This document shows, one piece after another, positions 1-64,000 of a DNA stretch of 64,000 bases (position 1 is its first letter; each line of letters starts with the position of its first letter). The notes below the pieces were generated by a model that was given only the letters and a program-made list of their open reading frames with translations, did no database searches and was not told where the DNA came from. The position numbers and the translations under genes are program-made. The DNA is taken from positions 19,344,001 to 19,408,000 of the forward strand of contig CM119374.1 in the NCBI GenBank assembly GCA_051294905.1, in the 5' to 3' direction. This DNA comes from Botryllus schlosseri. Its lineage: Eukaryota.

Positions 1-39
1 AAATAAAAATGAATGAGTTGATTGAGAATTAAATTTAGT

Positions 40-268
40 TAGTTGTGTTTTAGTTAGTTAGTTGCCGATATTTAAATTTCGTTAGTTCTAGTTATAGTTC
101 TAGTTGCGAGTTTTGAAAATTGAGTAGTTCTAGTTCTAGTTCTAGTTGCAGGATTTGAAAATTGGGTAGTTCTAGTTCTAGTTCTAGTTGCGAGTCTTAA
201 AAATTGAGTAGTTTTAGTTCTAGTTCTAGTTGAGCTTTTTGAAAATTCAGTAGTTTGTACAAGTCTGG
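40..268. repeat. Interspersed repeat with internal (TTCTAG)n / TTTTGAAAAGTGAGTAG tandem units
   Basis: Degenerate AGTTCTAGTTCTAG arrays. The same family recurs at about 26135-26760 (reverse), 33500-33830, 35470-35665 and 38480-38610 with shared end motifs (TTAGTTAGTTG...; ...GTAGTTTTGTACAA). The ORFs at 72-278 and 26390-26575 are repeat artefacts. Confidence 0.75.
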
Positions 269-3200
269 TTCTCGCCATCCATGCGAATTTTAAGAACTGT
301 GGTTATCATTGCCTAGGAACACCCCGCAATATCATTTCTTCTATGCACAATGCACATATGCGCTGCCTACGATGGCTTTGAGATTCGTCGTGATATCGTT
401 ATAACGAGTACACACCACGAGACATAGTGTGTCTTAGCTACAAACACCCCACCTTTAAGCGATACGTAATTTTAAAAGTTGGATTTACTCAACGTGTCGA
501 TGACTCACGAATTAACCGAAAACGTGGTGTTTCTTGATTAGCCTACTGTCATCTAAGCAAACAAACTTGAATTATATTTGAATTTGCAATGGTTCTTATA
601 CTCTGAATATTTAGTAATTATTTTCGTATACCAAAGAATCAGACTCATACAAATATAGATAAAACGTTATTCACTATAAATGGTAACGAAAATGGGGCGG
701 ACGCAATATATGAACTGTGTACTGCGTCGATTTTTTTTTTCAATTGAAAGAAGATGAAAGGTATTGTTGATACCACATCGGGTATCTCATATGGCGATAT
801 TGAAGCAAAGTTACATTTGACACCTCAGTTATCATACAGATCTACTACACGTTTGGCGGGAGCGAGACACTCCGTCATATGAGGAATAATATTTGACAGC
901 TCATGATATTCAGTATGTTCTGTTAATTAAACATTTCCATAACCATTGTGACATGAATAAGGAGCTTTTCCGCTGTATTTGCCGGGGTATATTGATCGTG
1001 ACAATCAGCACGAATTTAGGCAAACAAATGGGATTTGTATCATTCTATTTTAAGAACGGGGATCGAAGAAGAGTGTCAATTCCAAATCCATGGGATTTAT
1101 GATATTGACAAGTTTTTACAAGCTGTCTGCGCCTATCAAAGGCCGAAGTTCAAATAAGATATGTCCTATATCTTTTTCAAATCTGTGCTAGCATTAATCA
1201 TGCGGCTGCCGTTTTCATGCTCGGATATAATAAGTCAATGAATAATGTATATGCACGATAATATCAACTATGTTTTCCGGAGACTATAGCACTTCCAACG
1301 GAGCGACATTATTAGTATTATAGTGACAGACCTTTGTGAAGCAACTTCCGGTCACGGGAAAAATATAATTGGAGAGCTGAAGGCATGGTCGATTGGTCGT
1401 CGCACGATAGAGAATTTCTTTTAACCCAAAAGAAGGTAAACCCCATTACGCGCCGTGCTGCCAGACCTGGGAAAACAAAAGTTCGTTGACGATATCCGAC
1501 CAGTCCGATAACTTATTTTCGACCCGCTGAGCAAATTGTTTTTTCATGAAACTATTATTACACTATTGACTAATTTCACATTGAGATTAATAATGTCGCC
1601 ATATCAAATAATAGTAAAATAGGTTAGACCGTGTCAATGGCCGATAACAAGTGGTGGCCTCTGTGTAAGTCATAATGAAACATAACCCCATAATTGCATA
1701 ATAATTGGTGAACTCTGGGGTGAGCAGTGAGCTGCGACCAATGGATCGGGCAAAATTGATTCAGATGTTTATCAGGTTCAGCCGTGCCAATTTTTTTTCT
1801 CGCAATATTTTGCTGCACCCGCTGCCCCACTGCTATTTGGTCTAATCGTCATTCTGGCCAGCCACAACCAAGTGGGCCTAATATGCACTGGTTATCCAGA
1901 ATTGTACCTAAATTGCTAGCTAATTTCTATGGGCATAGGCATTGGGCTGTAGTGATATGATAGGATGATTTGGGAATGCGAAACCAAGACGAATCAGAGG
2001 TCAATGTCACTCAAGTGCATGTTAACATGCTAGCTTCACAACCTACAAAAGGAACATTAACCCGGTCATATTGTAAGAGCCTTGAAGACAACAAATAAGC
2101 TTCAGTTATGTAAAACGACTAAAACGTCGATTTAAATAGATATATTAAATGAGCACGATCCCGGGGATGTGGTTTTACACGTCACAGATCTAATGTCGAA
2201 CCGTTCAGAACTTCACCATCAAGTAGACATTTGCCTTTATACGCAGTTACCTGGTTTGGGCCGCATCCGGTAAACAAACACCACTCAAACAGTGTACAAA
2301 TGAATGTGTTATTGATATGAATGAATACAGCTTTGCGCAGTGCTTCAGTGTCAAATCACATTCATTATTATTTTTATGGGAAAGAAAAAGCGATCTTTTG
2401 GTAACAACTAAACATCTCCTTTCGCAAAATATAACAATATTTGTACGCAAAATACATTTAGTGTTTAATTGAGCACTTTTATGATATCATTGTGCGTAGA
2501 ATTGGGAGGAGGATGGATTTTCCCTGAATTACAAGCACTATGAAGAACTAATGCATTCAACAGAAAAATATGTTCCGAATAGTATGTGAATTTTAAGTAA
2601 GGGTAATAGACGATTTAGCCAACGTAATTTGACTCCACACAGCTCGATGTATGGGCGCACTACATTGGGCCGCACTCAATGGCTATGTAATTTTAACATG
2701 TAGGCGATTGGATATCAGTGATTCCAGTCACCATAGTAGTGCCTATCCATACACGCATTGCATACAACTCAATGATTTTGTTCGATTAGTAGACAAACGC
2801 GCTCTGCAGTGTTTTTCCAGCTCTATTTGCTTTGGGAAAGCTCGCCACTTATCCTGTCGGCGATCAACTTGATACCAATTTGAGACAAGTAGTTTCGTGA
2901 CCTTATTCAAAAGCACACACTTGAATCACGGTTCCGAGAATATTCCACTTGAGGACATTAGTATCGAGCAGGCCATTCAGTCTCGAGTCACTTGCCTTTG
3001 TTGGACAGTGTCACGAATTCGCACCTTTAAAAATTTAGAAACTTTGGCGAATGAATAAACTATGTATTCCGTTTATTATGGCGGATTGGAACAATTCCAT
3101 CCAATAAACAAACACATTATCGATAACAGCGCCATTTCGTGTCATCCATGGTATATTGTATGGATTCCGAGTGATTACGTATGTCCTATCCTAGAATGGT

Positions 3201-3299
3201 TTGGTTACCTTATTGAATCCAGGAGCGCATTGCATAGCCTGTGGTATGAGAGTCTACTGACACTCGCTATTGATTTCGTATAGCACAATGGTTCTTAAT

Positions 3300-4396
3300 C
3301 TTTTTCCCCCAGCGCCCCCTTTCAAAGATTATCGTGCTTCAGCGCCCCCAACCTCATATTGTAAGGAATGTAATGAAGACAATGAGTAAGAGGGAGGGCC
3401 GTAACAGCACTTCGTCAACCCCCCTAAAACCGATTGCCTTGCGTACCCATAGCGTGATAAGCCAAACTTCTGAGGGCTTCGCCCCCAAGAACCCCGTATC
3501 GTGATTTCGATGGTCAGCAAAGTTTGTGTGGCCTGGTCGCCCCAGGTGCCAGAATTTTCTATAATGCATGAATGAATAGGTGGTAATTACATGTATATGT
3601 CGCTATAAACTTTTTATCCTCTCAGCCCACGTAATCAGATTTACCAGTAGCGCTGAGTGAGCTGTTGTATTGGAAAATAAAGGGCACGTAATTAATAATT
3701 AAACATATTCGGGCGTGCCCGTAGGTACAATTAATTCGATACCAGGGCCGTAACATCATTTCGTCAGCCCCCCCAAAAAACGTTGGTCTTGCCCCCCTTA
3801 GGCTGATAAACCAAACTTCCGAGGGGCTTCGCCCCCAGACCCCCATTCGGCTATCCGCTATTTGCTGATACTGGTCATCTATACATTGGGTGTCCATTTA
3901 CTGAGCCAGCTATTTTCGCCTATAGACGCACCAAGCGCTAAAAATGTCAATAATTATTGATTGAATTGGTCAATATGATCGGGAATTGCATATATATTGA
4001 TAGCAATTTTTATCCTGTCTCTGCTCACGTAAACAGATTTACCGGCAGATCTGAGTGATGTGTGATTGAAAAGGTAGGACCCCTCAATAATAATTATACA
4101 TCTTCGGGCGTATACCAGTTGGCAGGAACGAAACGAAACTTCGTCAGGCTACCCAAAAAAACTTGGGTCTTGGACTTCCGTAGGGTGATAAACCGACCCC
4201 CCCCCCCCCCCATCACGTTGTTCGCTTTTTCCACGAAATCAGCTGTACCATTTAGCGAGACTGTGCGAAGCGCGAAAACTTTCGATAATTCATGATAAGA
4301 TCGGTCAATAAGATCAGGAATTGCATATATATTGCTATCAATTTCTTGTCCTCTCTAGTCACGTTACCAGATTTACCGGTAGAGTTGAGTGAGGTG
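3300..4396. repeat. Three degenerate tandem copies (about 350-400 bp) of a GC-rich repeat family
   Basis: Recurrent blocks GGGCCGTAAC...TTCGTCA...GATAAACCAAACTTC and CACGT(A/T)ACCAGATTTACCGG. A reverse-oriented copy lies at about 16380-16735. Confidence 0.55.
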
Positions 4397-5060
4397 CAAT
4401 GTTCCCTCTAAGCTGCGCACGTGCGCAGTGCTGACACGGTCTCTGCGCACACGATTTCAAATTAGTATTTCTTCACTGGCATATAATTTTTCCCAGCCAG
4501 ATGGAATTCGTCTTCTGAGGTTCAGATTGCCAAGACAGGAACATTCGGTGTCAGTCATTTAGGCGCCTATGGACAATTAAACCGATATGTCTTTTGAAGG
4601 CTCTATATAACGAAGTTTTCGGTGTTAATTCGCTCTGAATACTCATTAAGGATATGTCCTACTACCACATGTACTGCGAAGCCATTTTTCTCCGGCGCCC
4701 CCCCCCCATATCGCCCCCTGAGCCCAGCGCCCCCCATATCGCACCCTGAGCGTTTCCACCCCCTTCAAAATCGCCAGCGCCCCTTGGGGGTAGGTTAGTT
4801 ATCTATAGACATATGTTACATAGTGCCACCTAACGACAGAATACTTACTTTCGCCATCGAACAATCTCTACTCTCTCACTTTTCTAACGTTATGCATTTT
4901 TGTCCTTGATGTTTTTGCGGCCTATGCACCGACTCATGATATAGGCTACATACACACGATCTCTGCATATTCATTCATAGTTGCATACCATGAGTTTATG
5001 ATGTGCATATGCCGCTAGACAAGGAAGGAAGGTGCCTTTAAGTATCGGATATGACTAGTC

Positions 5061-7003
5061 CAGGGGTTCTCAAACAGTGGGCCACAGGAGCATTTTGATG
5101 TGGGCCACAGATATATTTGGGTAATTGTAGAATTAGTGAAAGTTTAGTTAAATTTGCTATGTTATTCGCTCAAAAATATATTCATATTATCAAATTATAC
5201 GTAGACTACATAAACTAAGCTTTCCGTCCTACTCTGATGAGACGTGGTAAGTGGCCAGTATATGAAGTCACAATGTGGAAGTCGGAAATGTGAGGAAGAA
5301 ACGGCGTCTTTTGCCTCCCGGTTGTGACAAGCTACGGCCAACAGCAACGAAAATAACTTCGATTATATAATACCTGGAGAGTATTCATAGATTATGTCGT
5401 GTACGCCGTTGAAAAGGGTGTGTATTAACCTCGGACTGAAGCGTATATTTGATGTATATGCACCACCGCAACGCATCGCAATGGATTGAGAATTTGGCGC
5501 AGCACATTAATCTTTGGAGTCAGTTTAAAAATGTCCTGCCTTAAAATCATTGTAGCTAATGTATGAGTGACATGAATTGAATGTATCGTTGGATTGAATG
5601 TTCTGAAATCGCAACTTCAGTAGGTTTCCTATACAAGACATACTATTATGTGCGTATACAACTGTACATTGTACACTGTACACTGTACAGCAGGGGTGTC
5701 GAACATACGGCCCGCGGGCCGCATCCGGCCCGCAAGACCATTTCATCCGGCCCGCCAAGCCATTCTGAGAATATTGAAATCAGATTTATAACAGAAGGTG
5801 AGATTTTCAGTAATAAAAATACTTTGACGTAAAGAATAAAATCCCATAAGACAGCAAATGTCGAGCGTCCGAATAGGTCACATTATACCCGTCTTTTGAA
5901 GTTTACTGTTCTCAGTCAAGTAACCATTAGGAATAAGACGTCGACACTACATTTCGAGATGGCAAAAAAGTACATACTCAGTTCATTCAGAGTTTACTGC
6001 AAAACTGGACCTAATAATAGTTATTCACAGAGGCGGAAACGACAAACGACAAATAATTGAATTCAAATATCTTTGATCGCTATGCTATTTTACCTTACTC
6101 TGACCCAAAAGACACCAGCCACGGTCTCCAGAGAAACTAGATTAGTGAATTGGTGATGAAAAATATATTGAACAAAATTCCAATTTATAATCTCCTGTAT
6201 TCCTCACTACGAATACGCATGGCCAACGAGGCATTATAATATTCCAACTTATGTTCTCGTCTGAGTCACTGTTTCAGTAGCTTATAGCTGTATTCAATCG
6301 GCCAATTATAGTATTTTGTCAATTCCATTGTTTGCGAATAACGGTGTTGCTCGAATAGAGTCCTCGGCCCACATGATCCATCATATAATGAAGAATACAA
6401 TTTTACATAGCGTTGATAATAATAAAGCATTCCAGTTAGAAACAAATATATGGATTTCGAGGTAAATATTGGAATTATTTGACTAGTCCGGCCCGCGAGC
6501 GATTGGAACTCTTGAATCCGGCCCGCGACCCAAGTTGAGTTTGACACCCCTGCTGTACAGTGTACAGCTTGCACATTATTACATTCTTTCTCCATTTTTC
6601 TTTAGTATCTCATTCACCAAATAATTGTTTGAAGATGGCCCCGAATGGTTATATCCCACTATAGTGGAACTAAGACCCCAATCACACAGTGGATGCGCGG
6701 ATTAGATAGTTGGGTTTCGCGACGTGACTGCCACACCGTAAACCCCCAATTAGGAGGGGGAGCTTGAAGGAGCCCAATATTATTTCGTTTGTCATTTGTT
6801 GGAGGAGATATATCCATATCCAGCTAGAAAATTTTCGTCACACTTGGCACGATTCCATGTCACTGGATATCTAGCTATAACTATTATTATTGGTAAGAGA
6901 AAATCCGCATATTTTAGAGAAATAGGCATATCGTCGCTGGTGGCCACAGAACATTTTCAAAACGGAAAACGGGTCACGGCCAAAACAAGGTTGAGAACCC
7001 GTG
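5061..7003 (+). mobile_element. Non-autonomous hAT-like element (CAGGGGTTCTCAA...TTGAGAACCC ends)
   Basis: Terminal inverted repeats (TIRs) at 5061 and about 6991-7003. A homologous copy spans 20997-24920. The TSD is only partial. Confidence 0.6.
5691..6552 (+). mobile_element. hAT MITE nested in the 5061-7003 element
   Basis: TIR CAGGGGTGTC(G)AAC / GTTTGACACCCCTG with perfect 8-bp TSD CTGTACAG (5683-5690 and 6553-6560). The sister copy near 24590 lacks the insert. Confidence 0.9.
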
Positions 7004-7025
7004 TAGTCGCTTTCGATAGCGAAAA

Positions 7026-7290
7026 GAACCCGAATATTTTCGGCTGTCACTCGTCAAGGGTACTCGTCGACAACTATAGTAAGGAATTGTAAAGAACATT
7101 ATCAACAATCATATCACAAAATATGTTGTCACCGGCATGAAATTTCGAATAATCGGAGCATAGAGAGCGGCCATTCGCATTCCCTTGGGTGCCTTGGAGT
7201 CGACTTTTATCAAAATACGCCAACCAAGCCTGTGCCCTCAGAAGGAGTTTGTGTACCATCTAAATTAGTACATTGAGCGCGCTCTCTCCG
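7026..7290. mobile_element. Penelope-like element fragment: inverted terminal-repeat segment plus 3' end of the GIY-YIG ORF
   Basis: 7170-7285 matches 27385-27510 directly. 7026-7150 is the reverse complement of 27510-27640 and includes a degenerate hammerhead core. Confidence 0.8.
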
Positions 7291-7599
7291 CGCCGATTAT
7301 TCAAGATTTCACGCCGGCAAAATAGTTGACATAGATGCGAGTGTTTCCTGACAATTAATTACCCTCCTTTCGTCGTTAGAAGCACTAATCTCATTTTGAA
7401 AAAGATCTGTATTCAAGTTTTTTGTTCCGTAGCGTAGAAACTGCCAGCTACACCTGGGCTTGTGAGGCTGAATGAACAAGCCTTGATTGAATCAACTCGC
7501 TTGGTCAAGATGTCAAGTAAAACCACGAGTTATGGCCATATATAGCGGATATGTGACAGTCTGTGTTTTAGTCGCGCGTGGACGACTTCGAATTGACAA

Positions 7600-7664
7600 T
7601 ACTGGTGATATACACAGTTATTTTGAGTTCACTACATAGTTGCTGACGATTACCCCTGACGAGT
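7600..7664 (+). mobile_element. Truncated Penelope-like terminal repeat with a half hammerhead core
   Basis: TAGTTGCTGACGATTACCCCTGACGAGT is identical to 27586-27613 and is truncated after CTGACGAG. Confidence 0.7.
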
Positions 7665-8009
7665 CTCAATTGTATACAGATATATTTGTTTTGTTTTCGC
7701 AGCAATAGCGCAAATATAGAGTCTGATTCGATTCAAGACAGGTTCGACAGTTGTGTATGGTCAAATCACTCGAACGAGATAGTGGCGTTAGCATAGAGTA
7801 GTGGCTATATAAGTACCATAATATGCACGCACAATATGTCGTAGGCTGTACGTGGTATTGTAAGCTCCATGACAGATACAGGGCTCTTGAACCTATGAAT
7901 ACCATATTAAGTTGAAAACTTATCATTGATTATAGACCGGAACCCCGGCACCCGTAAGTAGTAGTTATGATCGCTCGTGATTCGTAATGGTGGCTTATGG
8001 GCCCGCTCG

Positions 8010-8408
8010 TGACCTGCCTCGAAACTCGTGTTGGTGATTCAAGTATTCCTTGGATGAAAATCCTTGAGCTCTTTTTATCAAGAATGCTATAGCATGATCT
8101 CCACAGACATCCGAAGTTTTATTCTGTAACTGTTTCCCAGTCACGGAAAATTCATCCGGCTCCAGGAATTCGATTTTCTGAGGTTTTAGTGGTCCGAAAC
8201 CTAGTGAATCATGAAAATGAGTATCCTCATCACTGTTATACACACCCAGTGAGACCCGGGAAAGCTCGACTCGTCGTAATTAATGGTAATAGCGAATTTT
8301 ACGCTTTGATTTCTTTTGTAACTGCTGGTCTACTGGATAAGTCCCTAGATGTAGACTTCGTGTATCAGGATGGTTATAGAGGATATCATTGATTTCAGAC
8401 GTATTCAT
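8010..8408 (-). pseudogene. Adenain-like (adenovirus-type C5) cysteine protease of a Polinton/adintovirus; frameshifted and C-terminally truncated
   Basis: Minus-strand translation across at least 2 frameshifts: MNTSEINDILYNHPDTRSLHLGTYPVD / INYDESSFPGSHWVC / HFHDSLGFGP...GKQLQNKTSDVCGDHAIAFLIKRAQG. It retains the HW, DS.G and QLQ...CG catalytic motifs. The ATG (8408) overlaps the capsid stop codon. Confidence 0.88.
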
Positions 8409-8463
8409 ATTTCGACGACTTGTCTTTTTTGATTCAACTGTACAAGATGTTGAAACTCCTTCA
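8405..8463 (-). pseudogene. Polinton/adintovirus major capsid protein, C-terminal tip
   Basis: Reads KEFQHLVQLNQKRQVVEI*. It joins in frame to ...TLITLLCLKE at 10771 once the 8464-10770 element and one TSD copy are removed. Confidence 0.8.
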
Positions 8464-10770
8464 CAAGGGCGTAGCCAGAAAAAATATTTGGGGGGGGCGC
8501 AAAATTCGATGACGTAAATGAGCCCCGCCCACTTGAAGATAAGGAAAAATGGGTTAAAAACGATGGTCTTGGGCAGTTATTGGATGATTAACACAACATT
8601 TGAGGCGATCTTTATGCATATCTTCCACTCGTATAAAGTCATGTGTGATTGTGGAAAACTCTGACGTCAACACTTTCGCGCGAAGCGCGAAAATTATTTT
8701 GGTAAAGAATGAAAATTGTTCATTATATTGTTACTTGCATATTGCAAATACGTTTTCATTATCAGATTTACCGGCAAGGCTGATAGAAGTGGTGTCATCG
8801 AATATTCAGGGCTAGTACACTTGAACTATGTTCATACCACACGGCAAGACTATTTTGAGCAGTGGTTCCCAACCGGGGGTCCGCAAAGCATTTTCAAGGG
8901 ATCCACGAAAACTCAAAATTTGCAAAATGGTTTATAAACTAATAATAATAAAATATTTTTGGTTTGTTTTAAATTAGAGAGATGATGAAGCACTTTCGCT
9001 TCATAACTGCTAAAAGCTCAGGACTTACATAAACAGAGAATGGCCGTCTGAGATGAAATATCCCACCGTGCAAAGTCATTTTAATTGCCGATAGCCTACT
9101 TATACTAACATATTGCTGTTTAGGGATGTTTTGCTGGGGTTTTGAAAAAAATTCTATGCAGAGATCCATTTTCTTCTATAACATACACGACCGCTATTCC
9201 AGAATAACTTCACGATGAGCTGCTAGATAGAAATGACTAGGCTGGAGGATATATTGATCCATATGTATGTTTCCATAATAGCCAAATGTGCCGTCGAAAG
9301 TGTTACGCGTTATTATTACATTCGCCACCACCTATCTTTGTGGAAATGGATTTTCGGCACTCGTTCATATCAAATCGACGACGTGGATTTTCAAGACATG
9401 GCCCTGTCTTTCAAGAAATGCAGCTACAGAATTCGCTTTAAAATAATAAACAGTCGATGTTATTTTCAAGAAAGGTCATTTGCTGTTGTTTATCACTAGC
9501 CTACAGTTAATAATTGCACAAGACAGATGAAGGTTGCATGATAATTGAGGCAAATTTGAAATAAGCACTGGGGGTCCGCGGGGGTACGTGAAGGTGCAAA
9601 GAGGGTTCACGACGACAAAAAGGTTGAGAACCACTGATTTGGAGTTGCTATAGGGTGGGCGCCGGACGGGAAAGTTTTCATTTATTGCTGTTACTTCATG
9701 ACTTGCGGAGAAAGCTGTCACCACCCAAGAGATCGCTCACACACAAGATCGTAGGCAGAATTACATATTTTGTTATTGCGGAGGGGGGGGGTATGAGTTT
9801 AAGGAAGCTCCCCCGTGGAAACACGTCGCAGAACCGTACATCCTGCCATGGGCAATTTTCATCACTACCCTTTATTCATGCGATTCTTGGACGCACACAC
9901 ACACATACCCTATGGAAGCTTCCAGTTGCCAAATATCTTGTATTGGGCGATCGTTTCACGAAGTGATGGAAATCAGTGTGAATTTCGAACCTAGTCGCGC
10001 GGAGCGTAAATGTTTTTGAATAAATGAAAGTATTTGATCAATAATATTGGTGCGTGTATATGAGCAAGTGGATTCCAGTCTTATTAATTACTTCGTTGAA
10101 GCACGGTTATTTATTGACCTCTGGTAAAGATTGATGCTAGTTTAGGGATTGGAATCGCTGATATACCATGCCGTGCGATTTCAAATTAGCAATTTTTAAC
10201 GGGATGTGGCGATATTTTCCTGTGCCAGTTGCATTCATGTCGGAGAAGTCTGATTGCAGGGACTGGATCATTAGGCGCCAGCCATTTAAGCACCCGAAAA
10301 TCTATATCGAATACATGCGTCGGTTTTATGGCCGTCAATCAATTTGGGAGCGCACTTTGCGGAGTCGCATGTTACCTACTTTATATGTCTTCGTGTGTCC
10401 CGTAACGGAAATGGTCGGAGCTAACAGTCCCCAATACCCATACTGAACTGACAATTCTAGACTCAATCAACCCAACGACGTTGGGTTACTATCGTGTATC
10501 TACTGGTACTGTTGTATTCTCATAATTAAGAATGCAGCTAAATTCAATTGTGGGTATTTGCGGAAGTTTTTTTTTCGGGACACCGATAATAAAATCAAGA
10601 CAGTTATGACCATTGACCATGGACACGAAATCGCGCGAAGCGCGAAGAATTTTTTTAGTTTGCATTCATCTGCCCTAAAATAGTGTTATATTGATTGATT
10701 TTACGAAAAATTTTCCAAAAATTTGGGGGGGGGCGATCGCTCCTTTCGCCCCTCGCTGGCTACGCCAGTG
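8464..10770 (+). mobile_element. Non-autonomous hAT-type element inserted in the capsid gene
   Basis: TIR CAAGGGCGTAGCCAG / CTGGCTACGCCAGTG with perfect 8-bp TSD CTCCTTCA (8456-8463 and 10771-10778). Confidence 0.88.
8860..9636 (+). mobile_element. hAT MITE nested in 8464-10770
   Basis: TIR CAGTGGTTCCCAACC / GGTTGAGAACCACTG. TSD ATTTTGAG / ATTTGGAG (1 mismatch). Confidence 0.85.
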
Positions 10771-11321
10771 CTCCTTCAAACATAACAAGGTTATTAAGGT
10801 TGGTAAAGGCTTCGATGTAGTCAAAACCAGATGCACAGTTCCTGTTTTATGAAGTTGATAACATCCCAAACTATCATCGGGCGTCAAATCGAACACAAAA
10901 AGAGTGTATCCATTAACATAATCTTTGCGGGAAATATTTAATGGTGCGACGGATTCCCAGCGACCCGTCTGAGAGAATAGTGACATATAACCTTCGAGTC
11001 TGCCATGTTTATCAAAATCGAAATGAAATTCGCGTCCACTAATTTGACATCCATCCACGCTTAAAGAAAGATTTTGAACATCAAAGTGTTCAAAGTTGAA
11101 TAGATTTTTGTTCGGAACACCGTTAAATGTCGTGGTCTCGACTAAACCAATTACGATCTTCTTTGGCATGGTACCGCTATAACTAACTCTCTGTCAATTT
11201 TCGATAAACCCGCGGCGAATGTATGAGTCGACTATTGCAAGCGTATCCAGGGATACTTGGCAGTATTCTTCTGTAATACAGACTTGTGTGCGAAGCTTAC
11301 ACTTTCAGCGATCTTCATCTG
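10771..11321 (-). pseudogene. Polinton/adintovirus major capsid protein, C-terminal jelly-roll segment
   Basis: QMKIAESVSFAHKSVLQKNTAKYPWIRLQ*... then (frameshift) MPKKIVIGLVETTTFNGVPNKNLFNFEHFDVQNLSLSVDG...YMSLFSQTG...ISRKDYVNGYTLFVFDLTPD. These are characteristic Polinton MCP motifs (PK.IVIG, NPFNF, GYTLF.FDLTPD). Confidence 0.92.
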
Positions 11322-11590
11322 CGAGCGAGATAGTGTAATGGTTATGCGTCCACCTTCTCGAGCGGTAGGCCGGGGGGTCGTGGGTTCGATCCCCGGCCGG
11401 GTCATACCAAAGACTCGAAAATTGGTATCCGCGGCTATCCTGCTAGGCGCTCAGCAATCACGGATAGCATGGAGGAGAAAATACGGGGGCGCAGACTAGA
11501 TGACCTCATGGGGCCGTATCGCAACTCCGTCGTCAAAGCATCTCGACGGTGCAGGCGAAAAATAATACCATCTCTCTCTCTCTCTCTCTG
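11322..11590 (+). mobile_element. tRNA-derived SINE with (CT)n tail, inserted in the capsid gene
   Basis: A-box-like TAGTGTAATGG, B-box GGTTCGATCC, unique body and (TC)n tail. A second copy lies at 18191-18452. Short TCTG duplication at the flanks. Confidence 0.88.
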
Positions 11591-11715
11591 TTTGACATAC
11601 ACTTCCATTTCGAGTAAAACAATTTGTACATCCTCCGCGTCACCAAGCAGACAGAAATGATCTTCGTTACGTATAAATTTTAATTTCATGTCGACATTAT
11701 CCAACATACATCTAG
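11590..11715 (-). pseudogene. Major capsid protein, middle segment
   Basis: CMLDNVDMKLKFIRNEDHFCLLGDAEDVQIVLLEMEVYVKQ; joins QMKI after SINE removal. Confidence 0.88.
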
Positions 11716-12087
11716 CAGTGGTTCCCAACGTGGGCGAAATCGCCCCCCAGGGGGCGATTTGGCGGTCTAGGGGGGCGAAAATGACGAAGGGGGCGACAAG
11801 GGGGTGAAAATGGACAAAGGGGGCGACGGGGGGGGGGGGCGAAAATAGCGAAGGGAGCGATAGGGGGGCGATGACGCGTAAAAACGGCTGACCTTTTTTT
11901 TTAGTCAACCCACGGAATTTTAGTTACAAAAGTGTGTCAAATTAGACAACGAGCCGAAAATTTGACCTTTTTTTTAGTCAACCCGCCGGTGATTACAGTT
12001 TGTATGCCCAATTTTCGGTACACAAAATTTGGGGGGGGGGGGCGATGATCGGTATTGACCTTGAAAAGGGGGCGATGTGAACCACTG
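11716..12087 (+). mobile_element. G-rich hAT-type MITE inserted in the capsid gene
   Basis: TIR CAGTGGTTC / GAACCACTG, with ATCTAG duplicated on both sides (6 of the expected 8 bp). Confidence 0.8.
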
Positions 12088-12228
12088 ATCTAGACTGTTC
12101 AAAAAGACCCATTCGAATTTTCCCGATCAACTCCAGCGGGGTGCTGTTTTTTTGTGAGGTCTTTTCGTTTAACACACCCAGTATTCGCTGCACCAAGAAA
12201 ATCCATAGAGCCAGCGACATTTATAGAA
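12088..12228 (-). pseudogene. Major capsid protein, segment upstream of the MITE
   Basis: VAGSMDFLGAANTGCVKRKDLTK / NSTPLELIGKIRMGLFEQSR (frameshift in an A-run); joins CMLD after MITE removal. Confidence 0.82.
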
Positions 12229-12621
12229 TTAGGTGCGTGGTATAGAGCGAATTAACAGTCTTTGTATAACACTGATGATCCGTGTGAGTAGACTTGGATT
12301 GAAGTAAACTTTACAGGAATTCTGTAAGAAAGGGTGTCGTTCACAAGGTGTTATGATATACGTAAATTTTCTTCTTACCCAGTCACTTATCAAAGAACTG
12401 TAGTGAGTATTCAAGATGTCTGTTGTTAAATCTCTGTACACCGCAATGGAATGAATGTCACTTTTCATCGCCGCAACGCTTATGATACTAAAAACTCCAT
12501 TCTAATCGATGTCGTATGATCGAATCGAGTTAACCAATGCAGTGAAATCACACTTTCGAACACGGTTCACGTTTTGACCATGTACATAGAAATCTAGTAC
12601 TCTGTGGATGAATTTTTCCAT
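12229..12621 (-). pseudogene. Unassigned about 130-codon ORF with one internal stop, inside the viral relic
   Basis: ATG at 12621 (MEKFIHRVLDFYVHG...) is in frame with the 12229-12468 ORF, with a single TAG between. No family recognised. Confidence 0.35.
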
Positions 12622-14192
12622 TTCGCTTAAACTGGGAGTTGTTAAGTCATGATAGTACAGAAGATAATTCTCAATAATCGCGCTAGTTAGTTACCGTAAC
12701 GAATAACTGTAAAAATAACTGCGAAGTGAACCTCAATAAGGTGTGAAGCGCCGCGCGGTATCGAGAGGGAAAGGGTTATCACATAATAGAAATAAAAAGC
12801 GAGTCGCCTAAGCGTGCGAAAATGAACCCTAAAATAGATATCGCCGCGTGTAGTACTTTATTGATCCAAACATAATCCGCAGGTTGCGACAGTTAGATTG
12901 AGTTATAGCGAACGACGTATTTGGTGAGCTGAGTGTATTCCAGAGCAAGTCGACGGTTAACTACTTAATAGGCAAGTTATCTGGTATGACTACTTTGATT
13001 TATGAATATAATTTGTTATTCATTTATCCACCAGACACAACAACTGTGGAATTAAGACAAAGAATTGTGTCGGTGAGTTATTACTGTTCAGAACGATGGG
13101 AGCATGATGTAACGATTTTTGTTGTTGAACAGACAAAGCAAACTCAAGGATTAATAACAACACGCAAGCCTACTGGTGAGCAACGTTCCCTCTAAGCTGC
13201 GCACGTGCGCAAATGCGCAGTGCTGAAACGTTCTCTGCGCATAGAATCTTGGCTGCGCACAAAAAATCCGAAGTGATGACTTTTTTTATAGTCGTTGCGA
13301 ACTGTTGTCCAAGAGACCGCGCAGGCGCGCATACTTGTGAAAAATTAGAGGTAACATTGCCCGGGGCAAATACTGCTATCGCTCAAGTCTGAAACCGAGG
13401 TACAAGTGCTGCCCGCAAAGGTAGATATAAACGAGAATTTGCAATGATGTGCGCCTCACGAAAGAGATTTTTCTTCTAGTATGGTCCCGTACGCGTGAGC
13501 GATGCCGATACTGATATCATTTCAATAGCGCAATCTTTTCTGGGAATGGCGAAATAACATGGTTTGACAAAGTTATAAATAACAATGGGCTAGCTTGACG
13601 TTAATCTGCGAGAAACTAACGAATAGTCTTTTCCGCGTGGCATGAGCATTGCGTAAGATTTACTGTGCAATTACATGCCGTGAATTTTCGAAGTCATCAC
13701 TTCCATCAGGCGAATCTGATCACGTATGGTGAGATATGATAATATACATAATATGCAAGTACAAGCACCGATATTGTTTAAAAAATCGATCCCTTTGCAA
13801 ACGTTGGTCGGGAAATTCTACAACTTTGCACTGAAGGGCGTTGAATTACATCAGCTTCTTAGCAGCACAAATTTTGGTTTTATTCGATTCGTTCAACAGG
13901 AATCATCCGTCGATAAGGTCATACGCTGATATTGTTCTTGCTTCAGTCAGGCTTGAATATTCGTATCATTAAATCTGATAGTAAAATCATTATGTCTTGA
14001 TAGTAATGACCGCATATTGCCGGCAGTGTTTTAACGCGGTAGGCCTACATCGGCCGCTTTATTGATTTGAAGTGCGTTCTCGTGCGTGTATGTCGTCTAC
14101 TAGTAATCTATATAACAGCTTACGTCACCATTTACACGGGTTTATTGTGACGTCACAGATGATCGCACAAAATTCCGAATCGCCGTCTACAG

Positions 14193-15429
14193 CAGTGCTC
14201 TTCAACCGGGGTTGTCGTACACCCTATAGGGTGTACCAGAATTTGCAAAGGGTGTACCACTCGGATGGGGTGTACAGGGGTGTACCAGATCCGAATCACA
14301 ATGAGCCGATGGTTAGTTATCACAAAGACAGGTTTATGGGTCAGTACAGGTTGACGCACAGGTTAATGAGCAATATGGTACGATGTTATCACAAGTGTAA
14401 TACTGTACACCGCTTGATTGTGATGTCATAACCAAATATTTATTCTCTTCATTTAGTCGTCGGCAATAGACCAATGGTTCCATTTGGTGTTGGATAGTAT
14501 GCAGTTACTGTTCAGCTAGTCATTTGTCTTTTAGTGATTTTTGAGGAAACCGCCGCGATAGCTCAGACTTTTTGAATCTGTACTTCCTACCCGACGTTAA
14601 TAAATACCGCAATGCACATAAATGAAGTGACGTAGCCAGCCAGGATCGAAACAGCTTCCATGTTGAAATCGAAACCCTTTTGTTTTAAAATGCCGATTGT
14701 ATGTCCAATATTTCGCCATACATTTGCAATTTAGTATTTTGTTATTAGTGATGTAAATCAGCGACAATAGACTGTGTATAGCGGCATACGATCTGAGGTT
14801 ACTGGCATCTCTTGCAGCCCATGTGCTATTATCGACTGTGTGTGGGGCAGGCCTGATACGCAGTTGGCTGGTGCGCCTGCTATCATCGCTGATCTGAATT
14901 ACCGCTTCTGCAGCAGTAGCTTTACCTACTCTCTCCCCAATACTGTTACATTTAGGTTGATTATCGTTCGTAATGTCATGCTGTTCTTGCTCAGATTCCA
15001 ATTTGTGTGGCGGGGGGCCTAACTGGCTGCGAATAGACTCTGTGACCAAATACTATTTTATTCAAATCCAAATTTTTTGACGGCAATAACTCCGCTTCTA
15101 CTGGTCGGAATTGAACCAAATTTGATGAACATCGTTTTTATAGACAGCCTAATACTTTCATGGGGTGAACAGAAAAATTTCAAATTTTTCGTTATTTATT
15201 TTTATATAATAAATAGAAACTTTCTTCTCCCGTAGAAAGGCGACTACTGGTTGGAATTGAACCAAATTTGGTGTGTAGGCTTAAGTTAGGTAACCTAACA
15301 ATTTTATCAAGTAGCCAGTACGATTTGAGAAATAAAGTCATTTTTGAAGACCCCTGATGAACAGGGGTGTACGAGTTTTGAGTAAACGTTAAAAGGGTGT
15401 ACCACGTCGAAAAAGGTTGAAGAGCACTG
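14193..15429 (+). mobile_element. hAT MITE nested in 13181-16813
   Basis: TIR CAGTGCTCTTCAACC / GGTTGAAGAGCACTG with perfect TSD GTCTACAG. Subterminal GGGTGTAC repeats. Confidence 0.92.
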
Positions 15430-15560
15430 GTCTACAGTACTTGCGATTACAGGCGACCATTTGTGTCGCCACAAATGTTTTGGCTATAGCTGTTTGCCTG
15501 TGTGGCCAACGTTGAGTGAATATTCGCTAATTGTGCACTGTTTACCGACCGCCTTTAATA

Positions 15561-15825
15561 ATGGCAAAACGAATGGGTAGTTTCACATCTCCTCACCTAG
15601 CCAAATTAGCAAAAAAGTGCGATTCGTTGTCGGGGCATGTGAAAACGGACGAAAAAACTGTAAAATTAGGTGAGAATTTTTCTTTTTCGAGCGATAAAGG
15701 TGTGCTCTGCAAAATATGTAGAGAAGCAAAATATGGAAAAGAACAGCATTCATTTCTTCAGAAAGCCACCGCACTAGAACTGTAGTCAAAACACCCTCAA
15801 AATATGCACCACAGAACACGTGCGA
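15561..15825 (+). pseudogene. Relic of a hAT transposase N-terminal zinc-finger (TTF-type-like)
   Basis: ...FSSDKGVLCKICREAK...KATALEL*SKHPQNMHHR: C-x2-C...H-x4-H spacing, broken by a stop. It lies inside a hAT-ended element. Confidence 0.45.
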
Positions 15826-16821
15826 CATCCATGATGTCGAGGTTTATAGCAATTGCGGGTGAATGCTTCTTAACCCTTAGCGACACCACAGAGTCGCACG
15901 TATGCTATGGTGCATATCCCGAAAATATTTCAGCAGAAGCCTAAACGCGACGGCGTTCTGATAAAAAAAAATGCCCTCAATGGCTTAACTTCAAGTCGAG
16001 ACCACATCGTGTTTTGAGCGTAGTTCCCCATCTTCACTTATAATGTGATTATCTGGTGTAATGCAATAAAACTAAATGTAAATGCTGTATTTTGATTCTA
16101 TCAATGAATCATGTGACTCGAATGGATACACGCACGTCTGGTGTTACGCACAGGACCGTAACTGCCGCACCCCAAACTCCCCAATGGGGCACCCCGAGCT
16201 CGAAGGGGAACCAAAATTATTTCGTGAATAAACAGAAATCATGGAGTAATTTTTAGGAAATTTATGCAACTTTTTCAAAGAAGAAATAACAATTTGAAAT
16301 CGTGTAGGCCTACGTCTTAGTTTAGACTTTAGTACGTTTGGGCGATTTCAATAACTTTTGACACAGCAGATAGGAGGACACGAAAGAGCATCATGTACCG
16401 AAGTCATTACCAACGGGTACGCCCGAAGATATTTGATTATTATTTAAGGGTCCTACCTTTTCCAGCACACCTTACTCGATCCGCTCTACCGGTAAATCTG
16501 GTTACGTGAGCAGAGAGAGGATTAAAATTGATAGCAATATATGTGCAATTCCCGATCATATTGACCGATTCAATCATTAATTATATATAATATTCTCGCT
16601 TCGCGCGTCCAGGCTATACACCCACCAAGCGGACGCCCAATATAGATGAAAAGTAGCGGCAAAAAGCGTAAGGGCCGAGGGGGGTCTGGGGGCAGATCCC
16701 CCAGAAATTAGGCTTATCACCATATGAGGTACCAGGTTGCGCACTGTTGTCTATGGGCCTGCGCAGTGAGTTGGCGTGTTTGCGCAGACTCGTCTAAATT
16801 AGAGGGAACATTGCTGGTGAG

Positions 16822-17193
16822 TTATCTGGTATAACACTATGTGATCATCATTCTGTCCATCGTCATTATAACAAGACAGGGGATGGCTATGGATATTTTA
16901 GTGGTGGAGTTCAAGCCGGTTCCGGTATTGGGAGTTTGTTTAAATCACTTGGTCGTTTAGTGACACCTATTGCGAAATACGCCGGTGGCCAATTGTTACG
17001 GACTGGAGGTGAAATAGCGAGAGATCTATTACAGGGTAACTATATCAAGTCTAGTGTTATCAAGAGAAGTGAACAAGCTGGTGGTCGAGTGATTGATAAA
17101 ATTTTAACCCCCAAGGCTATAAAAAGGAAAAAACCAAAGTCAAAGAACACTTCATCCAAACGTCGTCGTAAACAACAGGATATATTCGACTAA
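16822..17193 (+). pseudogene. Small basic core/membrane-active type protein of the kind found immediately upstream of the MCP in Polintons/adintoviruses; native start codon not evident
   Basis: LCDHHSVHRHYNKTGDGYGYFSGGVQAGSGIGSLFKSLGRLVTPIAKYAGGQLLRTGGEIARDLLQG...KRRRKQQDIFD*. Q.G.G.GS.F motif, amphipathic helix and K/R-rich tail; ends 6 nt before the MCP ATG. Confidence 0.75.
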
Positions 17194-17199
17194 AGAATT

Positions 17200-17445
17200 A
17201 TGTTGATGCACGCGGGTTCCAGAGAATGTCATAACACCGGATTAAACATATTTAGTATACCCCACACGCAAACCAGTATTGACGAATCACAATATGTCGT
17301 CGTCAAACCCCATAGTTTAGGTAATGTCATGGAAGTACAATTACCAAGGACGGATCGATATATGGATCAACAAAACACATTCATGAGATTACGTTTGAAG
17401 CTCACTAAACACGATGGAACTGATGCCATTCAAGCATATGCGACT
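17200..17445 (+). pseudogene. Polinton/adintovirus major capsid protein N-terminus (opposite strand to the C-terminal pieces)
   Basis: MLMHAGSRECHNTGLNIFSIPHTQTSIDESQYVVVKP...RYMD...FMRLRLKLTKHDGT matches the typical MCP start (S.EC...L..F..P.TQTSI). Cut off next to a hAT end at about 17463. Confidence 0.88.
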
Positions 17446-17673
17446 AAGCGAAGCGCTCTAAGATAGTGGTTCCCAACCCTTTTTTAGACACGCCCCCCTT
17501 TATAATAGTGAAAATTTCGCGCCCCCTTATCGCCATATCACAAAATCCAACCGGGGTGCTTGCAGGCTCAACAGATTGTTTGATGGCATGGAAGGTTATG
17601 ACTGTTGATGAGAGTATTAAAAAATATGAAATTCGGTCTATATATGGAGAAACATAATCTAGTACGTTTCTAG

Positions 17674-17711
17674 TATGAAGTTGTCCCCGATTCTACCCCA
17701 TTATCTACGAC
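17674..17711 (+). CDS. Possible small upstream exon of the ZYG11-like gene
   Basis: TTTCTAG acceptor, GTAAGT donor and an open frame (MKLSPILPHYLR) phase-compatible with the 17781 exon. Homology is weak. Confidence 0.35.
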
Positions 17712-17780
17712 GTAAGTAACGTTATAAATTTCTACTGAAGTATACCAGTACAAGTAACGACAGCGATGGATTTGTTTCAG

Positions 17781-17929
17781 GGGGAATCAAAGACATAATT
17801 TTCTTGACTTTTTTTGCGAGCCATTCCCGGCTGATTTTTCTTGGATTGTTGCTAATGTCGGAGGACGTGCAGGGCATGCTGTATTGTTCCGACGACCAGG
17901 ACAATGAAGATTCGGCCCCGCGAGACACG
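17781..17929 (+). CDS. ZYG11: ZYG11-family protein exon (GIKDIIFLTFFASHSRLIFLGLL...)
   Basis: TTTCAG acceptor; aligns by eye to the vertebrate ZYG11B segment ...EAFIQQRPSMQFVGLL. Confidence 0.75.
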
Positions 17930-18001
17930 GTGACCGGTTTCTTTGACTCGACTTTGCCTGTACGCTGTTTTTTCAAGTCCTAATCTGATAACTCCCGGCA
18001 G

Positions 18002-18142
18002 GTGTCTGGCAATTGTTCCGAGATTCAGATCATCGAATCACTGACTCGATACCACCGGAGGCCGATATTTGCGAAGGAAGCTCTCTACGCCCTGTTTACC
18101 CACACACAGCACGCGCCACAATATAACAAGCACCAGCTAGAA
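18002..18142 (+). CDS. ZYG11: ZYG11-family exon (VSGNCSEIQIIESLTRYHRRPIFAKEALYALF...)
   Basis: GGCAG / GTGAGT splice sites; matches ZYG11B VSGEANETQIAEALKRY...REALFHLF. Confidence 0.9.
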
Positions 18143-18190
18143 GTGAGTTACGACTCTGATTTTTTACATTATTTCGTCCTGCCACATTAC

Positions 18191-18452
18191 CGAGCGAGAT
18201 AGTTATAAATAGTTATGCATCCGGCTTCTCAAGCGGTAGGTCGTGGGTTCGATCCCTGGCCGGGTCATACCAAAGACTCGAAAATTGGTATCCGCAGCTA
18301 TCCTGCTAGGCGCTCAGCAATCACGGATAGCATGGAGGAGGAAAAAAACCGGGGGCGCAGACTTAGATGACACCATGGGGCCGTATCGCAACTCCGTCGT
18401 CAAAGCATCTCGATGGTGCAGGCGAAAAACAATACCATATCTCTCTCTCTCT
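18191..18452 (+). mobile_element. Second copy of the tRNA-derived SINE, in a ZYG11 intron
   Basis: High identity to 11322-11590, including the B-box and (CT)n tail. Confidence 0.88.
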
Positions 18453-18498
18453 ATTCGAGCCCGGCCGATTATTATCGGATTATTATCCGATTATTATC

Positions 18499-19270
18499 TT
18501 GGTATCAAGTCACTACCATCGAGTCACAACTAATTGCACATTTTGACTCGAGTCGAGTCAAGTCAAGTCAAGTCAATCGATTTTTGAAGGTGACTCGAGT
18601 CAAGTCACTCGTTTTTGTCAAGTCAAGTCAAGTGACTCGTGTATAGTCAAGTCAAGTCACGAATAGGGCTGGGCATAATGACTCGAGTACTCGAATCTGA
18701 ATCGAGTAGTAATTTTAATGATTCGAGTCGAGTAGTAAACGATGATTATTTTCGAGTACTGAAATTATAAGCTCCTCGCAACTGACAGTCATTTATCGAC
18801 GATAATTTTTATCGACGATAATTTTTATCGACGATAATTATAGTTTCGGTACTATTTTCCACTGTGCAAGCCTTGAAACCTTAATTGGCCATATCTCAGC
18901 GTACGAAACGTACAGTACAAAGCTACTAACGTTACTGGAAATAACACATTTCCGCAAGTCCTGACCATCCCACAACATTGCCACAAAGTGCAATGAAATC
19001 GGTATGGCCGAAAAAATACCAAAGTAACTTTAGGCCTACTGTAATGGATTACAGGCATTATATTCTTTCGGGTGGCATGAAAGGTACATATTTGAAATCT
19101 TCCATTCTGTTATGACGCCATAATGAGTGATACTCGAATACTCGAGACGAAGAATAATACGTGATTCAGAATCGAATCACTCAGGTAAGCCTACTCGATT
19201 TTGCCCAGCCCAAATCACGAGTCAAGTCACGATTCAAGGCAAATTCAATTTTCGAAGTATTCATGATGAT
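18499..19270 (+). mobile_element. GACTCGAGTCAAGTC-repeat MITE, interrupted by a TAGGGCTGGG-ended element (18664-19210)
   Basis: Same family as 40613-41445 and 45959-46901. The nested element has ends TAGGGCTGGGCA / TGCCCAGCCC and a degenerate TSD. Confidence 0.65.
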
Positions 19271-19429
19271 TCTAATATGGGTGAAAGACAGCTTTATTGA
19301 TCATTTATCCTGTATGCATGTATGCATCTATAGGGGGAGGGGTGCTTCTCGGCCTTTTGTACCATGTCTGTCTAGTGTTTATTCATAGAACTATCCGTCC
19401 ATATAGTGAACAAAACAACGTAACATGTG

Positions 19430-20880
19430 ATTGTACCGTGGAAGGACTTTTCAATGGCGAGCTAAACGAAAGTGGAATATTGTGGAGATTGCATGATGTA
19501 ACAAAATGCTCAAGCGTATCTGGTTGATTGCATGTGTCACACAGTCTCGTTTCATGAAGCAAAGTCTGTGCAGATGAGCGTTTAGTCTACAATGCCCGTT
19601 TGCATTCGAATGCGAATAGACGACTCTCTACGTCTACGAGAAAGCGACGGCATAGTCGTGTGATCATCGATACTTGAAAAAATTCGTCGATATTACGACT
19701 TGCGAGTCAATGTCCATTTGATTCCAGTGATTAACCCATTGGGTTTTGCAGAATTTATGAATTAGGGAATTTGCTTCATTCGTAGATATATCCTGCTTTT
19801 CCATGTTGGCTGATAGATCATTCGCTGTGTCTCGCACAGGTTGATCAGCTGTCTCGTTGAAACCAACATTCTTGTGTCCAGGGATCCATACCATCGAAAC
19901 TGCTTTCTTCTTGAAGACCGCGTCGTTGTTCCGTTCTTGCGTATCTAACGACGATGCTGTTCGTTGTGTTACACATGTTGATTGCTGTCAGGGCGCTTTC
20001 GCTGTCTGAAAAAAAATCGTGATATTAGAATTTGGCAAGCATTTTACTGTAATCCAGTCCAACACCGCTCTTATTGCAATAAGCTCTGCTGAAAATATAG
20101 ACAATGGCTGGTGAGTTTCCTGCAGGGCAAGTACACCAGGTTTTCCATCAAGTCATCCTATGAAATATTTTAATACCGGGATATTTCCATAAATGCTCCT
20201 ACAATTCCATTGAAGTATTTTTAATTTACCTCTGAAGGTGAAGTTTGTGTGAGGTCCATTATTGTATATACACGTCAGTAAGTAGTTTGTGGCGAAACAT
20301 GTCCGCAGTGTTGATCGATGCTCAAGGTTTCTTCTCGATTTAGTTGCAATCCGGGAAGTACTCTTCCAAGTTATTTCTTTGCGGTCTCCGATATGACCTT
20401 TTCTGTGTCAATTTCCTGTAGCCGAATTGTGAAGGCCGTGTGTATTACCGTTCGCAGAGGGCCTGGGTTTAAAAATCGAAACCCGGTCCTTTTGAAACGC
20501 CAATTCTATCTCCAATTACTGGTATTCCATGAAACAATAGGGTTTTTCCGGGGGTTAAGACACACAGTCAACTCATACATATAATTTGTGATGATACGCC
20601 TGTCTTGGCAATTATTGGTTGCAGGTAAATACACCTGATCAGTAGTCGAATTATAACTGTTGGGGCTGCACGTCGTGTGCAGTGGCGCATACAGGGGAGG
20701 TCGTGATTCGAAATTGAAGCCCAGTCTGTCTGAAATGCTAATTCTATCTTCAATATTTATAAGCTCATTTGTAATCAAGCAATTGGTAACACGCAGTTTC
20801 GGCCTAACAATACAGCGTCACTTTCCAAGGTTAAACCTCACATTTCTGAGCTGGTAACTTAAATGGAACAGCAGATTTGC
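19430..20880 (-). mobile_element. Internally deleted RNase H-containing non-LTR retrotransposon (I-group-like)
   Basis: Minus strand: KLKILQWNCRSIYGN...GVLALQETH (APE endonuclease start) runs in frame into LSIFSAELIAI...SDSESAL...WIPGHKNVGFNETAD (RNase H), then GHCRLNAHLHRL...CDTCNQPDTLEHFVTSC (CCHC finger). Stops and frameshifts are present. The ORF1 assignment of 20270-20880 is tentative. Confidence 0.85.
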
Positions 20881-21556
20881 CATGAATATTCATTATAATA
20901 TTTTCGTTTGTGTGGATATCATATGTAAATGTTTTTTCTTCTTTCTCTTAGCACTCTGTTGATGCACAGTTCATTTTGCGTACCATCAATCTAAAGCAGG
21001 GCCTCTCAAAGGGTGGGCCACAGGAGTAATTTGAGGTGGGCCACAGAGCTATTTGGAAATTTGTAGATTGGCGAATGTCAAGTTAATTTGTTAGATCTCC
21101 AGAAATATATTCATATTATCGAATTATACGTATTATACATAAAGCTTTTCATCCGACTCTGATGAGACTTAGTGTACGGTTGCCATACGTCCGGAATTTG
21201 AGTGTGCTAACTAGCGTCCGAGAGGAAATCCTAAAATATGCATAAATGTCCGGAATATTGATGGCCTGAAGACGGCGCAAAATTCTTTCCTGAATCAAAA
21301 TAATACAATAACATTTTTAGTTCAAAATTATGATACTTGGAATTTTTTTCGCGCTGCGCGCGATTTAGCGTCATGTTTCGATCCATATTGATCTTGATAT
21401 GGGTATCCCTCCCTCGCAAAAATAAAATCAAAATGGCCATCATTTTCAGAAATAAGACTACCGTAATTTTCGGAATATAGTGCGCCCCCATGTATAATAC
21501 GCACCCTTAAAATGACGTGTATATTCTGGGGAAAAGCCTGTACCCATGTATAGCAC

Positions 21557-22909
21557 CAGAGGTGGTCAAAGTAGTCAAGAAAGCTACTCAAGTAGAAGTA
21601 GAAGTAGCGACGAAAAAATCTACTCAAGTACGAGTAGAAGTACTTCTTCCATAAGCAAGGTAAATCTACTTGAAGTAGAAGTAGAATTGATTGACTTTAA
21701 AAGTACTCAAGTAAGTAAGTAGTTGTGAAAACGATCCTAATTCGTCCACATGGATTGTAAAATGGTGCAAATTGAGCTAAGCGAAAGGTGACGAGCTTGA
21801 TTCATATTGATGCATACCAGCAGGTATCCAATTTTCGATAGCATAAGCATTCGTCCACATCATGGGAAGAAAATGATAGAATTGATATGGAAATGCGATA
21901 CGTATCCTCTGTTTTCTCGAACAGCACGTTTTAGAAAATAGCATGGTATGGCGCCATCCCCCATATTATGAAGTCCGTAGTTTAGTCGAAGAGCAATACG
22001 AAGAAGTTGTCTAGGATACGGTGTAAACACTTTGCGCGATTAGTAAACGTTAAATAATATGGTGGTGGTGGACCGTAAAAATGCGATATTGTGTAGCTTT
22101 ATTTCCGGAAATTAAAGGCATTACTATACACTTGCTTTTATAGCCTACTTCAACATGCATGTTATCCAGACAAAATACTGATTTTAATTATAACTCAAAG
22201 TATGATACTGGGAATTGAAAATGGAACATAAATACTACTTTTAAAAGCGGAACACGTTTTTCATGTCTTTAGTCCAGAAAATTTCAAAGGTGGTATGCTA
22301 AAACAGCTCTAAAACTAACAAAAAAATGTCAGAGTCCACTTTTCCAGGTTAGGACGCACCACGAACATGCTAGATTACGATATGACAATTAAATGCTAGA
22401 TTGCGAAACATCAGTTTCAAACGTTTTGATGATTCGTATATACCGTGATGAATTATTTCATATGGGCGAAGGGGGATAATGTGGTGTAAACGCAGGGATA
22501 TCTAGATATCTAATTCTAGATATCCCTGTGTGAACGAAACCACGCCAACCCGCTACCTAAAATATATTCATCGATACTTCCGTGAAATCATACTGGTAAC
22601 TCCGTATATCCATCACTGCGCGCAAAGCACGACAAAAATTCTGGGCTTTACTCAATTTTTATGAAAATTAAATGTTGATACTCCGTGAAAACAGCCCCGA
22701 AATTCCTCAGGCTATCTTCCTGATTGAAAGATTGAACTACTTCTACTTGACAAACTGAAAATAGCGAAAAGTAAGTAAGTAGATCACCATATATTACGAA
22801 GTAGAAGTAGAAGTAGCGAATCAGATGTACTTGAGTAAGTACCAGAAGTAGAGGATAACTACTTGAGTACTTCGAAAAAGTATAAGTACTTCGTTACTGA
22901 CCACCTCTG
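21557..22909 (+). mobile_element. hAT MITE with AGTAGAAGT/CTACTCAAGT subterminal repeats, nested in the pogo-type MITE
   Basis: TIR CAGAGGTGGTCA / TGACCACCTCTG with perfect TSD TATAGCAC. Related fragments at about 25545-25680, 31040-31100 and 33985-34040. Confidence 0.9.
22493..22528. mobile_element. 36-bp hairpin mini-element
   Basis: CAGGGATATCTAGA-tatctaat-TCTAGATATCCCTG, flanked by TGTAAACG / TGTGAACG. Confidence 0.7.
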
Positions 22910-25386
22910 TATAGCACGCACCCTGCATTCGCAGTACATGAGTACATGAATAGTTGCGGTTTAGTATTCGATGTTGTTCTGTTTTGCGACGTCACTGTCG
23001 AACAATCATGACATACTGATTGCTAATCATAATACAATTAACGGCATTGTCTCTAAACGAGAGTGGATAGTAGCCAAAGCCTGCGAGGTCGGCGACGCGA
23101 TAGCTCAGGCTAGCGACACACGACATCTTGCGCACGTGGCCTATTACAATTACAGATGCGATTGCTCAGGCCAACGGTTATGTCGGGCGCACCAGTCCTG
23201 TTGGAGATGCGACTGATTACGCACGCGATTATATCTTACGCACATGACCTCTTATGTATGCGATTGTTAAGGCCTGTCGTTGACGAGATGAATCAACAAG
23301 GATTGCCTCGCAGTCGCACGCTTGTAGCAATCAGCGACCTAATTTCGCTCGCGTACAAACGGCAAACCAACTCAGCAAGAGATCGCGTGCTTTGCAGACG
23401 ACTCTCGTTAATTAGAAACTCGCTTTCCGTTAATTGGCAACACGCTTCTCTATTTGGCAGCGCGTTACACTCTATAATACGAATTACGGGGCCCAATGGC
23501 TAGAGGTGATGCGCGATTTAAACAAACATGAAGGAAGGTGTGATTTCAAGTATGTGATCGAGGGATTTTTTTTAAGGCTTGCTGTACCCATGTATAATAC
23601 GCACCCCCCTATTTTAGGAAAAAAATTCGGTAAAATTTTGCGCATTATACATGGAAAATTACGGTAATTGTAATCGCAATTATAAGAGAACGGTGAATTC
23701 CTATAGTGACGGTTAAGGCCGTTTGGATGCTTTAGTGCAGTGGTTCTCATATACTGGGCAGCGTGAAACCATCTGAAGGGGGCACGAAGATGCGGTAAAC
23801 TGAAATGTTTTTCGCGCCCCGCGCGATTTATCTACAATTCATAGTTGTTTATCTGAGTATAGTGCGGATTTGATATTTGAGACATCTCTCATCAACATTA
23901 CTAACATTCCATGCCATCAAAGAATCCGTTGGGATTTCTAGCATTCTGGTTGCATTTTGTGATATGACGATAAGGGGGCGCCAAATTTTTCACTGTCATA
24001 AAGGGGGGCGTGTCTAAAAAAGTTTGAGGTTTGAGGTTCTGAACCTGAGGGTTGTTGATTGAGCTCTTCTGGGGATCGAGGAGATATGTTGAACGTAATC
24101 AGCTGCCCATTCCATTCTGAGTAAGTCGGGGAAAAGGTGCAACCATTTTTTTAGTAATCATCTTGACAAACTTTGAGATGGACCACGGAACATTTTCATA
24201 TTGGAAATGGATTCGCGACCATGAAAGATTGGGTTTACGTGTGACATTAAGTTGATTTAATGTTGTACATAGTACATATACGTACCCCGCGTTTTCGAAC
24301 TCAATAAACTCTGACTGACGTGAATTTGATGTAGATTTACCGTACTTCGGCAGATCGATACCATAAACTAGCCCCAATTGCAATTTATTATCAATTTTCA
24401 ACTTTCTGTGGAAGTACCGCAACGAATTGTAATGGATTGAGGAGTTAGCGCAGCTCATTAATCTTTGGCGTCGGTCTGAAAATGTCCGGTCTTTAAATCA
24501 TTGTACATAGTGTAAGAGTCACATGAATTGATTGTATCATTTGATTTAATGTTCTGACATCGCCACTTCAATAGGTACAAGACATACTATGTACATTGTA
24601 CAGCTAACATCCTATTATCTCCACTTTTGGGGGAGCTCTAAGTTACCTAAAATTATTTCGTTGGTTGTTTGTTGGAGATTTATTCAACTTGAAAAATTTT
24701 CGTCGCGCCTCGCGTGATTTCACGTTCATGCCGCCCTAAATTTAAATATGATTAGTAAGAGAACAATGCCCACAATATAGAGAAATAGCCATATCGCCGG
24801 TGGCGATTACCATTCATTAAAGGGGATTATGGCTCTATATAGTCTAGGATAAGAGGTGGGCCACAGAACATTTCCAAACCGGAAAATGGACCACAGCCAA
24901 AAAATGGCTGAGAACCCCTGATCGTAGTAATGTATTGGACGTGTGGTTAGATGTGTATTGTGGTATGTTTTTGTTTTTATGATTCAGCAAAGATCTGGTG
25001 TTCAGCGAAGGCTTATGCAGATTAGTACAAGTGTTCCTCGGGTTAGTAAAGACTAAGAGCCGTCGTAGTGTACTACATGTTCACTATGTCGCGATGCTAC
25101 CAATCTTGGTTTACTTTACAGTCTTCCACAGTGGGGAATAATATCAAAACTATAATTGTTGTTGATAGATTGACTCTTAGTGGCAAGAAGCGTGTAATTT
25201 CAGTACTAAAAAATCATCTCTCTGTACTAGACTTGAATCATTAGAATTAATACTCGATTCAGATTCGAGTACTCGAATCATTGACCCCAGCCCTTGTGTA
25301 TGTGGTGTTGGGTGTTTTACATACTCAGCTTGTTCGTTGTCAACGTTCCAGTTGAAAAAGCAATGAAATCTCTATCTGATCCACAG

Positions 25387-25524
25387 CTGGTGTTGCGCTG
25401 CATGACATATCACCAGAATTCGTCTGCGGAAGCTTACGCAGTGCAATTAGCTGGCTCGGCTTGTGTCTATAATCTGACTAATCGTGAATCTGGCTCTCAA
25501 ATTCCTGTGCCGGTTCTGTCCCAG
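25387..25524 (+). CDS. ZYG11: ZYG11-family exon (LVLRCMTYHQN...VQLAGSACVYNLT...PVPVLSQ)
   Basis: CACAG / GTCAGT; matches the conserved VQLAASACVFNLT motif. Confidence 0.92.
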
Positions 25525-25989
25525 GTCAGTTACAAATACTTAGTAGTTGGTTTCCTTTTTTTTCTATTTTTTCTACTTAATATACTTCTACTTTTCGGTT
25601 TTACCTACTTGCAATCATTACTCAATTGGTACTGTTGTTAGATTACTTCTACTTCTACTTGAACACAGGTGCTTTCGTCACATTACTTTTGATAGGAATA
25701 TTACCATCTCAATTCTTGCAAAGTCACTTTGTACGGGCAGACAATTCAGATCAGAAAAGTGCTAGAATTCTATGACTTTATAACGTTTAGTGCGTAATTT
25801 AACTTCATAGTGTTTTATAGGTCAACATGTTTCATTTTAGGTCCAATAAATAATCGTCCTGAGTAGTTTTAATACCAATCATTTTATTTTTCCACTTGAA
25901 ATATTCTTGAAATCCTGACTTCTGCTTGAAATTGAGTAGAAATTTATAGCGTTACCGACTACTCTGAGCACCTCTGCTTTGTTCCGCAG

Positions 25990-26094
25990 GTCGTCACGGC
26001 GACTCTGGTGACAATGAATCTGTTCTCTCATAAACGGCAATTGCAAAAAAACTGCCTCATGACACTTTGCAACGAGCGTATTCTGAAGAATGTG
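25990..26094 (+). CDS. ZYG11: ZYG11-family exon (VVTATLVTMNLFSHKRQLQKNCLMTLCNERILKNV)
   Basis: CGCAG / GTGAGT; matches QLQKNCLLSLCSDRIL. Confidence 0.92.
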
Positions 26095-26884
26095 GTGAGT
26101 TTGCGATTGCAATCGTGGATGCTGCATTATGCCGACTTGAACTAGAACTAGTCACTTCTCAAAATACGCTAATAGAACCAGAACTATACTCGTTTTTCAA
26201 AACTCGCAACTAGCACTCGTACTAGAACTACTAACTTTTTACAACTTGCAACTAGTATTAGAACTAGGACTTACTCCCTTTTCAAAATGCGCAACTGAGT
26301 AAAACTACTCACTTTTCAAAACTCGCAATTCGAACTAGAACTACTCACTTTTCAAAACTAACAACCAGAACTAGAATAAGAACTACTCGATGTTTAAAAC
26401 TAAGGCTAGAACTAGAAATACTCACTTTTCAAAACTCGCCACTAAAACTACTCATATTTCAAAAGTCACAACTAGAACTAGAACTATTCACTTTTCAAAA
26501 CTAGCAACTAAAACTAGAACTACTGGATTTCAAACTACGCAATTAGGACTAGAGCAAATCACTTTTCAAGATTAACAACTAACACTAGAAATAGAACTGC
26601 TCACTTCTCAAAACTGTAACTATAGTCACTTTTCAAAAGTCACAACTAGGATAGAATTACTCGCATTTTAAAACTAACAACCAGAACTAGAAGTAAAACG
26701 ACTAACTTTCAAAACTCGCAACAAATACTAGGACTACTTACTTATCACTAGAAGTAGAACTATTGAAAATAACATTAGAAGAGCTTCTTGGAGGTACAGA
26801 ACTTCAATATACAATTGAATAGTGTATTCATATTGAAATGAACCCGAATATTTTCGGGTTTCTGATGACGTCATCAGCCGCGGC

Positions 26885-27499
26885 ATGGAGAGGAAATTAA
26901 CGCAATTCAACGCAGAAAAACGAACAGAGCCCACCGCACGAACAATAAAAGATGTTTATATCCATCTACCTTGGATTGGCCCCATTTCCACCCGCTTTGA
27001 AAAACAATTGATTTCTGCTGTCGGTAAATGTTACGATACAGTCAAAACCAATGTGATTTTTACAACAACACAACTGCTCCCTTCAACACGCAAAGACGTG
27101 CTTCCTGCACTTCAACAAAGTAATGTAGTGTACGAATATAGGTGCCACTGTGATTGTGGCTACGTGGGAAGAACGTCAAGACGTCTGCAGGACCGCATAA
27201 ACCAACATGTCCCCAGATTTATCAGAACACGTGCGTCACGCGATGTGAAAAGCTCACCCTTAACTCATCCACTTAAGATTGATGCTGATCGATCAAAGGC
27301 AATTAATTCTGCCATCGGCAAACATCTGTTGGATAATCCGATTTGTGCGAATAATTATCGAGACGACCGATTTCGAATCGTAGGTCGAGGCCGTTCACAA
27401 TTCCATTTGTGTGCCTTGGAATCAACTTTTATCAAAATACACCAACCAAAACTCTGTCAACAAAAGGAGTTCGTGTATCACCTAAAAATAGTACATTGA
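26885..27499 (+). CDS. Penelope-like element C-terminal region: RT thumb/linker plus GIY-YIG endonuclease (truncated; the ATG is probably not native)
   Basis: YIHLPWIG...KDVLP...SNVVYEYRCHCDCGYVGRTSRRLQDRINQH...SAIGKHL...LCALESTFIK..QPKLC.QK; uninterrupted for 204 codons. Confidence 0.88.
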   Translation: MERKLTQFNAEKRTEPTARTIKDVYIHLPWIGPISTRFEKQLISAVGKCYDTVKTNVIFTTTQLLPSTRKDVLPALQQSNVVYEYRCHCDCGYVGRTSRRLQDRINQHVPRFIRTRASRDVKSSPLTHPLKIDADRSKAINSAIGKHLLDNPICANNYRDDRFRIVGRGRSQFHLCALESTFIKIHQPKLCQQKEFVYHLKIVH

Positions 27500-27590
27500 A
27501 CGCTCTCTCATTCGAAATTTCATGCTGGTGACGTCATATTTTGTGATACGATTGCTGATATACAATGTTCTTTCCAATTCTCTACTAGTT

Positions 27591-27635
27591 GCTGACGATT
27601 ACCCCTGACGAGTGTCAGCCGAAAATATTCGGGTT
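27591..27635 (+). ncRNA. Minimal type I hammerhead ribozyme motif
   Basis: ACCC-CTGACGA-G(tgtcagc)C-GAAA-ATAT-TC-GGGT: stem I ACCC/GGGT, intact core, palindromic stem III AATATT, UUC cleavage triplet ending at 27630. Confidence 0.75.
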
Positions 27636-27732
27636 CATTTCAATATGAATACACTATTTAAAATAACATTAGTTAGTTGACCGTCAAGTAACTAGATCGG
27701 TAGTTTTGTACAATTCTGTCATTCTTTTGCAG

Positions 27733-27891
27733 ACGTTTGACTTTTTCAAGGCCGCGCGTCTGGTCATGCAATGTCTGTGTTCCAGTGACGACGAGGCCAT
27801 GCACAGAATGGCGGTTGCCATCATTTCAATACTGGCGGCCAAGATTTCGACCGAGGAAACCGCCATTTTGGGCTCCAACACAAATATGAAG
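27733..27891 (+). CDS. ZYG11: ZYG11-family exon (TFDFFKAARLVMQCLC...MHRMAVAIISILAAKISTEET...)
   Basis: Near identity to the conserved MQRMAVAIISILAAKLSTEQT motif. Confidence 0.95.
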
Positions 27892-28020
27892 GTAGTATAT
27901 GCGTACACCACGGACGGTCAAAGTATTCAGCATTGCTACTCAAGTACAAGTTGGCAAAATCCACTAGAGTTCTTTAAAAAAGTAGAATTTCTCCGTACCG
28001 ACCGACGATTTCGCCTTCAG

Positions 28021-28182
28021 GCGCTGCTGCAAATCGTGGATCAGAAGCTGAACGTTGGAGCCTCGGATTTGACGCTCAAATTTGCTCTGAGCGCGCTTTG
28101 GAATTTGACAGACGAGAGTTCTTCCACTTGCAGGAACTTCATTCAGAACAACGGGCTGGCGCTGGTCTTGCGCGTTCTGTCT
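28021..28182 (+). CDS. ZYG11: ZYG11-family exon (ALLQIVDQK...TLKFALSALWNLTDESSSTCRNFIQNNGL...)
   Basis: Conserved TLKFTLSALWNLTDES.TC..FI motif; TTCAG / GTGAGT. Confidence 0.95.
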
Positions 28183-28214
28183 GTGAGTCTGTCCCCATGT
28201 CTGCTCTCAACTTG

Positions 28215-29126
28215 ACAATTCTAGTTGTCTAGTTCGAGCGATTAGAGAAAAATACCGGTAATATAATTTGTGAAATGTTTCCATGTTCTCATTTTGATTC
28301 AAATCTAATTTCTGCTTTTCCTGGAAAAGCAACAGGAGACCTGTATCGTGCGAAACGATCCAACCATGTTGTATAGACATTTGCCATCCTCGTGCTTATG
28401 AGTATAATCTCTGATTAGATATGAACTCAACTTTATTTTTGTAGTATTTCTTTCTGATTTGAAATTGATTTCAGTTTCAAAGTTTTTGCAAAATCTTAAT
28501 TCTAATATTATTTGGAAAAAATTGTAGCTATATTCCTAAATCTAATCCAATTGGTTAAGGCCGACAATTTTCCAGTTTTCCAAGTATGCTATCAAGGCTC
28601 CCCCACGCATTTCCATAAGGTTTGTTCAAACAAACTTTTTAGTTAATTTCACTGAGTATTCGATGGAATTGTTAGGTTGCCTAAAAAAACGATGGACATC
28701 AAATTTAACACCATTCCAACCCATAGAAATGAAGGTATCAGACTAGATTTTTGGTTAATAAAAAATGCGACTAAAAAAATGGACTTGGGCTACTAGCTAA
28801 TTTTCAGCTTTTCTAAATTGAATAGGCATTATACCTACACAGTTTTTTCAAATTAGGTTAGAATTAGAATTATAGCTACACAGGTGTTTCCAAATTAGAG
28901 CAGAATTAGAATTAAAGCTACAAAATTTTTTTCGAAATTGGATTCGTAATATAGGTTCAATACAGGTTCTTTAAAAAATATATTCAAATTAGAATGATAG
29001 CTAAAAAAGTATTTTTCGAATTAGAGTAGAACTACAATTACTGAATTAGATTAGAATAAGACCACGGACATTTCACTCTAGTGGTTCTAATTAGGCAGCT
29101 AGAATTATCTAGTTGTCCAAGTCTGC
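28215..29126. repeat. AATTCTAATCTAATTT-rich interspersed repeat
   Basis: Shares ends (CTAGTTGTCCAAGT) and units with 32508-33025 and the 30.0-30.9 kb array. Confidence 0.6.
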
Positions 29127-29573
29127 CCCAGTGCGTAATCTAGGCAATCTAACAATTTCATGGGTCTCCAGTTGAATAATTTTTTTTTAATAAATTTAAA
29201 AAAAAATGCACTAAAAACTTCGCTTGTATGAGTTGGAATTGAGCCAAACCTAAGTTACAGCATTCTGGGCAACCTGGCCATTTCATAGGGTTCCAGTGTA
29301 ATTATTTTAGTAAATTATTTTTACTTTTTTATAAAGGCCTATTAGAAGTGGGCCAAAATTTATGTGCAGCTTTTTTATTGGTAACCTAATGACTTGATTT
29401 GGTTCCTTCGAAAAAAAATCATTTTTTCCATTAAATCCAAAATTTTTCACTGTGATAACTTCACTTGTATGGGCTGTAATTGAACCAAATTTGATGTACA
29501 ATATTTTAAGGCACGCAGCGAAATTTTATAAGAAAAGTTTGTTTTAATTACCCTAACGTCCGTACCGTTACAG

Positions 29574-29621
29574 ATACACTACGACAATCCATGCGTCCAA
29601 ACAAGAATCCTGGGGCTGCTG
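29574..29621 (+). CDS. ZYG11: ZYG11-family exon (IHYDNPCVQTRILGLL)
   Basis: TACAG / GTGGGT; matches IQQKVLGLL. Confidence 0.88.
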
Positions 29622-29736
29622 GTGGGTGATTTTCTTTCCATTTTATGAAAAGTTTCCCAAGTTTTTCCAAATTTTTATTCGCAAATTTGTTTTCATTTGT
29701 TTCACAACTTTATCGAATTTCTTGTATTTTGCGCAG

Positions 29737-29844
29737 AACAATCTGGCAGAGGTTGCCGAGCTCCGACCTTACCTCCTTCTCCTCCACAACAAGACGTCGC
29801 TCATTCAGAACGTCCGGACTTTGCTCGCTTCCGAACATATTGAG
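29737..29844 (+). CDS. ZYG11: ZYG11-family exon (NNLAEVAELRPYL...LLASEHIE)
   Basis: Matches NNIAEVQEL...LLHSVEVE. Confidence 0.9.
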
Positions 29845-30089
29845 GTTTCTTTGTTTGGTTTTTCAACTTTTTTCCCGATCTTCTGACTTCACAGCCAGAT
29901 AATTTCTGGCTTTCCTGAAAATTCTGCAGGTTAACTGTATCGTACAAAAACGAACCAAGCATGCTGTACAGACATTTGAAGAATGGACTTAGACTTGGCA
30001 TGACCTGAACTTTATTTTGTTGTATTCCTAATTCACAATTTGATTCAATTTTGTTATTGCGAACTTGGTACTATTAATTAAAATCCAAG

Positions 30090-30890
30090 TTGGAAAAATT
30101 GTGGCTATAATTTAATTGTGAATAATTTGGAAAAACTATGTAGCTATCATTCTAAACATAAAATAATTTGGAAAAACTGCGTAGCTATCATTCGAATTCT
30201 GATCAAATTTGAAAAAAAGACTGCGTGTAGCAATCACGCATATAATTTAATTTTAAAAAAAACAGTGTAGCTATCATTTTACGGTAATTGTTATCTATTT
30301 TGAAAAAAAGCTGTGTAGCTATCATTCGAATTCTAATCAAATTTGGAAAAAGACTGTGTAGTCATCACTGAATTCTACTCTAATTTTGAAAGAAACAGTG
30401 TAGCCATCATTGAATTCTAATCGAATTTGGAAAAAAGGTGAGGTCATTGTTTGATTCAAATTTAATTTGAAAAAAGAAGCTGTGTAGCTATCATTATAAT
30501 TGCAATCTATTTTTAAAAAAGAAGCTGTGTAGCTATCATTCGAATTCTAATCAAATTTGGAAAAAAAAACTGTGCAGTCATCATTGAATTCTACTATAAT
30601 TTTAAAAAAAACTGTAGCTACCATTCGCATTCTAATCAAATTTAAAAAAAAACTGTGTAGCCATCATTGAATTCTAATCTAATTTGAAGAATAAAAACAG
30701 TGTGACTATCATTTTAATTGTAATATATTTTGAAGAACAAAACTGTGTATAGCTATCATTCGAATTCCAATAAAATTTGGAAAAACTGCAGCTATCATTC
30801 TAAACCTATTCTAATTTGGTTATAAAAACAGTGTAGCTTGAATTCTAATTCTAATCTATTTGGAAAATACTGGAATTTTTCCAATGGTCC
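30090..30890. repeat. Intronic minisatellite of about 55-60 bp units (CTGTGTAGCTATCATTCGAATTCTAATCAAATTTGGAAAAA)
   Basis: More than 10 degenerate tandem units are visible. Confidence 0.85.
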
Positions 30891-30915
30891 ATCTCTGATT
30901 GCAATATCGTTTCAG

Positions 30916-31026
30916 GTGTGTTACTTTGCGGCAGGAGTCATTTCTCACTTGGCCATGCTGGATGACGCGGAATGGGACTCGCGACTCAATTGCAGCGGAA
31001 TGAGAAAAGCATGTCTCGAGGACGTG
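30916..31026 (+). CDS. ZYG11: ZYG11-family exon (VCYFAAGVISHL...EWD...CLEDV)
   Basis: Matches VSYFAAGIIAHL; TTCAG / GTGAGA. Confidence 0.92.
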
Positions 31027-31632
31027 GTGAGAAAAGTAGTCAAAGTAGTTGCTACCCTAGTAGAAGTACAAGTAACGCTGAAACGTTACAAGCAGAAATT
31101 GCGATTTCCAATACACCGGATGCCAAAAACTAGTTCAGGTGGAAAAACGACTTGTTACGTCTGAAAAGTACCCAGGGCTAGGGAATTACATTTGTGACCT
31201 AAAAATTGAAAATCTGGACATTTTTGACAAATCTTTGACTCGTGAAGGACTCGCACAAATTACGAGCAAGAGGTTGCTTAGATCTAAAAAATGAAACTAG
31301 TTACTTTAGTATTTGGTAGATCATAGTTTTCTAGCTCCGTCTCAAGTCGCTTTCTACTTTTAAAAATCAAAATTGTAAAAACTAAGTGGTTTTGTCTAAA
31401 ATAATGTCAATTAAAAGTTAAAGTGATCAAAAACATAACCACTCGAGTAAGGAGTTGACAAAACATGTTGAGTACACTGTATAGGTAGAAAGAGCGATTT
31501 TGAAGGGAAAAGTAAATACTTCCGCCTTGTTTTGCTAGTAGAAATGAAAAGAGTTTAAAAAGTAGGGAAAACCTACTTGCGCTTTCGGAAAGATAGAAAT
31601 ATTTTGTTACTGACCCTTTTTTCATGTTCTAG

Positions 31633-31857
<225 letters not shown>

Positions 31858-31999
31858 TGATTTTTCGAGTACTGAAATGATACGCTCCTTGCCACTAGGA
31901 GTTTGTTTATCAACGAGAGTTATTGTTTCAATACTATTTTCCATTGTGAAAGCCTTGAAACCCTGATTGACCGTGTAGTTATAGTACAAAGATGCGCAC

Positions 32000-32496
32000 T
32001 AAGGTTGTTCAAAATTTGGAAAATGTTTGGAATTCTGCGTGTCCATCGCTTATTCTGTAGATTATTGTTGAAAAACAATAATGGGCTTGGAAGAAGCTCG
32101 CAGGAAAGCCGGTAATATTTGTCTAAATGTGTTTCAAAGTAGCCGTCGGCGAGTGGGCGGGGAATCGATGAAGTGGGCGGGCAAAGAGAAGCCATTAATC
32201 CTGATTGGTTGAAGCCGGTAATAATAAGCTAATGATTGGCTGAAAGACCGACTTTGTGAACACTGCTGGTAATGATTTTTGCGTACCCAATCAAGAACCG
32301 TGGTTTCGTGATTGCCCGCCTCTGCTGTCGGTTGCCCGCCCACTCTTCAACAACGACTTTCAAACGCATTTAGACAAATGTTATCGGCTCTCCTGCGAGC
32401 TTCTTTCAAGCCCATTATTGTTTTTTAACAATAATCTACAGAATAAGCGATGGACACGCATAATTCCAAACATTTTCCAAATTTTGAACAACCCTA
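32000..32496. mobile_element. Fold-back hAT MITE with about 180-bp inverted arms
   Basis: TA(A/G)GGTTGTTCAAAA ends with perfect TSD ATGCGCAC. It explains the mirror ORFs 31920-32195(-) and 32256-32567. Confidence 0.9.
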
Positions 32497-33286
32497 ATGC
32501 GCACGGCAGACTTATACAACTGGAAAATTTTCAGTTATTCAAAATTAGAATAAAATTAGAATGGTAGGACACGTTGTTTTCAAAATTAGATTAGAATTAT
32601 AGCTACACAGGTTTTCCAACTTGGCTTAGAATTAAAATGCAACACAACTTTTTTCCAAATTAGATTGCAATTAAAACGACAGCTGAGGTTTTCAAAATTA
32701 GATTGGAATTGGAATTACTGGGTTTGCAAAAACTTGGAAATTCAATAGAGTTCACTTCATATCAACTCAGAGTTGATTGTCATAAGCACGGGAATGGCAA
32801 ATCCAAATATCTGTATACACCGACCTCACAGTTCCCTTGTAGTATTTCAGGAAAACCAGAAATTAGATTAGAATTAGCATGAGAGCATAGAAACATTTCA
32901 CAAATTAGATTCGAATTCGAATTACAGAATAGAAAGATTTCGCAAAGTAGATTAGAATTAGATTACCGGATTTCCGCTCCAATTAGTATAATTCGACAAC
33001 TGGAATTATCTAGTTGTCCAAGTATGACGAAAGGGGGAATTCCATTTCCGCGAAGTTGTGATCAACACAGTATTGTCACAAAGTGCAATGAAATAGGAAT
33101 GGTGGAAAAATACCAAATAAATCTTTAATGTGATGTAGTACTGATGTTACATTCTTTGTACTCCCATATTTAAACTTTCCACAAGTGATACTCGAAGCCT
33201 AATACCCTCTTCAGAATCAATCAGGCACACGATTTTGTCCAGCCCGAGTTCTGTCGCCATTTGCAAATATCAAATGTGATCTGCAG

Positions 33287-33417
33287 GTGAGAAGTATCGG
33301 GAAATGCTGTTGAGAGAGAAAGGAGTCGAATGTCTGCAAGAAATCTGCAGAGAACCAATGTTGGACGAAAATGTTGCGAAACTCGTGCGTCTGACATTGG
33401 ACTTTATCAACGATTAG
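33287..33417 (+). CDS. ZYG11: ZYG11-family last coding exon (GEKYREMLLREKGVECL...LDFIND*)
   Basis: CTGCAG acceptor, phase 1 compatible with the previous exon; matches RYCSMLIEEGGLQHL. Confidence 0.88.
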
Positions 33418-34082
33418 ACTCGGTGAGACCGAACTCAATTTGATACGTGTGCAAACTGAAATTTCTGAATATAGCTCACTTTTTAACACAACCTTCCAAT
33501 CTAGTTTTTGCCGGTCAACTAACGAATGCTTTTATGAGTAGGCTACTTCAAGTTCTAGTTGGGGAATTTGTAAAGTGAGCAGTTCTAGTTCAAATTGGGA
33601 CTTTTGAAGTCAGTAGTTCTAGATCTAGTTCTGGAAAGTCAGTAGGTCTAGTTCCAGTTGCTGCTTTTGAAAAGTGGGTAGCTGTAGTTCTAGTTCAGAC
33701 TTTTGAAAAATTATTAGTTCTAGTTCAAGTTGTAAGTTTTGAGAAGTGAGTAGTTCTAGTAACTAGTTCTAGTTGTAGAATTTGAAAAAGGAGTAGTTGG
33801 GATTATCAAAATGTAGTGTTTTGTACAATTCTAACTCATCGGTTCGAAACACATGCGGCCAACGTAGTCATCGTTGGTAGAAGTAGCATGGTGAATTTAT
33901 AGGCCTATACAAGTAAAAGACTAATGAATTCATTTCATGACTTATGGAAACTAAATTTTGGCTTGCTTTGTCATTCATTATTTCAAAACACTGGAGGCGG
34001 TCAAAGTAGTAGTCGCTGTTAGAAGTAGAAGTAATATCGTGAATTTCTGTACAAAAGTGCGCATGTAGCCTACAAGTAACGA

Positions 34083-34400
34083 ATTCATTTGGTTTGGTTG
34101 TAACCCAGCAAACACTAGATATCTTTTGAACCTGTCAGGATATCTTTTTCTTGTCCGCTCATGTTCAAATCATATCTTGTGCATACCTTGTGCTGTAGTA
34201 CAAATTAAATATATCTTTTTCTTGTCCAGTCATGTTCAAATCATATCTTGTGCATACCTTGTGCTGAAGCACAACTTAAATATATCTTTTTCCTGTTCAG
34301 TCATGTCCAAATCATATCTTGTGCATACCTTGTGCTAAAGCACAACTTGAATATATCTTTTTATCGTGCATACCTTGTGCTGAAGCACAACTTTTCTTGG
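34083..34400. repeat. CCCAGCAAACAC-ended element with about 65-bp internal tandem repeats
   Basis: ATATCTTTTT...CATGTTCAAATCATATCTTGTGCATACCTTGTGCT repeated 3-4 times. Confidence 0.7.
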
Positions 34401-35286
34401 CTAAATTTTGTCTAATGCTGAAAATATATTTGTGAGGAATATCAAATTCGATTATTGCTTCCTATTACGGTAGAGTGGCGTTTATAAATGTACAGTAGAT
34501 TATAATGAATTTTTACTCTTATAGGGCGATTTAGTCACCTATAGTGTCACTACCGAATGTTCCACCTGGTGCCACGCTGTTTCTTGCGATTTTGTAGGCT
34601 AAACTTCAATATCATATTAGCCCGGCTCTAGGTAGCAATTTGAAAGTCCGAAAAATCCGGCTGAAGAATCTCCAGTTCTGCGTCCAAAAAACTTCTGCCA
34701 AAATCATGATATAGTATTTAAGATTATCTTGCTGAAATCCGACTGTCGAAACAAATTCAGAATCCGCATCCAGTCCGGCTGTACTGTAACGCTGAAATCC
34801 TGCTACGACTCCGGCTCCTGATCCGGATTGTAAACGAGAGGCCATTTCTCCCACGCGAACAAAAGTCTCGGCGCGAAATATATTTCTGGCAGATAAAGCG
34901 CTCTCGTAATGGCGGCTTACAGCTACAGTTGAATGTTTGGTTTAGTTGCGTTCTGGAATTAATCGTGGTATTTTGAGGCTCAACTAACCATATTCCTTCA
35001 GAGGATTACTGAAAACTGAACTGTACATGGTAATTTATATATGCTTAATATGAAACATAGGTATATGGTGTTGGTATAATGTCACAAAGTATATAGAACT
35101 TGGTTTGCACTTTTGCGAATATCATAAGCTTGTGACAGTACTGGATTATATAATATCATCAGATGGTGGTCACTCAAATCATCCATTGTGATTGAATGTT
35201 TTTGTACTTTTGTTTATAATAGTGTAGTGTGGCGCTTGTGGGCTCAGCCAAGACTTGGTATAGTTCTCAGATATATAATATGACAG

Positions 35287-38200
35287 TGGAAGCACAGACG
35301 AAAGCAAAGAATGCCACTAATGAGGCGAAAAACAAGAAGCCACGAAAACATGACTAGGGCAATTGGTCTCTGTGGAAAATCTGGATCGAATGCTCATCCA
35401 GTAAGTATAAACTCATAATTTGTGAAGGTTTGCCTATACCAAGTATCATTGCAGACTCGTACAGACTGCTTATTTAGTTAGTTGACGGACAACTAACGAA
35501 CGGTTTTTTCAGTACCGCAGTTCTAGTTCTAGATGCACATTTGGAAAAATACTACCGTAATAGTTTCCAAACAACTAGAGAGCGCCTGTCGTTAGTTGCG
35601 AGTTTTAAATTTGAGTAATTCTATAGTTGCGCTTACTAAAAATCCAGTAGTTTTTACAAATCTGGGACCTTGCCAACTATATTATTCATCTGTATTAGAT
35701 GTATGGGAGAAGGCTTATAGTGACATGAAGGAAGTTGTGGACAATAGTAGCTTGCCCCCCTCTTCATTGTCTGAAGATGAAGAACGACAACAGTCTAAAC
35801 AAAGACGTCAACCGCCCAAAAAATTTTAGAATAATTCTGTTTCAAATGATGATCAAGGTATCGGTATATACTCCTGTTATTCTGCCTAATATGTTGTACA
35901 CAGAATATTCATATATAAATTTTCATACTTTGTAGATGATGCGTTTCCTTCAAAGAAGAAAAGTAATCCAAGTATTCAGACACAAGGCATGCTAATACCA
36001 ATTCTAAGAATGCGGCCATCTCCTGATTCTGGCAATAAAAGTGTGACAAGCAAGGGTGCTGTTTTCAATGATGCTTGCAATGCAAGTTTGCCATCATGCG
36101 GAGAGTGTTCAAGAACAGCATGATTCCAACATTGAATGTAGCGGCCAGTTGCAGGGAACTAACCCATGCAGTAAGCTCCTATAACACTTTGATTCATTCT
36201 CGAATTTGAGTTATAGCGTCGTTCTGTTTTCTAGACGCTCCTTCATTTGTAAGCAATGTTGAACTTGAAAATTCTGACTGTCAACAACGAGGCCTAGATC
36301 ACAAAGTAATGGTAAGATTATCACGTGAGTAACTCCATGTCGAGTTCACCAGAAAAACGGAAAAATGTAACCAATTTTTCAGTTTTTCATGAAAATTGGC
36401 ATGCATAGAAAACTTCATTTTCTGATTTCAGAAGAACAAATTTCATCAAAATCGGTCAACTAGAATCGAAGATATGGCCGTTCAAAAATTGCTGTTTTTG
36501 TAATCGCTTAAGCGGAAAAAATGTATAAAATTTATACATGTAATTTGAATTTGCCATATTTACGTCAAATTAAGGGTAGTGCAGGTGATAATTTCATACT
36601 TGGCCATTCACATCCTACTTCATTCTCTTACCCGTTTTTTGGCACATGGGGTTGCATAGTTTGACCTGTGACCCCATGATTTTGTTTGTACCTCCAGAAA
36701 TCACTCACGCGTGACGGCATTTTCAATTTCAAATATCTCTTGCTGACCAGGTGGTATCACCAAGTGTGAGGTGTCGTTGGAAAGCTCTTGTAAAGGACTT
36801 TTGAAATCAACAATAATATTAGTGGGAAATTAATCGAAACATTTAAAAAATTCGTTGTGAAACAAAACAGTCTTGAAAAAATTGTTGAGTTTTTGAAAAT
36901 TGTTGCAATTTTACTTAACATAACAGGTGTCATTCTTATATTTGTAGCATGAATATTCGTACCTCAAACTTGGTGTTACCACCTGGTCAGCAAGAGATAT
37001 TTGCAATTGAAAATGCCGTCACGCGTGAGTGATTTCTGTAGGTCCGAACAAAATCATGGGGTCACAGGTCAAGCTATGCAACCTCAGGTGTCGAGCAAGG
37101 GGTATAAGTATGAAGTAGGGTGTAAATGACCAAGTTTGAAAGTATCACCCTCAACACCCGTAATTCGACCAAAATATGGCAAATTTAAATGACATGTCTA
37201 AATCTTTAGCATTTTTTCCGCTTGAGCGATTACAAAAACAGCAATTTTTGGAGGGTCATATCTTCTATTCTATTTGACCGATTTTGATAATATCTACTTT
37301 TCTCAAATCAGAAAATAAAGTTCTGTAAGCATACCAATTTCCATAAAATTCCGAGGTAGTGGTTACAGTGGCCAGGAGAACTGACACGGATTGACTCACA
37401 TATGATTAATCCAGCTTTCTTATATTCAAATAATTTTTAGCTGCTCCGTGCACACCATCAACTCCAACATCTGCATACAGTGACCACTCAATTTCTTTGA
37501 TGCGTAAAGACATCAAAGAATTGAAGTTAAAGATGAACCAGATGATGGATCTCAGTAAAGGTCACATCATCACCGATTCAAAAAAACACAGTACCACAAC
37601 CCCAATCTAGCTGGAAGATCTTATTGAAGACCCCTGTCAAACCTTATCTCATCTGGAACAACTGGAAAAGAACTTGATTAACTGCGATTGCAAGAAGTCT
37701 GAACTGGTATGATTTTGTTGATTAGAGCAAACTTTGCCGGACTATCTAACTCAGACCTGGCCAAAGTGCGGCCCGCAAACCATTCTGAGCGGCCCGCGTG
37801 TCCATTTCTCGAAATTCAAAACACAAAACCTACTTTTGAAAATTAAACCGTAAGCTTATACACTGGGCCGGAACGGAAATATACCGCGGTTACGCAGCCT
37901 ACGTCCCTCGCAAGCTCGCATGCGCAATCCATGTTCAACATAAAGCCAATGTAGCAAAGTATGTCGTAACAATTAAAATCACAATAAGTCACTCTTTTCA
38001 TTTAGTTTAAACCTTCTTTGTTGCCATTGTCACATTACGCAGATTCAAGTCGAGTCATTTTCAACTCGCCACCGAGTCAAGTCCAGGTCATCGGTCAGAG
38101 AGTCGAGTCCGAGTCATGGTATTATGACTCGAGTCCAAGTCAATGTGTTGACTGCTCAGTTTCCAGCTAAAATCTTGTTAAACTCACCTTTTATAACTCT

Positions 38201-39590
38201 GTCTGGCGATATTGAATGGTTCGCATTTATAATATAGTAGTTTTCCTCACTTTTAGCAGTTTCTGATCGCATTTTCAAGTACTACTACAAATAGACAAAA
38301 TCCCAATAGGGAGGTTACTTTAATATTCTTCGAAATTACGATGAAATATCGGTCCTGGCCGTCTTTGTCCCGAGTCATATGACTTGGTTCGTTCGAGTCA
38401 TGCACAATGACTCGAGTCCAAGTTGCGTCAATACACAGATTGACACGAGTCGAGTCATTTCCGTATTTAGAGACTTGTACAAACTAACCATTTAGTTAGT
38501 TGAAAGTCAACCAACTAACGGTTTCTTGGGTAGTTGTAGTTCTAGTTGCGGATTTTCAAAATTGAGTAGTTCCAATTCTAGTCGCACATTTGAAAAAATA
38601 CTAGTTGCCGAACATCTAGTAAACATGTGTCGTCGTTTTGGGCGAATTGAGATGCCGGTGTTCTATTGAATGATATATGTACTGTACAGTCATAGGCGAC
38701 GAGTTGCGGGGTGCTGGGGCGTCGCGTTGCCTTGTGCACTGATGAATCTCGCTATTTGGCAACACGCCTCTTCCTAATTAGCTTCGCGCAACACTGAAAA
38801 TACGACTTATTGATTTGCGACTGAATATTAGCATCAGTACGGTCATTTCAAAAGGACGTTGATCAGCGCGCCTACGGTATTTAGTTGTTCGACGCGTTGA
38901 TATGCGATGGTTTTTATTTATTCACGACAGATCAGGGAGTCGCTAATTAACACCACTTCCGGACTCGTCAAACTGATAATGCGCATATAATCGTCAGCAC
39001 GAGAAGATTGTATAATCGTCATTTACGGATGTACTTAACCATAATGAATTGATGCTATATTAGTGAATTCGAAAAATATCGAAACCCCGCGCTATTATTT
39101 TAAAACCCCTTACTGATTTTTCGGCTGGCTGATTTTCGGGATGCCAGGGCCGGCATGAACAGAATAAAATTTATATTTACGTGATTATTATATCAGCAGC
39201 TTTCCATTGACACACGTTTTATCGGATTTTGCACTCGAAAAGCCGGTCAAAATGGCCATAAAGTTGCCTTTGTTCCAATGGAAAGTATGACGTAGCCTAA
39301 CCCAAATGCAGTGTCCACACCATATAGGACACTATGGTAACATTGTTTGTGCTGGGCAAAATTGAGTACCTGAAATTTAATAATAAACTGAACTGGTCTA
39401 GTGATTTTTCATTCTGGCACACACCACTATGTATTGTATTTTGTATTACAGGTATCTGCTTTGAATGGACTTCGGGGTGAACAATTGGCCTCAACGGTCA
39501 GAAATATGACAAGCATAGCTGCAAAGGTTCAGTCTGAAAGGTCAAAGAAGCAAAAATGGACAAAAAAAAAGTTTTCAAAATTTTACTCTT
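35287..39590 (+). pseudogene. Decayed spliced DUF4806-like gene (type often carried as a second gene of DNA transposons)
   Basis: Exon-like blocks at 35287-35400, 35699-35857, 35936-about 36170, about 36234-36311, about 37441-37706 and 39452-about 39590, with GT-AG sites. Peptides include WEKAYSDMKE...LSEDEE...RRQPPKKF, DPCQTLSHLEQLEKNL and VSALNGLRGEQLASTVRNM. Several in-frame stops. Confidence 0.5.
36321..37405. mobile_element. Long fold-back MITE (about 450-bp inverted arms)
   Basis: 36700-36775 is the reverse complement of 36960-37035, and arm homology continues to the ends (GTGAGTAACTCCATGTC / GACACGGATTGACTCAC). Confidence 0.8.
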
Positions 39591-40612
39591 GACAAGACTA
39601 CTAAACGTAAGTTGTAACTAATATTACAATCGCGATTACAAAACCCTCAATAACAATGTCTTCGAGAGCATTTTTACAGAGTTAGGGTATTTTGATTTCC
39701 CTTGTGAAATATCATTGCAGCTAAATTGCAAATTGTTGCTGACCACACGGACTTGTAAGCCCTCGTTTGAAGTCATCTTCTACTGAGATTGCCGACATGG
39801 CGAAATCACAAACAAGTGCGTTGATTGCGCAACTCCGTGCTGAGTCTGAAATGTTTTGAAATACCAATTTTGACATTATGTGGTGATCACATTCGAGAGA
39901 GATTGTTACCGCTGTCGGAGATTCCAATTTGCCGCATTGTTTTGTAATGCCGCCCCTGATCTACTTATATTCTCTTTGAAGGAGCATGCAAAGTGACTCA
40001 TCCTACGGCCGAGAGTCGAACAATTACAAGTAAAGTGGGACGATTTCTAACTGTTATTGGAGCTTGCAAGGTAATTTTGTTTATGAATCTGACGTCTGTG
40101 TGACAGCTGCGTTCTTTATCATATTATTTGACAGTAAATGAATCGTTGCTACTTCCAGGGCCGCTACCATTCATATTCAGAACACTATACCTGTGGTTCC
40201 CAAACTGTGACGTAATGTAATTAAAAAAAAAATTCTAGTAATTATTTAATTTTGTCAAGATTGTCGGCCCAGCTTGCATAAATTTTTGATCCTCTCGTAA
40301 CACTTTCTAAGATTTAGCGGTGGAACCAATGTCTCCAAAACTTTTGTGCGAATAATCGATCACTCAATTTCAAACTCCTTTCAATTCACATTTCTACACG
40401 GGAAGCAAGTTTATCCTCAACTGGTCGCATTTGTACCGCGTGGAGAGCTCAGCGCCTGGCTTAGCTTCTATATGTTGGAATTGAGCCAAATTTGGCGCGC
40501 AGAGTTTAATCGATAATCAAGTCGAAGTAGATGGTAAAGTTTGACTTGGCTGTCACACACCACCAAGGTCGTCGTGATTTACAAAAGACGGTTCAGTATC
40601 CTTGGATGAATG

Positions 40613-41445
40613 CCATGTTGGGATCAATTCACTACCTTCGAGTCACGAGCCATTGCACATTTTGACTCGAGTCGAGTCAAGTCGCTCGTTTTTGGAGGTG
40701 ACTCGAGTCAAGTCAAGTCAAATTGAATTTTCGAAGTATGAGTGGTGATGCAAAGTCATTACATTTTGCTAACTGGTGATGGACAGATTAATTGGCCATT
40801 TATCTTGAATCAAATAGCGAATATAAAGTTAAATATACATGCAAAAAGGTGTTGCATCGCGCGCACACACGTAGAACTGCTAATAAAATACGCGAGTAAC
40901 TGTCCACATGCAACAGTCTGGTTTTAATGCCAATATAGAGGATCGAATATGAAGCCTCGAGAAGTTGAACAAATTTATTTGCTACAACAGGCACTATCCA
41001 TCTACACATCCGTGAGAATATTAAGGCATAAACTAAATTCGTTCGATTTAAATCATATAAGAGTGTTGGTAAAGGTGAGCGCTGTGCAATGTAGGCACTG
41101 AACCGTCTAAGAAACAAAGATATGTTGCTATTAGATTAATCTACAACTACTACTACAACGTAAGCAGTGAACGTTTAGTTATTGGTCGATTTATTTGTGA
41201 TGTAATAATGGAGCGTCAGTGATTCGTACAATCAGTGAATGACTGATTGCTCTCACAAGTGACACCGACGTAACGCGGACAACCCGAACATAGATAAGAT
41301 AGGATGATTTAATTGACACTGTTTACTTGATGACTTGAAATTGACTTGTGAATTTTGCTCCGAGTCATGAGTCAATCCTCATTTCTGAAGCGCCGAGTCA
41401 AGTCAAGTCATTTTTACAAAGTGGACTTGAGTCATCCCAACACTG
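40613..41445 (+). mobile_element. hAT MITE, GACTCGAGTC family
   Basis: Ends (CC/CA)GTGTTGGGAT / ATCCCAACACTG with perfect TSD GATGAATG. Confidence 0.88.
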
Positions 41446-42082
41446 GATGAATGTGACTTCACATGACCGTCCCACGGTACTCGCACCCAAACACATAAAT
41501 TACTTTTGCACTACTGCTATAATCAATGAAAGTAATCAATTCATTTATGTTATAGGATGTCAATAAAGGAGAAAACAGGAGCAAGACTGTTATCGAGGAG
41601 GCTGAAGATTCCGATACCGATAACATGGACTATTGCTAATGCAGAAATATTTGCTGAAGTCATTGCAAAGTTCTGTATCAAGGCCCAATTCTTGCTTGTG
41701 TATTTTCTTCATCCGAGTTTTTTTGGCGTGTTTTGTACTGATTTCATACAGAACAGAAAGCCATATAAATGATTTTAAAAATTGGCGATTAGTTTTCATT
41801 CTGAATCAAGGCCTACCTCTTGGTGTCTACTTCTTGTTAACGTATGCTGTGTGTTGTCTGGACTGTTATTTTACCTTCATTCTTCATCCATTTTTATTGC
41901 AATTTTCCGTCAATGTCTAGTCCAGTGCATTTTTTGTATTTTGAACTGGTATAATATAGAACAAAAAGCCATACATGATTTGTAAAACTGACGATTCGTA
42001 TTCGTTCATATGTGAAGTGCAGCATATAGCAGGTTTAGCCAACCAGGGTTCAGGGTCACACAGGGTCGAGCTGTACAAAAAA

Positions 42083-42250
42083 TATATTATTGGATATCGT
42101 TGAGGATGTTTATCAGGATATCTTTGAGGATGGTTATCAGGATATCTTTGAGGATGTTTATCAGGATATCTTTGAGGATGTTTATCAGGATATCTTTGAG
42201 GATGTCCATCAGGATATCTTTGAGGATGTCCTACAGGACATCTTATATAT
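42083..42250. repeat. 24-bp minisatellite (AGGATATCTTTGAGGATGTTTATC), about 6.5 units
   Basis: Directly visible; produces three repeat-derived pseudo-ORFs. A GTGTTTGCTGGG end follows at about 42350. Confidence 0.92.
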
Positions 42251-42642
42251 ATCCATTTCTGTCGACAAATGTATATATTTTGCACATAATTGAAGGACAT
42301 CTTTTGAACTCATAGAAGATGTTTAAAAAATATCTTTAATAAGTTTTGTGTTTGCTGGGAACACAGAGAAGTACACTATGATAATTTCTAACGATATGCA
42401 CGTATCATTCCAGAGTCTACTGATCCTGTTTCGGCAGACAGAGTTCAAAATGAAATGCTGGCGTTCTGCTGTGTGGTCAATAACTCATTTGTATCTGCTT
42501 GATGTGTTTTATCAGCGTTCCTATTTATTGTTGGGAACATATTTTATATTCACATTAAAATTACTGGCAAGTATCGCATGTGACTGGATGACCATTTGCA
42601 TCGGTCTGTGTAGATTTTGACGGTGTTGTATACCGAGATGAG

Positions 42643-42694
42643 CATTGAACAATGATATATATATGTAGCCTAGGCCTATGTATATATATCATTG
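42643..42694. mobile_element. 52-bp hairpin mini-element (CAATGATATATA...TATATATCATTG)
   Basis: Flanked by an exact GAGATGAG direct repeat (42635-42642 and 42695-42702). Confidence 0.7.
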
Positions 42695-43047
42695 GAGATG
42701 AGCGACAGGCACTCGAATTGTATATATTGACGACGACATCTAACGCTGTAGCAAGTTTCAAGATTACTACTACAACTGATTTGGGTTGTAATTTCGTTAT
42801 CAATATCGAGTATTTATGACTGTGATATGCCATCTAACCTACGGTAAATTGTTGCGATTGACCAAAACTGCCAACAATCGAAAACGGAAATGTCGTGCCT
42901 TAGTCACATTCGATACTGTAAGGCTTTCTAAGTCTTCACCACCCGTCCATGCTATCCCGGTAATGCTGAGCGCCAAGCGGGGGAGTCATGGATAGCAGTG
43001 TTATAATCAGGTCTTCAGTCTGAGCCAATGATATATATACATATGTA

Positions 43048-45666
43048 CAGTGGCGGCTCGTCCTATAGGGCAACTGGGGCATTGCCCCACCTAAAATTCT
43101 GTTCAATAACAATTTAACCATTTATAGACGCACAGCAATCAATATGTACCGAGATCACAGCGAAACCCGCGTTCTTGTGCTTTCGCTTGCAAACGCCCAT
43201 ACATAGCGAAGTCTCTGCGAAAATCGAATTCTCTTCTGTGTTTTCGCTTTGTGAATGCCTAGCCGGGGCTTGCCCCGGTAGCGCTCATAACAAGCTTTCA
43301 CTATCTATTCTCTCAAAGCCGCGCACAATAAAGAAACGGTGATTTACTCTCTCCTATTCGTAAAATGGCCGAGCAACCGGGGCAAATATGCTTGCTCGCC
43401 CCGAAGGTGTGATGTAACAATCGTATCTATATCTATATCTGAACTCGGTTACCGTAATATGCGTTGAGTCGACCTTTGCTGGAATAGGTCGATTTTGACG
43501 GTGTTTCGCACCATGATATTTCTTGAAACTTGGTATGATATGTCGTGAAGGTAGTATTTAACACTGCTCCAAGTTTCAGGCTTGCTACTTAAAGATAATG
43601 GTAGTAATTCCGTTTCCGAAGTTCAGTGTGTGCTGATCTATCATGTACATAGTAAAGCAAACAGATTTTACTCAAAAGCCGGTATTGGTCTCCATTGATT
43701 TTGACGATGTTCTATACCGAGATCGGTCATGACATTTGGCACGATAAGTGTTAGTATCGACCGCTGTAACAAGTTTTAAGTTTGTCACTGAACTATGTGG
43801 GTGGTAATTTCGTTTCCAAAGTCGAGTAAGAGCTGACTCTTCATTTATCGCCAACAAATTTACGCAAAAGCCGTTATTGGTCTCTATTGATTTCAACGAT
43901 GTTCCATACCTAGATCTGTCATGAGCTTTCGCACGGTATGTCTGGATTTTAGTATCGAACACGGTGCCAAGTCTTAAAGTTGACACTCAATGATTGAGGC
44001 AGTTATTTCGTTTTCGAGGTCGAGTATGGTAGAGATGCGCGCTGATCTGATACTTAGCCTACCTACGTCATTGCGGATCTCACGCAATAGCCGGTGTCGG
44101 TCTGTGCTAATCTATAGTCTGCGTTCCATAACGAGATCGGTGATGATATTTCCAATGGTATATCTCGATGATCGCATGAAACAGCTGACCAAGATTCTCG
44201 GTTTGCATTCAAATATTCACATAATTTTATGTTCGCCAATGTCCATTTCACTGTGAAATTGTGGCCTTCAAACCATTTGCTTACAATCCCCTGTCAAATG
44301 CGATAGCTATTTCATTTTCGATGTCGGCTAACAGCTGATCATTCGATCAGCCTATTCCTCGGTCTATTTTACTCAAAGTTCGGTGTTCGTCTGTTTGTAT
44401 TGATTTTGACAGTGTACCATACCGGAATGGGTTGTGAGATTGCGTATGCTACTTCTCGATGATTTCTTGTAATAGTATACTAAGTTACGGCTTTTATTCA
44501 TGTATTTATTGATTAGTATATTTTCCAACGGCGATTTCGCAGCAGACTTATAGACTGTAAGCCGTATGTGTTGTGTCACAGTCTCCAGTTTCAAGGCCAA
44601 AATGTCCTATGATGTTCCGAGACCGAAGTTCCGAGGCTGCTGTCCTTAGTTCTTCAAAGACCATTCAAATTGATGTTCTGGATTCAATATGACAGGCCCA
44701 ATCTATGAGATAACAATTGCGTATGTGTCCGAACTCGTTGACCATTCCAGTTAGGCTTACGCAATCTCTCGAGTTCTAGTCATTGGAATGAGTCAGGTCA
44801 AGTCAAGTGCGAACATGAATCGTATTGAATCTTTGCTCCGTACGTAGTTTACGCAGTTGTCTTTAGAGCGAAAATGAGAGGTCTAGAAGTTGTCCAGTCT
44901 ATTGATCCAATCGTACGCCGGGTGCCTACGTTTTGGTTGCCTATTATCACCTGGTCGTAACCAGAGATGGCCACAGTCCGGTTCAGGAGCCGGAGAAGGA
45001 TTTCAATGTTTTTTTACCTGGCCGGACTGGATCCGGATTTTGAATTTGGGGTGACGGTCGGATTTTAGCCGGATTTTTTTGCTGTGATATGAATAATTAG
45101 CATTGTTCTGGCAGGATTTTTTCGGATTCCGAACTGGACATTCACCAGCCGGATTTCTTTGGACTATGAATTTCCAATTGCCAGCCGGATCCGGATAGAT
45201 TCGGATCCCGAAATTTTGGAATCCGCCCATCTCTGGTCGTAACCACCAGCTCAGTGGTCGTAACACACCAGGATCGTGTACGAAACACTTTCGGACGGGC
45301 TTAGAAAAATTAGGGTCTATCGATTTGCGTAATCTATAACTATATACCATGAAATCATAACGCATGCTACTAAGGATGACCTGATACTTGATTCGTGGCA
45401 TAGGGACGATTCTTAGTTCACGTACATTTTGTAAAATAATCCTTTGTTAAAAAATAAATGAATAAAACATTTGTTACCACACTTCAAGTCACGGCTCACC
45501 GGTAAACCTCTCGCGGCACCTACGTTAAAATCACTGTTGTCGGGAAATTCATGTGAGCATCATAAAGTTACTTTTTTACGTTGGAAAACGCCATTGTGAC
45601 GTCATGTTGATAAAAGTCGCTCGCAGCCCTTGCCCCACCACCCGATATTGTCACGAGCCGCCACTG
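43048..45666 (+). mobile_element. 2.6-kb non-autonomous hAT-type element
   Basis: TIR CAGTGGCGGCTCGT / ACGAGCCGCCACTG with perfect TSD CATATGTA. Contains degenerate about 190-bp tandem repeats (about 43480-44200). Confidence 0.9.
44962..45235 (+). mobile_element. hAT MITE with CCGGAT repeats, nested in 43048-45666
   Basis: TIR CAGAGATGG / CCATCTCTG with perfect TSD GTCGTAAC. A related reverse fragment lies at about 34620-34830. Confidence 0.9.
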
Positions 45667-45958
45667 CATATGTATATATATCATTGGTCTGAGCCGGCCG
45701 CTTCGCCATTACGCTATATTGTCGGAATGAATATGTTCTCACTTCCAATCAATTGGCCGAGAAGACCATGCTTCTCTTCATGTAATGTAGGGTCTCAAGC
45801 CGATTGTTATTAAATTTCATGAACTCACAGAACCCTGGTTGGGAACCACTGCAGTGTGTGGCCGGCGATGAGGGACCCAGATGAGCGTTCAACACTCGTA
45901 CGTGTTCTGGAGTGAACCTTGTTCAAAAATCAAACCTGCAATCCCTTCCTGCAATTTC

Positions 45959-46901
45959 CAGTGTTGGGATCAAGTCACTACCTTCGAGTCACGAGTCATT
46001 TCAAGTCATTTCACATTTTGACTCGAGTCAAGTCAAGTCAATCGATTTTCAAAGGTGACTCGAGTCAAGTCAAGTCACTCGATTTTTGGAGGTGACTCGA
46101 GTCAAGTCGAGTCAAGTCAAGTCAAGTCACGAGTCAAGTCACATTTCAAGTCAATTTGCCCTTTCGAAGTATGTATGATGCATGATTACGTCATTGCAAT
46201 TTGCTATCTGTCCGAAATACAGTTTCAGTGGTCATTGATTCCGAAACGATGACCGGAAATAGAGCTAAATATACACGCAAGAAGGCGCTGTATTGCTCAC
46301 ATATACGCAGAACTGTTAAACTACGTAATTACATAGCCTCATTTTATAGTTACTAGCCAAAATATAGAAACGAATAGATAAGATACAATACATTACCCAT
46401 CTTCAAATAGATATGATACCATTCAAGCCTGCGTCAATGATTGAAGACTATATAAACTATATTTTACTTCAATTTCAATAAAACAAGAGGTTTGGTAAAG
46501 GTAAGAACAGAGAACAGAAATATACATTTTGCTGTTCTATTACTTTACTTCTAGAGTTACGACAACGTAAGCTGTAAGCTTAAGTGTGCGGTCAATTTAT
46601 TAGTGAGAAAACAGTCGAGGCTCAATGAAACGCACGGTCATTAAATGATTGGTCGCTCTTACGGGCTACGCAAGCGTTTCGCGAACAATCTGAACATTTG
46701 TAAGATACAGTGATTTTTATCGACAACAATTACTTGATGACTTGAAATTGACTCGTGAATTTTGCTCCGAGTCACGAGTCAATCCACATTTCTGATGTGC
46801 CGAGTCAAGTCAAGTCATTTTAGCAAAGTGACTCGAGTCAAGTCAAGTCATGCGAAAAAGGTGACTCGAGTCAAGTCATGACTCGAGTCATCCCAACACT
46901 G
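45959..46901 (+). mobile_element. hAT MITE, GACTCGAGTC family
   Basis: TIR CAGTGTTGGGAT / ATCCCAACACTG with perfect TSD GCAATTTC. Confidence 0.92.
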
Positions 46902-49077
46902 GCAATTTCATAACACCCGTTAGGGCGTAGAAACTCTCACACATCAGCAATAAAACTATTCACTACTCGTTTACTAGAATAGAGCGATGCTCACTCCGAC
47001 ACTCTAATGGTGGAAAACAGCATTCCATAAAATAATGTACCCGTTCTATCCAGCGTAGCCTCAATAATTAATTCTCCGGGCCAGTATTTTCTCGCACAGA
47101 GTGACGCTTACAACTCAAATCTGTTCTCATCATAATTGCGCCACTGCCGCGTACTGAGGTCCAGTGCCCCTTTCACGAAGAATACGCCTCTTTCAAACCT
47201 ATCATCTATTTCACAATCACACAGGCAGCAAGCATGATTCTCTGCCGTCTTCACAACCTCACCGCCAAGCCAGATTTCTGTAAACACATTCGATCCCACC
47301 TCTGCGCCACGGACCATCTCACAAAGTCGCCAAAACTTCTCTTCAGTAATTTATACGAAGCAGCATACACAGTAACAGTATTTGGTCGAGGACTCGATCG
47401 CAAGGCTCAAAAACGGCCCGACGGAAACGAGCGGGGTTGCGGAATAGTCCCCGTCGTTTCGCGCCGAGGGTCTCGAAAGAGAAGGCTTACTTGATGGCGC
47501 ATTCGCAAACCGGCGGATCATCAAATACACAAGAACAATATTTAGAACAATGATAATTCAAATAGAAGTAAAATATGAAAATAACTTCGGCTAAATCACA
47601 GAGGCTTCCCGGCCGCGAGAGCCAAGTCTGTGAAGTCCTTAAATTTGTCAAAGCGTACAAGTTTCAAGTAGCGAATGGGCCGCCTCGCAAACATCTTCGA
47701 CGCCGTACACCGTGTTTTACAACGACGGTACTGAATCGCTAGCTTTACTCCACATCAATTCAGCACGCGTCTGTTTGTGTTAAAAAGTACTGGCTCAAAC
47801 GATCGCGATATATAACTCTGTTAATTACTCTCTAGCAAACAAGTAAGCTGAATCCATCCACTTGAATGTACGTCAGCACCAAGTCGATAAAATATACCGG
47901 TCCAATACTCATCGAGTATGATACAACGGTGATGGGGTATGGTCAAGAAGGGCTGAGCAAAATCAAGCAGCTAAGTACTTCGATTCCGAATGGAGCATAG
48001 GCTTCGAGTACTTACGGCGGCATAGCAGTATGGGTGATTGTGAAAGCTCAAACATGTATCTTTTAACGACTACCCAGACATATAATAACAATTACACACC
48101 ACGTTAGACTTAATTTGATATTTTCGCGACCATACCTATTTCAATGCGCTTTGTGTGAATGTTGCGGATTGAACACTACGCTTCCACTAACGTGTGTGGC
48201 TTGTGATACGTGTTTGGGATGTAGTGCCGCCGCCGATATAGATTTCAAGGCTTCCAAGGCGGGAAGAACGTATAGAAACTAAAATCATCATTGGTAACAT
48301 ACTGGCGAGGGCTGTGTAATTTGAATACTCGAAAAAACAGTCTTTCATTACTCGGCTCGAATTATTGTGCCCAACCCTAGTCACAAGCGCTTGTTTTTTA
48401 TGAGACATCGTGTGGTTACTGGTTACATTTGCTCGGTTAACTTACAGACAATATCACATAAGCTAGTATTTGGCACCAGGCAAGATACCGCTTCATCACA
48501 TCCAAGTATGAAGGTCATTGAGACGTCTATTGAATGATAGAAAATTTTTACCATCTTTTAACCGCATCAGGATTAGTTGATGACCGTCTGATACTAGTTG
48601 GGAACGAAACACCAAACATTGCTCGCGACTATCCATCGACATTGTTCTTTAGGGGAATTGCCATGTGTATTTGGACATATGAGCACGCGATACTTGGGCA
48701 TGCGGCATTTGAGCATGTCGGTGAAGGATAGGGTTAGTTTTGAGGTTATAAAGTCACCTGCTCAACTGTCGTTATTCACCGTGTCACATGCTCAAATGTC
48801 AGGCAACGTTATAAAAGAGTGAGGATTTAAGCATTACCAATTCTGCATGCATGTCCTCACAAACGCTCGACATGGCCTCGAGATATGATTAGAACGTATG
48901 CGGCACAACACTAATTGCACGTGCGACGTAGACGTATCGCTCTGTCACGCTCGCGATAAACTCCGGTCCGCCGTCAAATGCATAACGCGGATGATTGCCA
49001 CAATGCAATAGAAGTGGAAACATTCTCAAAATGTGACAAGTACTGAATTCGCAAAAACAATTACAGTCTGTGCATCG

Positions 49078-49284
49078 TTAGGACGGGCTTTTCCTTTCAA
49101 AGTTGTGGTCGGCCGTTCTCTGATTGGTTTTGTCGTGGTTTGGCATATGTCCGTGGTCTTGCATATGTGGCTCGTGGCCCGGTTGGGTGTTGGGTACGGC
49201 TGTTTTTTGCATATGGGTGGGTGCGGCGTGGGACGGGTGGCTGGTCACCGACGCTGTCTTTGTCACGGATGTCTTCGGAGCGTC
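49078..49284 (-). CDS. TSC22D: Probable terminal exon of the TSC22-family gene (DAPKTSVTKTASVTSHPSH...RKSPS*)
   Basis: Pyrimidine-rich acceptor TTTTTTACCCAG; phase 0 fits the 54377 donor; S/T/P/H/Q-rich. No homology support. Confidence 0.5.
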   Translation of the reverse strand, partial: DAPKTSVTKTASVTSHPSHAAPTHMQKTAVPNTQPGHEPHMQDHGHMPNHDKTNQRTADHNFERKSPS

Positions 49285-50829
49285 CTGGGTAAAAAATGAT
49301 ATATTTCAACTCGAGTACAAGTAGAAGCAGCGATGTCCATAACATGTCAGACATATTTCAAATATGTTAAATATAGTCAAGTGGGAGTAGTAAATGAAAG
49401 CTCTGAAAACTACACAGCTAGTTTCAAAAGGTAGATTTGGTTGTGGGGAGTCGCTTACTTTTAGCTAATATTAAGATCTTAGCTGCTTTCACACCTTATT
49501 TAACATCCACTTATTTATCACAAAAGCTATTGCAGCTCGTTCCTTCATCAGTAACGCTAAAAGATTTTCAATTCAAACATATACACATATTGTGTGATCT
49601 TAATATTATCTATATCGTTGGGTATCGGCTCAACCAATTATACTTATAGCTGTTACTCGAAGGTGGCTACTTCCAAAATTGCAGTGTGCAGTGTCTCGAC
49701 TAAAATGACGTACCTATGACACTACATACGGATGCAATTTTCGAAAATATACTCAGCTTTCGGCAAGCTGTTTTCACATTCGCCAATGAAAGTGATGACA
49801 ACCTATCACAAAACTACTTTACAAAGTGTTGAAAGTAACTCGTTTTGGCTGAACTGTGAAGCAAAAGTGGAGTGGAAGTATTATGAAAAACAGTCACTGG
49901 AGTATATAGTACCAATGGGCAAATCCTTTGAATACTCAAAGAAATTAGACCAGCCTTGAAATGAACAATCCCGATGCAAACACCTGCAATGTCAAGACTG
50001 CAAATATGTAAATGATTTTTGCTTCAAAAAGAGCCGGATTACAACAAACTTAAAAATAACCACTGTAGCAGTACAAGTAGAGAAAACCTATTTCAAATTA
50101 CCAAGACAATATTAAAAGCGCGTCATTAAACCCTAGACTACATATATACAACGTGTACGCTACGCACAGGCACACATTACAAGCTCGAGAGTCGCCCAAA
50201 ACTAAAAATAGCATAGCATCAAATCCCGGATACACAGAGTGGCCCGTATTTCCCTGAAAAGCTAGCTGTTTATCATCACAAGCGACTTGCTTCAACGAAA
50301 CTAATTTGGTAGAATATACCGGTTGATCAGCACCAGTATTTTGCACCAATCTAATCTAAGACAGGAGATACTTTGAAAGTCACGCTGCGGGACTGCATTC
50401 AAGGTCATCATGACATTATCTACGATAAAAGTAATGTTTAACAAGACTTGACAAGGGTAGAGACCACAAGGAATCCACAATGATGGCAGCAATCACATAA
50501 GAGGTCCGTACTGAACAGCATTCATTGCTGGAGAAGATTTTCCAACAGAGCACATCCACGTATCGTGAATTAACCTTGAATTTCGAACCCAAATAAGGAT
50601 CTTGAGTGCTCTGGGAAAAATCTAATGAAGCTAAATGTTTTAAATTAGATCCGAAACGATCCTTGATCGATAAAAGCACTTCGCGATGCAGTACTACTTG
50701 GTTTCAAAGGACATTAGAGCATCGGCAATTCGGATTGGTTATATCAATGGAAGTTTACAACTGCATTTCATTTTAGGCTTATAACCTTCGCAATTGATAC
50801 ACAGTTATCACAACTGTATATGTATCGTA

Positions 50830-50978
50830 TTTGCACTGTTGATATACACAGTTCTTTTGAATTCTCGACTAGTTTTTGATCATTACCCCTGATGAGTGTC
50901 AGCCGAAAATATTTGGGCTAACTCTAATCTAGATATATCATTCAACTATATATTGAAGTCCTGTACCACCAAGAGTAT
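50830..50978 (+). mobile_element. Penelope-like terminal-repeat fragment with a hammerhead motif (50885-50917)
   Basis: ACCC-CTGATGA-G(tgtcagc)C-GAAA-ATAT-TT-GGG. The flanks match 27550-27640, and the reverse complement of about 26790-26820. Confidence 0.72.
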
Positions 50979-53900
50979 ATTAAATCAGTATTTTGATTCC
51001 ACGGATACTATTTTTAATCAAGGCATAAAAAGGATATTGAAATGACACACTGAATCATCTCACAATACTGAAGGCAGCGGGTGATTAAATAAATTATTTT
51101 TACCGCAACTAACTTACTTTCAAAATGTACATTAGATGGATCGAATAAACCAAACGGTTGTGTGAAGCCGGGGATCTTCACAGTCGGAAGTTATGTAGCA
51201 GTGCGAAGTGCGACTGTTGCATTATATTCTCTGAACACTGTGTAACTTGCATACAATGGTCTGCATTGGTGTTTTTGTCTCAGGGAATAACGATCTTTTA
51301 GTCCCAGTTCTACAGAAAATTATGAAATGAGTGTGGACTTTTTTTTGCCTTCTTGGAATTTAGTGTTGATGTCACGGAGTTGTAAGTGAACTAGAAGAAA
51401 ACTCAACATTATCCCTGTATGGCTATGGTTCCCAACCGGAGGGGAATATGGTTTCTGGTGAGGAATAGCAGCATTTGTTAAACATTATATACAGTTAACC
51501 GTTACCACTTAACTGCTCTTGAATGTATGTATCGAAAATTCACAAAACTCAAATTCACAAAAACTCATTTTTAACTCTGGATAATCAATGATGGCGTCAC
51601 AAACGCATCCAGCACGACCAGTATGACGTGTAATAACACTTTCGTTAAATGTTTAGGGTTACCAGTATTGGTTCACAATGCCTTTTATGCTGCAGTTATA
51701 GGCGATTGTCTTGCATACCGGTGTGGTTTTCCAATAGCAAGTCCTTGCTAAAAGTCTGGCCAAATGCTACGGAGGGGCCTTTTAAAGGGTATGTAGGAGT
51801 TTCGGGTAGTGGGGAATGAAAACTCGGAATAAATCTTAAGTGGGGAGTTAAGACAAAAAGGTTGGAAAATAAACGTATTTGACATTGGCTGTCTGGAGAG
51901 AATATTTACATGGCAAGTATCTCGAATCTCAACTTCAGATGATAACGCGAGAATTTTTTCATTTACTCAGCAATGATCCGCAAGCCGAATGAAACCATTT
52001 CAACATTGGTACATTAGGGCTGACGAAAAAAGCATTGGTCGTAGACTCGTAGTCGTAGAGTCCTTGTGCCGAATTATACAAATTATTTGTATTGCTACAT
52101 AAAGTAGATTCAACTTCCCTTACAAGTCTTCATTTGAACTTGTACTCAAATTTTACTCATTACTTCTAATTCTACAGTAGGAGCGTCAGCAAGCACCTAT
52201 TTCTACATCACATCAAAGTTTTAACGTTGAAAGAGGGACAAGCCTCACCACAATCTGACTTAACTCAGAGTTTTCAGAGATCATCACAGAATCGCACGTT
52301 TTGCGGGGGAATACGCCAGTTTCGTTAGCATCAAAGGCTACTGGACACATTGCTAAACTGGCAGGAAGCATCGCTCACGCGATATCCGCAAAGGCGCAAC
52401 CTCGCTCCCTGAATTATTAAATAGCTACCGTCCGTAGAATACAATGCTTTAAATTTTTGCCGTATATGCAGGCAACCAAAGTTATATCAATTTGGGAAAC
52501 ATCAGTTTGAGAAAGAAGAAAACATCGATCGCAGCCTGCAAGCGCATTTCAAACGATTCAAAAGTTGAACAAGGTCATGCCCAGCACTGTGGTTTAACGA
52601 CAAATATTGCATATCGTTTCGCTATCCGCAAATTTGGGGCACACTGAGGAAGGAATGTGTGGCACATTTTTGCAGTCTTTCCTGGCAGCTCAGAACCTAC
52701 GCTTAATGGCTTCTGGGTGAACAATGAACAGGACTTGGCAATGGAAAAATATATTGAAATATCAGCCAATCTTAACGTGCAATTAAAACTCTCGTGTGGT
52801 GGGCTACTAGCCTCTTCGACTAGTTTGCCTGAACTGGTGTGAGAGACTACACAACTGTCTTTCCCCAGCAACCATTTAGCAACGCGTATCTCTTATGTAC
52901 GATTTCTGTTATCTTGTCTGTTCAGCTCGAGAAAACTTAGCGATATGCTATTTCAGACAGCCTGTGTCGTGCAAGTTTACAATCACAACCTCAACAACTT
53001 CCTTTTCCTCTTTTTGACAAGCACTCGACCCACAGTCTGAGCACAAGCATCAAACTCCACTGAATCGCGACAGGGACCGGCCTGAAGTTTGTGACAATTC
53101 CAGCGAATTGTCATTAATTTGCTGCGCTGAGTATGTGTCAGACGGGCACCCATCACGGAAATAGAGCTAGTAATCACTATCACGGTATATCCTTCCGGAA
53201 AACCAACTTTGCAGAGAATAGTGCCCGGTCTCGCCTTTTTGCCGGGTAATTGATCAAACATTCGGATCAACAATGAGATTATTTAGAGGTCAAACTTTCT
53301 GCGGCACCCCACATGTGGCTCAATGTCAATGGAGTTCATCTCGAAAGTAACAAACTCACTCAGTTTAACAAGACACAACAATTCCTACTGGTCTCCTAAC
53401 ATAACTAAATATGCACACATATATAACAGTCAAGAACAGGCTAATAATATGCAAAACACATTGGCATGACACCAGTCAGCTTGGCTTACAGACGCAAAAG
53501 CCAGGATTATTGTCAACCCTCTGGGGACCGTCACAATCATCTCTGACCACTATGATTCAGCATAATATTTTTAGCTTACAAAGCTTGAGAGCAACCAAGA
53601 GTGCACTGGAACTGAATTTCAGTGATACATATTCAAAGCAGGAAATAATCTAAAACATTTCTCCTCAAGGAGTCGTTCGACCGTAAATCAACGGTGACCG
53701 GATAACTATTCTCTGGTTGGAATTTTATGACTGCCAATTTTGTTGTTCTGAGTAAGCACCTCCACAATTCTACTAGAAAAAACAACTTTCAAAGTTGGTG
53801 TGTACTTGAAGACTACGCAATATTCTCTCTTACTATCCAATGATGCAGGGATTATCGTCACGCTTGCTAGAAAAAAAATGAACATCGCAACAAGAGTTTG

Positions 53901-54376
53901 CATCTAACAACGTAAAATACGTAAGTTCCAATATCTGGGGTCGACTGTCAAATTGGCAAGACATACCATTGAATGTAATAGCGGATTAGGCGACCTTGGC
54001 AAAGAAAATTGGATTAGATAATCCTAAAGTAATCCAATAAGCTCCAGGGCGATAGGGATATTAAAATATCTTTGCAACGTTACGCATTGTTTGTCGCTTT
54101 CATAATTTATCAAGCAGGCCCGCCACTTGGTGTGGGGACGGCTTTTCCATTAACCGGCTGATGTTTATTTGAAGGAAACCTTTCTTTTCAATACCGAAAG
54201 TCGCCTTGGAATGTACAATGAAAACAAATCACCATGCTGACCTGCCGCTGATTGGGTTGTGTGGCTTGGCTCGGGTTTGCAACTTTGCCCTTGTGATCGT
54301 TTGACCGTAGTGGCACCTTAAAGACAAAAGTCACATCAGCAAATTCCGGGACGCCTCAAACTCGGAGGTGACTTAC

Positions 54377-54420
54377 CAAGTGCGTACCACCGGCGTCCTG
54401 TCCAATGGAAGCGCTTGTAC
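54377..54420 (-). CDS. TSC22D: Probable TSC22-family downstream exon (GTSASIGQDAGGTHL)
   Basis: TCCATCACAG acceptor and GTAAGT donor; phase 1-to-0 fits the neighbouring exons. Confidence 0.55.
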
Positions 54421-56336
54421 CTGTGATGGATATAAAAAAGTTGACAAAAAGACCACATGCCTTCGAGCTACATTCCTTCACATGCATGACGTAATGGCGC
54501 GCTGGCGAGCGCCCGTCAAGCACACACTTGAAATAAGATCTCAAATGAAAGATTACCAGTAAGCTTATAAAAACGCGGCGTCGAAAATGAAACGGGTGAT
54601 ACTGCGCGGTAAAAAGCGAAAGCCCGGCTTAAGGAGGAGCTGTGATTTGAAGAAATACATTATAATCGGAGGCTTTGACAGCGGGCATTGATAAGGTGGT
54701 ATAGATACGCTATTCTATCAATGTATCAAACGTTTTTGTGTGGAGTAGAATGAATTGACCAATTTTCAATTGCACAAGACACAAAACAATGAAGTCAATA
54801 AATTCATTCAATTGAACACCGTTAGGTACCAAGTAGAATAAATGAATATATATATATTATACACACAATACAGAAAACAGTGGAAAAGCTACAAAAATTT
54901 ATTTAATTTTACACCATTACCTACTGAAGAACAATATATGAATATAAGCTTTCATCACGACATCCATAGCGATAATATATTTGTTACACCCAGACTTTTC
55001 GAGTGTCTCTTATCAGGAGTTATTGCACAGGAAAGGGATTTAAAAGTGAAACCAATATAGCAATGTATGACGTCACTAACTCTCCATAACAGACACCTGA
55101 ATAGTCTTCAAGTTATAATAAATGCATCCTGGTAATGGGTGCTGCGATGAGTTTTATATTCACATATTCTTCTTAAGTACCGCGCAGTGTTCAATGGTCT
55201 GAAATTTTTGTGCTTATCCACTGTTTGTGACTAAAGCAGGTTAAGTTCTGCAACCAATTATGAACATAAGCACGAGACAAAGACCAGTGGAGGAGTTGAT
55301 AAGTTCATTCAATTGAACTGAACACCATTACGTAGTAGACAAGAATATAAGATTAGAACAAGAGTGGCAAAATCGGACTGCTATGCGTTACATTGCAATA
55401 ATCGACACACAGCGGATAACGCAGAGGGTATTATTTAGGATCGAAATGGAGAAAATATTTTGTTCCGATAGCATCCATGTATTTCAAATATGTTCATTCC
55501 GCCTGGAGGCGGATTTCGCCCAGACCTACAAATACCAGACAACGAAACGAAGACGGTAAAACCTACAAAGGTGGGATTCTATTTATAAGATACTTTCAAG
55601 ATGATGTTGAAAAGCACGAAAATAAGTCCAAATCATGTGGCGATGTAGTTTCTAGCTCGAGGCAAATCAACAAGGCAAGGAATCACCACGAGCGTACAAA
55701 TACACAGTATAACACATGAATGAGCATGAGCATGAGCTAAATAGGGCAAACTGCCATAAGCTAGTGGCTAACACAGCAAAAATTGATATGATTCCTACAA
55801 AACGAGGCAAATGTCAGGACATCGCTATGTACTAAATTTTACACACAGGCATGATTTATGATTAGATAGATTGCAGCACTATCCAGAATGTGAATTTTAT
55901 GTGAAAGCAACGCCCTCTACTATGTTTCATGCTTCGCATAATCCTACAACCACAGTGTTATCGATTGCAAACAGATATACTCAGCTACATGGGTCGCTCA
56001 TTAAGCATGACGGCATATCGAGAAGGTTTATGTAAGATTACATAGTTGCTTATTATTCAGCAAAAGATGGTAATCTGTTGATAATAAGATAAACAGTTCA
56101 CCAGATTGTATCTGAATGTAAGCCATGCATCAGAGCCTGGATATAGGAATACTAGAGTTTTCTATGGAGTAGCAGTTAACGGCAGATAACATTATCAATC
56201 CGGTGATCTTGGGCCTATACATGTCCATTGCTCGTAGAACTTGAAACAATGTTAAGGTTGACTCATGGCTCAACGATGTAGCACCATAAACATGTTATTA
56301 CCACCACAACATACTATTGGATAAGCCTGTACGTAC

Positions 56337-56400
56337 CTTTCTGAGAAAGAGCATCGACAGTGCTTGACGTAGTTGATAATGATTCAGAGCTGGGTGAATT
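56337..56400 (-). CDS. TSC22D: Probable TSC22-family downstream exon (NSPSSESLSTTSSTVDALSQK)
   Basis: TTACATCTAG acceptor and AAG|GTACGT donor; phase 0-to-1. Confidence 0.55.
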
Positions 56401-58970
56401 CTAGATGTAATAATACACAAGTTCTCAAACACATTGAAATTGAATCACAATAGAAAAGCTTGTACCGATGCAGACACCCTTTGTTCTCCGTTTTCTTGAC
56501 TTGTACTGGCTGGAATATCCTAGAATAGTTTGAAAGCGTTACTGGGATACTGCGCCAACTGCGGACGTATTAGGATATAATTAGGCGCACGGCCAAAGGA
56601 AATATCCCAAGTATAACATTACCAGCTAAATGCAAATAGTTAGTCATTAGTAGGGCAAGTCTTTGCAACTTTTTTTACAGCTTTCGACAGCTTCCTAGAT
56701 ACTCAGAATCGATGTACTATGATGTTTTAAGCTGTTTGGAGGGATTATATATTGCAACTTTTTGGAACTTTTCTATTTTTCATACCAATTTTTACTGCAA
56801 CTTTTGTATGATATATTTCTTTAAAATGTGAAGGAGTGATACAAAAACATGCTATAAACTATTTCTAGTAGGGTTCTATTCTCTTTGATTTGCATAACAA
56901 AGCGATATATGATGGGTTAGCTGCATCTCTCTATCCAGGACACAATGACTTGCAAGCAAGAACTTAACTACCCTGCCAAGCATGACCGTGCCCGAACAAT
57001 ATGTAAATAGATCGCGTTATTATTTCTGTCGTATAAATTTGAGATAGTTTCCCATTTCACGAACGCCCAGGCGACACAACCGAAAATTACATTTCCACTA
57101 GGTCACCGTTATCTTGAAGTTGTTAAAGTCGCCAAGTGTGAGTTTTTCTGCAACGCCTCGGGTCAAGTTTGCAGACTTGGGGGCTTGGGGTGCGTTAATT
57201 GACTTGTTTTAGGAGGTGGTGATCACTATGCTTCTTGGGCAATGAGTTTCTTGTTGCGTACCGGCAAAAATGCAATTTTGGCGTTATCGCCAGAATGTCC
57301 GTATAGTGCTAAAGTAACAAATTTGAAAGCTCTGAAGGAAATCATAGGTTAAACAACGGAACCTTTCGAGTATCTCATACCCTACTAATTCAACAAAAAT
57401 TATAACTGCAACTTTTTATCGCAACATTTGTCAAAATTAATTGCAACATTCTCGCGATTTTAGTGCGACAAAAACTTGCCCTAGTTCCTGGTACAATTAG
57501 CCTAGACGTGCATCGTTGAGCGCCATTGATTAAAAGACGGAAACTTATCTAAATTGTCTCCATTCCGTATCTAGTCACAGAAAACGGAAACTGACAAACG
57601 TGGCACATCAACTACCGGTATTTGAATAAGACGCATTCAAGTCGAAACCTAACAAAACTATCGATGATGCAAACTTCACACAGGTGCGCACTGCACTCGT
57701 GGGTGTTCCTGACAGCGAAACAAAACTTTGATGGATATGATCGCATCACAATATGGCTATTAATAACGCAGGCAAGAGTCGCTATTGCTTCCTCGAAGGC
57801 ATTGCTAATCACTACATACTAATGAAGTCTAATTGGAAGCAGGGAAGTGTTGACAAATTTCCGATCAATTCTTTTGCAAATGCAACATGACAGGTTTGCA
57901 GGCTGTGTAATCTGGCAACTCTAGTATTACTAGGCTCATCCACACACAAAATTATGACGGGGGGCCTCGTACTTCGACTTTCTTGACGACAGTCTAGATA
58001 AGACAGCTCCATCCAATGTGATGCAAGGGTTATTCCACTGCGATACCAGTCTTAAAAACAGCTCAAACTGCTCCATGCTCAAATTTCCAAAATTTCCATA
58101 CTTCAACCATCAGATTGAAGTTTGTGATTTAAACTCTTGCATCCAGCTGGCAACTACCAGACTACTTTACTACAGGAATCGGCATGATTGTGTCAGCTCC
58201 CGACACATCGAACACAACGAATGGACAAGAAAGTTGGACTGTACGTGGCATCGGTTACAGACTGTTTTGCATTCAGTTTTTAAAATATATTTTCTGTTCA
58301 ATTCCATGGCTTTATTGAAAAACTTGTGCCTCTGAAATACAGATGAATACCACAGATAGCACTATGCACTAGTGCCGTTACATTTCATACACTAGTACAA
58401 TTACAGGAAAGAAGAACCATCAAAACTCTCGAAGATTTTATAATTCAACCATTAGGCCTATGCATATACGCACGACGAAGCAGGCAGCACCCCTCTTGTA
58501 GAAAGCCTCACAGAAGAAATATGTGTTTCACAAGGATATAATCACAGCATATTGGCATCCGTAAGTGTACCAAAAGCTTTGTTGGATCACAGGACTAGTC
58601 TAACGAGTGAGAAAAGTGCGAGTGAGGATGTTTGATCAATATTGCTACGAAAATAATGTGGCAGTAAGGATTTCGGCAGTGAAAAACAAAATGGTACTAG
58701 TGCTGAAACACAGTGACAATTGTGGTGTGCATCACTCTCACGATGTCAACTCTGACTAATACCCGACAAAAGCTTCGGACTAAGAAAATACAGTACGTGA
58801 TCAGTGACCAATTTTCGCCAGCGAAAATCCAATTAATCACCAAACCGCTGACTTTATATAAAAAAAACAGTGTCGCAAAGACCCCAAGAAAACATATTCA
58901 ATAATCAACATGTTCGTTTTAAAAACGATCAGAACACGATTGGAGGCCGGATACAGCGAAAGCCACACGG

Positions 58971-59198
58971 TCAATAGACCAACACCCAGACAAAATATAC
59001 CTTGGGCGGGGAATGGCTGGGCTTTACTTGAGATGGTAAGTCGACGGGTAATTTTGAACGTAGCTCCTTATTTTCCGCTTTTAACCGGTTCGTTTCGTCG
59101 GTCAAATTTGCAATCGTCTCATCCAATTCCTTAATTTTCTCTTTAAGTTCGTCAACCTCGTCGCGTACGGCTGACATGAGATGCTTCTTGACCAGATC
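58971..59198 (-). CDS. TSC22D: TSC-box/leucine zipper exon (DLVKKHLMSAVRDEVDELKEKIKEL...); donor at 59001, or read-through to the stop at 58971
   Basis: Matches the TSC box DLVKSHLMxAVREEVEVLKEQIKEL; TTTTTTGACAG acceptor. Confidence 0.93.
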   Translation of the reverse strand, partial: DLVKKHLMSAVRDEVDELKEKIKELDETIANLTDETNRLKAENKELRSKLPVDLPSQVKPSHSPPKVYFVWVLVY

Positions 59199-60959
59199 CT
59201 GTCAAAAAAAAATTCGGTATTAAATATTCGTAGATCATACGTGGCAGGATAAATTTGGATTCGGAATAAATTCGTAACGCGCCACCAATATCGAGCAATG
59301 AGCACGCAATTTCGATGATTCCGACATTGTCGCAAGACAAATTTGACAAGCTCGCCCTGTATTATCCAATCTATCACGACGACTAGTACACGAAACATTT
59401 CAATGAGCATTTTGATTCTAGAAGACTTTCCCTACAGCATGACCCTGACCGACCCTTAAATATTTAATTGACCAATTTAAAATAAAGAGGAAGATTCGTG
59501 AGCTATTGCGGAATATCAATTATTTCTCGACACACAACATTAGCGATTAATATCCAACTCCGATTTACACTCTTCAAATTCAGCAATAGCAATTATATCT
59601 GCATAAAACCTTATAGTAAACAAAACCTAGTGCATCCTACCGGGATTCGAAAGACATTAGCGATTCAGCCTGTTTCAAGAATTGATGAGGTGACTCAAAA
59701 GAATGATGTGATGCAATTTTTAAAGTATAATTAATAATTATGCTGTATGTTTCCTTCCAATTTTCATAAAATTATTTCATACGATTTTAATTACTGCGAC
59801 TCGCAAAAGTGAGACAACCAATAATCTGGAAACAGTGCTTTCATCTCAACATTCATTGCAAGAATTTGCTATATGTCAGATTAAAAAGTGAAACCAACAT
59901 GGCAACGTATGTCGCAACAGACCTACGAACCATGAAATTCAAAATTTTTTATCCCGATATAATTATTGCAACACTAAAGGTAAATCCACATACAACATAC
60001 ATAAAACAAAGCAAACTAATGGGAGATTTGTAAGTTATATCGAATATCTTTTTGTATACATAACTGGGATAGTTTTGTGCATGAGAAAGATTCTCACTCA
60101 AATGCTGACCAATCCACAAAGTGTGTGCGGTGAAATCGTCAGTATGAACCGTTTTTTTAATATGTTTGCAACAGCGTACACATGTTTCGGAGTGGATTAA
60201 TTTAAGAACACTAACTGCTGCCCATACAAAGGTATAAATGATCATTTCTCAAAATTCGCAAAGAGCTAGTATGCATTTCAATGATGCCTAAATGTGTGAA
60301 TCCTGTAGTTTTCATTGGAAGACTATTCAAAAACTTCCATTGTGAGCTAAGGCTCACAGGTAGGTAGAACAAACAACGGACAATTATAGAGGCTTCATAA
60401 AATACATCGACAGCGCAAAATATTTTCCTCGACTTTGCGTACAATATTTGATCAAGGGACCGCAAATAAATTTCGAATCTTTGTCTAGCCGGGAATTTTG
60501 TGAGGAATACCGTGAGCGAACAACATACTAGGTGCGATTCATGAACAGTGAAATCACCAGTCACTCGACTACGGAAGCTCAGCACAATCATATTTTCCAC
60601 AGGGTACATTGAAACCAGTACAGGAATCAACTGCTTCTGCATATATGCTTACAATAAACAATAGACATGGGAGGATATCCTAGGGGGCGTGTCGAGTTTG
60701 GAGAGCTGGCGGTGTTAACAGTGGTCCCACTGCCTGTTTACTGACACCCCGAGAATGCCGGCACAATTTATTAGCTGTTGTATAATGATCTAATAGTACC
60801 AAAGCTGTCAAGATTTTATTACAAGCTGTGGTATTCTTTGCTCACATCGAAAAGAGTATCTCAACTAACACCTGATTGTTTTTAATTTGACAAAAAATAA
60901 TGGAACAGCCAAAATTGGTGAGATGCTCATCAGAAATCGTGCACAGTCACATATCTCAC

Positions 60960-61008
60960 CATTGCGGCTTCAATCTTGTTATCAATTTTCTGTGTCCGAG
61001 CTTCTACA
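60960..61008 (-). CDS. TSC22D: TSC-box exon (VEARTQKIDNKIEAAM)
   Basis: IDNKIEQAM motif; TTTCAG / ATG|GTGAG at the conserved M|D intron position. Confidence 0.93.
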
Positions 61009-61662
61009 CTGAAATAAAATGGCAAGTTGTTTGCGAATTCCCTATAAAGATGGGCTTTTACGAGGGAGCGATTCGAAGACACAAAAAACCGACCGGGGCC
61101 TACGATAACTTGACATAACTAAGTTATCGTAAGCGCCGTACCGACACTGTCATAGATTGCTTTTCCAAACATCTGCTTTATCGAAACCAGCACTATCGAT
61201 TGTCAATATTTTAGAAAATCACTAACCAACAGCAAACAATGTATTAAAGCACCGATATGAAGTCATTTTAAACACACACAGCATTAAACCCACAAACTTG
61301 CGTAGAAGGTAACATTCCTTAGTGAACACATAGTGTAGCTGGATAGTGGATGAGTCAAATGGTAAGCAAACTTAAAACACTCTATTCCGGCTCAAGTAAC
61401 GTTTAAACAGAGGCATGCGGATATTGATAGCGTTGGCATTAAATAAGCCTAGTGCTAGCAAACGTACAAATACATAATTTGCAGCTAACAGCACGATAAA
61501 AGAGCATAACTCCAAGGTATTTCTTAATTTTCACCAAAACTACGGTACCATAAATGATGCATGTAAAACACAGTTCTACACCAGCCCAAAATTGACAGGA
61601 CAGGGGCCAAGAAGAGACGAAATACTCTGTACTCTGCACAACATACTAAAATACATATATAC

Positions 61663-61755
61663 CTTGTGTCACCAGTAGCGGCATCACCGGACGTGCCCGC
61701 GGCATAACTGCTGATGGCCGATTTCAGAGCATCATTCATCACCGACTTATTGCTC
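61663..61755 (-). CDS. TSC22D: TSC22-family internal exon (SNKSVMNDALKSAISSYAAGTSGDAATGDT)
   Basis: TTTTTCAG / AAG|GTATAT; symmetric phase 2, 93 nt. Confidence 0.72.
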
Positions 61756-63090
61756 CTGAAAAATGCGTGACATTCAACGATTACTAGGTCTACCACGACT
61801 TATGCAAGAAAATACATATGCCACATATGCCGTCGATATAACTGACAATTTCATTCAGACCTACTGACGGTTAACTTTGCTTTTTATAAACACCTGTAGG
61901 GATAGCAATGATCGATGGGGTACCACAGGATAGGTTACTTGCTACTTCATTCAAAAGAATTTTGTATCAGTATGATTTATGTTATTCGAATCAGACATGG
62001 TTTGGTGGTAATCAGATCAGAAAAATATGTGCTCAAAAAGGTGTTTGCATCAGGATTGAGACAGCCGTTAGAATAGATTCATAACTGGAACGAATCAACT
62101 TTTTTCAACATTTTGAAGCGAGTCATTTCACAACAACGGCATCCGGATATGCGAATGTAAAACAACGGTACGGTTTCCAAGACTTTTCCGAACATTTGTT
62201 CATGATCAATCCCAACCCACCATAACAGCAAGGCAATTTCACAAACAGCAGAAAGTAATCAATCAAAAAATCAACATGAAAAACAGGTAAACACACATAT
62301 TCCGGTCTCTCAAGTGCCTTAAATGCAAAACTACACAGCTCTAACAATAGTAGGGCCTAACACACACACACATACAATGCCAGCCAAACATTAGTTCCAA
62401 CTTATCTACAGCTGTGCTTGGCAAACATGGGGTACCTGCAACCAGAGTAATGGTATCGATTATTTTGCATATATATATATAATTTATTGCTTTATAACAA
62501 AGACGATCATTCAACTTTTTAGTATTCAAAGGACCATGACATCCATAAACTCAACACTGAATAGCGTGATGTATCAAATTGCTGACAGTAGCAATATCGG
62601 GTTTGTAAAACTCACACTACTCATTATCCCATCAACAGTGTAAGCAACATATGCTCATTAATTGGGTCGTGCCAAATTATGTGATGTAGAGAGTAAATGT
62701 CATAATTTTCCAAATTATGTTCTCCAAGATGCAGTCTCATCTCAATCGTTGTCGGCTACGAACACAGGTATGTTTAATGCTTAAATTTTCAAGTAAGTGA
62801 AAAAGATGTAAACGTGAATAATCAGGAATACTTTACCATTCGATGGTATTCAATTACTGAGAGATTTTGCTGTAAGTGTAATAGTGCGTTACAGAAGTAA
62901 TGATAATCGCAATCGATTACATCAATGCAGTGACCGTCCTATGTCTGGTGTGGTAGGACTATGGTTACTGCGGGACGAACTCTGGTACTGTACTTGCACA
63001 AATACAGGAGTTGAAAACAAAGTTGGGCAGTTTTGCCCACTGGCATTGCAGTTATATAAAGCTTGGCGAGTTCCAAGAGGAGCCTTGAAC

Positions 63091-63518
63091 CAGGATTGTA
63101 ACCAAGTCGGAAGGCTCCGAGTCACAAGTCAATCTCACTTTTATAGTTTTGACTCGAGTAAGTCGAGTCATTTTCAAGTCACCACCGAGTCAAGTCCGAG
63201 TCCAAGTTGGCGAGCAGAGGGTCGAGTCCGAGTCATTGTGTTGACTTCTCAGTTTCCAGTTAAAGTCTTGTTTACCCACTTTTTATAACTCATTTATAAT
63301 GTAGGCTACTAATGTTCCTCACATTTAGCATATTAGTACCAACCAATAGACGAAATCTCAATAGTGTAGTTACCTTACTATTTTTCAAAATCACAATGAA
63401 ATGTCGGTCTTGGCCCGTCTGAGTCTCGAGTCGTATGACTTGTTTAGAGTCACACAAATTGACTCGAGTCGAATCATTTCCGTGTTTTGAGAAAATGACT
63501 CGAGTCATTACAACCCTG
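63091..63518 (+). mobile_element. GACTCGAGTC-family MITE in the TSC22 intron
   Basis: Ends CAGGATTGTAA / TTACAACCCTG; homologous to about 38040-38460. No matching TSD. Confidence 0.7.
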
Positions 63519-63703
63519 GGTGAGATTACGGTTTCCGCGAGATGACTGTGGTACTGTATTTGTACACATAGTTGACAACAAAGTTGGGCAGTTTTGCCCG
63601 CTCGCATTGCAGGTATATTGAGTGGCGGGTTCGGAAAGGAACCTTGAACCATCCGTGCAAAAGAGATACTGTTCACAAACAAACGACACATTTTTCTACT
63701 GAC

Positions 63704-64000
63704 CTCGTCGAAGAAGCAGTGCCCGAAAAATCCGCCGCTTTCATCAGCTGGTCTTTAAAAAACGAGGTGGACTGGTAGCGGTGGTCAACGCCGGAAAATA
63801 GCGTGTTTGTGTACGTCAAAGTCGACAACGAATGATTCGACATTTGTCTGTCGGCCGACACGTTCTGACTCGAAATACCCGTCACCGGCGATTGCGTGTC
63901 GGAAAACTCATACCAACACCACCGCCCCCGAGTTCGTTTTGTGGGCTGCGCGTTTTCGCGCTTCACGACTTTATAGACTCGAGTGCCCGGCGCTTTACTG
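63704..64000 (-). CDS. TSC22D: Long-isoform TSC22/bunched exon, 3' part (open to the window edge)
   Basis: RVYKVVKRENAQPTKRTRGRWCWYEFSD resembles conserved motif 2 of long TSC22D/BunA isoforms (RFRVVK...KGRW.C.EF). GAG|GTCAGT donor, phase 2. Confidence 0.85.

Follow-up and report, generated by a model that had tools for sequence, protein, structure and literature searches.

The window analysed here comprises 64,000 nucleotides of the Botryllus schlosseri genome (assembly GCA_051294905.1, contig CM119374.1, positions 19,344,001 to 19,408,000). It contains a broken capsid gene in four minus-strand pieces that align, ordered and consecutive, with the capsid genes of sibling elements in the same genome. 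Compared with 21 natural 423-codon sibling genes, the median nucleotide identities were 91% for piece 1 (12088-12228, sibling residues 138-184, two small indels), 96% for piece 2 (11587-11715, residues 183-225), 93% for piece 3 (10771-11321, residues 225-407, one frameshifting indel) and 96% for piece 4 (8405-8463, residues 405-423 with the natural stop). Thus the four pieces with three inserts between them, as reported in a preliminary description of this DNA, are real. Yet the pieces span residues 138-423 of 423 only, and the gene is not complete in 8010..12228 as had been assumed. Its 5' end (residues 1-75) was located at 17200-17424 on the plus strand, i.e. about 5 kb from the four pieces and opposite to them, with a median DNA identity of 95.6% and no gaps, while the 62 residues 76-137 were unmatched in the window and the 10 kb upstream. 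Nor do three insertions alone break the gene: there are also three small indels across two pieces, 12088-12228 and 10771-11321, both of which are frameshifted, and one premature stop in the sibling frame. The capsid assignment holds from 8405 onward, but 8037-8408 (minus strand) is a broken and 3'-truncated protease gene, probably of the adenain type, which covers residues 3-145 of 167 with about 91% DNA identity and 3 gaps relative to sibling genes and has an in-frame stop.

The insert between pieces 3 and 4 (8464-10770) is a DNA element of 2,307 bp; its 8-bp duplication CTCCTTCA is perfect, and its inverted ends are short (14/20). It belongs to a multi-copy composite family (44 matches from the best 40 of 618 candidates) and is 95-96% identical to three other copies; an 8-bp duplication, a new one each, was seen in 3/3 other copies examined. 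A MITE-like unit is present inside it at 8860-9636, yet not as the separate, nested insertion previously described: position and flanks of the unit are identical in 3/3 other copies, so it arrived within the composite. A further composite insert of 3.6 kb (13181-16813), absent from the preliminary description, has short inverted ends and the 8-bp duplication CTGGTGAG, and near 14190-15430 a second element, about 1.24 kb long, is nested in it; in three sequencing runs a contig joint omitted 1,245 bp of it. A transposase family was matched by 0/8 ORFs of the two inserts in one scan, five of them from the 2.3-kb element, and by 0/2 in another. Size, duplication and hAT-like ends of the 2.3-kb element agree with its earlier classification, whereas a transposase match does not back it, and both inserts are classed as non-autonomous hAT-like elements from their ends only.

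Between pieces 2 and 3 lies a SINE-like insert of 265 bp (11322-11586, plus strand) with a (CT)n tail and a duplication of 4 bp only, which merges with the tail. A second copy is present in the window at about 18189-18452, and identity to copies in L027, L056 and L060 was 90-92%. Insert, simple-repeat tail and dispersed copies are as described before, but neither Rfam nor ARAGORN matched a tRNA-like gene in the insert. It has A-box- and B-box-like motifs, which we take to mark a tRNA-derived head, and a tRNA origin is likely. The MITE of 372 bp between pieces 1 and 2 (11716-12087) was confirmed; it has a 6-bp duplication and related copies in L023, L032 and L055.

At 7957-8037 we found the outer 81 bp of a terminal inverted repeat, beginning AGTAGTAGT; the remainder of the repeat is missing. 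Identity of this tip to 39 further scored ends of elements genome-wide, none of them close to the window, was 83-89%; to the end of the sampled sibling it was 79%, compared with up to 89% for other ends. A second end of the window copy was not found; a match to AGTAGTAGTT at 41145 was rejected, as it came without matching duplication or repeat. Since only one end was found, a 6-bp duplication made on integration cannot be shown for the window copy.

At 12215-12228 the capsid gene meets the left arm of the element in opposite orientation, with a short imperfect microhomology at this inversion junction. The inverted left-arm segment (12215-13180, plus strand), 88-92% identical to the left arms of siblings, includes the region upstream of the polymerase and, at 12352-12687 on the minus strand, a small accessory ORF in broken form (tblastn 82%). 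The stretch 12902-13195 had been a candidate for the penton gene and was rejected because it is left-arm DNA. Sibling identity was 86-92% in the left arm versus 91-97% in the capsid module, a difference that may point to two parents. The final left-arm bases border a deletion junction (16814-16840, plus strand), where about 9.8 kb with polymerase, ATPase, integrase and penton candidate are missing relative to the sibling. Next follows, at 16840-17190 on the plus strand, the remnant of a glycine-rich, basic core-protein gene, at the amino-acid level 92.5% identical to the ORF that lies before the capsid gene in the sibling; the initial amphipathic stretch of this protein is presumably of a cupiennin-like type. 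Outside capsid and protease, 2/14 sibling ORFs tested matched the window. Polymerase and integrase genes gave no tblastn match in the window and 10 kb upstream, and none of 150 scored polymerase matches was close to the window. N-terminal exons of the adjacent ZER1-like host gene were not found near the window. Compared with an autonomous Polinton the window copy lacks polymerase, integrase, two repeats, a target duplication and uninterrupted capsid and protease frames. It is a defective derivative of a Polinton, not palindromic in structure, in which remnants of capsid and protease are retained.

The rearranged form is not an amplified non-autonomous subfamily: inversion and deletion junction were each spanned by 0/39 other scored matches in searches that scored the best 40 of 218 and 40 of 99 candidates. 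High-copy repeats occur throughout, and the whole rearranged region is spanned by no single contig, so that the inversion might be suspected to be an assembly error. On the other hand, the inversion junction is bridged without difference by a contig of 184 bp from run X9, and in each of the four runs contigs extend across the junction of flank and element end; an assembly error is practically negligible as an explanation. Runs X5-X8, with only 0.04-0.06 of words, were outside the contig comparison. Contig depth of capsid DNA was 40-150x that of the flanks, a depth which is not a copy number. Two samples hold the element end, and n=2 is too few to judge fixation.

The structure check was carried out on a natural sibling capsid. 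The model showed a double jelly roll with a pLDDT of 93.5 and a pTM of 0.91. Foldseek matched it to the capsids of iridovirus, PBCV-1 and the virophage Sputnik (E 1.5e-16, TM about 0.6-0.68) and to BFVD capsids; the top BFVD match was from Cotesia bracovirus, which we take to be a captured Maverick gene. An Atlas score of 0.98 was obtained for the sibling capsid against clusters with PF21738 on 14-30% of their members. No Pfam capsid or protease family matched window pieces, sibling capsids or database capsids, with NCBIfam only the integrase was recognised, searching the PDB sequences with a capsid profile yielded one chance match (E 0.14), and 0 of 19 pattern matches in IMG/VR viral contigs were confirmed. 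Going by the fold predicted for the sibling, the broken gene codes for a double-jelly-roll major capsid protein of the Polinton/Maverick (adintovirus-type) kind, in accordance with the original proposal.

Among the public full-length proteins retrieved, identity to the family reached 47-49% at most for unnamed proteins and 38-40% for those with a name, the best named relatives being 'F54H12.2-like' proteins of reptiles, fish and amphibians. A fragment with 91% identity is present in a public collection. In a capsid tree, which included no labelled adintovirus references, the family grouped with unnamed Logan proteins and not with the vertebrate proteins. The claim of a divergent, unsampled capsid therefore stands for the family as a whole, but not for this copy as a lone lineage, and the family's distance from named proteins, as gauged by sequence identity, is the only support for 'unsampled'.

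A genome search for intact relatives decided against a lone lineage. Among 150 scored matches to one window capsid piece, 98 had an amino-acid identity of 86-91%, and 76 of these 98 lay in an open 432-codon frame; in a quick tree the window piece nested inside the host family with an SH-aLRT of 99. One sibling, of which both ends were examined, is about 16.5 kb long, with inverted repeats of 784 bp that are 99.6% identical and a target duplication of 6 bp. The available text of 10.1101/2023.08.22.554363 gives 13-25 kb, 100-1500-bp terminal inverted repeats and 5-8-bp target duplications for Polintons. The sibling polymerase matched pPolB PF03175 above the cut-off (E 1.3e-8), the match covering 108 of 468 positions, and polymerase frames of about 1,130-1,310 codons were found at many loci. 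The integrase consists of rve (PF00665, E 4.7e-16) and a chromodomain. A P-loop ORF of 203 codons had a weak Pox_A32 match below the cut-off (E 0.008). The protease ORF after the capsid gene lacks a Pfam match and displays His, Asp and Gln-Cys motifs in an order that we take for the arrangement of adenain-type cysteine proteases. For a 223-codon ORF, a penton candidate of low recognition, the nearest named Atlas cluster was the Sputnik minor capsid at 0.95. Two polymerase types accompany near-identical capsid modules, i.e. modules are exchanged in the family.

This exchange would be compatible with a chimera of two family members, formed by inter-copy recombination or by two truncated insertions back to back. 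The left arm being more diverged than the capsid module and the terminal 81 bp being nearer to other ends than to that of the sampled sibling point in the same direction. However, the capsid parts on one strand complete those on the other without overlapping them and have diverged to the same degree, host DNA is absent between the parts, and left arms and repeats vary widely among the siblings themselves. We regard a chimera as improbable.

In comparison with 19 siblings the window capsid showed a dN of 0.029-0.040 and a dS of 0.12-0.23, with pairwise dN/dS of 0.13-0.34. Sibling pairs (n=171) had a median dN of 0.002, and their pooled dN/dS of about 0.05 indicates that sibling capsid genes are under purifying selection. 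A three-taxon count assigned 17 N and 13 S changes to the window branch versus 4 N and 11 S (p 0.07, not significant alone), with an outgroup saturated at silent sites. Having gathered about 0.03 more non-synonymous changes per site than the siblings, the window copy is best read as a dead yet fairly young relic. The identity of 95-96% between the 2.3-kb insert and its other copies implies that this insertion is not ancient either.

The preliminary description had favored an old, fixed paleovirus, here taken to stand alone for a capsid lineage not sampled before. Such a history would fit the rearrangements and the four later insertions within the copy, the presence of the element end in two samples and the distance of the family from public full-length proteins. 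Yet the low non-synonymous divergence, the young 2.3-kb insert, 98 close relatives in the same genome and the 91% identical public fragment speak against it, and we consider it very improbable. The pairwise dN/dS below 1 might suggest that the capsid fragment was domesticated, or that the locus functions with its inserts spliced out or in a host role. But this ratio includes the time as a selected element, and a gene with its start on the other strand, 62 residues missing, frameshifts and a stop makes such a function extremely improbable.

Taken together, we consider the locus, with a probability of about 0.88, to be one dead, rearranged copy of a Polinton/Maverick family that recently multiplied in the host genome. 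The locus is an ordinary genomic fossil. Going by the literature, the family genome would be linear, 16-17 kb long with long inverted repeats and copied by a protein-primed polymerase, and its insertion by a retroviral-type integrase would leave a duplication of 6 bp. Particles are probably formed with the capsid, penton, ATPase and protease, again judging from the literature, as genes and ends alone were seen in the siblings; particle building would explain the purifying selection on the capsid gene. The dS values suggest that the window copy, when it integrated, came from a sub-branch slightly older than the rest of the family. It was probably scrambled by an inversion that was guided by microhomology and cut through the capsid gene, and by deletions in which the block from polymerase to penton, the other end and most of one repeat were lost; scrambling in replication before integration and chromosomal repair afterwards have roughly even odds. 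Four host mobile elements landed in the copy, which has decayed since then. It presumably yields no capsid protein and was probably never amplified in its rearranged form.

A farther-reaching reading is possible, with the odds clearly against it: the relic may be a frozen defective genome from template switching in its own replication, belonging to a host-specific polintovirus clade with unusually many open, selected capsid genes and exchanged polymerases. If so, this genome would offer a natural setting in which to study how animal polintoviruses form defective genomes and reinfect by way of particles.

Compared with known systems, the family resembles adintoviruses, perhaps those of the Beta group with a Terrapene-type virion module, as far as these are covered by the available text of PMC8502044, in its animal host, integrase, putative adenain-like protease and a polymerase matching PF03175 weakly (108 of 468 positions). 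Beta adintoviruses are marked by a divergent polymerase that bears an OTU domain at its N-terminus, by a Terrapene-type capsid and by a gene of the GasderminX or cupiennin-like kind; an OTU domain was not matched in the N-terminal part of the sibling polymerase. Like Polintons/Mavericks (polintoviruses), the family has a PY double-jelly-roll capsid followed by a protease and purifying selection on capsid genes, and the siblings add pPolB, rve integrase, a putative ATPase, long inverted repeats, the 6-bp duplication and the size of 16.5 kb. Unlike them, the window copy has lost pPolB, ATPase, integrase and penton together with one end, and an inversion runs through its capsid gene. In vertebrate genomes, according to the accessible parts of PMC8097293 and PMC4028283, most Maverick copies are degraded, having large insertions and lacking discernible repeats. 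Thus the locus itself is of little weight, and its value is that of a pointer and a clock. As a clock it gives an order of events, in which four host mobile elements entered a copy only about 3% decayed. As a pointer it leads to a large, young Polinton family with a capsid gene under strong purifying selection, whose 76 open capsid frames, a count of one gene and not of whole elements, exceed the vertebrate maximum of 38 intact elements in the same parts of PMC8097293 and PMC4028283. This selection is relevant to the question whether particles are formed by the Polintons of animals.

The longest open capsid piece (10771-11193) was used as a query against the host genome (495 Mb in 219 contigs; the window is G000:C4:19344001-19408000). 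Small shares of sequence words in marine metagenome runs hint that the host is a marine animal. Scoring of 150 of the 241 candidates gave, apart from the window itself, at least 98 matches with 86-91% identity over nearly the full length of the piece, and 76 of these 98 lay in a 432-codon open frame. Judged by sequence, the capsid family is amply represented by its own copies in the host genome. The same search also revealed at least three more capsid families of the Polinton type, many with open frames, at about 78%, 51% and 48% identity.

Comparison with 21 natural genes of 423 codons from sibling copies of the family placed the four minus-strand capsid pieces (12088-12228, 11587-11715, 10771-11321 and 8405-8463) at residues 138-184, 183-225, 225-407 and 405-423, with median DNA identities of 91, 96, 93 and 96%, respectively. 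Therefore about two thirds of the gene are contained in these pieces. The preliminary description had read them as one capsid gene split by three inserts. Collinearity with the siblings and the duplications flanking the inserts agree with this view. Yet the span is not the whole gene, because the start is absent, residues are missing and there are internal indels, i.e. two small ones in piece 1 and one in piece 3; in addition, there is one premature stop in the sibling reading frame. Residues 1-75 were located at 17200-17424 on the plus strand with the core-protein gene before them; residues 76-137 had no match in the window or the 10 kb before it. The sequence at 8037-8408 (minus strand), previously assigned to the capsid, is a broken putative protease gene by sibling comparison.

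The layout of the relic (about 7957-17424) was read by comparison with sibling stretches. Host flank precedes an 81-bp terminal-repeat tip, which begins with AGTAGTAGT at 7957 and is followed on the minus strand by the protease and by capsid residues 423 back to 138. An inversion junction with short imperfect microhomology (12215-12228) leads into about 970 bp of the left arm of the element and then into a 3.6-kb insert. The deletion junction (16840) lacks about 9.8 kb of a sibling. Beyond it, the plus strand carries the core gene and then capsid residues 1-75, and host repeats come last. Only two of the 14 sibling ORFs tested outside capsid and protease matched the window, and a second element end was looked for and not found. 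The inversion and the deletion junction were each spanned by none of the 39 other scored matches (40 of 218 and 40 of 99 candidates scored). The arrangement is real, because a 184-bp contig of sequencing run X9 crosses the inversion junction without a difference and contigs from all four runs compared cross the flank-to-end junction (15 of 375 joints listed). The runs represent two samples, one possibly the assembled one, which cannot show fixation, so that the earlier term 'fixed' is not supported.

In another rearranged family copy (G000:C4:15803000-15808500) the protease, capsid and end segments are duplicated, and a copy of the SINE-like element of the window is present. The terminal 81 bp yielded 477 genome candidates, and many of them form inverted pairs at distances of 9-22 kb (e.g. 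C3:35631290-35644582, C14:4269272-4282894 and C9:648348-661627); these pairs may be palindromic satellites.

The 2,307-bp element between the capsid pieces had been described as a hAT element with a nested MITE. A perfect 8-bp duplication, inverted ends in which 14 of 20 bases agree and the inner MITE were recovered, while a search of its ORFs found no transposase. It belongs to a dispersed family with at least 44 matches (40 of 618 candidates scored). Three other copies, 95-96% identical along their length, carry the inner MITE at the same place, each within a new outer 8-bp duplication, so that the MITE made no independent jump at this locus. The other two inserts are a 372-bp MITE with a 6-bp duplication and a 265-bp SINE-like insert with a (CT)n tail and a 4-bp duplication. 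The latter has dispersed copies at 90-95% identity, one of them in the window (18189-18452, plus strand; 94-95% over aligned parts), and ARAGORN and Rfam gave no support for a tRNA origin. The fourth insert, overlooked before, is a 3,633-bp hAT-like composite (13181-16813) with an 8-bp duplication.

Beyond the relic, exons of a ZER1/ZYG11-like host gene lie at 27673-31164 on the plus strand (PF22964, best E 2e-26); its upstream exons were looked for and not located. A plus-strand ORF of 220 codons (26837-27499) has no Pfam match; it resembles the last part of a Penelope-type reverse transcriptase that carries a GIY-YIG nuclease. An RNase H fragment (19664-19987, minus strand, E 3e-5) is probably what remains of a non-LTR retrotransposon. 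At 83-255, 26173-26747, 30172-30867 and 33547-33760 there are tandem arrays whose 36-45 bp units contain TAGTTC-rich motifs; several stand in opposite orientations, and the arrays resemble Helitron-like or minisatellite-bearing elements.

The proposed Polinton/adintovirus identity of the capsid was confirmed with a natural sibling protein, aligned with 71 database homologues for structure prediction. The predicted fold had a pLDDT of 93.5 and a pTM of 0.91, and Foldseek matched it to the major capsids of iridovirus, PBCV-1, EhV-201, Sputnik, faustovirus and mavirus (best E 1.5e-16, TM about 0.6). Viral capsids were also matched in BFVD, and in the Atlas the protein stood at 0.98 with 'F54H12.2' clusters, 14-30% of whose members carry PF21738. 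The Polinton PY protein has been identified as a major capsid of this kind (PMC4028283). One sampled sibling region of about 16.5 kb has inverted repeats of 784 bp at 99.6% identity, a 6-bp duplication and ORFs for pPolB, P-loop ATPase, rve-chromo integrase, penton candidate, core, capsid and putative protease. On the main tests the source family thus classifies as Polinton; the window copy does not and is a defective derivative of it.

Two sibling stretches (L025 and L028) share near-identical capsid modules (96.7% over 6.1 kb) but have two polymerase types of about 80% DNA identity, with protein classes of 92-100% and 72-81% throughout the genome. Subfamilies within a single genome thus seem to have exchanged polymerases; such exchange has been described between Polintons (10.1101/2023.08.22.554363). 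The left-arm accessory region varies among siblings (L024 6053-8519 versus L029 and L033-L036), and a 292-codon ORF there is present in some and absent from others and from the window copy.

With an E-value limit of 0.001, a capsid search of 1.84 billion representatives returned 7,362 relatives, and the top full-length match was 47% identical. A public fragment of 192 residues was 91% identical and probably comes from the same animal or a close relative. A word-based search reached 47-49% at best among 107 matches, and among named proteins the 'F54H12.2-like' ones from Tiliqua and Amia came closest, at 38-40%. A quick tree of 73 rows placed the window piece inside a host family of ten rows (SH-aLRT 99); all 14 host-genome rows, those of the further capsid families included, clustered with two unnamed Logan proteins (support 97). 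Tree placement and low identity to named proteins thus set the family apart as a branch of its own, for which these searches gave no close relative with a name. Beyond this the suggested 'unsampled lineage' is not supported: the window piece itself has many host relatives, and branches of this sort are frequent among Polintons whose host has been little sampled. The weak match to PF03175 and the capsid relatives among vertebrate proteins tentatively favour Beta over Alpha adintovirus in the scheme of PMC8502044.

Age and selection were estimated from 357-358 aligned codons with 19 siblings, chosen as best-scoring matches and not at random. The window copy differed from them by dN 0.029-0.040 and dS 0.12-0.23; the 171 sibling pairs had a median dN of 0.002, a median dS of 0.083 and a pooled dN/dS of 0.05. 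We take about 0.03 of excess dN to reflect decay after the window copy died, and its larger dS to reflect an earlier split of its sub-branch. A three-taxon count of 17-20 non-synonymous changes on the window branch versus 4-12 on sibling branches points the same way, with one tested contrast not significant (p 0.07). Assuming a generic neutral rate of a few 1e-9 per site and year, the copy would have died a few to about 15 million years ago at most, and calling it 'old' was an overstatement. This age is in keeping with the 2.3-kb insert, which differs by 4-5% from its nearest copies. It seems unlikely to us, at about one chance in five, that template switching produced the relic as a defective genome with a link to palindromic satellites, within a polintovirus burst of unusual size and under selection.

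In vertebrates, most Mavericks are reported to be decayed, carrying long insertions and lacking recognisable repeats; fossils occur alongside intact copies, of which a single genome has 38 at most, and purifying selection acts on the capsid genes (PMC8097293). Many polintoviruses have been reported from marine invertebrates (PMC11131425). The window locus is a degraded fossil of the kind known for these vertebrate Mavericks.
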